Shown here: in pieces, positions 1 to 64,000 of the stretch
How the letters are laid out: the number at the start of each line of letters is the position of its first letter
Numbering within the stretch: the first letter of the stretch is position 1
Assembly (NCBI RefSeq): GCF_009914755.1
Contig: NC_060936.1
DNA: 64,000 bases
Origin: the human T2T-CHM13v2.0 reference genome, Homo sapiens
Reading direction: 5' to 3' (one strand)
Made by a program: the position numbers and the translations under genes
Notes under the pieces: generated by a model
What the model saw: the letters and a program-made list of their open reading frames with translations, nothing else
Told to the model about the DNA's origin: nothing
The model's database searches: none

Positions 1-67
1 TGGGGGGGAAGATGTAACATTGGTCTCTTCTTTTCCTGCTTAATGTCTCTGTGTTCCTGGACTACAG

Positions 68-161
68 AAGCTGGTGGTGGAAAACATGGACATACTTGTT
101 CAGATCAGATCCAACTTTAGCAAGCCGGACTTGATGGCTTCCCTGCTGCCCCAGCTGACAG
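68..161 (+). CDS. NCKAP1L: NCKAP1L (HEM1) coding exon, 8th from last; [31 protein letters not shown]
   Basis: tacag| acceptor, G|gtaag donor; peptide recognised as NCKAP1/HEM family C-terminal region; phase consistent with next exon. Confidence 0.95.
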
Positions 162-300
162 GTAAGCATCCTCTTCCCCTATAGTGAGAAGGAGCTGTGG
201 AATCACATTGCAGATGACAGGGTTTTCAGGAATCTGGAGGCTAGGCGGGGTCTGTAGAATCAAAATCATCACCAATCCCTCTCTAAATTATCTTTTCTAA

Positions 301-522
<222 letters not shown>

Positions 523-649
523 TGAGCATTGAGAAGAGGGAGCGTAATTTGGCAGAGATCCTAGAAGATCCCTAGGAATAAATGAGCTTAGGAAACCTAG
601 AGGCATAAGGAGAGGGATGGCTTGGAAAGCTGGCTAGGTTCTTATCTAA

Positions 650-844
<195 letters not shown>

Positions 845-2152
845 TAGAATCTAATTAGGAGACTTTTGTTGTTGAAAAGGAGGTAGCTAGGATCTTGTAA
901 GGGAGAGCGGGTTCTGAAGAACACCATAGGGATAAGGGCGAGGGTTTGAATAGGAAAACTGGTCAGATGAATATTCTTGGAGAGAAAGAGCAGAGCTGGC
1001 AAGATGTAGGGGGATGGAGAGAAGTGGGAGGCTGGGAGACACTATGAGGGTTGGGGAGACATTACTGGAGGGGGAGGGGTAAGACCTAGGATAGTATCTG
1101 TAGGTTTTCACCTGATATGAGCACTGTGCAAATTAGATAAACTATGTGCAAACAAGTCCGCTCTTTAGTCTTGAGGTTAGGTACTGTTTATAGGAAGATT
1201 TGTTCCTTTCATTCCCACCCACCCTGCCTGCCCTCAGTCTTTTCTTTTCCTGGCCTTTTCTTCCTCCCATCCTTAAGCTTTCTGGTTCCTCTATGTCTGT
1301 TTCACCTGCCTCAGACCCCCATTTACTACAGGAGATGGTGAGAGGAAGAAGGGCTTCCACAGACAATATAAGTTAAGCATCCATTTCCCACCCATCTCCC
1401 ACCTTTGAGTCATCTTGTCTTTTGAATCATCTGGAACTAAGAAGTATGCTATGGCAGGAAATACAGCTAGAGCCTAGGAATAGAATCCTTCAAATGCATA
1501 GGGCAGGCTCCTTCTCTTATAATTGATTCCTTTAATGGAGAGTGGTCTGTGTTAAGAGGAAACTAGTTAGCAGGAAGAATTAAAGTTATGTGTTAAGAAA
1601 ATCTTCATTACTTTGAGATCAAAAGAGTTGTGAAATTTCCACCTCTATCTGCCTAAAATCATGAGGGGCAAGTGACTGTGGGGGCAGTGAGGGGGCAGTG
1701 TTTCACTAGGATAGCTGCCCCTCTTGAAAGATCTTTGATTTTAAGCTGAGCCTGGGTTTCTGGCACCTGCTGATGTTGGTCCAAATGCTCTAGGCTGTCA
1801 GGAGCTTGTCTAGCTGATATCTCCTGGGTAGCTCCAATCTTTAGGCTCTGCCTGCCTGTGAAAATAAGCAGGTAGGGGCAGAGAGGGAGGATGGCCTGTC
1901 CATCAGAGATGCTGTTACTGCCTCAGAGGAGCAAGAAGATTAGAAGAAGAAAAGATAAAATCCCTTCAACCATCCCTTTCTTCCTCCAGAAAACCTCATG
2001 AACCAGGTTCCTTATCTCTGAGGCCGTGGTTCCACAAACGGTCATTTAGGTAGTAGGGGATTTAAATAAGGGCAGAACAGAAGGTGGCAAAGATTTGGCT
2101 TCTGTATCAGTACCACAGCAAAGTGTGTGTATGTTGGTATGTCTGTGGGATT

Positions 2153-2445
2153 CTTTTTTTTTTTCTTGAGACAGAGTCTCGCTGTGTTGCCCAGTGCTGG
2201 AGTGCGATCTCAGCTCACTGCAACCTCTACCTCCTGGATTCAGGCAATTCTCATGCATCAGCCCCCCGAGTTCCTCCTGGAACTTCAGGTTCATGCCACC
2301 ACACCTGGCTAATTTTTGTATTTTTAGTAAAGACAGGGTTTCACCAGGTTGGCCAGGCTTGTCTCCAACTCCTGGACTCAAGTGATCCGCCCACCTTGGC
2401 CTCCCAAAGTGCTGGGATTACAGGCATGAGCCATTGCTCTGGCCA
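2153..2445 (-). mobile_element. Alu, full length, with target-site duplication gtctgtgggatt
   Basis: polyT head, Alu body; TSD at 2141-2152 and 2446-2457. Confidence 0.95.
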
Positions 2446-2619
2446 GTCTGTGGGATTACTTGCATAAGATACTTAGTTGTCCAGTATTAAAACAATTATC
2501 CTTGTTCTTTCAAAAAACATTTTTTTAAATCTAAAAAGGGGTCTAGGTACTTAGTATGGGAGTAGGGGCTTGGGGCTGTGTCCTGGGAACCTGATTGTAA
2601 GTACAATGAGACATTCAGG

Positions 2620-2960
2620 TATCAATCAATCAATATTTATTGAATGCCTTCTATGTGCTCAGCATTATGTTAAACACTAGAGAAGGTAAAGAGAAATGCA
2701 AAACTCCTGACTTTAAGATAAAGGAAGAGGATGTAAAGGCATCACATTTTCTCTGTTAGTCACTAGGGTCGATGTGTGGTCTAATTTAATCTTCACAACA
2801 ACTATGTGAGGTAAATGTTATTATGCCAGTTTTATAGATGGGAAAATGAGGGATCAAAGAGGTTAAGTAACTTTTAGTCAAGGTCACACACTTAATAAGT
2901 GGTGTTGCTAGGACTTGAACCCAGATCTGTCTCACTCCAAAGCTTTTTGCTCCCTTCACT
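2620..2960. mobile_element. L2 3' fragment followed by MIR
   Basis: caatatttattgaatgcc (L2 tail); gaggtaaatgttattatgccagttttatagatggg...aaggtcacac...ggacttgaacccagatctg (MIR core). Confidence 0.65.
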
Positions 2961-3375
2961 ATGCCATGAGGTTTTAAAAAGCTATCTATTTGGCAAGATA
3001 AGGAGATGAGTCTTGCATTCCATCTAAAAAGATAACTAACACCAGATGCTGTGTGTGATCAATGCTAAGTCAGTGGTACCAACGTAAGGAGGGAAGAGCT
3101 GGCTTTGGGCTGAAGTAATCAGGTAGCGCTTTACAGAGAAGATGAGATCTAAGGGATGGACGTAACAGATATAAATAGAGGAGAGAAAAGGACCCTCAAA
3201 AGAGGGAAGCACCTGAACCAGAGTATGAGAGAGGAAGTTGTAGTTTGGGGACAGTGAATAAATTATCCTGGCAGCACCGAATAAAGGAAGTATTTAGGAA
3301 AATGAAGTTGAAAAAGTAAATTTGTACGATGGAGTGTCCCAAAGGGTTATTTTCCCTGTAGGATAGGGAGAGCTA

Positions 3376-3584
<209 letters not shown>

Positions 3585-3680
3585 TTAAACCTGTGATCCA
3601 AAAGTCCTGGCTATGCATTCCTTCTGTCAAGCCATTGTGTCCTGCGAATCCTCTCTAGAATGTTATTTTCTTCTCTCCAG

Positions 3681-3774
3681 GTGACCTTGAGTATCTTTGA
3701 GCTGGCATCTGCTGCAGGTGTGGGCTGTGACATTGACCCAGCCTTGGTGGCTGCCATTGCTAATCTGAAAGCTG
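3681..3774 (+). CDS. NCKAP1L: NCKAP1L coding exon; [31 protein letters not shown]
   Basis: ctccag| ... G|gtaag; overlaps ORF 3660..3902. Confidence 0.95.
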
Positions 3775-3951
3775 GTAAGATTGGGGAAAGGGGGCGAGAT
3801 TTGGGAAAGGAGGGCTTGGGCCTTATTTTGGGTGAAAAAATGTCAATGTCAAAGAAGCCTTTATTTGAGATTATATATTCAGAGGATATAAGCTGGGAGT
3901 GAAGGAAGGACCCTAACCTTCAGAAAATACTTACATAGGCGATTTAGATTT

Positions 3952-4007
3952 ATCCTCAGGTTTCAACTAGTTGATCTACATCCTCAGGTTCCAACTAGTT
4001 GATCTAC
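3952..4007. repeat. 28-bp tandem duplication with palindromic core
   Basis: atcctcaggtt(t/c)caactagttgatctac x2. Confidence 0.95.
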
Positions 4008-4649
4008 CGGTCAGCTAAAAAGTACTAAGTGAGAGTCTGTTTGGTGCTCTGCAAGTGCTCAAAGGCATTTACAATCTGGTTGGGAAAATAAATTAATGCA
4101 AATGAAACAATGAGAGAACAATACAAAATAGTGGGTTGTGTGGTATAGCACCCAAATTCCCCATAGTGATTTTGTGCTTTCTCCCTCCACATAATCACCT
4201 TGACACTGTTTATTTCTTCCCATCTCACACTTAACACTTTTATTTTCCATTACACATTTCCTCTGATTTCAGTCATACCTATACACACTCAGAACAGGAT
4301 GAACCAAGGGGCTAGGATTAAGGCCTTTCAAAATGGCCAGACTTACCCTTCTTCTTCTCTCATGGTGGGTGAGAACCTTTTGTCTTCTTTCTGCCTCTCC
4401 ATCCTATCAGGCAGTGGACAGGCATCCTAGGGTTGCATTGTACATCAGCAGAGCCCTTGGCTGAAAGTTCTGCCCTGTTGCCAGGGAGGCCTCCAGGACT
4501 CAGGCCCTTCACTATAGGTGGATGCTAGTCCTGTTTCTTCAGGAAAATTAAGTAATAACTTGCCCATAGGCTTTATAAAGTGTTTTCATGGATATTTTCT
4601 CCTGCGATCCTCACAGCAATTCTGTGAAGTAGACCCCTGTAACAGATAA

Positions 4650-4826
<177 letters not shown>

Positions 4827-4953
4827 TAAGGGGTAGGTTTGAGACACCAGTGCTATTCAAGTTAGTGTCCTGGGGTAGAGAGAGGAGACAGAGATACTGG
4901 AAAATATAGACTTCTGACTTGGGTGTAAAGTTCTGTTTCAAAAAGCACTTGAA

Positions 4954-5349
<396 letters not shown>

Positions 5350-5517
5350 TCATAGGAATATCCTGCCTCTAATCTCAAAATGCCTTCTCATCCTTTTGGT
5401 GTCAAATACTGGTGGCTCAGCCTGAAAACATGAGAAATTACTAGTTTGGGTCATCCTGGAGTGGCTTACTTTGTCATTTCCTCTTTTTTCTCTCCATCTA
5501 TATCAATAATAACCTAG

Positions 5518-5627
5518 GTTACAACAACAATATTCATTGCTTGACCAAAGCCATCATCCAGGTGTCTGCTGCCCTCTTCACGCTCTACAACAAGAACATT
5601 GAAACTCACCTCAAGGAATTTCTGGTG
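5518..5627 (+). CDS. NCKAP1L: NCKAP1L coding exon; [37 protein letters not shown]
   Basis: cctag| ... GTG|gtgag; conserved NNIHCL motif of HEM family. Confidence 0.95.
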
Positions 5628-6009
5628 GTGAGTGGGTCTAGGTTATAAAGAATGGAAGATTGCAAAGGGCTGGAATTGGTTTGACTTAAATCTGTAGACA
5701 ATTATCGTTGAACAGGCTTTTGAGTCTAACTTCCCACCTAATTCATTCAGTAAAGAGTGAGAAGCTACTATGTGAAAGGCAAGAGTTTCTTCTAAATTTC
5801 CTAACAGCTGGTGTTTCAGCCTCTGCTTGAATATTTGGAAAGATCATTGGACAAAGAGTCAGAAAATCTGAGTTCTGATTTTTGATCTGCCATTAAGTAG
5901 TTGTGTGACCTCTGAAGTGCCAAGATTTTGGGGCCACGGTATTTTCATATATAAAACAGTGAGATTAAACTGAACCCATGAATTCAGATTAAACCGAATC
6001 CATGAACCT

Positions 6010-6360
6010 TGGTATGCATCAGAATATCTTGGGGAGCTTGTTAAAATACAGATTCCTGATCTTTACACCAGACCTACTGAGTTAGAATATTGTAGGGTAA
6101 ATCTAGGCCTCTGTGTTTTTAATAAGGCCTCTGGGAGATCAGATGCACATTCAAGTTGTAGAGACACTGAGTTTTATCATCTCTAAGGCCCTTTCTAACT
6201 CTGTATGGACAAATGATCAATGACTACTTCTCAAACTTTAATGTAAATCAGAATCACCTGGAGAGTTTCTACCTTAGTAGATTAGGGTGGGGCTGAATAA
6301 TGTGCATTTCTGTTCCCAGGTAATCTTGATGCTGCTTGTCTGGGGATCTCACTAGAACCA
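6010..6360. mobile_element. Two MER5-like hAT-Charlie DNA transposon remnants
   Basis: catcagaat..ggggagcttgttaaaatacagattcctg; ttctcaaactttaatg..cagaatcacctggag..ggtggggc..tgcatttct..ccaggtaat..tgatgctgct. Confidence 0.65.
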
Positions 6361-7427
6361 ATGGTCTAGATTTCTAGGGACTGGAACTTAAAACTAGGCA
6401 GCAGATTCCACTGTAGGTCATATCCAATTTCTTAAAAAAAATGTTAAAAATTTTAGCCAAAATTTGACTTCCTGTAACTCTCACCATGGATCTTAGTTTT
6501 GCCTCTGGGAAAACTCAGAACAAATACAATAGGCCCTAGAATTTTCCATTCTAAATCCTCCATGGAGGAATTTTGTTCATATACTTCTGATACATGGTCC
6601 ATTCCCCTCTGCCTGCTTGAGCATTCTCAGTAACAAAGAGCTTATTTCTTTGCAAAGTATGGTCCCGATATAAGAACCAGGGCCTCATCTGTCTCCTTCC
6701 AGGAGGAAACACAGCGGATCATATTGTTCTCTCAGGAATTATACCCTCATTCTGAGAAGTACATGTCAGGGATCATAAGATTGGTTGGTGTGTCTCTATT
6801 TAAGCTGAGGCACCCAACCAGATAGACCTGGCTCTCAGCATCTTAAATGCAAAGAGGATTCACACCAGATCTCTGAGAAGGGGTGAGAAGGGAATCCCCC
6901 ACCCTTGCCTTCCCTTTTATCCTCTGTTTGCTAAATGCAGGTCACCTGGGCCTGGGATACAATGAATCATGTTTCTTCTTTGATCCTTTGGGGGTTTGGG
7001 GATGATGGAGATGACAGCCATTTGGGAATTGACTGGAGAATACCACGAGCAAGAGCTGTGTCTGAATCAGAGGCTCACTGCCTCTAGTCAGATAGGGAGT
7101 CAGCCATAAACAGCCTGATGACAGTGGTGTCTGGAGGCTGCCTAGGAAAAGAGAGGTTAATCTCCTGGCATACATCACCTGCCTTTGCTCTAGGTTGTTT
7201 CCCTGCCCCTTGCAATCTCTCCCCTAGCACTCCTGGCAACCTGTTGTCTGCACTGGGAGGTCAGTGAGATCCAGGCTGGCTTATAGGCAACATGTATCTC
7301 TGAAACCTAGGAGATTTGCCACTTTCCCACCCTGAGTCTTCAGGAACATTCTAGCACTTCTTAACTCTCTCCTTGATCTTTTCTTAACTTCCTGCAGCCT
7401 GAGGCCATTTGATACTGACCTGTATAA

Positions 7428-7571
<144 letters not shown>

Positions 7572-10500
7572 TGAGAACAGGGAATGGAAGGGCCAGAGGG
7601 AGACTTCTGTTTAGGGTCTTTGCATCCTTGCCATTCTTGTCACCCAAAAGCATTAACTAAGGACTTAACTCTGCATAACCCTCTGAATGTAGTCCTCACA
7701 TTCTGATTAACATTCTAAACTTGTCCTATAATCCCAGAGTAGAGTCTTCAAGGACTTCTGCAAGACAGGGCCTTCCTGGCCCCTAAGCTGGCTGGGCCCA
7801 TGTCCTGCAATGTTCCCGAGTCTGATCTGATAGGGCAGCTGTGCCCCTTATTGGTAATTACCTGTCCAGTACATGTTTGGTTTCACTTGACAATTTTCTA
7901 CCACTGCATTTCTTGTTTTTAAGAGTACTATGAAAAGAGTGCTGGATAACACAGAGCTGAACTCAGAGGTTGAGGGGTGGGGGCTCAGAGGAGGGAAAGG
8001 ATTTTAGCTAAAAAGCTCTAAGGCAGGGAGCCTGGTGGGCCATGAATCAGGCAGCTCCTGCTGTCTCTTCTCCTTGCTTCCCAAGCTGTGGGCTTCTCTC
8101 TACTCTGGCAGAAAGTTTTGGGAACTCTGACTCAGTTAACTTTAAAAGTTTTTTTCCTCATGGCCCTGTTTCCCTCTTCAACACTCTTACTCACTCTTTT
8201 GCTCTGATTCTCCATGTTAGTAATGCACTTAGGTATGGACAGGAAGGGCTTTTGCCCTGGGCCCAGTGTTTAAAAGGCCCTCCTTGAGCCTTCCTCTAGT
8301 AGAGTGTTCTGGGGCCCTCCTCTGGCCAATGGGAAGAGGTAGAGCCTGTACCCCACCTTGAGGCCCATACGAGAGATATCTGGGGCCCCAGAATATTTTG
8401 CTAAGTAGCTTCAGCCCACTTGTAGGGCCTGTGTTAAACTTCTTCCTACTGAGGCGGACCATCCTACTGGTGGATATACCTCTAGTGCCCAAGGGACGTG
8501 TGGCTGGAGTTTAGATATGCAGATAAGGAAGTCTACAAGTGCACACAAAATCCCTCTAACTGAGGGTGGGAGGAGAAGGGGGACTGGGCTGGAAGCTTGT
8601 TTCTTCCCTTCACCCTGTTCTGGTGCAGAACTTGGAGGAGCCCAAAAATTCTTAATTCAAACCTGGGCTTCCATAAGACTACAAATGTACATTGTGAAGG
8701 TTGAAAGCTAGAATATACTAGTTTGTTAGCTTGATTTAATTAGTCATGTGGTATGTGGACCTCCATCTGTATTCTTGTCCGAGGCCCAGAAATGCTAGGG
8801 GCCAGGGATTCCTGGGATTCCCTCCAGGTCTCCTTCTTGAAATACACAGGCACTGAGTGATATTTATGCCTTAGTTTCTCCAACTAGAAAAAGGCCTAGG
8901 CTGGGCTGGTTAAGGATTATGAGAGAGAGGAGAATGGACTTGGGGGTGGATGTATTTGTGTGGGATGTGTTTGGTGAGGCAAGAGGGCAGAGGAGGTAGA
9001 TGAGGGGAGAGTGAGGGCAGTGCCCATGGTGGTGGGCTATGTGGGGGCACAATACATAGAGCAGCAGCATGGCCTTGGCAAGGCAATGAACTCTTCTGAG
9101 ACTTCGGCTCTCTATCCATAAAAGTGGGTAATAATCCTTATGATAGAGTGGTTAGAATCCGTAAGGTATTATGCGTGAAAGTGCCTAGTACATAGTAGAT
9201 GCTCAGCAAATGTTAGTTCCTGCTGTCTGCAGCTCATTTTAGGTTCTGGATTACTTTGGCATGACTCTTCACTTCCTCAGGTAGTTTTCACCCCTGTCAG
9301 GTTGGAGGTGATTCTGTATTACCCACCTGTATTCTTACCTCCTTCTGCTTAGACCCCTTCCAACACCCCAAAATGTGGAAAGTGTTTGCCCCTGTGGCCT
9401 TCCAATGAAGCCAACAGAGTGACGGGAACAGAGCTAGGATCAGGTACTTTTTGTTGGAGGGAGAAACTAGAGGGACTAGTTGCTGTGAAGCAATTTAAAT
9501 GCAAATGTTTCCACAGAGAAATTGGAAATGACCGAAGGTGAAGGAGCTGTATTCTGAGTTAAGAGGCTACTCATGTAGCCTCAAATTCTGACCAGCACTT
9601 CTGTCCCCAGAGTCTTTCTGTTTTGGCTGTCAAGCCTGGGCCATGCCTGCACCTCAGTGTTGCCAGTCTGTTCCTGGCACAGGTTTCCTGGGGAAAGACA
9701 TGGCTCTTATAGAATCATGGAATCCTAGATGCCAGAACCAGACCAGATCCTGGCAATTAGTCCAGTACTTACAAGTCATAAAGATGAGGAAACTGAAGAA
9801 TAGGGAGGGAAAGATGACAATCAAGGTCTCCCCTAAAATATATGGCAGATTTGGGACTAGAACCCAAGTTTCTTGGCCATCACTCTAGGGCTGTTTCCAC
9901 TCCCGTAAACTTCTGCCACTTGGGAGCCCTGTTATTTTCTTGTGCTTTATGGAGAATAGAAAGTCTTGGGCCAGTGGATTTGCTTGAAGTCATTATTCAT
10001 TTCCCTGTACCTGAGGATAGCACCTTGGAGAAGACAGCTCATCTCTTTCCCAGCTGAGGGCTTGAAAGTCTTGCCTAGCAAGAAATTCTTTGATATTTAA
10101 CCTATCATCAGGGCTGCAGTTTTACCAGCAGATTTCCCTTCCTTCAGCCTGCAGTTTCTGCTCTTTTGCAGCTGTTGTGTGTGCATGTGTTTGAGAATAG
10201 GAAAATCTTACACATTTTAAAACTTGAAAGGACTTCAGAGAGAGAAACACGTTAGAGTAGATATGGTAGATTCTCTTTCCTTAGTGAATTTTCAGGACTT
10301 GGAGTACCAGATATATTGTGGAGAACCCATCTGTGTGAATTGCCAGAGGATATGGGACACCTCTCCAGAGTGTGTTTTTTAGTCTCATTACCTCTTGGAT
10401 AAGGAAGGCACTGAAGGAAATACACCCTGCTCCTTCCTCAGGGATGGGGACCCTCCAGTCCACCGCTAGGCTATGCTGCTCTTCATGAACATGCCCTGTC

Positions 10501-11046
10501 CACCCACCTCCCCCTCTTCACCCTCACCCCCACTCTCATTCTTCTCCGGGCATCTTGATCTATCTTCCTGCTTGGCTGTGGGGGCTGCTGGGATTACCGC
10601 AGCACACAGGCTTCTAATTAAACTAATTAATCATGCCTGCTCCTTTATGCGGCATCCTTACTGTTCCCCAAGCACTGTACTGAGAGAGGGAGGAGACTGA
10701 GGCCCAACACAAGAGGACCCATGTGGATTCCAGGCCCCCTTCCGTGGCCTGCAGTGGTGTTTGTTTCTCTTGCTGCAAAGCTTTGTAATTAGCACTTTTA
10801 TACATCTTTACCTGCATCTGTGTGCTGCCCACCCACATGTGATTTAGCATCCAGAATGGGAGAGAATGGGTTTTGCTGCACTGGGAAAGTGGTTCTCTCC
10901 TGCTGTCTGCTTCTGTGCCCTTCACATAGTCCTGATGAGGGGGTCAGGGTCAATGATAATGGAGCTGAAGATGCCACATTGCCTTCCTGCAGCCAAACCA
11001 AGTGAGGGAAGAGGGGGGTGTGATTTGGAACCCTGTTCACTTGTAA

Positions 11047-11259
<213 letters not shown>

Positions 11260-11653
11260 ATGCCTGCCAGTACCCACTGAAGAGCCCTTTGGACCTTCCT
11301 AAACCCTTGCCATAGTGGAAGCTGTGGTCACTTTCGCAGGGGGTGGGAATGGGGTGGGGTCACTAAGGAGAGAGGGTCAGGAGCCAGAGTTGATGAGCAG
11401 ATCTGTGGAAGAACAATCCAGGGCTGAGAAATCGTAGAGCAGTGAGGCAGGCTGGGAGCATGGAGGACAGCTTATGGAAAAAGTTAGGGCGTGGGGCCAC
11501 ATGTGTGAATTTTACAATGAAAAAAGGAGTAACGTACAAGTATATTTTCTATCTTCTGGTGACTTGAGCTTGAGCTCTGACAGGCATGGGCCTCTCCGAC
11601 CTTCATCACTATTCTTAGGATAATGCTGGCGGGCAGAGATGATCAATCATCAT

Positions 11654-11659
11654 ATTAAA
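11654..11659 (+). terminator. NCKAP1L: Candidate proximal polyA signal (ATTAAA) for NCKAP1L
   Basis: First strong PAS variant noticed after the stop codon (~400 nt); use not provable from sequence. Confidence 0.5.
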
Positions 11660-12999
11660 TCATAATGAGCTTATAATCCTCCCACTGGAGCTGCTATTGT
11701 CTCCTGCACATTCATTAGGACCATTATCTTCTCTCTTCCTTTTTCAAATGTGTTCAGCAAACATTCAACCTGCTCCTACTGCAGAGTAGCAGCAAAGGAG
11801 CCCCTCTTTTCCTTTGTGGGGCTCTTCGAGGGGTCATTGGGTCTCTTCCTTTGCCCCCAGCTTGACTGCGTTTCCTACTGGGGCAAGGAGGAAGTGCCCT
11901 TCAGAGATGTTCACTGCCCACCTACTCTACTACATTGTTTGTTACAAGTTCTCTCTTGCTTTAACCCCTCCTGCTTTGATATCTCCACAACCCAGAGCAG
12001 AGGGTCAGTTAGTCTCCGTCAATTCTAGGTTACATGACAACTGATTGGCCCAGACTTAGGTGGGTTTTCCCTCCTGTACCATTTGGGGGTACTCTGCCTT
12101 TTATTGGGAGGGACTAATTTAACCCCAAATCCTTTTGTCAGCCTGGGTACAGCTGTTGCTCCAGGAAGGGATTTCTCTTCTGGATCTTAAATTTCACAGA
12201 CCTCATTAGGTTGTATGGCCCTGAGAGTGGGTATCCTTGAGGGAGTACAAGCTGTTTCAACTTAGCCCTTTTCTGCGCTAATTAGAATTTCAAGCGTCAC
12301 AGAGCCTGGGGGCTTTCAAGATAGCACTAAACTAGGTTTACTTAACTCCTTGGCAGGAAATAGTGGCCCCCATGCATCACTTCTGTGAATCCACTGCCAG
12401 GGAGAAGTGGAGAAACAGATCATATATGTCACAGGTCTAGAGTGGTTGGAATTGACAAATATAATTAGCTAGTTGGTTAATTAGGGTCATGTCCATACTT
12501 TCATGATGAAAGGGAAGCAGTTGTCGGTTTTCAGCAAAAACGATTCAGCCTTCCTGAAGCCTATTTGATAGCTGTTTTGGGGTTTTGTACAGGTGTTTGC
12601 TTTTTATTTCTTGAGACCCAGGCTTAGTCAATACTTTCTTAACTTGGCACCCATAATCAACATACAGATTTTTCTTAGCAACAGTTGTCTGCTCTTTAGG
12701 GTGGAAGCGATAGAGAATCCTGCTTCGTGCATCAGCAAATCCTCCTTCCTTGCTATGGGAAGGGCTTATGTTCTAAAGGGTGATTCAGTGTCAGGCTTAT
12801 GAGACTGAGAGTAAAGTTGATGAGGAAGAGAAGGCTCAGAAGTATCTGAACAACTACTCTATATGTTTATATTTTTCTGCTTGAGGGGATAGAGATCCCT
12901 CCTCCATCTGCATCTGCATATAGAACTGCTTAAGAGGACAGCAAGACAAGTTGCTGCAGGGGGATGGAGGGTAGACAGAATGCCTTTTTTTAAAACTGA

Positions 13000-13760
13000 A
13001 AATTTTATTGAGATACTTAATCCACCTGCACTTGTAAGAAATCATACAGAGAAATTCTATTTTCCTTTACACAGTTTCCCTGAATGCTAACATCTAGCAA
13101 AACTGTAGTACACTGCCACAACCAGGATAACTGACATTGATATAATCTACTGATCTTGTTCAGATTTCCTTCCCCAGTTTTGCTTATGTTCATTTCTCTC
13201 TGTGTGTGCACGTGTGTGTGTTATCTATTTCTATACAGCTTTATCATGTGTAGGTTTGTGTATCTGCCACTGCAGTCAACATACAGAACAGGCCGGGCGC
13301 AGTGGCTCACGCCTGTAATCCCAGCACTTTGGGAGGCCAAGGCAGGTGGATCACCTGAGGTCAGGGGTTTGAGAGCAGCCTGGCCAATATAGTGAAACAC
13401 CGTCTCTACTAAAAATACCAAAACTAGCCGGGCGTGGTGGTGCATGCCTGTAGTCCCACTACTCAGGAGGCTGAGGCAGCAGAATAACTTGATCCCGGGA
13501 GGCGGAGGTTGCAGTAAGCTAAGATCCTGCCACAGCATTCCAGGCTGAGTGACAGAGCGAGACTCTGTCTCAAAAAATAAATAATAATTTAAAAAAAGAT
13601 ACAGAACAGTTCCATCACCACAAGGATCCCTCGCATTGCTCTTTTATAGCAATTTTATAGCAATTTTCTCCTCCCACAACCCCCTTCCCCATCTCTAGCT
13701 CCTGGTAACACAGATATATTCTCTATTTCTAAAATTTTGTCATTTGATATATCTTTTTGT
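13000..13760 (-). mobile_element. Old L1 (L1MC-like) 3' fragment interrupted by an Alu
   Basis: ttttattgagata...cagtttccc..aatgctaacatc..gcaaaactgtagta...acaaccaggata..gacattgata. Confidence 0.6.
13291..13598 (+). mobile_element. Alu (AluS-like) with TSD atacagaaca
   Basis: ggccgggcgcagtggctcacgcc...; TSD on both flanks. Confidence 0.95.
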
Positions 13761-14522
13761 AAACATATAATTATACACACATATTTCTCTACCACTTATA
13801 CTTTTTCAAAGTGCTTTCACATCCTTATAGCAATTCTGCAAGGTAGCCAGGGAAGGCTTTCCTATTTCAGGTCAGAAAACAGATTTAGAAATATTAAATG
13901 ACTTAATGAAGGTCACATGTTTAGCAGTAGAACTAGAACTGGGACCCAAGTCTGATGTTCAGTCCTAGACCTTTTCTACTTGCCCGGTCTGCCTCTTCAC
14001 AAGGGAAGACTTGGGTTTTAGAATCCAGAGACCTTAGAAGGAGCAAATTGGAGAAGGTGAGGACATGATGGCCTTTACTACCGGAAGCAAAAAGTGAATG
14101 TCCAGAGGTGAAGGGACAGAGAAGTAACAGGACCCATCAGCATTTCAGGCAATTTGCTTCCTTTACCAGGAGGGTCTCTGTCCTCTTACAACCTGGGAAA
14201 AAATAAGTTGTGTCCCAGGTTGTAAGTTTGCTTTACTTAGGCCCAAAGGAACTAAAGAATGGATATCAGAAATCTCACCCCAATTGTTTTGTCTTACAGG
14301 CACAGAATAGGTTCTAGCCTCAGCATTTTCATTAATGTAGTGTTTTTATTAACATCTCCATTAACTTGCTTGCAGCAATGAGATGGAATTATGCCTCCCA
14401 CAAGGCCTGGGGCAAGATACTTGCATAGGTGCCCCCTTTTGTTTGGACAGTAGAAACACTGCCTCCCCTGCCATGGTGTTCAATCCAGTTGGCAGGTGGG
14501 CCAGCTTCAAAGTGCAGAAGGA

Positions 14523-14957
14523 ACTGGGTGTGGTGGCTCACCCCTGTAATCCCAGCACTTTGGGAGGCAGGCGGATCGCTTGAACTCAGGAGTTTGAGAC
14601 CACTCTGGGCAACACAGTGAAACCCTGTCTCTCCAAAAATACAAAAAATTAGCTGGGCATGGTGGCTGTTGTCTGTAATCCCAACACTTTGGGAGGCTGA
14701 GGCCAGTGGATCTCTTGAGCTAAGGAGGTTAAGACCAGCCTGGTCAACATGGCGAACTCCGTCTCTACAAAAAAATACGAAAATTAGCTGGGCGTAGTAG
14801 TTCCTGCCTGTAGTCCTAGCTACTTGGAAGGCTGAGGTGGGGAGGATCGCTTGAGTCCGGGAGGCAGAGGTTGCAGTGAGCGAAGATGATGCCATTGCAC
14901 TCCAGTCTGGGTGACAGAGCAAGATCCTGTCTCACAAAAAAAAAAAAAAAAAAAAAA
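14523..14957 (+). mobile_element. Trimeric Alu (left-left-right)
   Basis: Two left monomers each with A-rich linker, then right monomer and polyA; TSD tgcagaagg at 14513 and 14958. Confidence 0.9.
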
Positions 14958-16065
14958 TGCAGAAGGTCCAGGGCCTGGCCAAGGGGATGATGCCCTGTAG
15001 CACTTTGCTTTGCAGGAAGGGAACAACTGTGCTGTGAATACCAGGATCCAGGAGGGAGGGAGGGTATATCTGTGTCCCCCAGCTAGGGACAAGGCTTCCT
15101 TAACCTTAGGTCCTCATGCTTATATTAGTTCTTCTCCAACAAAGTTTGACTTTGAGAAGAAGCTGGCACATGGCTGAAATGCACTCACGCGGTTGGGGGA
15201 AGAGTGTTCTTCCAGTCCTCCTCCCCACAGGGCCTCCTGCTTCTCCTAAGTACCTGTCATCAAAGGAGATGAAGATGAATCCCCCTTCAGCCCCCACACC
15301 TCAATGAGTTGTCAAGTACTCTCCCTCCCACTTGAATAGGAAGCAGGAGCAGCAGGCCAGGTTGCAGGTTGAGGAAGTCAGAAGTTAACTTGAGCTGAGT
15401 TTGCAGCTCTGGAGAGATTGAGGAGCAGACTTTTCTCTTGTCACTTTGGAAGGAGAGGATTGTGAGGCTGCCCCTTTAAATAGCATTCCCGTAGGAGGCA
15501 GATCACATCCATCCGTCACCTACTGCCAAAGCATCATTTTTGGTTTCTATCAAACTCAAAGCTTGTTGGAAAGGATTGTGGGGTTAGGGGAGTGAGGAGG
15601 CAGAGCCTCCTAGGGGTAGGGGGCAGTTTAGAAGCTGAAAAGGAGAGGAATGAGAAGGAGCCTGGGAAAGGTGGGGGATGAGGACAAGAGGAAAAGACAG
15701 GGAGAGAATAGTTGTCTTTTGAGCCTCAGAGTGGAACAAGTATACCCAATTCTTATCTGTTTAGAGACGCAGCAAGGTAGAAATGGGATTGTATTGCAAC
15801 AAGAGGAATGAGGTTGAGACTAAACACCAGGACTGGTGACTAAAGAAAGTGAAAGGAGCCACAGAGTGAAAAAGGCTGATAGACTTGGCTCTGGTTTTAT
15901 CACTTACTCTCTGTGAGACCCTATAATTTTTCTGGGTTAGTTTAGTTCTCATTTATTTTTATTTTTACTTTTTCCATCAAACTGTGTTGTCTATGAAGTT
16001 TTCCCATTTATTAAATGAAGGGAATTAGAGTGGATGAACTCTAATGTCTCTTTCACGAATAACTT

Positions 16066-16071
16066 TGTGTG

Positions 16072-16115
<44 letters not shown>
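16066..16115. repeat. (TG)n microsatellite
   Basis: Direct reading. Confidence 0.97.
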
Positions 16116-16118
<3 letters not shown>

Positions 16119-17217
16119 TAGCCTTAAAATGAATCAGGAGCAGGGGGTCTTGGGAGAGCAGGATGTGACACTGTGTTAACAAGAAATGTTGAGAGAGCCC
16201 TCTGGATGTATGTCTTGCCTCTTTCCCACCTATTCTAGTTTAAAGACCTGCCTAAATTTGGAAACTCCTTAGCTCTAATCCTAATTTACTAATTAGAGCT
16301 CTTTAGCACCATCCTAATTTGCAATTCTTTTGTAGTTTCCAGCCCATTTCATTTTCAGTTGATAAGGAGGAGATTGCTCCCAAATTTTCAGAAATGGACT
16401 GTGTAGGAGTGTGACTAGGGTCTCAGATGCAGCCATTTCTTGGCTGGGTCTGGGGAAAAGCCAAGGGATGTGTGCTAAAGGTAGATGGACAGAGGGTGGG
16501 AAGTCCCTTATTATTTCCACTTTTTTCTCCATCTCTGACTCTGCCATCTCTTTCTGCCTCTGTACTTTCTGGGAGCTGGTTCTGCTGATACTTCTGCTGA
16601 ATCTAAATGCTGACCTAACTTGGCAATTCTTTTATGTTAGGAGTCTTAGCTGTGACAGTTCATCCGCTTCTTCGCCCTTCCATTTCACTTCTTTTCTCCT
16701 TCTCTGACTGGGAGAGGAGGAGCCTCCACTCAGTATTTAGAACAGAGTAAATACCTTCTCCTGATCACTCCTCCTTCCAACCTCCAGAATTTTTTGAAAT
16801 TAAAATTCACATTCTGGGATCCTGGATTAGTGGCCTGTTTTGGATTCAGTAGTTAGTGAATATATCTCCACTTTCTGTTGACATAGGAGTTTCCCCAATG
16901 ACAAAGCAGGTGGTCATTAAGGGAGAGAACAATATGGAGCAAGAGAGGTGGTTCCTGCAAGAGTCCTAGGTAGGACTCGGTTGGATGGAGGAGGCTTTGC
17001 CCTTTTACAAGGTCTTGAGTTCAAATTCCAGTTCACTCCTTCCACAAATGTTTATTAACCAGCTAGGCTGTTTTGTGCTGGGCCTTTAGCTCCTAGATTT
17101 CTTTCTCTGAAGACAGAACAGAAAAAATGAGCTGGAAGTGCTTCAGGAGGGGTTTTGATATCAGGAATGCTTTCCTGGCTGTGTAGAGTTATTACCTAGT
17201 CAAAGAAGAAGATGTTA

Positions 17218-17566
<349 letters not shown>

Positions 17567-18149
17567 CTAGGCGGGCAGGCAGAAGTACCATGGAGAAGGC
17601 CACAGTCTTGGAGACAGGTGGGGAAGATCAAGCTGAGGGACCCGAGGCCAAGTGTGGGATGCCATCACAGCTCAGAGCACACCCTGAACTTTTCCAAGAC
17701 AGGAGCACAGGTGGGGTCTGGTCCGACTGGGTTCCGAGTCCAGATCTAGCAGGGAAAGATGTGTGCTCATCCCCTACCCCGCACTCAGACATGGGACACG
17801 CAGGCAGCTAGGCACACGTGGATACATGGAACCACAACCACATACACAGAAACTCAAAACACACGGAGAGAACCCACACAACCACCCACACCGAAGTCCA
17901 GCCCGCCGCCTCCGCTGCACTCTGTAAACACGCACTCACATCCGCCAGTACAGGGCACACGCAGCCACTCGTCCCCGGCGCCTGTGTGCGTGCGCTCGCC
18001 CTTGGGCGCTTCTGTCTGTGTGTGCCCCCGGCTTCCAATCGTTCCTTTGGGAGGGGGAGGAGTGGCTGTGAGGAGTGAGAGACTGGCGGGCAGGCTGAGG
18101 AGAAGGGAGGGAGAGCAGAGGGAGGGGGGAACCCGGCCGGGGGAGGAGG

Positions 18150-18346
18150 AGAGAGGCGAGGAGGCGGCTCTGGCAGCGCGCGGCGGCGGCGGCGGTAGCG
18201 GCAGCAGCAGCGGCGGTGCGGAGAGCTTGGACTGGGAGCCCAAAGCTCGGCTGGGCAGCGGGAGAGGAGGAGCCGCAGGAGCTGCAGCTCTGCCAGCTTG
18301 GGCCGAGCCTAGAGACACCGGCCTGGCTGGTCCACGCCAGCCGCAG
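18150..18346 (+). other. PDE1B: PDE1B non-coding exon 1 (5' UTR; start approximate)
   Basis: CAG|gtggga donor at 18346/7; 87-nt intron to ccgtag| acceptor at 18433. Confidence 0.7.
18178..18217 (+). repeat. Interrupted (CGG/CAG)n trinucleotide repeat in PDE1B 5' UTR
   Basis: gcgcggcggcggcggcggtagcggcagcagcagcggcggt. Confidence 0.85.
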
Positions 18347-18446
18347 GTGGGAAGGGCCTGGGATGGGGGGTGAGGGTCTCTCGGCTGGGGCTGAAGCTGA
18401 GCCGAGGTGCTGTCTCCTCCTTCTGTTCCGTAGACCGTGGCTGAGC

Positions 18447-18559
18447 ATGGAGCTGTCCCCCCGCAGTCCTCCGGAGATGCTGGAGGAGTCGGATTGCCCG
18501 TCACCCCTGGAGCTGAAGTCAGCCCCCAGCAAGAAGATGTGGATTAAGCTTCGGTCTCT
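18447..18559 (+). CDS. PDE1B: PDE1B1 first coding exon; MELSPRSPPEMLEESDCPSPLELKSAPSKKMWIKLRSL
   Basis: agcATGG start; CT|gtaagt donor; recognised PDE1B N-terminus with first half of calmodulin-binding domain 1. Confidence 0.96.
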
Positions 18560-21500
18560 GTAAGTCCCCGGCCCGGGAATGGGGGGAAGGGACCTTAGGG
18601 AGCCTGAGCGGGAGGAGGAGGGGGGATAACTGGAGCAGGGCTGTGGGCTGGTAGATTCTCTTTGGCACAGATGTTGGCAGGTGCGAGGAAGCACGGCCCT
18701 GACACGCGTGGCCAGGCCACATGTGCAAGGCATGTGCGGAGCAAGCTGGCCAGTTGGAGCGGGCTTAGGAGTTGCAAAGGTAACGATGTGCCTGTGCCTG
18801 TGGACCCCAGGCTGACACACGCAGCGCCTAGAGGCAGCACAGTATATGCAGTGTGGCAGGGCTGCAGGAGGGCAGTAGAGGTGCCAGGCTGACTCACACA
18901 TATCCATGTGCAGAGTTGTGCAGATGTGAGCCACATGACATGTGTCTGCATGAGTGAGCGTGGGTCACAGAGGTATGTGGAGTGATTGCACACAGCTGTA
19001 GATCTACTGCATGGGAATACTTGTGCCAACCTGTGGGTCATATGTATCTCAGTTGGGATTGGTAGTTTCTGCCTCATGCACAGGGAGTGGGGTGGGGGTT
19101 ACCCCATGCCTGAGCTGCTCATCTCTTGGGGCCTGGAAACTCACTCTATGTATTAATGATGAGGGGACCCACGTGGAATCTGGAGGGGGGGGTTGGAGCC
19201 CCCACCTGGAAGCTGAAGGAGGTGATGATGGTGAAGAAATATTGATTGACAAAGGCAAGGTAACTGGCTTAATCAGAGGCTTTTTGTTTATATAGGGTCT
19301 TCCAGGATCTCCAAGCACATTTGGGCATCTTTTCCTATTGTTGCAGTACCAGGGCATGTGGGGAGGAATAAATGGGGGAAGGAAGAACTCAGGTATCTGA
19401 TACTCCAGTCCCAGGGGAGGAAAGGAACTTTTCCCCTGCTCCTTAGAAAAAAAAGAGGATTGGGTCAAAGACAAGCCATGCACCATGTTTATCTCCCAGT
19501 CAGCTGCTGCCATTGGGAAATCTCCGCAGTCTGTTGATTCTTAATCAGGGAACAAGAGAAGATGTCCCTCTCTCCGAGATGAATCCATGGCCCCAGGAAA
19601 GAGGAAACAGATAGGAGACTATGGATGTTTAGAGAGGAAACACAGTAAACATAGCCCTGAACCCAGTTCCTCCTCAATGTTCTCCATAGTGAGCACCGAA
19701 GCTTTCTATTTCTGGGTTCTGGGAGAGGGAGAGATGGGGGTAGGGGATGGATAGATGCTTATGTTGTATTGTTCTTTAAATACTTCACCTATGGTGATAA
19801 GATGACACCTTTTTATGGCAGATGGGTCTGATTTATACACTAGCTACTTGGAGAGTCGTTAGGGAGAACTGAGGCATAGTGGGCAACAAGGCTTGGAATC
19901 CAAATGTACTTCTCAGTCCTCCTCCTTGGCTGCCTCTGGCCAATCCAATTTGCTGGGCTCTATGAAGCACAGCCTTGGAATGAGTTCTGGGATGAAGAAA
20001 TGGAAAACCAGATTGAACTGATTTTTGTTGGGAGGAGCACTGTGTGATTCTTGATAGAAAATGACGCTGCGTTAATGGTAAATGAGCTGGGGAAAGGGGC
20101 AGATAAGGAAGTAGTTGAAAGGTAAAGAAGGGCCCCAGGTCCATAAATGGGAGAATTCAGGATGGCTCCCCTAACACTAGTGGCTCATCATACTTACCTT
20201 GCCTGTATTCCAGGTAACAGGGCCCTGCGAAAGCGTGGGTATTACTAGTTTCACTATCTCCCACACATTTCTAACCAAAAGCCTTTCCTGAAAATGAATT
20301 GTTGTTTCTTCCTTTAGTGTGAGAAGTGCTCAGTGGTGAGAGAAGAGGATTCCCAGAAGGAGGCATGAAACCTGGGAAGAGAAGGGAGTAGAGGCATCTG
20401 TCTCTCCAGAGTGCCTTAGCTGAGATGTCCTTACATGAGATTAGGGTGGACAAGGATCCCTATTCTTATTGATTAGATCATTCTGGTCTTCACTCACTTC
20501 AGCAGTCTGGTCCTTAAGAATGCTAGCTTTGTACAATAAATTTACAAGTAAAAAATAAAGCTAGCTACATGTAATATAACTTACCCAAAAAAGTACAATC
20601 TCCGGATTATTAATTGGCAGGAATAGATTCCCAGTCTCACGTCCTTAAAGCAGAGAAAGACCTTGAAATCAAGGTAGATCCCAACTTGATCTATGTTGAT
20701 GGCCTACTGGATTTTGCCTTTTTGAATATTGGGGAGGCTTTGACTATCAGATGAAGGGAAATAAAAGGATTTAGGGCTTTGCTGGGTAAGAGGTGGGAGT
20801 TTCCCAACCCTCTCAATGGGATGGTTTCTGAATAGGTGAGAAAGGAGATGTTCCCCCTTTTAAGTGGAAATAAAGATCCCCCTGCCCCTTTGGTCAAGGT
20901 GGGAAGGGGTTGCTAAGTCTGGAAATAGGAAATAGACATGATTATCTTAGGACTGGGTACTGCTTGGAAATGGAAACATGGCATATATACTTGTATGTAT
21001 TTATCTAACTATCTATCTAGATTCTTCTACTCAACACATCCTATTCCCCCCCTTCTACCCTTTTAATTTCTAATCAGGACATCCAGACTTTCTTCAGGGA
21101 GACTAGGCCTGGTGTTTTTGACTCTGGATAAAAAGCCCACACTAATATAATAGTGCAGGGCAATTTTTTGTTGGGAAGAGCATCCAAGAATTCTGTTTCC
21201 CACACTAAGACCCTGTCAAAAATAAATTCAGAATCTAATCTGTATCATATGAGCTGAAGAGAATCTCTTAACTGTGTGATTTTACCCCTATTTTCAGAAC
21301 AATTTCTCTAATTAAGCAAACTCATAAACTGAGGCATGAGAGAGGGTGAAAGAGGCCATCTGGAGATGATGAGTTGGCCAGGATGATTTTCAGCATCTGT
21401 AACCCTAAGAGGAAGTATTTGACTTGGCTGTCCACCCTTCTCTGAGATCAGAGGGCTTTAGGGAATGGGAAGAAGACCAGAAGAGATAGAAATGATTTTC

Positions 21501-24500
21501 TGTGTCTTTTGTGATTCAAGAAAAACGATGAGCAGACATTGGTTTGCCATCCTCAGCTCATTTATTTATCCAACAACTATTTCTTGAGTGCCTTCTATGG
21601 ACCAGGTGGCATGCTGGATGCTGAGAATACAGTCGGTGGTGGACAAAACAGACATAGTCCCTGTTCCTACAGAGCTTGTAACCTGCTTCAACTCCATCAA
21701 GTGGTGTAGAGAGGCAGGGGGCTCTGTATTCCCTGTTTTGCTACACCCACCAAGTGATGAAATTCTACCACTCTGGGTTTCTGCCTCATTTTTTCTTTAG
21801 GGGGGTTATATACATAGGAAAAGCATAAATATGAGTTCTCTTTTTCCCAGGATGGTACAAACACCACTCTCTTTTCTCTGCTCCAGTTTCTCTTGGAATT
21901 TTACATTTTACAGATGGAACTTCCCCCTTCCTTTGGGACAGTATAGACATAGTCCCTTTCTCTTTTTCTTTCCCCACATGGTACGCACTCGGGACCCTCA
22001 AAGTCTAGGCTCAATGTTCTATGCTGTGGTTCAAGGTCATTATAGATGAGCTGGAGCAGGGACCCCACTGGGGATTATTTTTGCTTATCTTTGTTTCATC
22101 AGAGTCTAGTGTGATACCTTGAACATAACAGGCACTCAATAAATGCTGTTAAATAAAGGAATGAACAAATGAAATAGTGAATATATGTACATATGTTACG
22201 AGGTCCAGTTCTGTCTCTGGTTCTGTGGTGCGTGTATACCTCCGTGTTTGTTGAGTGGCGGGGGGAGGAGTAGGAAATGGAGGTGGAGGAAAGGGAGATG
22301 ATGATGATGCTGTTTTTTTGAGAGGGTGATGCTTAAAAGATATGGGGTTTAGGGACCTCAGGACAGAGCCTGGAACTGAAGGAGTTACAGAGAGGATCCA
22401 GAAACTGTGGCGTTTGGATTGTGTGAATGAGATATGTTAGGATGAAATTGTGAATGCCTGCCTGACACGTATACATGTGTTTGGGTAAAGGTTGATATGT
22501 ATGCTGGGGACAGAGCTCCATGAAGATGTGTCTGTTTTTATAAGTGGCATGTGTAATAATAAATATATTGGGAAGGTGTGCACTTACCTGAATACCTGAA
22601 ATTGTCCTAGTTATGAGATGATGTATGTGTGTATGTAGGTAATGGGATAATACCTATGTGTGATCTTGTGTATGTATTTGTGACACTGAGATTTTTTGAC
22701 ATTCCTGGGGAGATCCAGTGGATGGGAGGAAGAAGCTGAGACTGGGTGCCTCATTGGTTTAACCCTGGCTTTTGCCCTCTTTTTGTATAGGCCCCATGGA
22801 GTGATCTTCTATGGTTCTTACCAGTTTTGAAAATCATGCTGCCATTCTCCTTTTTCTGTCTATGGATGTGGAGCTGCTGTGAAGATTGCAGCATAAACTA
22901 TGGTTCCCTGGACCTCTGGAGAAAAAGGAGTGTCATTTTTCTCATGCCTTGGTGGGGACAGTTTTTTAGTGCTATCCTCAGCAGATTAGTCCTTCTTCCT
23001 CTGCTTCCAGCCATAGCAAAGGGAATCTCTTCTCCCTCGGTTTCATACCCCACTTTTCCATCAAATGTCTCCTGTCTCTATTTCCTCCATCAGCTTTGTC
23101 TTGAATGAGGACTGTGTGGTATCTCTGGGAAGGTAGAGGGTAGAAAATTCCTGCCTTAAGTTGAAGGGAAGGTGCAGAGGTAGGGGATCAAATTCAGCCC
23201 CAAGGAAGAACTTCACAAACCTCTGGTCAGGATAGGTGGCTGGAGGGAGGGAAGCAGGGAGGCAGAGTGGTGGTAGTGGAAGGGCATGGGGAATTTTGGG
23301 AGACTTGAGTTCGAGTTCACATTCTGCCCTAACAATTACAACGGTGTAATCTTTAAGTCACATAGTCTCTCTGAGTCTCAGTTCTTCATTTAATATCATC
23401 ATGTAAAAGTAACTTTGAAATGATAAAGCCTGAAGGTCTTTTTCATCATGGGAGAGCTTGCTTTGTGAAGAGGCAGGGGAATGGGAATGGATGGGCAACT
23501 ATTGGCTGGGATGAGGGAGACAAAGATTCAAGAGGTAGGAATATGAATTACCTAATAGGTTTGAGCCGTGATCGAAGGAGTCTTGTTGATGGTTATCTGG
23601 AAGGAGTGAAGGCATGTGTCTGAACTTAGAGACCAGAAGGATAGGTGGGACTAGAGGAGGGCAATATTATGAAGGATGTGGGCCACTGAGGTCAAAAGAA
23701 AGGAGAGGAACTTCCTCCTTATCATTTTTTCCCAATGGTCAAACTGGAAGTGGATGGAGCAATTGCAGTTCTGAGACATGGTGAGTGTGGGAAGCCCAGG
23801 GGCTGCCATAGGTGGGTTCTATGAACATTGGGGAATTCCCTTCTGACATTTATCCCAAGTCCCTAGGCCTGAGGGTATCATCAGTTATACCACATCCTAT
23901 TTTAGAAAATCACTGAAGTCTCTTAGAATCCAAATATCACTCTGCTTGTCCAGGAGCCTCAGGAGGTGGTTTGAAAAAAGACAGAGGATTCCACATTTGA
24001 GGTTGCATTTGCCACCTTTGCCCAGAGGAAGGCGAAAGAGGTTGGGGATGCATGGGGCTAGAAGGCCAGGTGAGATGCTCAGTAGGAAAGAAGCCTGCAC
24101 ATCTATATAACTACACCCTGCCAGGGAGTTCCTGAAATCAAAGGAATGGTAGCTTCCCTATCTCCCAGATTCCCCCAACCTTTAAATCTTTCTGCCACCT
24201 TCAGACTGGGATGGAGGAGCAGAAAACCTTGAAAACAGGTCTTCCCTCTCTTTTTGAGTCTTTAAAGGAATCCTTGAGAATTTGTGTCCAACTCCTCTGC
24301 TCTCTCTCATTTTCTCTTCTTTGATTCTTCCATCTTCTCCTTTGCCTCATCTTTCTCTGGGTTCTCTTTCGCTATGAGGCTCCCTTTTGCTCTTCTCCCT
24401 TGTCCCACTTCCTCTCTCTGTCCCATTCCTTTTGACTTACCCTTTCGCTCTTGCCATCAGTACTTCTCCTCCCTCATCTTGGCTAGGAGTCAGAAAATCC

Positions 24501-27500
24501 CCGTGGCTCCCTCCCCTCACTGAGGGGTTGCTGTGGTGATGGTACAGGATAAGCTTGCTATAGGTGCCCTCTGGGGCCTTAGGAGTCCAGCCCCGACTCC
24601 TGTCTTCTGCAAGGCGTGTCTTTTGCCTTCTCAGTGACCTCATCCTCCTAGTCCCTCTGGGGAGGAAGCCAAGTAATTGCCTTTGAATCTCAAGGGGCTG
24701 ATTTTTCTCAGGTACGGAAGTTGAGTAGCTATTTTCCAACTCTCTTCAGGATAGCAGCAGAGAAAGAGGGACAAAACCAGGACAGCAGGTGGGGTGGAAG
24801 TGAGACAACTGGGGAGACTGGAAGTTGTTAGATAATGAAATTGTCCCCTAAGGCAGCAAGACTACATGGTCTGAGAGAACTGTGGGACCATTCCTCCGTT
24901 CCTTTGGGAAGGGGCATAGATGGGAATTGAGCAGGGAAAAAAGAGTGACTGAGAAGGGAAAAGGATAAAATCAACTTATTATCCATACAATGCAGGGAGG
25001 TCCTTAGTGCCCCTGCTCTTGCCCCTGTGCCCTAGTATCCCCCAGTCCTGCAACTGCTCCTTTTCCCTCAGCTGGGGTTGCATCTATGGAGCTTATCGCT
25101 GTCTGAGAAGAAAACACCAGGTCCAGATTCCACTTCAGCACTCAGACCTGGCAAAGGTGCACTGAGGGAGATGTGTTGGGGTTTTGGTAGAGAGGAAGGC
25201 TTGGTGGGAAAAGGGTCAGGTTGTTTTTGGGGTAAGGCCTGGGGGCATAGGGCATGGAGAAGAGCTAGAAAGGGGGTGCTTCAGGTGGTGCTGTTGGAAA
25301 GAGCCAGACTTCCAGGTCAGTTGATTCCACAGCTGCAGTGAGAAGTCAGATTTGCAAATAATTATGGTGGCTACAGTGGGGTGATTAGGCTGCCAGCTGG
25401 TGTTGGCACCATTTAGGTTGGGAAGGGAACTTGGCTGGTGGGGGGTTGAGGGCTGGGGGCTGGGGGCTGGGGGCTGGTTGTAGGGAGAGGCTGAGTGATT
25501 CTCTGGCAGGCAGGACCTGGGGAAAGTTTTTCCTTTTATTCCTATTTGTTGGCTTCCCTGCTCCCCTGTTTATCAACTCCTGCATATCTGCTTGGCACCA
25601 TGTCCCTAGTTCTCTTCTCTGTGCCCACCTTGTTTGGAAACTTCTTGTGGCCTGGACTGAGTGAACACACAGGCCAACGGAATTGCCAAACTTCCTAAAC
25701 CATGAGCATCTCTCTTCCAAGCAATTGCTTTAGAAATTCCAATCTGGAAGATGTATAATAAATCAAATTGCACTAGACACCTCAAAGACTTCTTGGTCCC
25801 TCCTATTCTCTCCCCTTCTGCTCTTCTTTGAAATGCCAAGAAAATTTGCTGTTGTTTTTTAAATTGCAGTGAAATAAATTGAAGACAGATATGCAGGAGA
25901 ACTTCCTGGAAAGTTCCTGGAGGTTAGACTGTGGCCTTTCTCTGATAAAGAAAAAATCTACCCTTCTCCTCTAAGCACTGGGTTAGAGCTGATTTGGGGA
26001 AGCAGTGAGCCAGTCAGAAAGGATGAACTCTGGAACTGGGAAATTGAGGCCCAAGCATCCTACTTCCCCAGTGTCTCCAACCCAGTCCCTGAATCTGAGA
26101 ACCATAAAGGCTACAGAGGAGGAACAGATCCCCAGAGATAGTTAGTAAAATCGGGGCAGTGCTGGGACCAGACCCAAATCCTGCTGATCCATAATCTGAT
26201 GCTGCCCTCATCACACTTGCAGTCAGACTCTTGCTAAGCTTTTAATTTACTTTCCCATCCCAGACTACCTTCAACATTTGTTAGGCCCCATGGAAGCAGG
26301 GCATCTGCTGGGAACAGCTGTTAGGATGTAGTTTGGAGGGCTGGTGGGGTGGTCCATGTGGAGGTGGTTAATGAGCAAAATCAAATGGTGTAGGGAGGGA
26401 GGAGAGGGGTGGAGAAATGAACCAGAGAAAGAGTTCTTCTGGACTGGGTACTGGGAGCCTCCTCTTTAGTTTGCCTTCCTCTGACCTTCTCACCCACCCC
26501 TCCCAATTCCTCTCTCTCTCAAGGGCTGAAGTCTGATGGAAAGGTGACTCATTTGTGTTCTTGGCTGGGAGCTGGGACACCTGGGTTCTTATTGGTCTGG
26601 GCTGAGGCTCAAGCTGCTTAGATTATTCCCTTTCTCGTGTGATCTGAGTTGTGCTGGGCTGTTGCTAGGAACACCTGTTAGAAACGGCTTCTGGTCAGAA
26701 GGCACAGGCACAGGAGGAGTCTGAAAGCAGTCTCTCCCACTTCTTCAGTGTGTTCCCAGCTTCTCGAATGCAGCACCTTTCAAATCTCCTTTCCTTTCCT
26801 CCCTGCCCCCTTAATACCTCCTACCCCTTTTCCTCATCTCCCTTCACCCTCCTGGTTTCTGTCCTTCCCCCACTATCTTCCAATCTTCCCTAGGGCCTGC
26901 CCCATTCCCTTTCCTCATCCCACCCCCACCCGTAGCTCCTCTGTCCAGTGCTGAGGGCTCTCTCACCACTGCTGCCATGTCAACAGTGCCTCCCAGGATG
27001 GCAACCCAGCTTTGCCACTGGGGGGCTATTTTTATCTGTGGAGCCACCCCCGCCACAATGCCCAGCCAGCTGCCAGAACTGGGGCTTTCTGTATAGCAAT
27101 GGAAGCCAGAAGCCAGGGGAGTGGGGGAGTGGGAATGCTCGGGTGAGGTGGAGAGCTGGTTGTTCTTGGTTTCTGGAGCTACATGCTCTACATACTCTGC
27201 AGCCTCTGCCTCCACTGCCTCCCCAGGGCCTCTGGAATAAGAAGCCAGAGAGAAGCCCTAAACGTCCAGAGTGGTGGCGTCAGGGAGACTAGAGCTTTCC
27301 CACCAATATCCAGGTGCCATCTGAGGCCTGGATGGAAAGTCAGGGGTCCTGGCTGTAAGAGTGGGCATATGGGACTTTGTTTATGAATGACTCAATGAAT
27401 ATTTGCTGAACTAACTAAAGATTTGGACTAAATAATTATCCTTCATATTCATGTATCACTTTAGGGTTCCCAAGGTGTTCTCATACCATATCTCATTAGG

Positions 27501-27785
27501 TCCTTGTGAAAATTCTGTGAAGCATGTATTACTTACCCATTTTACAGACCAGGAAACTGAAGCTCAGAGTGACTTTCCCAAGGTCACACATAGTAATAAA
27601 ATCTAGGCAAAAGTTTGTGATTTCTTTTTAAATTTAGTTTTTTCTTTTCAACTGAGCTAGCCAGAAAAGTCTCCTGATTTTATAAACTTACGCCCTCTTT
27701 CTATTGGAATTAGATGATTTCCTTGGTTCTTTCAATTTCTGAGATTTTGGAGATTTGAAGTCAGCCAGTGAATCCCTTCCCGAGC

Positions 27786-27846
27786 ACCCACCCCTTTACC
27801 CCCACCCACCCCCACCCCTTTACCCCCATCCACCCCCACCCCTTTT
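27786..27846. repeat. C-rich ~24-bp minisatellite (about 2.5 copies)
   Basis: cacccctttacccccacccacccc repeated. Confidence 0.85.
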
Positions 27847-29084
27847 CTCTTACCAGAGGCAGAGTCTCCCATCCTTTGTTTCCTACCTCAACCTTATTCT
27901 TCACTGCAGGCTGGGCAGGCATTAGAGTTGGGTTCCTTTCTATTTTTAAACTACATTTAAGGGCTAAAGGAAAATCCATACTGGACCCTTTGTTGAGGTC
28001 ATCACATTTATGTCCTGCCTGCCAGCCAGGTGACAGTCTCCTTAGAGGTAGAGTGTGGGGTGTGTGTATATGTGTGTGTAAGTGTCTATGTGTGAAATTT
28101 TTCCTCAGGAAGGGATGATGGTTGATCATTATCCCTCCTTATTAGGAAGAGTAAATAATAATAACAGGCTAGGGCAAAGTATGCAGCATGCATACCTGGG
28201 CTGAAGTGGTGAGCAGCCATTCGTCCAACCAGCTTTGGTTCTAATGGGTAAGAGAGGAGAGGAATGGACAAGATATCCTCTTCGAGGCTTTTCTAGTCTA
28301 AGAAATCTTTACTTTTCATTAGGAGAGTTGAGGTTAGCACTTACTTGGCTAGAGTGGCAGGGTCTGGAGTGAGGGTACAAGACGAGGCAGGGAAGTTGGC
28401 CTGGGTTGGAGGTTATTAGTGTTTCAGGCTGTGTGCTGCCATCTGCCCCCACTCTCAGCCCCATCCTGCAACGCAAGCATGTCCACAGAACATGCCAAAT
28501 GACCTGTCCTCATCTCCTGGGTGGCATTCAGGGTCTCTGACACTGGGTCTAGTCCTTTCTCTCTAAAAACACTCATCAGCTTGTGGTCATTGTGGGGAGG
28601 GTGGTGGTGGGACACAGAAAGAGATGGATACAGAGAGAGTGGGTTTCTTCCCTCCCAAGATCTGCAGCAGCCCTGCTTCACGGCTACCAGGTGTTCACTA
28701 GAGAACAGCCTTAAGATATTTGACTTCCACTCCTCTTGTTGAGATCGAAGCCCACTTCCACTTGTCCCAGTACTCAGTGGAACTGAGAAACAGCAGGTTC
28801 CCAAACTTCATTTATTTCTGATTCTTCAAGGCTTTGGCATAATGACAAGGTATTTTCATTTCTTCCTGCTTTTGACGGGTTGGGGTAAAGGGAAAACTTC
28901 CTGTTATAAAATCCTAGCTCTTGGCCTGTGTCTTCTCTTTTCCCTTTCTGCTGACATACTCAACCCCATTAGTTCCTTTTCCTCTTTACCACATCACCCG
29001 CAGCCATAGACCTACATCTAAGAGATTGCAGATCCCTGAACTCTTTTCCCCAATGCGTTGGGCTTCACCCGCCAGCTCTTCTCC

Positions 29085-29195
29085 TTAGCCCCGCCCAACT
29101 CCTCAGCTGGCCAATCACGGCCCCAGCGTACATGTATTGGTGGCGTCATCTCCCAGCCAATCAGGAGGCGGGCTGGGACTGTGTGCGCACGTCCA
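29085..29195. promoter_or_regulatory. Intronic promoter-like module: GC box, three CCAAT boxes, half CRE, GC box
   Basis: CCCCGCCC 29089, ggCCAATca 29111, ATTGG 29136, GCGTCA, agCCAATcag 29157, AGGCGGG, TGCGCA; local CpG enrichment. Confidence 0.6.
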
Positions 29196-29881
29196 CTTGG
29201 AGCTGCAGAGGCTGGGTTCTTCCCTCCCCAACCTTGGCGAAAGCAAAGTCTGAAGGCGGGAGAGGGGTTCCTGGTCCTCAGACCCCTTCTGGGTGCCTCT
29301 TTTGGCCCCTCCTGGGCCATCTCATCGCTTCTCCTTACCTCTGAGCTGATTGACCTCTCTCTGGTTAATTCATGGTTATTCCCCAATTTCCATTTTACAA
29401 ATGAGAAAACTGGGGCTGGGGGTGTTAATTTGCCCAACCCCTTGGTTTCTATGAGCGAGTTCTCTTGACTTTCATTCTCTGCTTGCGGGTGGAGGGCCCT
29501 TCCCTCCCTGTTGAGCCCGGTCTCTGGATAAGGATCCCCTGACACCTAGCTTCAGGAAGCCCCTCCCTACAGTTTTTTATCCTCTGTGGGAAGTTCATCC
29601 CCCTGTCTTGCTTCCATTCTGTGAGGTGGGTTAAAGCTCGTTTTGAAGAATGGCCCCAGAAAAAGACCCTGAAAGGGAGCTGAATCTGCTTAGCTCCTTT
29701 TGGGGGTTCTTGCAGGGCCCCTTCCCCTCCCGCTACAGACCTCCTCTCTGTGACAGATTCAGGATGGTTCCCTGTCCCTGCACTCTTAAGCCTCTTGCTA
29801 ACCCCCTTTTTCCCAAAAGAGGAGCCCCACCTCCTCAGAGCAAGGGGCTGGCCTGTGCTATTTCTGTCCTTTCTGGGCTTC

Positions 29882-30085
29882 TTCTGAGAACAGATTCTTG
29901 TTTTCCGTCTGATTCAGATGTGAAACTTTTCCCGCAGCCTCCCCTCTCACCCAGTTCCTGTAGGCTGGGTCTCTGCCTCCCCACTCTCTTCTTCCTGCAG
30001 CCAGGCCCCTCCCCAAAGTTCTCTCTGGTCAGTTGCTCAGTTCTACTGGGACCTGGAGGAGGAAGGCAGGGGCCAAAGAGGAAGT
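29882..30085 (+). promoter_or_regulatory. PDE1B: PDE1B2 proximal promoter with STAT5-type GAS site and PU.1/ETS site
   Basis: TTCTGAGAA 29882-29890; AAAGAGGAAGT 30075-30085, ~75 nt upstream of the alternative ATG. Confidence 0.55.
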
Positions 30086-30158
30086 TGTCCCCTCTTGGGG
30101 GCCCTGGGGCTCCCGGGGTCAGGATTTTGATACTCTGAAGCAGGAAACTTTGATTCCC

Positions 30159-30211
30159 ATGGCAAACCCTGTTCCTGTTCAGAGGAGCCACCTCCAGGGC
30201 CCCATTCTCAG
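30159..30211 (+). CDS. PDE1B: PDE1B2 alternative first coding exon; MANPVPVQRSHLQGPILR
   Basis: cccATGG start, AG|gtagg donor in the same phase (2) as the PDE1B1 exon; gives 516 aa; recognised PDE1B2 N-terminus. Confidence 0.92.
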
Positions 30212-30330
30212 GTAGGTGCCAGGGATGAGAAGAGGAAGGGGGAGGAGGGAGAGGACAGGTTGCTCATGGATCCACCAGTTGTAGTTTAGTGAAGTGGAGA
30301 GATCAAGACCTGGCAGTCCCCCATATGTTT

Positions 30331-30362
30331 TGTGCGTGTGTGTGTGTGTGTGTGTGTGCGCG
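30331..30362. repeat. (TG)n microsatellite just downstream of the PDE1B2 donor
   Basis: Direct reading. Confidence 0.95.
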
Positions 30363-30605
30363 TGCCAACTTCACCTTTTACTCTGTCCATCTTGCCCTTT
30401 ACCTTATTCTCCTCCCATTTCCATCCCCCCCCACCTTTTTAAAAATTGCTTCTTCTTGACTATGGTAGGTGACTTATCATTGTTTCTTCCTTTTCTCTCC
30501 TTCCTGACTGCCAACATCCTTAGGACCTCACATTCCTTCGAAATTTCATCTTGTCTTAAGAACCCAAACTGGAAATAGAATTCTTCTCTTGACTCCCATC
30601 CCCTA

Positions 30606-30691
30606 TCTTATTCTAAAGTCCTTCAGAGTTAGAATCTCCCCAGACGCACTCAAAATCTTCACATCACTGTTCTTCTGCAGGAAGTCCTTCT
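30606..30691. repeat. Copy A of local triplication (inverted relative to 31169-31253)
   Basis: Reverse complement matches 31169-31253 with 5 mismatches and 1 gap over 86 nt. Confidence 0.95.
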
Positions 30692-30796
30692 CTGGCTTCC
30701 CTGTCCTAAGCCCCCTACTTATGGTGATCTTTTTGGGAATGTGGGTGCTGGAAGCGGAGGCAGGGGACTTTGGAAATCCCCAGAACACCAGCCATG
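30681..30796 (+). other. PDE1B: Putative 116-nt cassette/alternative exon in PDE1B
   Basis: Acceptor tcactgttcttctgcag|G and donor ATG|gtgagc both near consensus; not a multiple of 3; no transcript evidence available here. Confidence 0.4.
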
Positions 30797-31168
30797 GTGA
30801 GCCAAAGAAATGAACTGTAGAAGCTGGAGAAGCTGAGCTCTTCTGAGGTGTTGGGGTTATAACTGCCAGAGTCTTTTCCTCCCAATGGCTGCCTAGAGCT
30901 AGGAGAGACTGTGGACTTCCAGAAGTTGGGATCTGAGGCTTTTCCAATCGTGCAGGGACTGAAGGTAAAGCAGAAAGAAGTGGTGGTGGTGAAACGGGCA
31001 GGGATGGAGTTCGAAGGAAAGTTGGGGGAAGCTGCCAGTTTTCCTTGGGGCCAGATGTGGACTGGACGGGGTTGAGCATCCTGTTCTACAGGGAAAGGTA
31101 CCTTTACTGTGCCAGATTCCTTGATGGCTGAAACAGAGGGTTTGGATTAAAACTGATGTTGGTGGGAT

Positions 31169-31504
31169 AGAAGGACTTCCTGCAGAAGAACAGTGAGGTG
31201 AGGACTTTGAGTGGTCTGGGGAGATCCTAACTCTAAAGGACTTTAGAATAAGAGAGGGCCCTGGCAGGCCAGAAAGTATGGGGTGTGTGTGTGGAGTGGG
31301 TTATTTGACTTCAGGAGGTTGCAGTTCAGCACCTTCAAGAGGGTGCTTTCAGCTGCTTGAGTCCAGGTCCTCTTCTTAGACTTCCCATTTGTCAAATTTA
31401 TTCTTTAATCTTTTTTCCCCTCCCTCCCTGCCTCCTTCTGGTGTCTGGATTGTGTTTGGTTCAGATTTCAACAGAAGCTATACAAGAGCTCCTGGACAAG
31501 ATCT
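31169..31504. repeat. Copy B (central, opposite orientation) of local triplication
   Basis: Complementary to both 30606-30691 and 32554-32876. Confidence 0.95.
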
Positions 31505-32439
31505 GTAAGTGACAGAAGGAGAAACTCGGAGGGAAACCTGTGCTTGAAGTCAACCTACAACCTTACTCTTCTCAGGCTCACTGTTATTTTTAGAAACCCT
31601 GGCTCAGAAATCTCCATTGTGAGCTCTGGGAGATAGCCTCACACCTGATTAATTTTCCCCTTTCCGTTTTATTTATTTAATGAACTTTTACTGAGCATGT
31701 TCTGTGTGCTCTGAGGATGGAGGCCAAGATAAACAAGCCACTGTCAGCGTCATCAAGACACTCACAGTCTCCTATGGGCCAACCGACAGAATTAATTAAG
31801 GTTGGACCGGCTGAGACTGCAGAAGCTATGGTGGAATGGGTTCCAGCCTCTCTCTAAGCTAACTGCATGATTAGGTTTGTTCTGCCTTAACAGCTTCATT
31901 GTTTGGGGACACGGTTAGGTTCCATTAGCTTGAGTTGTAGGCCTTGACAACCTGACTGAGATGGATGAGTTGTGTGACCTTAGACAAGTCACTTAACCTC
32001 CCTGATAAGGAGTTTGTGAAGATTAAATGAAGTTTGTAATTGTAAAGGAAAGATCATGGCTATTATCTTTCTCCCATTTCCTCTGTTAGGGAGCTTCCTA
32101 ATTACCAGCCTCAATCCAAACCAACTCAGTCTTCTCCATCTGGACTTGGGAGAGAGAAGGTACTTGTATTTGAAGGGAGTGTGGTGTGAGCTGGGTTAGG
32201 ACCACCATGATTTGATGTTGATCAGTCAATTCCTATTCAAATTACATTTTTGGAGACCTTTTGTATGTGCCAGGCCTTTTAATGTATTATATCACTTAAT
32301 CCTCTTATTAATAGCCCTGTGAAATGTTTATTATCATCCTTACCACTTTATAGATGAACAAGTTGAGGCTCTAAGATAAACATTCTCAAAGTTTAGTGTA
32401 TATTAGAATAATCTGGGGTGTTTTTTAAAAATGCAGATT

Positions 32440-32922
32440 GGGTTGCGAACTGTGGCTCACACCTGTAATGCTAACACTTTGGGAGGCCTCAAGCTGAGGA
32501 TTGCTTAAGCCCAGGAGCTTGAGGTTACAGTGAGCTATGATCATGCCACTTCTAGATCTTGTCCAGGAGCTCTTGTATAGCTTCTGTTGAAATCTGTTGA
32601 ACCAAACATGATCCAGACACCAGAAGGAGGTGGGGAGGGAGGGAAAGGAAGATTAAAGAATAAATATGACAAATGAGAAGTCTAAGAAGAGGATCTGGAC
32701 TAAAGTGGCTGAAAGGATCCAGGTGCTGAACTGTACCCTCCTGAAGTCAAATAACACCCCCCACACCCATACTTTCTGGCCTGGCAGGACCTTCTCTTAT
32801 TGTAAAGTCTTTTGGAGTTAAGACCTCCCCAGACCCACTCAAAGTCCTCACCTCACTGTTCTTCTGCAGGAAGTCCAGAGCTATGATCTGGGTGACCTTG
32901 TCTCTTAAAAAAAAAAAAAAAA
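32440..32922 (+). mobile_element. Old Alu monomer split by the copy-C insertion
   Basis: tgtggctcacacctgtaat...gaggttacagtgagctatgatcatgccact [insert] gagctatgatctgggtgac..gtctc + polyA. Confidence 0.85.
32554..32876. repeat. Copy C: ~325-nt inverted duplicate of 31173-31504 inserted inside an Alu monomer
   Basis: Roughly 85-90% identity by eye, with perfect 43-nt and 42-nt ends; Alu sequence stops at ...atgccact and resumes after ...gaagtcc. Confidence 0.95.
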
Positions 32923-32925
32923 GCA

Positions 32926-33236
32926 GGCCGGGTGCAGTGGCTCGTGTCTGTAATCCCAGCACTTTGGGAGGATGAGGTGGGAGGATCACTTGAGGCCAGA
33001 AGTTTGAGAACAACCTGGGCAACATAGCAGGACCTCATCTCTACAAAAAATAAAAAAAAATTAGCCGGGCATGGTAGCACATGCCTGTAGTCCTAGCTAC
33101 TCAGGAGGCTGAGGCAGGAGGACTGATTAAGCCCAGCAGGTGGAGGCAGTTGTGCCAATGCACTCCAGCCTGGGTGACAAAGTGAGATCCTGTCTCAAAG
33201 TAAAAACAAAACAAACAAACAAAAAAAAACAAAAAA
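32926..33236 (+). mobile_element. Alu (AluJ-like)
   Basis: Dimeric Alu with (AAAC)n tail. Confidence 0.93.
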
Positions 33237-35549
33237 GCAGATCCCTGTCCAGCAGATCCCTGGACAGAAATACTGATTCAGCAGCTGTGGAATGAGACCT
33301 AGAATCTATATTTTTTACATGGATCCAAGGTGATTCTGATGCTGGTGGGCTACAGACCACATTTTAAAAAGCACCGATTAAGAGTTAGTGACTTGCTCAA
33401 AGGCTCACAGCAGGAAGTACTAGCTTTGAATCCAGGATTCCTGCCTCCCAGACTGGTGCTGCTGCTGGATACATCTCACCAAAGCTGCCTCCTGAGCCTT
33501 GGTTTCTGCATTGTAAATGGAAATGGCAATTCCTTCCCCGCCTCCCTTCTTCATAGGCCCATTGTGAGGATAAAATGAGATAATGTAGGAGAAAGCACTT
33601 TTAAAAATGTAGAACTGGCAGCATTGTTAGCGATTATGCAAATACATGCAAATGAGTGCCGTGGGTGTGGCTGCTCACTTTGGGAGCCAGTGCTGGGATG
33701 TGGGTTTCAAAAGGTGGGTCGAGAAGGGAACTGGAAGAACTTTGATGATGGGCATTGATCCCTGGGGAAAGTTTTGTAAAAAGGGCCGAATGAAGCAGAA
33801 GGCTGGGGTGGGAATCTGGGGGAGAGAGAGAACTATAGGCAGAAGAAGAGGCCTTCTTTCCTTTTTGGGTTTTATGTCACCAGATTTGAGGGTCCCTGGC
33901 TATGGGGACTGATCGGCAGAGGGAAGCCCCAGCTTGTGCCTGGGCACCAAAGGCAAAGCGTACCTCTTTGTTCTGTGATCTCTGGGCGGGGTACTCTGGG
34001 AGACACTGGCTCATAGCCCCTTTCCAGCTCATTTAGCTGGGAAAGCCTTTTATGATATATCTCGCCTCTATTCCTCCTCCCTAATGAAGCTGGAGCTGGG
34101 GCTGAGCTTTACTAAAATCATCCTCTTACTTGTTAAACAACCTGCTGTTTCCACATGGAGATGGTGCAGCAGGAAGGCTGAAAGTGAGATTTGAGGATAG
34201 CCAACCAAGGAGGCTGCAGTGCCGTCCTCCAACTTCTTTGCCACTTTCCCTTCTGTCCCATTTGCTCTCAGACGTGTCATCCAGGATTGCTAGGCCCTGA
34301 GGTGAGAACTGGCCTGTGATGCTTCCTGGGGCTGGCTATTTTGGGCACCCCATTCCAAAGCTGCCGAGACCCCGGGATTCTAGAGCTACTTCTGTTCAGG
34401 AACGCCATTGTTCTCCCTCCCCCGGCATCCCTGGGAATTGATGCTAATTTCAGCCTCTGATCCCTGACTCATTCTCTTCTCCTCCCTGACTCATAGGGTG
34501 ACCTTGGGTTTTTGAAGCCCCTCTCAGTGGGGAATTATGATGGCCACCATTTCAGCCCCAGATTGGTTTTAGGTGGGTGGGGCAGGGTGAGGGAAAGGAG
34601 AGAAAGGAATATTTAACTGCTTTCATTAAAATCACCATCTGAAGAGCTTTGTTTGCTTTGTGACTGCCTGGGCTGAACTCACCAGGCTTCTAAGAAGTCT
34701 CCCAGTTAATCAACAAACCCCAGAATTCATAAGTGTAAAACATGAGGTGATTGTTCCTTCAGGCAAAACATCCAGTGAATGAGATCCCTGGGCCCACCCC
34801 ACCACTTTTATCCTGGAAGAAGCTTCAGTGGGGACAGAGGCAGGGGATGGGTACAGTAACTCTGTCAGAGGTTCTCTCTGGTGTAAGACTGGAAAGGCAG
34901 GGGTTAACCCGGCTTTGTCCTGGTTGATGGATTCTGGAATCATAATCCATTAGCTTTGCCTGCATGGAGAGAGGCCAGGCGAAAGCATTCAGATTTGTCT
35001 TTGTTCTGTGCTTTTGCCATGCCTGCCAGGCACAGAGGGGCTGTGGACACGTAACCCCCACCCCCCACACCATGACCAAGAGACAATGAAATACTCTTGG
35101 GGGCTATCTTGATTGCTATTGATCCCAAAGCCCTCTCCCATGGGGGAAATAAGCAGTTTCAGCTCTTGGTTATTCAGGCTATGAAACAGATCATCCTAAA
35201 AACATCACTCCAGGGGCTTGTACCTGCCTAATTCTGCTGGGCCCTGGCATTTTAAACAAGACTAAGCACTGACTAAAGAGCGGGTTTCGAGAAGTCAGAT
35301 GGTGGTGGGGATGGTGGAGTCAGGAAAACCTGGCATTAAACTTTGGGTGTAGATAAACTTAATACAGGCAGTGGCAATAGCCTGAGATTAAAAAAGAAAC
35401 ATTAGCTGCTATTATTATTAATGTTAGAATGATTAACTATTTACAAAAGACTGAGGATGTTTCTGTAAAATGTACCTTATTAGGGAGTATGCTGTTCTCA
35501 TGATAAGGTAGCTGTGCCTAAGCAGCCTCTCTGTATCTGCTCCCTGCAG

Positions 35550-35663
35550 GCTGCGCTACATGGTGAAGCAGTTGGAGAATGGGGAGATAAACATTGAGGA
35601 GCTGAAGAAAAATCTGGAGTACACAGCTTCTCTGCTGGAAGCCGTCTACATAGATGAGACACG
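35550..35663 (+). CDS. PDE1B: PDE1B first common coding exon; [38 protein letters not shown]
   Basis: ctgcag| ... CG|gtgag; PDE1 N-terminal conserved motif. Confidence 0.96.
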
Positions 35664-35805
35664 GTGAGAGAGACCGACAGACAGAGAAGGAGAAAGATGT
35701 CAGACATAGTGTTCCAGAGAGAGGGGTTAAGACAAAGATAGACACATGTGGCATGGACAGAGACCGGAAGAAAGAGAGAGGGTGGACCAGATATAAAGAG
35801 CTCTA

Positions 35806-36116
<311 letters not shown>

Positions 36117-36431
36117 GAGCTCCAGGTATCCAGGGAGAAATAGTGGTAAGAGATAAAGAAGCAGAGGCAGACATAGAGATGCAGAGATAGAGACAAACAC
36201 AGATATCAAGAAGGACAGAAGACTGCTTCAGAGTTGGAAGGGACCTTAAAGCTCATCTATTCCACTGTGGAATACCTCTAGATGTGTGCTGCCCAACATG
36301 GGAGCCACCATTCTGGGTGGCTATTGAGCACCTCAAATGTGGCAAGTATGAACTGAGATGTGTACATAAAATACATGATGGATTTCAAAGACTTAGAAAA
36401 AAGAATGTAAGATATTCATATATATATATAT

Positions 36432-36728
36432 ATTTTTTTTTGTTTTGAGACAGAGTTTACTCTTGTTGCCCAGGCTGAAGGGCAATGGTGTGATCTTGGC
36501 TCACTGCAACCTCTGCCTCTGGGGTTCAAGCAATTCTTCTGCCTCAGCCTCCTGAGTAGCTGGATTACAGGCATGTGCCACTACGCCCAGCTAATTTTTG
36601 TATTTTTAGTAGAGATGGGGTTTCTCCATGTTGGTCAGGCTGGTCTCGAACTCCTGACCTCAGGTGATCTGCCTGCCTTGGCCTCCCAAAGTCCTGGGGA
36701 TTACAGGCGTGAGCTACCGCGCCCAGCC
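36432..36728 (-). mobile_element. Alu (antisense)
   Basis: polyT head then Alu reverse complement. Confidence 0.95.
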
Positions 36729-36753
36729 GATATCTCATTAATATATTTTATAA

Positions 36754-37037
36754 GGCTGGGCGTGATGGTTCATGCCTGTAATCCCAGCACTTTGGGAAGT
36801 TGAGGCAGCCTGATTGCTTGAGCCCAGGAATTCGAGACCAGCCTGGGCAACATGATGAAACCCTGTCTCTACAAAAAATAAGAATTAGCTGGGCATGGTG
36901 ATGTGCATCTGTAGTCCCAGCTACTTGGGAGGCTGAGGGGGGAGGATCACCTGAATCTGGGGAGGTTGAGGTTGCAGTGAGCTGTGATCACACCACTGCA
37001 CTCCAGTCTGGGCGATAAAGTGAGACCCTGTCTAAAA

Positions 37038-37071
<34 letters not shown>
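36754..37071 (+). mobile_element. Alu with (CA)n tail
   Basis: Dimeric Alu; tail replaced by CA repeat 37039-37071. Confidence 0.93.
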
Positions 37072-37073
<2 letters not shown>

Positions 37074-37121
37074 TTTCATGTTGAAATGATATTTTGGAGG
37101 TATTAGGTAAAATAAAATTTA

Positions 37122-37415
<294 letters not shown>

Positions 37416-37743
37416 CTACTAGACAATTTAAAATTTCATATATGCGGCTTGCATTTTATTTCTATTGGATGGTGCTGCTCTATAGCATCCCTGAAAGATG
37501 CGTTCCATTTCCTGCTTAAACACTTCCATAGTTGGGATGCTCACTACCTCACATGGAGACCTGTTTCATTATTGGAGATGTTAGATAAAGAAATAAAAAG
37601 ATATAGAGAAAGAAAGGAAACAGGGTTGAAGACAGAGAGCTGGCATGAGAGTTACTAAATGTGGGGTATGGCTGGGTACAGGGTCTCTAGGCTGTGGAAG
37701 CACCTGCTGTCTTTCCTCTGTGACTCCCCTTCTGGGGTCTCAG

Positions 37744-37926
37744 GCAAATCTTGGACACGGAGGACGAGCTGCAGGAGCTGCGGTCAGATGCCGTGCCTTC
37801 GGAGGTGCGGGACTGGCTGGCCTCCACCTTCACCCAGCAGGCCCGGGCCAAAGGCCGCCGAGCAGAGGAGAAGCCCAAGTTCCGAAGCATTGTGCACGCT
37901 GTGCAGGCTGGGATCTTCGTGGAACG
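37744..37926 (+). CDS. PDE1B: PDE1B exon; QILDTEDELQELRSDAVPSEVRDWLASTFT...KPKFRSIVHAVQAGIFVER
   Basis: ctcag| ... CG|gtgag; PDE1 inhibitory region and calmodulin-binding domain 2. Confidence 0.97.
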
Positions 37927-38105
37927 GTGAGGCTCGCCCACACTCAGCCTCCCTCTGCCTTTAGCTGTGCCCCTCTTTCCCAGCCACCCTGGTCTTCCAT
38001 GACCACCAGCCATATGATCCCATGGCTCATCCCCACATCCCCAGCTGGCCACACCTCCACTCCCAGACCTTCATATGTGGGCTTCTTCTCATTGTTCTCT
38101 CTCAG

Positions 38106-38172
38106 GATGTTCCGGAGAACATACACCTCTGTGGGCCCCACTTACTCTACTGCGGTTCTCAACTGTCTCAAG
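38106..38172 (+). CDS. PDE1B: PDE1B exon; MFRRTYTSVGPTYSTAVLNCLK
   Basis: ctcag| ... AAG|gtaat. Confidence 0.96.
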
Positions 38173-38221
38173 GTAATCTCTGGGTTTTTGGGAAAGAGGA
38201 GAAAGTTAGGGGATGGAATAG

Positions 38222-38572
<351 letters not shown>

Positions 38573-38801
38573 TAACTGTTGTTCCCACATTTATCAAAAC
38601 TGCTTTTGCCCAGTATAGGAGCAAACTCCTGCCTTCCTGTCTCTCCCATACTGAGAGATATATGGGAAGAAAGAGGCACACTTTACCATTTCTTTGCTTT
38701 CCTATTTACCAAGACTTTGTACTCATGGGAAGTCCTTCTTGAAGTCTAACTTCAACCCTTGCTGCTGCTGGAAAGCCACATAATCTATTGTTTCTCCATA
38801 G

Positions 38802-38918
38802 AACCTGGATCTCTGGTGCTTTGATGTCTTTTCCTTGAACCAGGCAGCAGATGACCATGCCCTGAGGACCATTGTTTTTGAGTTGCTGACTCGGCATAAC
38901 CTCATCAGCCGCTTCAAG
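38802..38918 (+). CDS. PDE1B: PDE1B exon; NLDLWCFDVFSLNQAADDHALRTIVFELLTRHNLISRFK
   Basis: catag| ... AAG|gttgg; start of catalytic domain. Confidence 0.96.
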
Positions 38919-40869
38919 GTTGGGCAGCATCCTACCTCTACCTCCAGGCAGGATTCTCCACTCCTCTCATGCCTGTTCTAAAAGCCTCCCAACAAACAGA
39001 TTCCATAGATCCCCTCACTCAGTCTCAACATCAGGGAAGTCTCCCCATGCCCACGCCCAGCCTAGCCTTTCTTTCACTTGCTGCAGTCTTAGTTCCAGAC
39101 TTCATTAATTGATTTCTAGGGGGAGATTCTCGGTCTGCAACCATCTAGCCTGGGATTCTGCTCTCTCCCGCTTTGCTTTTTTCCCCCAACTTGTCCTCTC
39201 TAGGCTGACTTGCAGTGTGGACACTGGAGGCCTGGAGTTCAGATGCTGTCAGCCAGTGCCCTTTGGGACTAGAAACCATGTTTCCTGGATAAAATTGGCC
39301 ACTCCCTCCCCCGTCCCCCAGTTCTGGTCTCTGTGCAAGGAATTATATAGAGAAGGTCAGCTCTTGACAGGGCTCGGGGCGGGGGCTTGTATGACAGGGG
39401 GACGGTGTGTGAACTTCATTTGCTCTTCAGCTTGTCTGGATGGGAAGAATTATATGAGATTAAGTCCTTCCTAGATCCTGTACCAGGAGGGAGCATCTTT
39501 TGGGAGGGAAAAAGTGCCAGGAAAAAAACAAAACACTTTCACATGGACAAATCACATTTGGAAGTAGAGGGTGAGGGAGGTTGAAGAGCCGTAATGGGGA
39601 TATTGGGTCAGCACTTTGGGGAGCAGTAGATGTTAAAGGTGAAGGGAAACGTGGATGATCTGAAGGGCCATAGAGAGGGGCGGTCAAAGGAGTCCAGGTG
39701 GAGGGTCCCCTCCCAGGCCGGCTTCGGGAGGTCATTCCATCCATCCTCTGCCTCCACTTCACTAGAACAAATTATCTGTGCATGTAAGCCCTTCCTTCAC
39801 CCTTGACTCCTCCTTTTACAACAACTCCCTAGGGAGTTTCCAAAACTTTCCTGAGATGCTCAGCTGAAATTTTCTTAAGTGCCTTCCGGAAGCCTGTTCT
39901 GCAATTTTACTTTCTTCTTTCCAATCCTGCCCTCTCCAGGACAGAGAATAGTAGGGCTCTCTTTTTCCTAAGACTTTTCCCAGCTCATGTTTCCCCAAAC
40001 TGGCTCTCAGACTTCAGTCACTAGATTCTCCTAAACTCTGCCTCCTTACCTGGAAGGACTGGGTCTGGGGGACCTCAAGAGTAGCTGTTTTGGGTTAGGT
40101 TTGGCCCAGTCCCAGTCTGCTTTGCTCCAAGGCAGTTAGAGGAAGGAGGGGGTGCTTCTTGTTTTAGTTTTCTCTGATGATAGGGCCAGCAGCAGCTGCC
40201 CTTCTCAAACTCCACATTCTTTTCCTGGGCACCTAGCCCCTCCCCTACTCCTCCCTTTTTCTTCCCTTCCCTCCAGGGACGCCATGGCAACGCAAAAGCA
40301 AGGGCAGTTGTCATGGAAACAGTCCTTTAAAATTTCCTGAATTTGGGGCACAGCCCTCCAGGGGTGCGGGTGGGGGATGTTAGGGTCTGACTGACTAGTG
40401 GTGCTTCTTCTGTGTCTCTGTCACTATATTGCTCATCTCTACAGAAACCTCCCGAGTCCTGAACCTTCGTCCCCTCCTAGCCTCAAGAGATTCAGGGACA
40501 GATCACCAGTCCTGTCCTCTGGGAGCCTTGAGCCTTTTGAAGGAGGCAGACATACCCTAAGGGCGTACACAGAGACAGGGCCCGGATTCAGAGTAGCTGG
40601 ACAGAGCTCTGGCTGCTGGTGCTTTTGTGTGTGTTCTGTGGGACTGAGGGCGCGGGTACTGGTGCATGTAGAGGGTAAGTGGTCAGGGAGGGCAACCCAC
40701 ATCTGGCTGGAAGAGTCCTCTCTAGGTCATCTTCTTCATTCCCTTACTTCCGAGCCCTTCTTCATGGTTTTGGATGTGGGGATGGAGTGGGATGTTTGGA
40801 AGGTAGGAGGGAAGCTTTCTTTCATTTTCTTTGAAATCTCCAGGGAAATAATAATAATTATAGCTATTC

Positions 40870-41035
40870 TTTAGAGAGCATTTACTAAATGCCTTGTACT
40901 TATCTCATTAATTTCCAGGTAGGTGGTATTATCTTTCATTCTGCAATTAAGTATCTGAGGCACAGAGAGGCATGTGACTTACCCAAGGTTGCACAGCCAG
41001 CAGGTGGTAGAGGCAGGATATGAGCCAGGTTCACC
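40870..41035. mobile_element. MIR
   Basis: ggtaggtggtattatc..ctgaggcacagagagg..gtgacttacccaaggt..cacagc. Confidence 0.7.
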
Positions 41036-41161
41036 TAACTAGGTTCTGTGCTCTCTCCCTATGCCACACTGCCTTCTAAAGAAAGTTGTTGATCTCGGTC
41101 CGTAATCACCACCATTCCTGTGGATCCTTGATATATCTCCATTTCCCCTAACTCCCCGCAG

Positions 41162-41302
41162 ATTCCCACTGTGTTTTTGATGAGTTTCCTGGATGCCTTG
41201 GAGACAGGCTATGGGAAGTACAAGAATCCTTACCACAACCAGATCCACGCAGCCGATGTTACCCAGACAGTCCATTGCTTCTTGCTCCGCACAGGGATGG
41301 TG
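41162..41302 (+). CDS. PDE1B: PDE1B exon; IPTVFLMSFLDALETGYGKYKNPYHNQIHAADVTQTVHCFLLRTGMV
   Basis: cgcag| ... GTG|gtagg; YHNxxHAADV class I PDE motif. Confidence 0.98.
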
Positions 41303-41708
41303 GTAGGTGCCCTGGAGATGATTCTTCTGTGATTCAGGGCCTATGGCTACAGAACTGGGAGGTCTAGACTGTACTCCCATTTCCATTTCTCCTCGTTGGT
41401 TCTTCTTGGGCACTCCAAAGCCTTGACAGAGCCAAACTGGATTAACTCACTCTAGAGAATTCCCAGGTAGACTAAAACTCGTTGGACAGTGCTAGGGACA
41501 TGTGCTGGGATGCAGTGGGAGTGTTGCAGGTTCGGATGGAGGAAGGTCCTTGGCCATTTCAGGAGCTGAGAAACCTGGCTGCATTAACCAAGAGCTGGCC
41601 TGGAAGCATGGAAGGGATGGGATGAGTGATCTAGCCTGTGTGTGGAGGTTCCTGGGAAGTGACCAGCAGGCGTCACCCCTCTCTCATTCTTTCTCTTTCC
41701 TCCTGTAG

Positions 41709-41809
41709 CACTGCCTGTCGGAGATTGAGCTCCTGGCCATCATCTTTGCTGCAGCTATCCATGATTATGAGCACACGGGCACTACCAACAGCTTCCACAT
41801 CCAGACCAA
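41709..41809 (+). CDS. PDE1B: PDE1B exon; HCLSEIELLAIIFAAAIHDYEHTGTTNSFHIQTK
   Basis: tgtag| ... AA|gtgag; HDxxHxGxxN metal-binding PDE signature. Confidence 0.98.
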
Positions 41810-41915
41810 GTGAGGGGTGGGGATGTGGCAGGGGCAGGAGGGGCCAAGAGGAGGTGGGGAGGTTGCCGGAGTCCCTCCTTACAGGGGGTGGTCATGATGA
41901 CCTTTGGCTTTGTAG

Positions 41916-42041
41916 GTCAGAATGTGCCATCGTGTACAATGATCGTTCAGTGCTGGAGAATCACCACATCAGCTCTGTTTTCCGATTGATGCAGGATGAT
42001 GAGATGAACATTTTCATCAACCTCACCAAGGATGAGTTTGT
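41916..42041 (+). CDS. PDE1B: PDE1B exon; SECAIVYNDRSVLENHHISSVFRLMQDDEMNIFINLTKDEFV
   Basis: tgtag| ... GT|gtgag; YNDxSVLENHH motif. Confidence 0.98.
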
Positions 42042-42168
42042 GTGAGCAGAAGCCAGTACTTGGCATCCCTAAGAGACTCCCTTACCACAAACTCCATTTT
42101 CCACTTCCTGGACCTCCTGCCCAGCAGCGCTGAGGGGACTGATTGCTTCTCTTTTTATGTCCGCTCAG

Positions 42169-42270
42169 AGAACTCCGAGCCCTGGTCATTGAGATGGTGT
42201 TGGCCACAGACATGTCCTGCCATTTCCAGCAAGTGAAGACCATGAAGACAGCCTTGCAACAGCTGGAGAG
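42169..42270 (+). CDS. PDE1B: PDE1B exon; ELRALVIEMVLATDMSCHFQQVKTMKTALQQLER
   Basis: ctcag| ... AG|gtggc; VLATDM motif. Confidence 0.96.
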
Positions 42271-42415
42271 GTGGCATCTGGTGGGGTGTGGCTGGGGCCA
42301 GGCCAGAGGGAGGGGTGTGTGAACTGGGGGGGTATACACAAGGGTAGTTGGTGTGCCAGGTCTTTACCTCGCTGTAGAGACTCCACTGGCTTCAGGTATC
42401 AGACTGCATCTCTAT

Positions 42416-42428
42416 GTGAGAGAGAGAG

Positions 42429-42462
<34 letters not shown>
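42416..42462. repeat. Compound (GA)n(GT)n microsatellite
   Basis: Direct reading. Confidence 0.95.
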
Positions 42463-42465
<3 letters not shown>

Positions 42466-42894
42466 TTACGTTTACTCACAGCCTTGGCAGCTGATCCACT
42501 GGAGAGTGCTTTGGGCTGGGAATCTAAGATGGGGGTTCTCATCGTAGCTCTGGGACAGGCTTACTCTGGAATGTTGGAAAATTCATTCAACCCTTCTGCC
42601 CCAGTTTTATTACCTCTGAAATGGTGAAAATGATACGCCTCCCCCCACAACAGCTTGCCCCTAGTTCCTAGTCTCATAGGGCTATTGGGAGAGTCATACG
42701 AGGTTTAAAAAAATGCATAGAACAAATGCCATAATTACATCTAATGTTGCTTAGAAGTGAGTGGGAATGTATAAATGTGTGTGAGAGTGGACTGTGTGTG
42801 TGTGTGTCCTGAAGGTGTGTGTTAATCTCTGTGTAAGGTGTTTATGTGTGGGATGCAGTGTCACAGCGGGTCATTGTTGAGGGTATAATAATAA

Positions 42895-43150
42895 TTATTA
42901 CTATTCTAGATAATATCTACTGAGCACTTATTATGTGCTAGACACTCTCCTGAATACTTATTTGTTGTTTGTCACTTAATTCTCAGAACCACTCGATATG
43001 TGGTAGGGTTGTTATTTCCATTTTAGAGTTGAAGAAAATGAAATATGGAAATTTTAAGTAACTTGCTCAGTGTCACGCGGCTAACATGTGGTAGGTATAG
43101 ACGTGAACCCAGGCCCTTTGATTCTAAGAGCCTGGGCTCTCAGCTACTAA
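42895..43150. mobile_element. MIR
   Basis: tactgagcacttattatgtgc..ttaattctc..ccattttaga..gaagaaaatga..taagtaacttgctcagtgtcac..gaacccagg. Confidence 0.7.
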
Positions 43151-43166
43151 CCCGTGCTGCTACCTA

Positions 43167-43578
<412 letters not shown>

Positions 43579-43648
43579 TTAGGGAATGGTCCTAACTTCC
43601 TTTTCCTAAAAGATCAGTCTCCCTTCCCTTGCCATCTGCCCCAACCAG

Positions 43649-43769
43649 GATTGACAAGCCCAAGGCCCTGTCTCTACTGCTCCATGCTGCTGACATCAGC
43701 CACCCAACCAAGCAGTGGTTGGTCCACAGCCGTTGGACCAAGGCCCTCATGGAGGAATTCTTCCGTCAG
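43649..43769 (+). CDS. PDE1B: PDE1B exon; IDKPKALSLLLHAADISHPTKQWLVHSRWTKALMEEFFRQ
   Basis: accag| ... CAG|gtagc; HAADISHP and EEFFRQ motifs. Confidence 0.98.
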
Positions 43770-44101
43770 GTAGCGTGGCATCTTTGCCTTCCCTGTGCCT
43801 ATGGGGGCCTTCTCTCCCCTTTTGCCCTCCAAGTTCCCCAATCCTGTTCCACATCCTCCTTTTGCTACCTGTAGTCTCTGACCTGATCCCAAATCCTTGG
43901 GGTAAAACCCCATTATCCTAAAAGCCTAACAATAGTTGCATTTCATTTGCATATATTTCATTTGCATATTACTAATTTCCAGGTCAACAGTGCAGAAATT
44001 TCACACAACAACCCCCCACCCCCACCACTTGCCACCTGTACCCCAGATCTGGTAGGTCTGAGGTATCCTCTCCAGCTTTCCTACCCTGTTCCCTCCTCTA
44101 G

Positions 44102-44183
44102 GGTGACAAGGAGGCAGAGTTGGGCCTGCCCTTTTCTCCACTCTGTGACCGCACTTCCACTCTAGTGGCACAGTCTCAGATAG
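44102..44183 (+). CDS. PDE1B: PDE1B exon; GDKEAELGLPFSPLCDRTSTLVAQSQI
   Basis: tctag| ... G|gtgag; invariant glutamine region. Confidence 0.97.
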
Positions 44184-44542
44184 GTGAGTGTCCTCTCCTG
44201 CAGGAAGGGGAGGACTGGGAGGGGGAAAAGATGCTGCCTGGGTCAGGATTGCTCCAAGTCCTCAATCCCCCCAAACCATTCTTCCTGTAGAGGAAAGCCT
44301 ACTGTGCTAGAGCATGGGGTCCTGGGTTAGGAGGCCAGGGGGCTGCAATGGCAGGAAGGAGCTCTCTGGGGCACCAAGACATCATCCCAAAGCCTGCCCT
44401 GCATTGGGAAGTTTTCAGCCCCAGGTTACCTCTCCATCCTCTTTCATAAGCAGCCAGGGGTCCTGGCCATGCCAGCTGCATGCTCTGCCTAGCCCTCCAG
44501 ATAATAGTAAGACATCTCTACGGCATTGCTCCTCCACTGCAG

Positions 44543-44651
44543 GGTTCATCGACTTCATTGTGGAGCCCACATTCTCTGTGCTGACTGACGTGGCAGAGAA
44601 GAGTGTTCAGCCCCTGGCGGATGAGGACTCCAAGTCTAAAAACCAGCCCAG
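44543..44651 (+). CDS. PDE1B: PDE1B exon; GFIDFIVEPTFSVLTDVAEKSVQPLADEDSKSKNQP
   Basis: tgcag| ... AG|gtgag; GFIDFIVEP motif. Confidence 0.97.
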
Positions 44652-45121
44652 GTGAGGGTGGCTGGGGTAGCCAGATATCTTGGTTCAGGAAGGCAGTGGT
44701 AGGGAGGGATTTGGACTCACAGAGAGGACCGACTCACAGCCATGGTGGGGTGGTGGGGAGGCAGGCTGCTTCAAGCTTGGGAGTCCCTCTGCCGTCAGGG
44801 ACAGAAGGATGGGATCAGAAGGGTGTGACCTGTACCTATGCTCCCCTTCACCATATTTTTGTTTCTTCCATTAGCTGTCTTTCTGCCTTCTGGCTAATCT
44901 TGTTTTAATTTTCCTTCTACCAGGAGGGAAGATGTGGAGAGGGAGGGGTGAAATGAGGGGGAGAGGGACAGGGACTTGGGGAATATCTAGTAGAGGAAAA
45001 GAGGAAGATGAAGTTCCCTGAACCTTCTCCTGGTCTTCCATGTCCTGCACTCCCAGGGCTAAGGTGGTTCTGGAGTGGGCTGGGGCTTACCTCTTGCGGC
45101 TTTTGGGGGTTCTGCTTCTAG

Positions 45122-45252
45122 CTTTCAGTGGCGCCAGCCCTCTCTGGATGTGGAAGTGGGAGACCCCAACCCTGATGTGGTCAGCTTTCGTTCCACCTGG
45201 GTCAAGCGCATTCAGGAGAACAAGCAGAAATGGAAGGAACGGGCAGCAAGTG
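45122..45252 (+). CDS. PDE1B: PDE1B exon; SFQWRQPSLDVEVGDPNPDVVSFRSTWVKRIQENKQKWKERAAS
   Basis: tctag| ... G|gtggg; frame continuous. Confidence 0.95.
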
Positions 45253-45775
45253 GTGGGTACCATGGCAGAGGGCAGGGGTGAGAACTTGTGTGGGTGGATC
45301 ATGGAGCACTAGGAGGTCCATTTTTCTTAAGCCCCTGGGGAAACCCTTTGCCGGACTCCTTGATTTGGGAGTGGAGCTGATCAGACCAGTTAGATCACAG
45401 GAAAGACTGGCTGAGTGGCCTGGAATGTTCTAAGAATGGGGGCCGTAGAGATGATAGAGACAGTCAGATATTCCACAACCCAAGGGTCCCTGTGCACACT
45501 GTGGTCCCTGTAAATGGTGCCCCTGTAGATTTGGCTAATTTGGTGGCCCTGGCTGGGAAATCTCTTCCTGTGTGAGGGGGTGGTAGGGTGGTGTTGAGGG
45601 TTCTGAGTTTTAGCAAGGCTGGAGAGGCTCTTCCCAAGTGGGGATGGGTTGAATGTAGTTCAGCTTGAAGGCAGGTTGATGGATGAGAATCCCTTACATG
45701 TCTCCACATACTCCTTGGGTTCTGGGGAAGAATACTTCTTGGCCTAAGCTCAGCCTCCTTTATGCTCCTCTACAG

Positions 45776-45879
45776 GCATCACCAACCAGATGTCCATTGA
45801 CGAGCTGTCCCCCTGTGAAGAAGAGGCCCCCCCATCCCCTGCCGAAGATGAACACAACCAGAATGGGAATCTGGATTAG
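45776..45879 (+). CDS. PDE1B: PDE1B last coding segment; GITNQMSIDELSPCEEEAPPSPAEDEHNQNGNLD-stop (exon continues to 45896)
   Basis: tacag| acceptor, TAG 45877-45879; total CDS 1611 nt = 536 aa; donor CAG|gtgag at 45896/7. Confidence 0.96.
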
Positions 45880-46410
45880 CCCTGGGGCTGGCCCAGGTGA
45901 GCCTGTTGTGGTGGAGGGTGTAGGAGAGCTGGTGTCTATCATGGCATCTTTGTTGGGTCGTCTCTGGGCTCCAGTGGATGCGACATTCTCTCTCCCCTTT
46001 TGAGCAGTAAAATGGAGCGAGTGAAGACATAGAATGGAGCCAAAGTGTGGGTGGAGCAGGGAAATCCTCCCACGCTCTTCTGTCCCCCAGTCCCTGCAGG
46101 AACAAAGGAGGTAGCTTCTCAGAACAGCAGCAGAACAGGGTGGGCCCATGCCAGGTGACAGCTAACCTGCACCGCACCTTAGGGAGGGTTAGGGAAAAGG
46201 AGCCCAGCCAGGGCACACAGCTCAGTGAGGGCAGCTGAACGTGACTTCGACTTCAGCCCCTATTCACCCCCTTGGCTGGGCACCCTTCTGAAGGGCATTT
46301 TTTGCACAGCTCTACTCGGGACTGAGTGGGGATCAGGACTTGGAGAAGGAAGGTCAGGTTGGAGGTGAAGGCAAAGCTCAGGGCACTGAAGTTTCTCCCT
46401 CTTTCCCCAG

Positions 46411-47795
46411 GTCTTCATTGAGTCCAAAGTGTTTGATGTCATCAGCACCATCCATCAGGACTGGCTCCCCCATCTGCTCCAAGGGAGCGTGGTCGTGGAA
46501 GAAACAACCCACCTGAAGGCCAAATGCCAGAGATTTGGGGTTGGGGAAAGGGCCCCTCCCCACCTGACACCCACTGGGGTGCACTTTAATGTTCCGGCAG
46601 CAAGACTGGGGAACTTCAGGCTCCCAGTGGTCACTGTGCCCATCCCTCAGCCTCTGGATTCTCTTCATGGCCAGGTGGCTGCCAGGGAGCGGGGAGCTTC
46701 CTGGAGGCTTCCCAGGGCCTTGGGGAAGGGTCAGAGATGCCAGCCCCCTGGGACCTCCCCCATCCTTTTTGCCTCCAAGTTTCTAAGCAATACATTTTGG
46801 GGGTTCCCTCAGCCCCCCACCCCAGATCTTAGCTGGCAGGTCTGGGTGCCCCTTTTCCTCCCCTGGGAAGGGCTGGAATAGGATAGAAAGCTGGGGGTTT
46901 TCAGAGCCCTATGTGTGGGGAGGGGAGTGGATTCCTTCAGGGCATGGTACCTTTCTAGGACCTGGGAATGGGGTGGAGAGGACATCCTCTTCACCCCAGA
47001 ATTGCGCTGCTTCAGCCCCATCTCCAGCCTGATCCTCTGAATCTTCCTTCCCTCCCTTTCTGATATAGTGACTGGGGCAAAAGGAGCCATTGTGACCAGG
47101 GGCTGCGGGAGGCCTTTCCTGGGACCTTCCTTGGGACTGGTCTGGGCCCCTGGGGCTTGTCGCCTGCCCTGAGTCCGGAGCCCTTTGCCTCCTTCCTCTC
47201 CCCTGGGGCTGGGAGGCTCCATCCGACCAATGTCTGTAAAGTGCTTTGAGGATCTCCCCAGCAAAGCACCTTCAGAATGTATCGACACCAGCTGGGTTAG
47301 GGTCAAGGGTGCCTGGGGAGGGTGAGTAATCCTGCATTGCTAAAAGAGAGGGTCTGTCCCCTCCTCTCCACGTCCCAGAACTGGCCCAGCTGCAGGCACT
47401 AAGAAGCTCCTCCCCTGAGACAAGTGAGGGGTAGTCGGTGAAAGGCAGATGGACAAGGGGCTCAGGGCTGCTGCCTTCCTGTCCTCTGGAGAGAACCCAG
47501 CCAGGCGCGGTGCCCCTTCCTCTCCTCAGGCTCCTCCTTGCCCCCACCTTGCCCCAGGAAAGGCCAAAGTCCAGGTGACTGCCCTCCTTCTTTCTTGTAA
47601 ATACCAACCGTGCATTTGTACAGTGGGCCCTGTTCATGCGAAATCCACATCCATGGTCTCCTAGACCTGCTACCCTGGTACTTCCACCCTACCCCACCCC
47701 GAGAAGGGCAGAGACGCATGTGACTCACCCCTGCCCTTGGTTTCCCAGACCCCTGCTACAGCCAGAGAACAATAAAGAAGGGAGACCAGGCCTGA
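46411..47795 (+). other. PDE1B: PDE1B terminal non-coding exon (3' UTR; end approximate)
   Basis: Strong acceptor ctccctctttccccag| at 46410; AATAAA at 47771 followed by GT-rich tgtgtgtgtt. Confidence 0.8.
47771..47776 (+). terminator. PDE1B: PDE1B polyA signal AATAAA
   Basis: Canonical hexamer with downstream GU-rich element. Confidence 0.85.
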
Positions 47796-48935
47796 CTGTG
47801 TGTGTTCACTGGGTACAAGTTGACCAAGCATCTTCACATACATACACTCTTTCCAGCATGATAAAATCTGGGTGAGGCGTTCTCCCTCATATATATATAT
47901 ATATATTTAGGTATGTATCTGGGCAAGCTGAGGCCCAGGAGGAGGCCCCGAGGGCTCATAGTAGCTGCATGGCAGAAGTGGGACCTGACGCTTCTCAGGC
48001 TCTGCTCTTGCCTCTGTACCACATGCTTCAGCAGGGAGGGGGAAAGAATCTTGCCTTCCCTCCTTTCCTCTCTCCCACTACCTGGGAAAATCAAAAACAG
48101 CAGCAGGAGAGAGGCCTGGCCGTGAGATCTGAGACAGTTTCTTCTCTTATGCTTGGTTTTGGTCTTATCTGGGCCCCTCAATGTCTAGGACAAGGGAACC
48201 CTTCCAGTCTCCAGCATGGGCCTCTTCATTAATAGCCACTGTGTTCTCTATCCATTGTTGCTAACGGGTTGAAATAAGGGACAGCGGTCCCACAGCTGGA
48301 AGAGGGAACACATCCTGAAGCTTGGGAATCCAAAAGGAAGGCAGCTGGGGCTTGGAGGGCAGGCGAGGAGGTATCGGCACACCACCACACCCTCTTTCCC
48401 ATGGGCCAAGTGCCATGGTGCAGTTCCCCTTTTGTCCAGCAGATGGAGCCCACCGCACAGTCACAGCTGGACACGGCACAGGCCTTAGAGCGCCGAGTCT
48501 TCCAGCTGCAGGGCAGGCCTGTGAGGTGGTCGGATCGTTCCTCAATAAGAAAAGAGAACCTGGGGCTTTTCTTCCTTCTTGGCACCCTGGAAGTTAGTCC
48601 TCCCACCTATCTGACCCTCATCTCTCTTCCCACAGCAAGTAAAGTCAGGGCTAAGGGAAGAACTCTTCCCTGCTCAAGGCTTCTGCCTAGCTCCTGTTTC
48701 TTCCTTCCCAGAGGCAGCTTGGCAGGAGGGTGGGGGCTACAGAGAGGGCAGGGCAAGAAGGCAGGGAGAAAGGATTCTCCCAGTTGGAAAAGAAGGAAAG
48801 TGCCAAGGACCTAACACCAAATTTATCACTTTTTAAAAACAAGAGATTTTCCCCAAAAGTGAAGGAATAAGAAACAAATCCGGTGTCCATGCATTCCCAA
48901 ACTGCAGTCTTGATCCCAAGATACCTCCTCCTCTC

Positions 48936-48941
48936 TCAGAC
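48936..48941 (-). CDS. PPP1R1A: PPP1R1A last exon, coding part (Val171 + TGA)
   Basis: Minus strand ccataacag|GTC TGA; completes 516-nt CDS. Confidence 0.88.
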   Translation of the reverse strand, partial: V

Positions 48942-49492
48942 CTGTTATGGGGGAAAGGGGACAGAAAGAGAAGGTGAGAGGCCAGAGGGTCATTTTGTCC
49001 CTTCCCCTTCTGGCCATCCCATTTGTCAACATCTAATGTCTCAGAAAGCTTGTTCTGATGTCTGAGAGCAGTCCTTCCTGTGTCCAGTCTATGCAGGGGG
49101 CTGCGGATTATGAAATCAAAGCTCAGGAAGTTATCTCATCAATGCATCCTCCAGGCAGGGAGAGCCACTGCCCACTTCAGCTGGGCAGGTGAGGATCTCC
49201 CTTCGGGTTCCAAATCCCCTTTATCAAAAAATCCACGGCCTACTGCTCTCACCCATTCCAGGAGCCAGAAGTCCTACACAAAGTCTAATCTCAATCCTTC
49301 TTGCTGCAGCTATCCATTTCTTTTTGTCTGTCAGAGGAGATACAAGTCCTTTTACCATAAAGAATAACTTTTTAGGGACTGAAGCTGGTTCTTTGTTTTC
49401 CTTTTCCTAGACTCCAAATATTAGCCCCTTGCTTTTGTCCACAATATTAGCCTCCTCTCCTATGACCTGGCAGCCCAGCCCTGGGGTCTTAC

Positions 49493-49599
49493 CGAGTTGG
49501 CTCCCTTGGAATCCAGTGGTGGTATATGGGTTGAGGGTTCTTTTGTGCTGGGTTCCTTACTGCCTCTTTCGTGAGTTTTAGGGATGCATTCTGCAGTTT
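49493..49599 (-). CDS. PPP1R1A: PPP1R1A exon 6; KTAECIPKTHERGSKEPSTKEPSTHIPPLDSKGANS
   Basis: ccccag| ... TCG|gtaag on minus strand. Confidence 0.95.
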
Positions 49600-50524
49600 C
49601 TGGGGAGGGAACATAGGGGTGGGAGGAAGAGGTGGCATTCATAAAGGTGTTGGGGAGGGAACTGCTTCTCCTCACTGCACCCATACCCCAGTGGCCCCTG
49701 AGAGGGCCCCAGGACCAAGTTGGGTGCAATCAGGCAAGACCAACAGGGTTTTCTTTGATCACAATTACTACTATATGTTCACTTTTAAAAAATCTTCAAT
49801 CAAATTGGAAAGAATAAACCCTCTACAGTTTAAAAAACAAAACTCAATATGTGTCTAAACCTGACATGAACTCATAGGAGGCTGTTTTTAGTCTTTATTC
49901 TGCTTAGTGAGACCATTCACTGGATTGCAGAAATATTATGTGTTTGATTGTAGGGTTCTCTGCCGGGAATACTATGCGATACACAGTTTATGTACTATAT
50001 CTTCATAAAATTGGAAGCATTCTGAATTCTGGAATATATCTAGGATAAGGGACATAGCGCACTGCTACCAGCTTCCACTTATTGCATGCTCTGTGTGTGT
50101 CGGGTGCTGTGTCAACAGCCAGTCTCATTTAATAGTCACACACAACCCACTGCAACAGGCACCCTCATTATCATTTTATACCCTGAGGTTAAGTCGTTCA
50201 AGGCCTCTCAGCTGGTAAGGTAGCAAGTGGCCGAGCCAGGATTCTAGCCTGTGATTGCTGTTCCCATGAAGGTGGGTTTCCCCCATGTAGCCACAGTGGG
50301 GCTCTGAGGTTCAAGTTGGGAGGGCTTGGTGTCACTCAGTAAGGAAAAGTGAAGATTCAAATATATGCCGAACATGCCAACAGATCCATATCCTTGAGAC
50401 AGTTTTTGCCTACTACTAGGCCTCTCCCAGGCTCCAACTCTTTCCCCTCCCCGCAGTGGGTAAGGCTTGCCTCCTGCTGGGCTGGGAAATAGGATGCCTG
50501 GGGCCCTCCCCAGCCTGAACATAC

Positions 50525-50680
50525 TTTTTGCTGTCCCAGAGGTGCCCAGCCTTGACTCCACTTCTGTGTCTGGGATCCCAGGTGGGCGGGACTCCTGGGT
50601 TCCTGTGCTCTCAGCGGCCCCCTCAGGTTCCTCTCCTTGCTGCTGTTGCCCCAGGTGATGTTCAACCATCATCTGGAGCT
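50525..50680 (-). CDS. PPP1R1A: PPP1R1A exon 5; ELQMMVEHHLGQQQQGEEPEGAAESTGTQESRPPGIPDTEVESRLGTSGTAK
   Basis: ccccag| ... A|gtatgt. Confidence 0.95.
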
Positions 50681-51280
50681 CTGGGGACACAGAGAAAGGG
50701 AGGGAACACTGGATATGACTGCCTAGCGTCTCCCCTGTGGGCCTCCGGATTCAACAGCCCCACTAAAGGCTCAGCACACATTGCTGGGTGTTTGACTTTC
50801 CCATCCACTGAGATCTGAACAAGGAGGGGACATTAGCTGGCAATAAGGAGGAATGAAAACTAGACCATAAAAAGTATTCTTCTTCACAGATAAGGGAGGC
50901 ATAGGAGAAGAGGCTTTAAGAACAAGGGATACTCCTCACTTGCTGGGATACATGGTCTTCCCTGGGGGAAGGTGGAAAGGCTCAATTTAGATTCAAGAAA
51001 AATTTGAGTATCTTGTACATGTTGTGCACTGTGCCGGTGAGTTCACATATATTATTTTATCTGCCATAATGAGGTAGTATTCAAGGCTCAGTAAGTTAAG
51101 CAGTTTCTCCCAGATCACCCAGCTAGTCAGTGGCAAAACTGGGATTTCAGCCTCAGTTCGTCTAGCAACAGTTCTACCATAATAAAGGCAGATTTAACGA
51201 CCTCCCTTCCAAAGGGCATTCGGTCTCCTCTTCAGCTTCAGGCACAGAGGAGAAAAAGGGATGGGAGGGGTCTTGCAAAC

Positions 51281-51344
51281 CTTTCATTGTGGGTGTGATC
51301 CTTGTCATCTTCTTCCGTTGCCGTGGAGACATTGCCAAAGTGGA
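51281..51344 (-). CDS. PPP1R1A: PPP1R1A exon 4; STLAMSPRQRKKMTRITPTMK
   Basis: cacag| ... G|gtttgc; contains Ser67 and Thr75 sites. Confidence 0.95.
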
Positions 51345-51759
51345 CTGTGAAGGGCACAGAGCACAGATGGGCGCCAGCCCCCCCTTGCTCTCCAGACCCC
51401 TCCCTTGCCCTCTAGCCCCCCATGCCCTCCAGCCCCCCTTGCCTTCCTCCTCTGCCTTGCCAGGCTTTTGGATTGGAGCCTGGGGTAGGTGTGAGCTTCA
51501 AAAAGTGGGGTAAGAAAACGCCTGCTTCCCCAACCACCTCGACAATGGTGAGCAAGGAGACTGTGAGTGTGTGTGTGTATGTGAGTGTGTGTGTGTGGGG
51601 TGCATGTGTATATGTTCACTCATGCACATTTGGGGGGTAGAGGTACAGGGAAGCGGGAGTCAAAAAGATCCTAGAGATGGGCGGCAGGGTTTTAAGGAAT
51701 AATCCCCTAATGAATGTGGGGGTTTTTTGGGCTGGGCTTAGTGGGATGGGCCAGCTCAC

Positions 51760-51797
51760 CTTGAGATGTGGGTTGGGGATCCGGTCTTCATCTATCT
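51760..51797 (-). CDS. PPP1R1A: PPP1R1A exon 3; EIDEDRIPNPHLK
   Basis: ttcag| ... AAG|gtgag; 38 nt. Confidence 0.93.
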
Positions 51798-52808
51798 CTG
51801 AAGGGAACAGGGAAAGGAGAGGGTGATAAGGACAGGAAACCAGGGATCCCCATAGAGCTGACTTCTCAGGGGAGGGGATTCTGCAGCCATGCTCCTCCTG
51901 ATCTGTCCCTCACATCTGCCCCCAGGCTCTTGGCCCTCATGGCTGCCCCAGACCTCCTCCCCGAAGCTCCTCTCCTGTGCTTCCGCTGCCTCCATCCCTC
52001 TGCATCTAGTCCCGTCCTTGGCTCTGTGGTCAATTTGCGTCTGCATCTTTGCCTCAGACCTGGAGATCCCCAAAGGCAGGATCTGTAGTCTTTTTGCTTT
52101 TTTTCTTCCTCTGAAGTATCCATGTCTCTTTCTCTTTCCAATCATTCCCCCACCCCAGGGTCAGCCAGAACTAAGCCCTGCATAGGAGGGAACAGTGATA
52201 GAGGACAGTCAATTTATTCTGTGCAGGGTCTGGAAGGTATAGCTGGAGGCAAGCTGGAGACCCCGGCATCCTGAACCCCAGCCTAGCTTCTTAGCCTGTC
52301 CCCCTCGCTTCCATACTCCTGTCAAGCTCTCTACCATTCTCTGAGAACTTGTTTTCTCCCCAGACCTCGATGGGGATGCTGGTGACCAGAATCTCAGCTG
52401 CTCCCTGAGCTGCTTCTAACCTTCCCCTCCCCCTCTGGGGGCTGTGAAGAGCTGGTGGAGGCGGTCCCTCCCCCTCACAGCTGACACTGCCTCTGGGGGT
52501 GGGGGTGGCAGCATCTCAGTTGCTGGAGAAATCTGGAAGGCTGTTGTCGCAGCAACCAGCACTCAGTTGACCACCCCAATTCCTGGGGGGCTTAGGAGCC
52601 AGGTGGTCTCCCTCCCTTTCCTAGAACTGCTCCATCTTTCCAAAAGCAAAGAATATTCTGCAATCTAGCCACCACCTTCCTGCCTTCAGGACTGAGGACA
52701 TCCCCGCCTTCTCAGAGCTGTTCTTCTTCCATCTAGCGCCCATCTTCTCATTGGGACCTGCTGCCATAGTGGCCCCCACGCCCTTCAGCAACCTATCCCT
52801 TGGCTTAC

Positions 52809-52869
52809 CTGGGGATGACTGGTCACTGGTCAGCACGAGGGTGGCAGGGGTGGGGCGGCGCCTCCGAAT
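52809..52869 (-). CDS. PPP1R1A: PPP1R1A exon 2; IRRRRPTPATLVLTSDQSSP (PKA site Thr35)
   Basis: ctcag| ... G|gtaagc; RRRPTPA motif of the inhibitor-1/DARPP-32 family. Confidence 0.97.
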
Positions 52870-52994
52870 CTGAGGGAAGGTGGGAAATGGGGAAGAGGTC
52901 AAGTACACGTGGAAGCATCAAAGCCCCACCCAAAACCACTCAGTAACATAATCCAGGCTAGCCTACTTAACACACCTCAAAAAATGCCACGTTA

Positions 52995-53295
52995 ATGCAG
53001 CTGGAGGCCATTATCCTAAGCAAACTTATGCAGAAACAGAAAACCAAATACTGCGTGTTCTCACTTATAAGTGGGAGCTAAACATTGAGTACTCATGGAC
53101 ATAAAGATAGGAACAATAGACACTGGGGAATAAAAGACAGGGAGGGAGGAGGGCAAGGGCTGAAAAACTACCTATTGGGTACTATGTTCACTCTCTGGGT
53201 CAATCATATCCCAGACTTCAGCACCATGTAATAAACCTTTGTAACAAACCTGCACATGTACCCCCCTGAATCTAAAATAAAAGTTGAAAAAAAAA
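52995..53295 (+). mobile_element. 5'-truncated primate L1 3' end with TSD aaaatgcca(c/t)gtta
   Basis: ctggaggccattatcctaagc..ttctcacttataagtgggagctaa..aaacctgcacatgtacccc..ctaaaataaaagtt + polyA. Confidence 0.9.
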
Positions 53296-56118
53296 TGCCA
53301 TGTTACATTGGTGAACCAGGGTGAACATCCCTGGGCTCCTCCCCCTCCCCTGGGGAGAGCTAATCCTAAGGATCCAGAAGACCACCTCGCCTCCCTGCAT
53401 GCCCCCATTCCCCTGTTCTGTCTCTCCACCTCCCCCTGGTCCTGGCCCCAGCTCTCCATCTAAGCATATCTGCTCTAATGCATTGATCTCTGGCTTGCTG
53501 TCCTTCCGTCCATCCTGGATCAATGGTCAGAAATAACTTAAGAGGGCACAGGGCTTTCTCTCAGTGTTCTAACCCACTCCCCAAGCAAGACGTTAACATT
53601 TTGTGTGACAGCGCCTGGAGAGAGCATCCTTTTCAAGCGCCCCCCAGCCTGGGAGGACAGCACAGAGGAGGATCTGAACGTGCATCTCCTCTGGCCTGTG
53701 CCCCTCACTCCCTAATGTCCTCTCTGTCCTTGGATACATTGCCTTTCTGATTTGTCAAGAAATGGGGTTGGGGGAATCCTTGTCATGGTAGATATAATAT
53801 CAATACAAGGAGGAGCCCTAGGCAGGACCCTGGTCAGGGCCCAAAGCGTAGCTGAAAAATCTTATCCTAGGCTCCAGGTCCTAGTCTAAGAAATTAACAT
53901 ATAAAGCTGACTGACTGCCCTGCCTCTGAGCCCCCTTTCCCCCCACTGTTGTTCTTTTGTCACGCTGCCAATAAAGTTGATTGTTGTTGAAGTCAGTTCA
54001 AGGACTCCTGGGAGGTGTAGTTTTCCCCCTTTCTCTGGAGGCTTTAGAGGCTTGGAAGCAAGTGGAAGGATGGGGGTTAGAGGATGACCCTCTAGGTTAG
54101 CAGTGGGGAGGGAAGGCAAATGGGGCTGGGAAAAGGGCTAGAATTATCCTGGGCTGACAGGAGTAGGATGAGGACACTGAATGATCAAACCCTTATCTTT
54201 GCATGTCCATTATTTAGAATCATCACCACTGGCCGTGGGGGGATGACAGAGGTGAACACTGCCCCTCTCTATGCCCAGAAAAGTGGGGGGTACTGGCTAT
54301 GGTAAGATGGGCTGTTTAAGCCTGAGGGGGGAACTCTTTCCAAAGAAGAAACAGGATGCAAAGAATGGGGGTATGTGGGGGTAGGGCATCATTTTCCCAG
54401 GAGAATTCAGTGGCATCTGTTTTTGGTGACATTGCAAGGTCCCCGCAGTACCAGTCCTTTGTGTATGTGTGTAAGTGTGCACATGGATGAGCCGCACAGA
54501 CATTAACTGTGAGTCGTCTCTGGACATTCCTGATACACATGGGCTGGGGACCATCTGCTTCATGTATATGGGGTGGGGGCCATCCTTCAACTAGAAGACT
54601 CCTCTACTTCTTTCCATCCTGGAGGGGCAGGGTGTGGTGGTGGTAGTAGGAAAGAGACAAGGAGGGTGGAGTGGCGATCAGTGGGTTGAGATAACATCAG
54701 AGTGGGGAGCCCAAGAAAGAGACTGCAAGTATGACAGAGGGCAGCAGGGCTGTCTGGTCTTGGACACATCACTTCCTTGACCTATTCCTTTGCTTTGGAC
54801 AAGGTTTCTAAGCATTCAGAGTCCTTGGGAATCGTGATACCCTTACAGCAGGAAGGAGGAAAGTCAGACTTCCTGAGGTACCTCCCAGGCACCTGAACTA
54901 GTGGGAAATAAGTAGATGGTCTCTTTTCCTTTTCTCATACCTATCCCAAATCCTAGCTCTCAGGAGCATGTGATAACTTTGCCTCGGATTTCTTTCCAAA
55001 GCAGTCATGCCAAGGATCTGGAAGCTGTGGGCACCCCTCCACCGCCTGCCACTCTGTGCTCTATAACTCAGAGCTTCCAACTCCTTTTGCCCTCCCATGT
55101 TGGTCTGGGTTAGGAGCACCTGCCAAGCCTGGAGCTTTTTGCCTAACACAGCAGGAGGGGCTGAGGTTAGGCCACAGGAAGAATTTCAGGCCTAAGAGAC
55201 ACAAATTCTGAAGATTAGTGAAAGTAGGCCCAAGTCCCGGCTCTCTTTTTTCCCTCTGACTCCTCAGGATTGCCTTGTGCCCCTCCCTTGTCTCCTAGAT
55301 CCCTGAACCAGCTGGCCTTCCTCCTCCTCCTCCCTACCCACCTACTACACCTGCCTCCTCCAACACCCAACAGATACAGGTGTCGGGCCCTGTCTGTGCC
55401 AGTGGGAGGCAGTTCTCCTTGGAACTGCATCCCCAACCTCCACAGTCCAGACTCTTGAGCCCTTTTTCCTGGGTCTGAGGTTATCCTGGCTGATACCCTG
55501 CCTCCAGGCATAGCAGCCTTTCCCCTGACTCCCAGGGAACACAACCCATGCTGATGGCTCTCCATCCTCCTCATCCTCTACAGATTTGTGAGGCTTCACC
55601 AAGAGCCTTCCCGTAGTCACACCTTAGAGCTCTGAGGTGGTGGCTCACCCCAGGCCAGAGAGAGGACGGAGACGCAGGTACCTAACCCTATCTCCACATT
55701 GGGAAGCTGAAGTGGTAGGGAGAGTGTGTACCCCTGCCCGCTTCCCTTCACATCAGACCTTATTCTACCAAACAGCTGGAGCAACAAAAATGACAAAAAA
55801 CACTCTCTCCACCTCATCCCAAGAGGTCACAAAGTTTTTTTCAGGTGGGGGGTGGCCAGCCAGAGCCTGGCAGCTTGTTGAGAGAAACAGAGAACTGACC
55901 TTGTGGGAAATTGATATTCTTTAGGAATGGGAATGTCTAGGCAAATGGACAGAGATTACAAAGAGATGGAGCAATAGGCAAATAAGCAAATATTTGGCAA
56001 ACAAGGAGTAGTAAGGACCACGGGTGGCCACCCTCTCCACACATACGCTCACTCTCACCGAGGCATACACTTGCTCACACACTCTCATACACTGCCCCCT
56101 CTGCCAGGCTGCTCTGAG

Positions 56119-56128
56119 CTAAAAATAG
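56119..56128. promoter_or_regulatory. Consensus MEF2 site CTAAAAATAG in PPP1R1A intron 1
   Basis: Exact match to CTA(A/T)4TAG. Confidence 0.45.
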
Positions 56129-56689
56129 ACCAGGCTAGGAGGCTGGGCCAGGGCCCTGGACTCCCACCCCTTGAGCCAAGGCTGTCACAGTGCTTCTCCC
56201 TTGCATATTGTTCAGCTTGGACCCCAGCCCCTGGAAAGACTCCACCTCTGGCCTCCCAGTGCTGCTGGCTCAGTCCCACCTGGACTCCCCACTCCAAAGG
56301 GCAGGAGTTGGGAATAAGGGCCATGTGCGGAGACTTGAAGAAGGGAGCCTCAGCCTACAACTCGACCACCCCTCTCACCTCTCCCTGGAACCCCAGCCCT
56401 CTCAGTGGTCCTCAGTCCCTTCCTGTTATCACTTTCGGAGCCCAGCAAGGTGGCCCCCAGTTAGGAGGGGACAGGGAGAGCTGTTTCTCCTCTTCCAACT
56501 CCCACCCTTCCAGGCTCCCTCTCCATTACCGACCCCTCCCCAGGCCCCTCCCGCACTGCTGCTGATTCCCTTCAGCGCCACCACCAAGCTCAGAAACTCT
56601 AGTGGGGGTTGACTGGGTGGGGGATGCAGGGTTGTTTAAGGAGGGAGGGGTCGTGTCCTCAAGCAGGCCCCCTCCCCCAGGACTGGGGA

Positions 56690-57520
56690 GGAAGAGAGCG
56701 ACTCTCGCGGGGCCAGGCATCGAGTGGAGGCGCTCTTCCTTCGGTCAGTCTCAAAGAAGCACAGATTCGAGATGTGGCTCCGACGGTGGGGGAGGGGACA
56801 GAAGACCCCCCCCCCGCCCCCCGCAAACTGAGCGTTCGTCCTCAAAAGGGCGCACTGCTAAGGGAGGACTAGGCAGGGATCCTGGGTCCCACCAGTCCAG
56901 GGGTCCCTCGTCCTTGGCTGGGCGAGTGCCCTGCCGCCCCGCCCTGCTCCGCACCTGCTCCGCCGCCTCGGGGTCAAGGTGCGGCTCCAGCAGCGGGACC
57001 GTGAACTGGATCTTTCGGGGGCTGTTGTCTTGCTCCATGGCTGGGGCGGCGGCCGGTGGGCCCGCGCTGCGGCGGGAGGGAAGGCGGCGGGACTCGGGGC
57101 TGGGGCGGGCGCGCTCCCTCTCCGCTCCGCTCCGGCCCCGGCCCCAGCCCGGCGCGCTCGGCTCCCGGCTCCCGGCACAGCGCTCCCAGCTCGCGGCTCC
57201 GGGGACTCTGCCGCCGCCGATTGGCTCCGCACCCGCCCCTCCCGGCCCCCTCCCCCTCCCCCAGCCCGGAACCTTAACCCCGTCGTGGCTGCACCGGCGG
57301 CTGCGGGGGTCACCGCCCCGCGGGCCGCCGAGTCCGGGCGTGGCCCGGGAGCCGTCGTAGTGGACAGCTCAGGCAGATACCTCAGTGTCCTCGGAGTTTT
57401 GGGCAGGGCGTTGGGGTGGGGAGTGGCTAGGAAGAACTTCTCCTAGCCGGAGCAGGTTGTTGGGGCTAGGAAAGTAGAGGGGCGCTGCAGGAGAGGAGAC
57501 TAAACGCGAGAGGAAGATTG
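56690..57520 (-). promoter_or_regulatory. PPP1R1A: CpG-island promoter of PPP1R1A
   Basis: Very CpG-dense; CCAAT on minus strand 57220-57224; GC boxes ~57100 and ~57233. Confidence 0.85.
56955..57038 (-). CDS. PPP1R1A: PPP1R1A exon 1, coding part; MEQDNSPRKIQFTVPLLEPHLDPEAAEQ
   Basis: gccATGG start; KIQF PP1-docking (RVxF-type) motif; CAG|gtgcgg donor. Confidence 0.97.
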
Positions 57521-60500
57521 CATTTATGATTTTAAAGGGGGTTGTATTATAGAGAAAAGATGGAAAGGGGATTTAGGCATGCAGCAGGAGGGATTAAGGT
57601 TAGACTTCGAGAGGGACTTTCCTTTGCAAGGAAAACACTAGGCGGAGGTAAAAACTTGGAGGGAAATACGAAGTCTGCACACCCGTCCTGTGTTCCCTCA
57701 GTGCCAGGGAGAGGAAACTGAAGACTTCAGAGGGTCTCCGGAGGGCGCGTTTCTCTCGAAGTGCCTGTGGGAGTGGGTGGAGGGCTTGGGGAGAGAGGAC
57801 CATCTGGGACTCGACAAAAGGAATAACGATGGTGGGGAGCCAATCCTGCTTGTGAAATCGAGTTCTCTTTCTGCTTGCTAAATTAGGGGATGGTAAAGTA
57901 GGTGAAAGGCCTGCAAGGGGAAAATGCCTGGGGAGGGAGAGAGAAACTCCTTTGGTGGGGTGGCTTGTTTACAGATAGGGTTGGTTTCTAATTTCACTAT
58001 TGGCAGGATACTGAAAACGAGCTGCTGTAACTGAAGGAATGGAGGTTAGACTATGGGAAGAACTGACTAGTTTGGTGGAAGACTAAGATGCCAGTCAATA
58101 CGAGCCAGTGAGGGAGACAGGATATTCACAGGAGCTGGTGTGCTCGGTCTAAGGACTGGGGATCACTAGATGGGGGAGGGGATGTGCTGGGCACTGGGGA
58201 GGGGTAGGGCTGGATGCATCTTTTCGGGAGGAGAAGGTGGAGAGAAGAACTGGGGATGGGGAGGAGGGCACAGGGAGTCCTGGAAGAGGGGAAGGGGTCT
58301 GTCTCTTTAGCCTTAAACCAAGCAACTGGCAAGTGCCATACAGATTCATGCCTGGTTCTTGGAGAACCATATGGTCATCTTCTCCTCTAAGGTGTCAGCC
58401 TCAACTCTCAGTTGCCTCCTCTCCTGGGCAGCCCTTTCCAGACCTTGATTTCACAAGGCCCCTTCCCCTCTAACCTCACAAAATAACTTGTCCTGCCTTC
58501 CCCCCAGCCATATCTTTTTACACATGTCGGGCTCAGTTTTCTCAGGGTAAGGCTGGGGTTATGGGGACCCAGTGGGCCAGCTGGACCTCTGTCTGCAGGT
58601 TAACTGGCCCCTGTTTTGCTGTCACCTGGACTCCAGGATTGACTCCTGACACCCAGCCTGCACTTGCAGGGCCCCTTTGCTCTCTGGTGTGGCAGGGCCA
58701 GGTGGAAAACAGCTGGTTGGGCTTCCCCGTCTCCATTCCCAACCTTTGCGCAGATCCCCCCACAAGAAGTGACAGTGGAGAAAGAGATCGTGAAGGCCCT
58801 GAAGCAGAGAGGATAACGGTTGGGGGCTAGGGAGATACCTGGCTCATTAGGGCCCAGTTGCTTGCTCTGGCCTCCTTCCTACTCACCCCACCTCCTAACC
58901 ACACATCCACAGAGCAGGATCCCAAATATCCTCTAAATAGGTGACTTGTCTATTCCCCATCCCATTCTACCAGGACCATGGGATGTGAAGCCAGGATTCC
59001 CACATCCCTATGTCTGGGGACTCAGGCTTCTCTCATGAGCCTCCATCTCATTTGTAAAACAGACAGAGGATCCCACCTCCTAGGGTTGAGTATCATCTCG
59101 GGTAGAGTACCTGGTGCATAGAAGGTCACGGTTAATTGTAGCTGCTGGTTTTATTGTTATTTCCTGGCAGGACGGCAGAGTTGAGGGGTGGTCACCTCTC
59201 GGAGTGGTTACCTCTCCACCCCCACCCCAGACATCCAGGCTGCCTAGTCCTCTTTCGTATTCCGTGCTCTCCCTCAAACTTTGGTCTGGTCATGGAAATT
59301 CCTCCCCAAGTCTCTCACCCACCCTATGTTGCCTTCTCAAGTCCCGGATTCTCAGAGTCCTTTGTCCTGAAAGCCACGGGTAAGGAGAGAGACCAAGAGA
59401 GCTTGAGCTCTGGAGAGATGGCTGATGAGGGGCTGCGTGGGAAGAGGGGTCCCGGCAGCAGCTGGTGCTGGGGTAGAGGCAGCGGAGGAGAGAGGAGGGA
59501 GAGGGAAGAGGGATGGCTCCCAGTACTGGCTTTGGGAGGAGGAGACTGGGGAAAGTGGGCGAAGCGTTTATGGTTAGCAGGGAGGTGGAGTGTGGCTGGG
59601 TGCAGCCTTTGGTGCCGGGTAAGCTGGAATGGGTCTGTCTGTGAAGGTGTGTGTTTATTGTCATTTTGACTTTTATTTATGTCCATAGCTATGTGAGTGC
59701 CTGTTGGGCCGGTGGGTGTATGAAGGTATGGGTTGCTCACACACAGGCCTGGGGCACTGCAAAGGGCCTGATGCCTGCTCTTGGAACCTTTCCTAGAGTG
59801 AGTAAGAGTTAGAGCCTGCCTCATCCCAACTCCTTCCCTCAGCTTGCATGTTTCTATGTTAGGCGCCTGTGTTCACAGCCCTGCTGCAGTCACAGCCTGG
59901 GCTGGAGGAGCAGCAGCTGTATGTGGTGCACTGCTGGCTCCATGAAATATTTAAAGTTACAGGGATGTGACTGGGTGATGCAGTCACTTAATGACTCTCA
60001 CCCTCCCCTATTTTCGGCACTGGACTCTGGGTTAATGGGGCTGCTCTTTGTCGCTGTCAGCACTTTCTGTTTTTATCTATCCACCCTTCTCACCCCTACT
60101 AACCCTCACAACCACCCAGGAGGGAGGGCAGGTATTAGGGTGTTTATTTTGCTTCTCGAGGGGAGGGTAGTGTAGAGAGGTGTTGCTAAGATGGGCCACC
60201 TGGGCCAGGATATGAAAGGTCAGGGTTCAATTCCTCCATCTGCTATCAACTCTCTGGGTGACTCTGGGGTTGCTCCCCCAACCCCCAACCGGACTCAGTT
60301 TCCTAATCTTCAAAATGAAGGGGACCGGGTGACTTTGCAGGTTTCTTCTGCTCTAATATTCTGTTATTCTGAGTTGAGGGTGCTCCTGTCACACAGCCAG
60401 CATGTCTCAGAAACAGGGTTAGAACCCAGGAGCCCCAGGACCTTATCTGTATCTTTGCCTTTCTCCCTGCCTGGGCAGTGTGGCAGAGGCACACTCCGGC

Positions 60501-61377
60501 TTGTTGACAACATGATGCACACACACTTTTTATACACACAGCTCTGAGGAGATAAGGGCAGAGACTGCTGTTATGCACCCAAAGGAGCAGCGACCCCATC
60601 CAAGTGGTCCCCCAGGAAGCCATATGCTCATGCCAACGTGCTGCAGTTTCTCAAACATTTCTGGAAACTCTTGGAATCATCTCAGAGCTTGAGGCATATG
60701 CTCTGAAAATCCCCATGGGGGGTGAATCATTGTCTTTTAGGGTGGCTTTGCTCCTTTGGAAATGACCAATAGCCTTTAGGAGCCAACCCTTGTGAAGACA
60801 GAGGGAGGCCAGGTGGGGAGTAAGCCTTCATCTGGAAAAGAGATGTAGGTGCCCGGCAGTGAGACTGTTTGTCCTGCGGGGTTTTGAGCCCATCTAGAAG
60901 ACTTCCCTGCAAGAAGTTTCCAGAGCTTCTCGTGAGCCCCAGAAGCAGCATTGGAGGAGATGGGTGGCCTCCTAGGGGATGACTTGGAAGTCCAGCCTCC
61001 TCTGACTGTGCAAGTCCTGGTTTGCCTGTGAGAAAAGCCCAGAGTTGCAGTTCTGTCAGGCTTGAGTGCACACCCTCCCTGCAGCTGGCAGTCTTGGGAA
61101 TGGGGCCAGAGCTGGTGATTCAAACAGAGGGGATGCTCATTTTCAAAGTGCTTTGCCTCTTCATGAATCCCCAAATCCACTGGTAGGGTGAAAGAGACTT
61201 CAAGAACAGCCAGTTGAACCCTTCAGGCTAGAGAGGAGAAATCAAGGCAATGGGGAGGAACAGCTCTTCCAAGGTCCAGAAGCCAGGCCAGCACTTTCCC
61301 CAGTAAACCAGATTTGGTGGCCATGGCAGGGTAATGGCTGAACCTAAAGCAGGGTCATGGACTAGATGACCTCTTGA

Positions 61378-61619
<242 letters not shown>

Positions 61620-61714
61620 TGATCATCAGCAGTCCAGAAGACCCCATTCCTAGCTAATAGCTAGCCTCTAGCTAGCCCCTTCTATCCCAAACCCTCTAAA
61701 AGGTTAAATTTATT

Positions 61715-62200
61715 CTTTTAACAAATATTTATTGAATATTCCTATGTGTCAGATATTATGCTAAGTGCTGGGGAAACAGTGGAGCATAAAAGAGATACAG
61801 TCTGTCCATTGACACACAGCTTATGGCCTAGCAGGAGCCAGGGCAGTGGTGGGTGAGTCATGATCAACCATGAGTTACAAAAGTGGAAGCACAATATGCT
61901 ACAGAATCAGGGGCATCAGGAAGGAGGTCAGCGTGACCTCTGACCGCAGAGACCCTCTTCTGCCCCTCCACACTAGCTCCTGTCAGCGTTGTGGTTAAAC
62001 ACCCAGCCTCTGGAGAAGTCTGCCTAAGGCCAAATCCTAGCTCTGCCACTTAGCAGATTTGTAACTTTGGGCAAGGCGCTTAACCTCTCTGGGCCTCAAT
62101 GTTCTCACCCTTAAAACTGGATTAGCAATAGGTATCCCTATTATAATAATATATAGTGAGAGGTAGGAAGAGATAATGTCCATAATGTGCTTAGCGCCCC
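61715..62200. mobile_element. L2 tail fragment followed by MIR
   Basis: aacaaatatttattgaat..tgctaagtgctgggga; aaatcctagctctgccactta..actttgggcaag..cttaacctctctgggcctca. Confidence 0.7.
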
Positions 62201-62796
62201 TTAAACACTTGCGACTATTTTCTCCTTTGATTCTTGAAAAAAAAAAAAAGGGCTGAAGAATGGGGATTTCAGTGCTTTCAGAATTTAGGGGGAAGTTGTC
62301 TACAGAAGCACAGCTCCTGCGTCTTTTCAGCCAGGTCCTGCTTCTCCCCAGCCTTGTTGGATCAGCTATTCTTGATGTCCAGCTGTGTCCTCATCAGCAT
62401 GGACAATCATCCTGTTTTGCTAATTAACACCCGCCCTGTTAATGATTAAATCTAATGACTTTGACTTGCGTGTGGGAGGATGGAAAATTCCCCAGCCACA
62501 GGACGGGATGAGGGTAGGTTTCCAGGAATGGGAGGGCAAGGGCCCCTTGGGCTCTGGACATGTTCCTCTAGGTGACTGGGGAGCAGATGCCTGCTTTTCT
62601 CTTGGGGCTGCTCAGCAGGGGAGTGTGTATAGGGGAGTCATTTGAAAGTTATAGCCCAGTCCTCCTTCCCCCGTCCTCCCAGGCTTGGCAGAGGGTACTG
62701 GGCCCCAGCCCCAGCCCAAACCTTGCATCCCTCTTGCCAAGGGTTAGCCATTGCTTGTTGCTGTGGCTGGAGAAGGGGTGAGAAGTGAGAAGTCCC

Positions 62797-63020
62797 TAGG
62801 ACTGCTGTAACAAAGTGCCACTAACTGGGTGGCTTAAACAACAGAAATTAATTCTCTCACAATTCCGGAGGCTAGGAGTCTGAATTCAAGGTGTCAGCAG
62901 TGCCATAGACCTTTAGGGAAGAATTCTGTGTGCCTCTTTCAGCTTTTAGTGGCTCTGGTGTTCCTTGGCTTATGGCAGCATAACTCTGATTTCTGCCTCT
63001 ATCTTCACACAGCCTTCTTC

Positions 63021-63055
<35 letters not shown>

Positions 63056-63533
63056 AGACAAGTTCTTGCTCTGTGGCCCAGGCTGGAGTGAGTGCAGTGG
63101 TGTGATCTCACCTCGCGGCAATCTCTGCCTCCCGGTTCACATGATCCGCTCCGCTCAGCCTCCCGAGGAGCTGAGACCACAGGCGTGCTCCACCACGCCT
63201 GGCTATATTTTGTATTTTTAGTAGAGACAGGTTTTCACCATGTTTGTCAGGCTGGTCTCGAACTCCTGACCTCAGGTGATCCACCCACCTTGGCCTCCTA
63301 AAGTGTTGGGATTACAGGTGTGAGCCACTGTGCCTGGTCCTTCTTCCCTCTTGTGTGTCTGTGTTCTCTCCTCTTCTAACAAGGACACCAGTCATTGAAT
63401 TTAGGGCCCACCCCAAATCCAGTATTATTTCATCTTGAAATTGTAATTAATTACATTAGCAAAGACCTTATTTCTGTATTCTGAGATTTTGGGTGGACAT
63501 GAACTTTTGGGAGACACTAATCAACCTACTACA
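62797..63533. mobile_element. MLT1 (ERVL-MaLR) solo LTR interrupted by an Alu
   Basis: ctgctgtaacaaagtgccac..ctgggtggcttaaacaacagaaatt..ctctcaca..ggaggctagg..caaggtgtcagcag...aaggacaccagtcattg..ttagggcccacc..caacctactaca. Confidence 0.85.
63024..63339 (-). mobile_element. Alu (antisense) with TSD ccttcttccctct
   Basis: polyT head, Alu body, TSD on both flanks. Confidence 0.95.
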
Positions 63534-64000
63534 GATGGTGAGAGTGCCTGACAGGGCAGGGAGATGGTGAGTGCTCTAAGATTAGGATAGGGGGTCCTGC
63601 CAGAGCAGGCATAGGAGGCCAGTAGCCTTCTGTCTCTCTCCCCTCCCCAAGAAGACGAGGATGTGTTCAGAATCCCTGGTTGGGGTTGGGCTGGTCTCAA
63701 GAGGCCTTAAAGAGGAGGCTACTGGTGGTGAAGACGGGGAAGAGATGGGAGGACCGGTGGTCTAGACTGGAAAAAAGAAGGCTGAGAGGAGGACTTGGAA
63801 GGGAAAACTTTGGGTCCCTGTAACTTAGTCCCAGTGGAAGGGGAGACTGTAACGTGTGTGATGAACAATCACAACTTGTCGTATGATGAAAAAATGAAGT
63901 TGCATTTTGCTTACATAGTCCAAGATGCATTTTAGTTTCATGATACTTGTTGTTTCCCAGCATTCCTTTATACTTTATTGCGGGGTGGATAGGGGTAAAG

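What the first reader, a model, noticed from the sequence alone, without database searches (positions are those of the whole stretch)
30606..32876. Three-copy inverted-repeat system that could act as a competing-hairpin splicing switch in PDE1B
Seen: B (31169-31504) is reverse-complementary to A (30606-30691; 5 mismatches and 1 gap in 86 nt, 28-nt perfect run) and to C (32554-32876). A and C use the same left part of B, so A:B and B:C pairing are mutually exclusive. The shared segment on the sense strand reads ...tcactgttcttctgcag|gaagtcc, a near-consensus 3' splice acceptor. In A it opens a putative exon (30681-30796) about 470 nt after the PDE1B2 donor. Inference: A:B (loop ~480 nt, transcribed first) would bury the acceptor region and favour skipping, while the longer B:C duplex (loop ~1050 nt, formed later) would release it. 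Exon use would then depend on elongation rate or dsRNA-binding proteins. I do not recognise the sequence as a transposon.
Basis: partly seen in the sequence, partly recalled or inferred. Interest (0 to 1): 0.8.

Follow-up and report, generated by a model that had tools for sequence, protein, structure and literature searches.

The report
Locus-private inverted duplication in PDE1B intron
Three copies of a stretch of unique PDE1B intron sequence, found nowhere else in the human genome, could fold the pre-mRNA into two mutually exclusive hairpins, but nothing yet shows that this controls splicing.

Summary
A (30601-30691), B (31169-31514, inverted) and C (32544-32876) are homologous. A/B is 92% identical and B/C is 90.6% over 329 ungapped columns. 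A and C both match the same left end of B. A search of the 3.1-Gb genome finds only these three copies, while the same search finds MIR pieces in the spacer, so this is not a dispersed repeat. C interrupts an Alu-like element, with junction microhomology and an 11-nt local duplication. I read the family as local templated duplications of primate age. In silico, A:B forms when only A and B are present (84 of 91 positions). Once C is present, B:C (314 pairs) displaces A, by 16.9 kcal/mol. The shared segment carries strong splice-site mimics: acceptors ranked 5 and 2 of 412, and the top-ranked donor of 275. The putative exon 30681-30796 is well formed and would shift the frame. No listed RefSeq exon starts at 30681 or ends at 30796. 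Substitutions show no bias towards keeping the pairing, and no paper found describes the structure. The switch therefore remains an untested hypothesis. The most likely reading is a neutral by-product that makes a long intronic double-stranded RNA.

The parts
30601..30691 (+). Copy A, 91 nt, same orientation as C. It holds the acceptor mimic ...ttcttctgcag|g, with the putative exon starting at 30681.
   Evidence: 92.3% to inverted B 31169-31258 and 86.6% to C 32795-32876. The acceptor scores 10.3, rank 5 of 412 AG sites in 30240-35549.
31169..31514 (-). Copy B, 346 nt, inverted relative to A and C. It is the partner that both A and C pair with.
   Evidence: It pairs with C at 314 positions in the minimum-energy fold of 30560-32930.
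31169..31258 (-). Left part of B, the segment that A and C compete for. It contains the donor mimic GAG|gtgagg (last exon-side base 31197).
   Evidence: Net duplex energy is -115.4 kcal/mol with A and -117.5 with the right end of C. The donor scores 10.1, rank 1 of 275 GT sites. B has no unique substitution in the 86 shared columns.
32544..32876 (+). Copy C, 333 nt, an inverted copy of B 31173-31514 inserted into an Alu-like element. It holds a second acceptor mimic (exon-side start 32870).
   Evidence: 298 of 329 ungapped columns identical, 4 indels, K2P distance 0.102. The acceptor scores 11.7, rank 2 of 412.
30681..30796 (+). It is not among the listed RefSeq exons.
   Evidence: Acceptor 10.3 (median of 29 real acceptors is 10.3) and donor 9.6 (median of 28 real donors is 7.7). 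It is one of only 2 site pairs this good in 30240-35549. It stays open after the PDE1B2 first exon but shifts the frame, with a stop five codons after the junction codon in exon 35550.
32440..32550 (+). Left part of the Alu-like host of C. The last 7 nt (32544-32550) overlap the start of the homology to B (junction microhomology).
   Evidence: Alignment to six Alus of the window, the three-copy alignment, and the NCBI repeat mask 32447-32554 in the supplied table.
32889..32926 (+). Right part of the Alu-like host (end of the Alu body and the A-rich tail). About 11 nt of Alu body that other Alus carry between the two host parts are missing.
   Evidence: alignment and sequence.
32532..32542 (+). 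First copy of an 11-nt direct repeat (gagctatgatc) at the C insertion site.
   Evidence: Read directly from the sequence. The second copy lies at 32878-32888, one base after the end of C.
32878..32888 (+). Second copy of the 11-nt direct repeat, between C and the resumed Alu sequence.
   Evidence: Read directly from the sequence and the alignment.
30039..30211 (+). Context: the alternative first exon that encodes the PDE1B2 N-terminus. Its donor lies 470 nt before the A acceptor.
   Evidence: The supplied RefSeq table, and the translation MANPVPVQRSHLQGPILR... joined in frame to exon 35550.
31515..32543 (+). Spacer between B and C, the loop of the B:C hairpin. It holds MIR-like fragments, the listed 21-nt exon 31854-31874 and the left host part of C.
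   Evidence: One search gives 11 matches elsewhere in the genome to 31968-32039 and 32264-32377. The exon is from the supplied RefSeq table.

Best explanation
A, B and C are a family private to this locus. They were made by local copying of unique PDE1B intron sequence, not by a transposon.

B, or its ancestor, served as the template. C is an inverted 333-nt copy laid down about 1 kb downstream, inside an Alu-like element that was already there. Its junctions suggest templated break repair or replication template switching: a 7-nt microhomology on the left, and on the right an 11-nt duplicate of nearby sequence with about 11 nt of Alu lost. A is a 91-nt copy of the same end of B, about 480 nt upstream.

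The Alu host and about 10% divergence place the events in the primate lineage.

All three copies lie in the intron shared by PDE1B1 and PDE1B2 pre-mRNAs. The transcript can therefore form an 84-bp A:B helix as soon as B is made, and a B:C helix of about 314 bp once C is made, which displaces A.

I think the most likely outcome is a long intronic double-stranded RNA that is removed with the intron. It would probably be bound or edited by dsRNA-binding proteins such as ADAR. Any effect on splicing would be limited to incidental masking of the strong splice-site mimics the repeat happens to carry.

Shown here: the copies, their uniqueness in the genome, the interrupted Alu, and the folding energies and their order.
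Inferred: the repair mechanism, the age, dsRNA formation in cells, editing, and the lack of regulated function.
For: 1. The copies are unique to this locus. Whole-genome searches with B and with C each return only 3 of 3 candidates, all here, at E up to 10. The A-B spacer has 1 match, itself. The same search finds 11 other matches to MIR-like parts of the B-C spacer, so it can detect old dispersed repeats.
2. A/B/C are the only low-copy repeats of 60 nt or more in the 64-kb window, apart from one Alu-fragment pair.
3. C splits an Alu-like element. The host aligns to six other Alus on both sides of C, and the NCBI mask stops at 32554 and resumes at 32892 (supplied table).
4. The junctions look like repair products. 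32544-32550 matches both the Alu and inverted B. The 11-nt gagctatgatc occurs at 32532-32542 and again at 32878-32888.
5. Neither end of C carries a poly-A of its own.
6. Divergence between B and C is 31 substitutions (22 transitions, 9 transversions) in 329 columns, K2P 0.102.
7. Folding supports the two helices. Net energies are A:B -115.4, left B:right C -117.5, B:C -367.5, and A:C as a control -4.4 kcal/mol. With A and B alone, 84 of 91 A positions pair with B. In the full 2371-nt fold, B:C has 314 pairs and A:B has none. Forcing A:B costs 16.9 kcal/mol.
8. There is no sign of selection for pairing. Only 1 of 6 A-specific and 3 of 6 C-specific changes leave a G:U pair (read from the alignment). 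15 of 22 B/C transitions give G:U (one-sided binomial 0.067, my arithmetic), and 6 of those 15 come from three decayed CpG sites.
9. Rfam finds no RNA family in A, B or C above its gathering score. The only hit touching them is a sub-threshold match in C (19.3 bits against a gathering score of 55, E = 0.28).
Against: - The shared left part of B has 0 unique substitutions against 6 in A and 6 in C. Any clock-like tree of neutral copies predicts otherwise (about 0.008-0.016, my arithmetic, post hoc). This fits some constraint on the segment both partners need.
- All six CpG decays at three paired sites went in the direction that keeps G:U pairs.
- The repeat carries three of the five best-scoring splice-site mimics of the intron, and 30681-30796 is one of only two site pairs this good. 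Masking them could matter.
- Whether C or A is absent from other primates was not tested, because no other primate genome is held.
- The templated-repair mechanism is inferred from one junction.
- An origin through reverse-transcriptase template switching during Alu insertion is not excluded.
Confidence: 0.6

Rival explanations
1. A kinetic switch made of competing hairpins controls a frame-shifting 'poison' exon, 30681-30796. A:B forms first and hides the acceptor. B:C forms later and releases it. Inclusion, and hence PDE1B or PDE1B2 output, would then depend on elongation rate or on dsRNA-binding proteins.
For: - The geometry and the order of folding are as proposed.
- The acceptor lies in a 28-bp perfect stretch of the A:B helix.
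- The site scores equal or exceed the medians of real sites of the window, at ranks 5 of 412 and 4 of 275.
- Inclusion gives a premature stop.
- The left part of B is unchanged while A and C drifted.
- A human precedent exists in ATE1, where R1 and R4 compete for R3 and splicing responds to polymerase speed (PMC7797038, abstract seen).
- A published model makes two selectors for one docking site by duplicating one arm of a stem (PMC6071210, abstract seen).
Against: - No listed RefSeq exon starts at 30681 or ends at 30796 (supplied table).
- The acceptor motif is identical in all three copies, so it came with the source sequence and was not shaped in A.
- Changes in A and C do not preserve pairing: 4 of 12 give G:U.
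- Equilibrium strongly favours B:C, by 16.9 kcal/mol.
- The arms are about 10% diverged copies in a primate-specific context, unlike the conserved elements of known switches.
- The PCCR catalogue paper does not mention PDE1B in its main text or in the 3 supplementary files held. That catalogue covers only conserved regions, so this is weak evidence.
Confidence: 0.08
2. The helices act constitutively rather than as a switch. They keep strong decoy splice sites out of reach of the spliceosome: the donor mimic at 31197 in B, and the acceptor mimics at 32870 in C and 30681 in A. This would protect the 5.3-kb or 17-kb intron from mis-splicing.
For: - The shared segment holds the best-scoring donor-like site of the intron (10.1, rank 1 of 275) and acceptor-like sites ranked 2 and 5 of 412.
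- In every predicted state the B donor mimic is paired, and in the final state the C acceptor mimic is paired too.
Against: - In the final B:C state the A acceptor is released rather than masked.
- The mimics are one sequence read on two strands, so their co-occurrence follows automatically from the duplication.
- No expression data were available.
- The PWM was trained on only 29 and 28 sites, so the scores are rough.
Confidence: 0.1
3. Different origin: either the unit is an unrecognised very-low-copy mobile element, or C was captured from a local antisense RNA by reverse-transcriptase template switching while the Alu-like element was being inserted (a chimeric retrocopy).
For: - C is bracketed by an 11-nt direct repeat (32532-32542 and 32878-32888), which looks like a target-site duplication.
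- The Alu-like host, C included, sits between A-rich...gcag(at) repeats that also flank the neighbouring Alu (family D2). The composite could therefore have arrived as one piece.
Against: - There are only three copies, all within 2.3 kb, in 3.1 Gb.
- The unit has no terminal inverted repeats or poly-A of its own.
- After the second 11-nt copy the Alu does not resume where it stopped, which a plain target-site duplication would require.
- Capture from RNA would need an antisense transcript of the intron and two template switches.
- A source only 1 kb away is what DNA-level template switching predicts.
Confidence: 0.07
4. The copies matter at the DNA level. They would be duplicated cis-regulatory modules next to the PDE1B2 promoter, and RNA pairing would be irrelevant. 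Each carries a CAGGAAGT motif, an ETS-type site (the motif name is recalled from memory).
For: - C overlaps a RefSeq 'enhancer' feature, 32651-33342 (supplied table).
- The motif lies in the 24 columns that are invariant in all three copies.
- A lies about 400-480 nt downstream of the PDE1B2 first exon (supplied table).
Against: - No motif scan or binding data were run. The motif identity is recalled, not tested.
- An invariant run of 24 among 86 columns with 12 variable sites is not unusual (about 0.26, my arithmetic).
- The enhancer feature also covers a full Alu.
Confidence: 0.05

Closest known systems
Competing intronic RNA structures in human ATE1 (R1 and R4 compete for R3). Source: PMC7797038, abstract seen.
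   Same: One element (the left part of B) is complementary to two others (A and the right part of C), so only one helix can form at a time. The outcome could depend on co-transcriptional folding.
   Different: - The ATE1 elements are short, conserved across mammals and flank two mutually exclusive exons. Mutation, compensatory mutation and LNA blocking have proved their role.
- Here the arms are 91-333 nt and about 7-10% diverged, in a primate-age setting.
- There is no exon pair, only one unannotated pseudo-exon, and no experimental support.
Docking-site/selector systems, and the Ivanov-Pervouchine model for their origin by duplicating one arm of a stem-loop. Source: PMC6071210, abstract seen.
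   Same: The architecture matches what that model generates: two direct copies (A, C) that compete for one inverted partner (B), produced by local duplication.
   Different: - In the model, tandem duplication copies an exon together with the arm and yields mutually exclusive exons.
- Here no exon was duplicated.
- The copies are dispersed over 2.3 kb rather than tandem.
- One copy was inserted into an Alu.
Template-switch mutations that create reverse-complement copies and RNA hairpins. Sources: PMC5453318, PMC8794818 / 10.1101/2021.04.15.439925 and PMC10710096, seen only as search listings with abstract starts.
   Same: An inverted copy of nearby sequence creates a hairpin-forming pair de novo within a transcribed region.
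   Different: As I recall, the described events are mostly tens of bases long and close to their source; I did not read these papers. C is 333 nt long, lies about 1 kb from its source, and has a complex junction inside an Alu.
Templated insertions by microhomology-mediated break-induced replication or polymerase-theta end joining. Sources: PMC8421209 and PMC7165422, abstract starts seen.
   Same: There is microhomology at the junction, a copy of nearby sequence at a break, and a short extra local duplicate at the second junction.
   Different: Those studies concern cancer or experimental breaks. Here there is a single fixed germline event of old age, and the pathway cannot be identified from one junction.
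Inverted Alu pairs in introns, known as dsRNA and ADAR substrates and as drivers of exon circularisation (recalled from general knowledge, not checked in any call).
   Same: A long intramolecular duplex forms in an intron from two inverted copies about 1 kb apart. Competition among alternative partners is possible.
   Different: The arms are not a repeat family with a million copies. They have exactly one or two possible partners, so the pairing is specific to this locus. No exon is enclosed in a way that would favour circularisation.

Membership tests
Dispersed transposable element or annotated interspersed repeat | Many copies dispersed through the genome | tested here: not met
   Genome searches with B and C give 3 of 3 candidates, all at this locus, at E up to 10. 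As a positive control, MIR-like spacer pieces give 11 other matches. Caveat stated by the tool: only the best candidates are scored and very common words are skipped.
Dispersed transposable element or annotated interspersed repeat | Element termini: terminal inverted repeats, a poly-A tail, or clean target-site duplications | tested here: inconclusive
   The unit has no poly-A or terminal inverted repeat. An 11-nt direct repeat brackets C, but the Alu does not resume where it stopped.
Templated inverted duplication (template switching, MMBIR or polymerase-theta-type repair) | The inserted sequence is a reverse-complement copy of nearby sequence on the same chromosome | tested here: met
   C is inverted B, 1029 nt away, with 298 of 329 ungapped columns identical.
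Templated inverted duplication (template switching, MMBIR or polymerase-theta-type repair) | The insertion interrupts pre-existing sequence, with microhomology or short local duplicates at the junctions | tested here: met
   The Alu-like host aligns to other Alus on both sides of C. There is a 7-nt overlap at 32544-32550 and an 11-nt duplicate at 32878-32888.
Templated inverted duplication (template switching, MMBIR or polymerase-theta-type repair) | An empty site in outgroup species that lack the copy | not testable with these tools
   No other primate or mammalian genome is held.
Docking-site/selector competing RNA structures (Dscam1, ATE1 type) | Two or more selector sequences complementary to one docking site, so the helices exclude each other | tested here: met
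   A and the right part of C both pair with B 31169-31258, at net -115.4 and -117.5 kcal/mol. The full fold has B:C 314 pairs and A:B 0. This is in silico only.
Docking-site/selector competing RNA structures (Dscam1, ATE1 type) | Each selector is associated with one exon of a cluster of alternative (mutually exclusive) exons | tested here: not met
   The listed RefSeq exons contain no exon cluster here. Only one unannotated pseudo-exon follows A. The acceptor mimic in C is followed by Alu sequence (supplied table).
Docking-site/selector competing RNA structures (Dscam1, ATE1 type) | Pairing kept by selection (conservation or compensatory changes) | tested here: inconclusive
   Within the locus, 4 of 12 polarised changes keep a G:U pair, and no double change is possible because B never changed. 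15 of 22 B/C transitions give G:U, 6 of them from CpG decay. A cross-species test was not possible.
Docking-site/selector competing RNA structures (Dscam1, ATE1 type) | Splicing changes when the helices are disrupted and returns when they are restored | not testable with these tools
   This needs minigenes, antisense oligonucleotides or RNA-seq.
Intronic inverted-repeat dsRNA (ADAR-type substrate) | A long intramolecular duplex within one transcript | tested here: met
   B:C forms 314 pairs within the PDE1B intron, net -367.5 kcal/mol against -14.4 +/- 4.6 for shuffles. This is in silico only.
Intronic inverted-repeat dsRNA (ADAR-type substrate) | Observed A-to-I editing or duplex-mapping reads | not testable with these tools
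   No editing database or duplex data are held. The search 'PDE1B' + 'A-to-I' + 'intron' gave 1 paper, on microRNA editing in adipose tissue (listing only).

The most novel reading that the evidence does not exclude
A primate-specific docking/selector device has been caught early in its evolution. Two local copy events gave one intronic segment (the left part of B) two rival partners. The resulting kinetic competition gates a frame-shifting exon, 30681-30796, just downstream of the macrophage PDE1B2 promoter. PDE1B output would then respond to polymerase speed or to ADAR and other dsRNA-binding proteins. The unchanged left part of B (0 changes against 6 and 6) would be the first trace of selection on the shared partner.
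Probability: 0.07. Interest if true: 0.65.

Novelty: new member of a known kind. Interest (0 to 1): 0.3.

Why it matters
If the ordinary reading holds, this is a clean, datable example of how break repair or template switching creates a long hairpin specific to one locus. The evidence is unusually legible: a copy interrupting an Alu, with its source only 1 kb away. Because the arms have one or two possible partners rather than thousands, the locus suits studies of how a non-Alu intronic dsRNA is handled (editing, sensing, helicases).

If the bold reading holds, it would show a competing-structure splicing device arising by the duplication route proposed in PMC6071210. It would do so in a drug-target gene with a macrophage-specific promoter next to it. 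It would also be directly testable with three deletions and a few oligonucleotides.

Tried and rejected
- **Dispersed repeat:** rejected. There are three matches only, all local. The MIR positive control worked.
- **Known RNA family (miRNA, snoRNA and the like) in A, B or C:** none. Rfam at E up to 1 gives only Alu/SRP-type sub-threshold hits at 32927-33198 and a 19-bit chance-level hit in C.
- **Selection for pairing judged from the kind of mismatch:** no signal beyond CpG decay.
- **CpG-based polarity of B/C differences:** not usable. Neither copy has a CpG left.
- **Gene-conversion tracts as the reason B looks ancestral:** rejected. A-specific and C-specific sites interleave.
- **An exon-like piece in B (31465-31504: pyrimidine tract, cag, gtaagt):** the scores are mediocre, 2.4 and 5.0. 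I dropped it.
- I scored the C acceptor and the B donor at wrong positions (32866 and 31199). One search corrects this (32870 and 31197).
- **Literature on this structure:** nothing relevant. 'PDE1B' + 'inverted repeat' gave 1 unrelated paper. 'PDE1B' + 'RNA secondary structure' + 'splicing' gave 1 unrelated paper. 'PDE1B' + 'cryptic exon' gave 3 papers, listings only and not read. 'PDE1B2' gave 19 papers, of which 10 were listed, none on intron structure judging by title.
Full report
**1. The observation**

| Pair | Orientation | Identity | E-value |
|---|---|---|---|
| B 31173-31514 / C 32876-32544 | inverted | 86.1% of 346 columns, gaps included | 3e-115 |
| B 31169-31258 / A 30691-30601 | inverted | 92.3% of 91 | 4e-32 |
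| A 30606-30687 / C 32795-32876 | direct | 86.6% of 82 | 6e-23 |

- A MAFFT alignment of inverted B with C has 298 identities in 329 ungapped columns (90.6%). It has 22 transitions, 9 transversions and four indels covering 17 columns. The K2P distance is 0.102 and the longest perfect run is 42 nt.
- A and the right end of C match the same 90 nt of B (31169-31258).

**2. It is not a dispersed repeat**

- A search of the window's own 3.1-Gb assembly with B found three candidates, and all three were B, C and A.
- The same search with C at E up to 10 gave the same three.
- The A-B spacer matched only itself.
- The B-C spacer gave 11 further matches on other chromosomes, to window 31968-32039 and 32264-32377. 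I recognise these as MIR-like. That name is recalled from memory; no call tested it.
- This last result works as a positive control: the search can see old, diverged interspersed repeats.
- The tool warns that only the best candidates are scored and that very common words are skipped.
- Within the 64-kb window, the only low-copy repeats of 60 nt or more at E up to 1e-8 are the three A/B/C pairs and one Alu-fragment pair.
- The NCBI mask supplied with the finding covers neither A, B nor C. It does cover 32447-32554 and 32892-33243 on either side of C.

**3. How C arose**

- Aligned to six Alus of the window, 32440-32550 matches the start of an Alu left arm joined to the end of a right arm.
- 32889-32926 matches the last bases of the Alu body and its A-rich tail. 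C lies between the two parts.
- So C entered an Alu-like element that was already there, or arrived together with it.
- At the left junction, 32544-32550 matches the Alu fully and inverted B at 6 of 7 positions. This is microhomology.
- At the right junction, C is followed by one base and then an exact second copy (32878-32888) of the 11 nt at 32532-32542.
- The Alu then resumes, with about 11 nt that other Alus carry missing.
- Neither end of the unit has its own poly-A or terminal inverted repeat.
- These features fit templated repair of a break, or replication template switching onto the opposite strand about 1 kb away.
- That class of event is described in the papers listed, of which I saw only listings and abstract starts.
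- I infer this mechanism; it is not shown.
- A one-step capture by reverse-transcriptase template switching during Alu insertion is not excluded. It would need an antisense RNA and two switches.
- Alu elements are primate-specific (established knowledge). With a recalled neutral rate of about 1-2.2e-9 per site per year, K2P 0.102 corresponds to roughly 23-50 million years. This is a rough figure.
- How A arose cannot be read from its junctions without an outgroup.

**4. Relations among the copies**

- In the 86 ungapped columns shared by all three, A has 6 private substitutions, C has 6 and B has none. B differs only by lacking one base at the single gapped column.
- Any clock-like three-copy history predicts that B carries as many private changes as at least one partner.
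- By my arithmetic, 0 against 6 has a one-sided probability of 0.016. Zero of 12 under a star tree has probability 0.008. Both figures are post hoc.
- Conversion tracts do not explain the pattern, because A-private and C-private sites interleave.
- This is the one result that leans towards constraint on the shared partner. I leave it unexplained.
- Against selection for pairing, only 1 of 6 A-private and 3 of 6 C-private changes leave a G:U pair with B (read).
- Over all of B:C, 15 of 31 mismatches are G:U, that is 15 of 22 transitions (one-sided binomial 0.067, my arithmetic).
- Six of those 15 come from three adjacent dinucleotide differences. These are the signature of ancestral CpGs that decayed to TG on the + strand in both copies.
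- Without those six the split is 9 against 7.

**5. RNA folding**

| Duplex | Net energy (kcal/mol) | Control |
|---|---|---|
| A : left part of B | -115.4 | shuffles of A: -18.3 +/- 4.1 (100) |
| left part of B : right part of C | -117.5 | not shuffled |
| B : C | -367.5 | shuffles of C: -14.4 +/- 4.6 (30) |
| A : right part of C (same orientation) | -4.4 | serves as a control |

Duplex energies are and shuffles.

- The fold of 30590-31270 has a z-score of -8.6, and 0 of 20 shuffles fold as well.
- Folding 30560-31560, where only A and B are present, pairs 84 of 91 A positions with B.
- Folding 30560-32930 gives 314 B:C pairs and no A:B pair.
- Forcing A:B costs 16.9 kcal/mol and still leaves 231 B:C pairs.
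The competition is one-sided at equilibrium, so A:B can only be a transient, kinetic state.
- All of this is in silico. Long-range helices in cells also depend on proteins and helicases.

**6. Splice-site content**

- I built position weight matrices from the 29 acceptors and 28 donors of the selected transcripts annotated in the window. I then scored every AG (412) and GT (275) in 30240-35549. The matrices are small, so the scores are rough.
- The A acceptor (exon start 30681) scores 10.3. That equals the leave-one-out median of real acceptors, and it ranks 5 of 412.
- The same motif in C (32870) scores 11.7 and ranks 2.
- Read on the other strand in B, the segment gives GAG|gtgagg at 31197. 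It scores 10.1 and ranks 1 of 275.
- The donor at 30796 scores 9.6, against a real median of 7.7, and ranks 4.
- Only two acceptor-donor pairs 40-250 nt apart are this good on both sites, and 30681-30796 is one of them.
- Joined to the PDE1B2 first exon, the 116-nt exon stays open but shifts the frame. A stop follows five codons after the junction codon in exon 35550.
- By the usual rule this would make the transcript an NMD target.
- The acceptor motif is identical in all three copies. It came with the source sequence and was not shaped in A.
- No listed RefSeq exon starts at 30681 or ends at 30796. A lies inside a listed exon, 30254-30964, of another transcript (supplied table).

**7. Comparison with what is known**

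- The architecture works like a docking site with two selectors.
- It is what the duplication model of Ivanov and Pervouchine would generate (PMC6071210, abstract).
- The nearest human case is ATE1 (PMC7797038, abstract).
- It fails one defining feature of that family: there is no cluster of alternative exons.
- Two further features, conservation and experimental dependence, could not be tested.
- As a mutational product it belongs with templated inverted duplications. As an RNA it belongs with intronic inverted-repeat dsRNAs, and differs from Alu pairs in having locus-specific partners.
- I found nothing in print on this structure. The PCCR paper has 0 mentions of PDE1B in its main text and in the 3 supplementary files held.
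- The paper reader closed. I did not examine the supplements of the RIC-seq paper or the CAR-SPLASH paper.

**8. Verdict**

- The switch is a coherent but untested idea. One observation leans towards it (B unchanged). Several lean against it: no annotated use, no pairing-preserving bias, one-sided energetics and a young age.
- The best reading is a primate-age local templated duplication that leaves PDE1B pre-mRNA with a long, locus-specific intronic hairpin and a transient alternative.
- It is most probably without regulated function (confidence 0.6).
- Interest is 0.3. It is a good minigene candidate rather than a discovery.

Noticed in passing
window 32427-32438, 32919-32926, 33231-33242: The Alu-like host of C and the full Alu next to it (32927-33240) appear to share one A-rich target site. 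The word ...aaaaa[t/a]gcag(at) recurs before the first element, between the two and after the second (family D2).
   Followed up: partly
window 31968-32039 and 32264-32377: Pieces of the B-C spacer match 11 places on other chromosomes at 74-95% identity. I recognise them as MIR-like, a name recalled from memory. They served as a positive control for the genome search.
   Followed up: partly
B 31451-31452, 31429-31430, 31354-31355 paired with C 32609-32610, 32631-32632, 32706-32707: Three adjacent dinucleotide differences look like ancestral CpGs that decayed to TG on the + (coding) strand in both copies. All six decays are on the same strand. This may reflect transcription-linked mutation asymmetry, or retention of G:U pairs.
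   Followed up: partly
window 31169-31258 (left part of B): This segment has no private substitution, against six each in A and C over the same 86 columns. No clock-like history of neutral copies explains this.
   Followed up: partly
window 31465-31504: A 40-nt stretch in B looks exon-like. It has a long pyrimidine tract and cag before it and gtaagt after it. Its scores are mediocre, acceptor 2.4 and donor 5.0.
   Followed up: partly
window 30075-30086, and 30678-30685, 31175-31182 (inverted), 32867-32874: An aaagaggaagtt word lies in the PDE1B2 first-exon/promoter region, and a caggaagt word lies in each of the three copies. They resemble ETS/PU.1 binding motifs. That reading is recalled from memory; no motif scan was run.
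   Followed up: no
window about 30333-30362: A (GT)n microsatellite lies between the PDE1B2 first exon and A. B carries a shorter GT run at 31283-31295 that is 7 nt shorter in C.
   Followed up: no
window 33062-33113: A sub-threshold Rfam hit to mir-1268 (43.1 bits against a gathering score of 83) lies inside the full Alu, next to SRP-type hits. It looks like Alu-derived similarity, not a gene.
   Followed up: no
window 30254-30964 and 31854-31874: These two listed exons of other PDE1B transcripts appear to be first exons. 30254 has no pyrimidine tract before it and lies 42 nt after the PDE1B2 donor. 31854 is not preceded by AG. The first contains A, and the second lies in the B:C loop (supplied table).
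   Followed up: no
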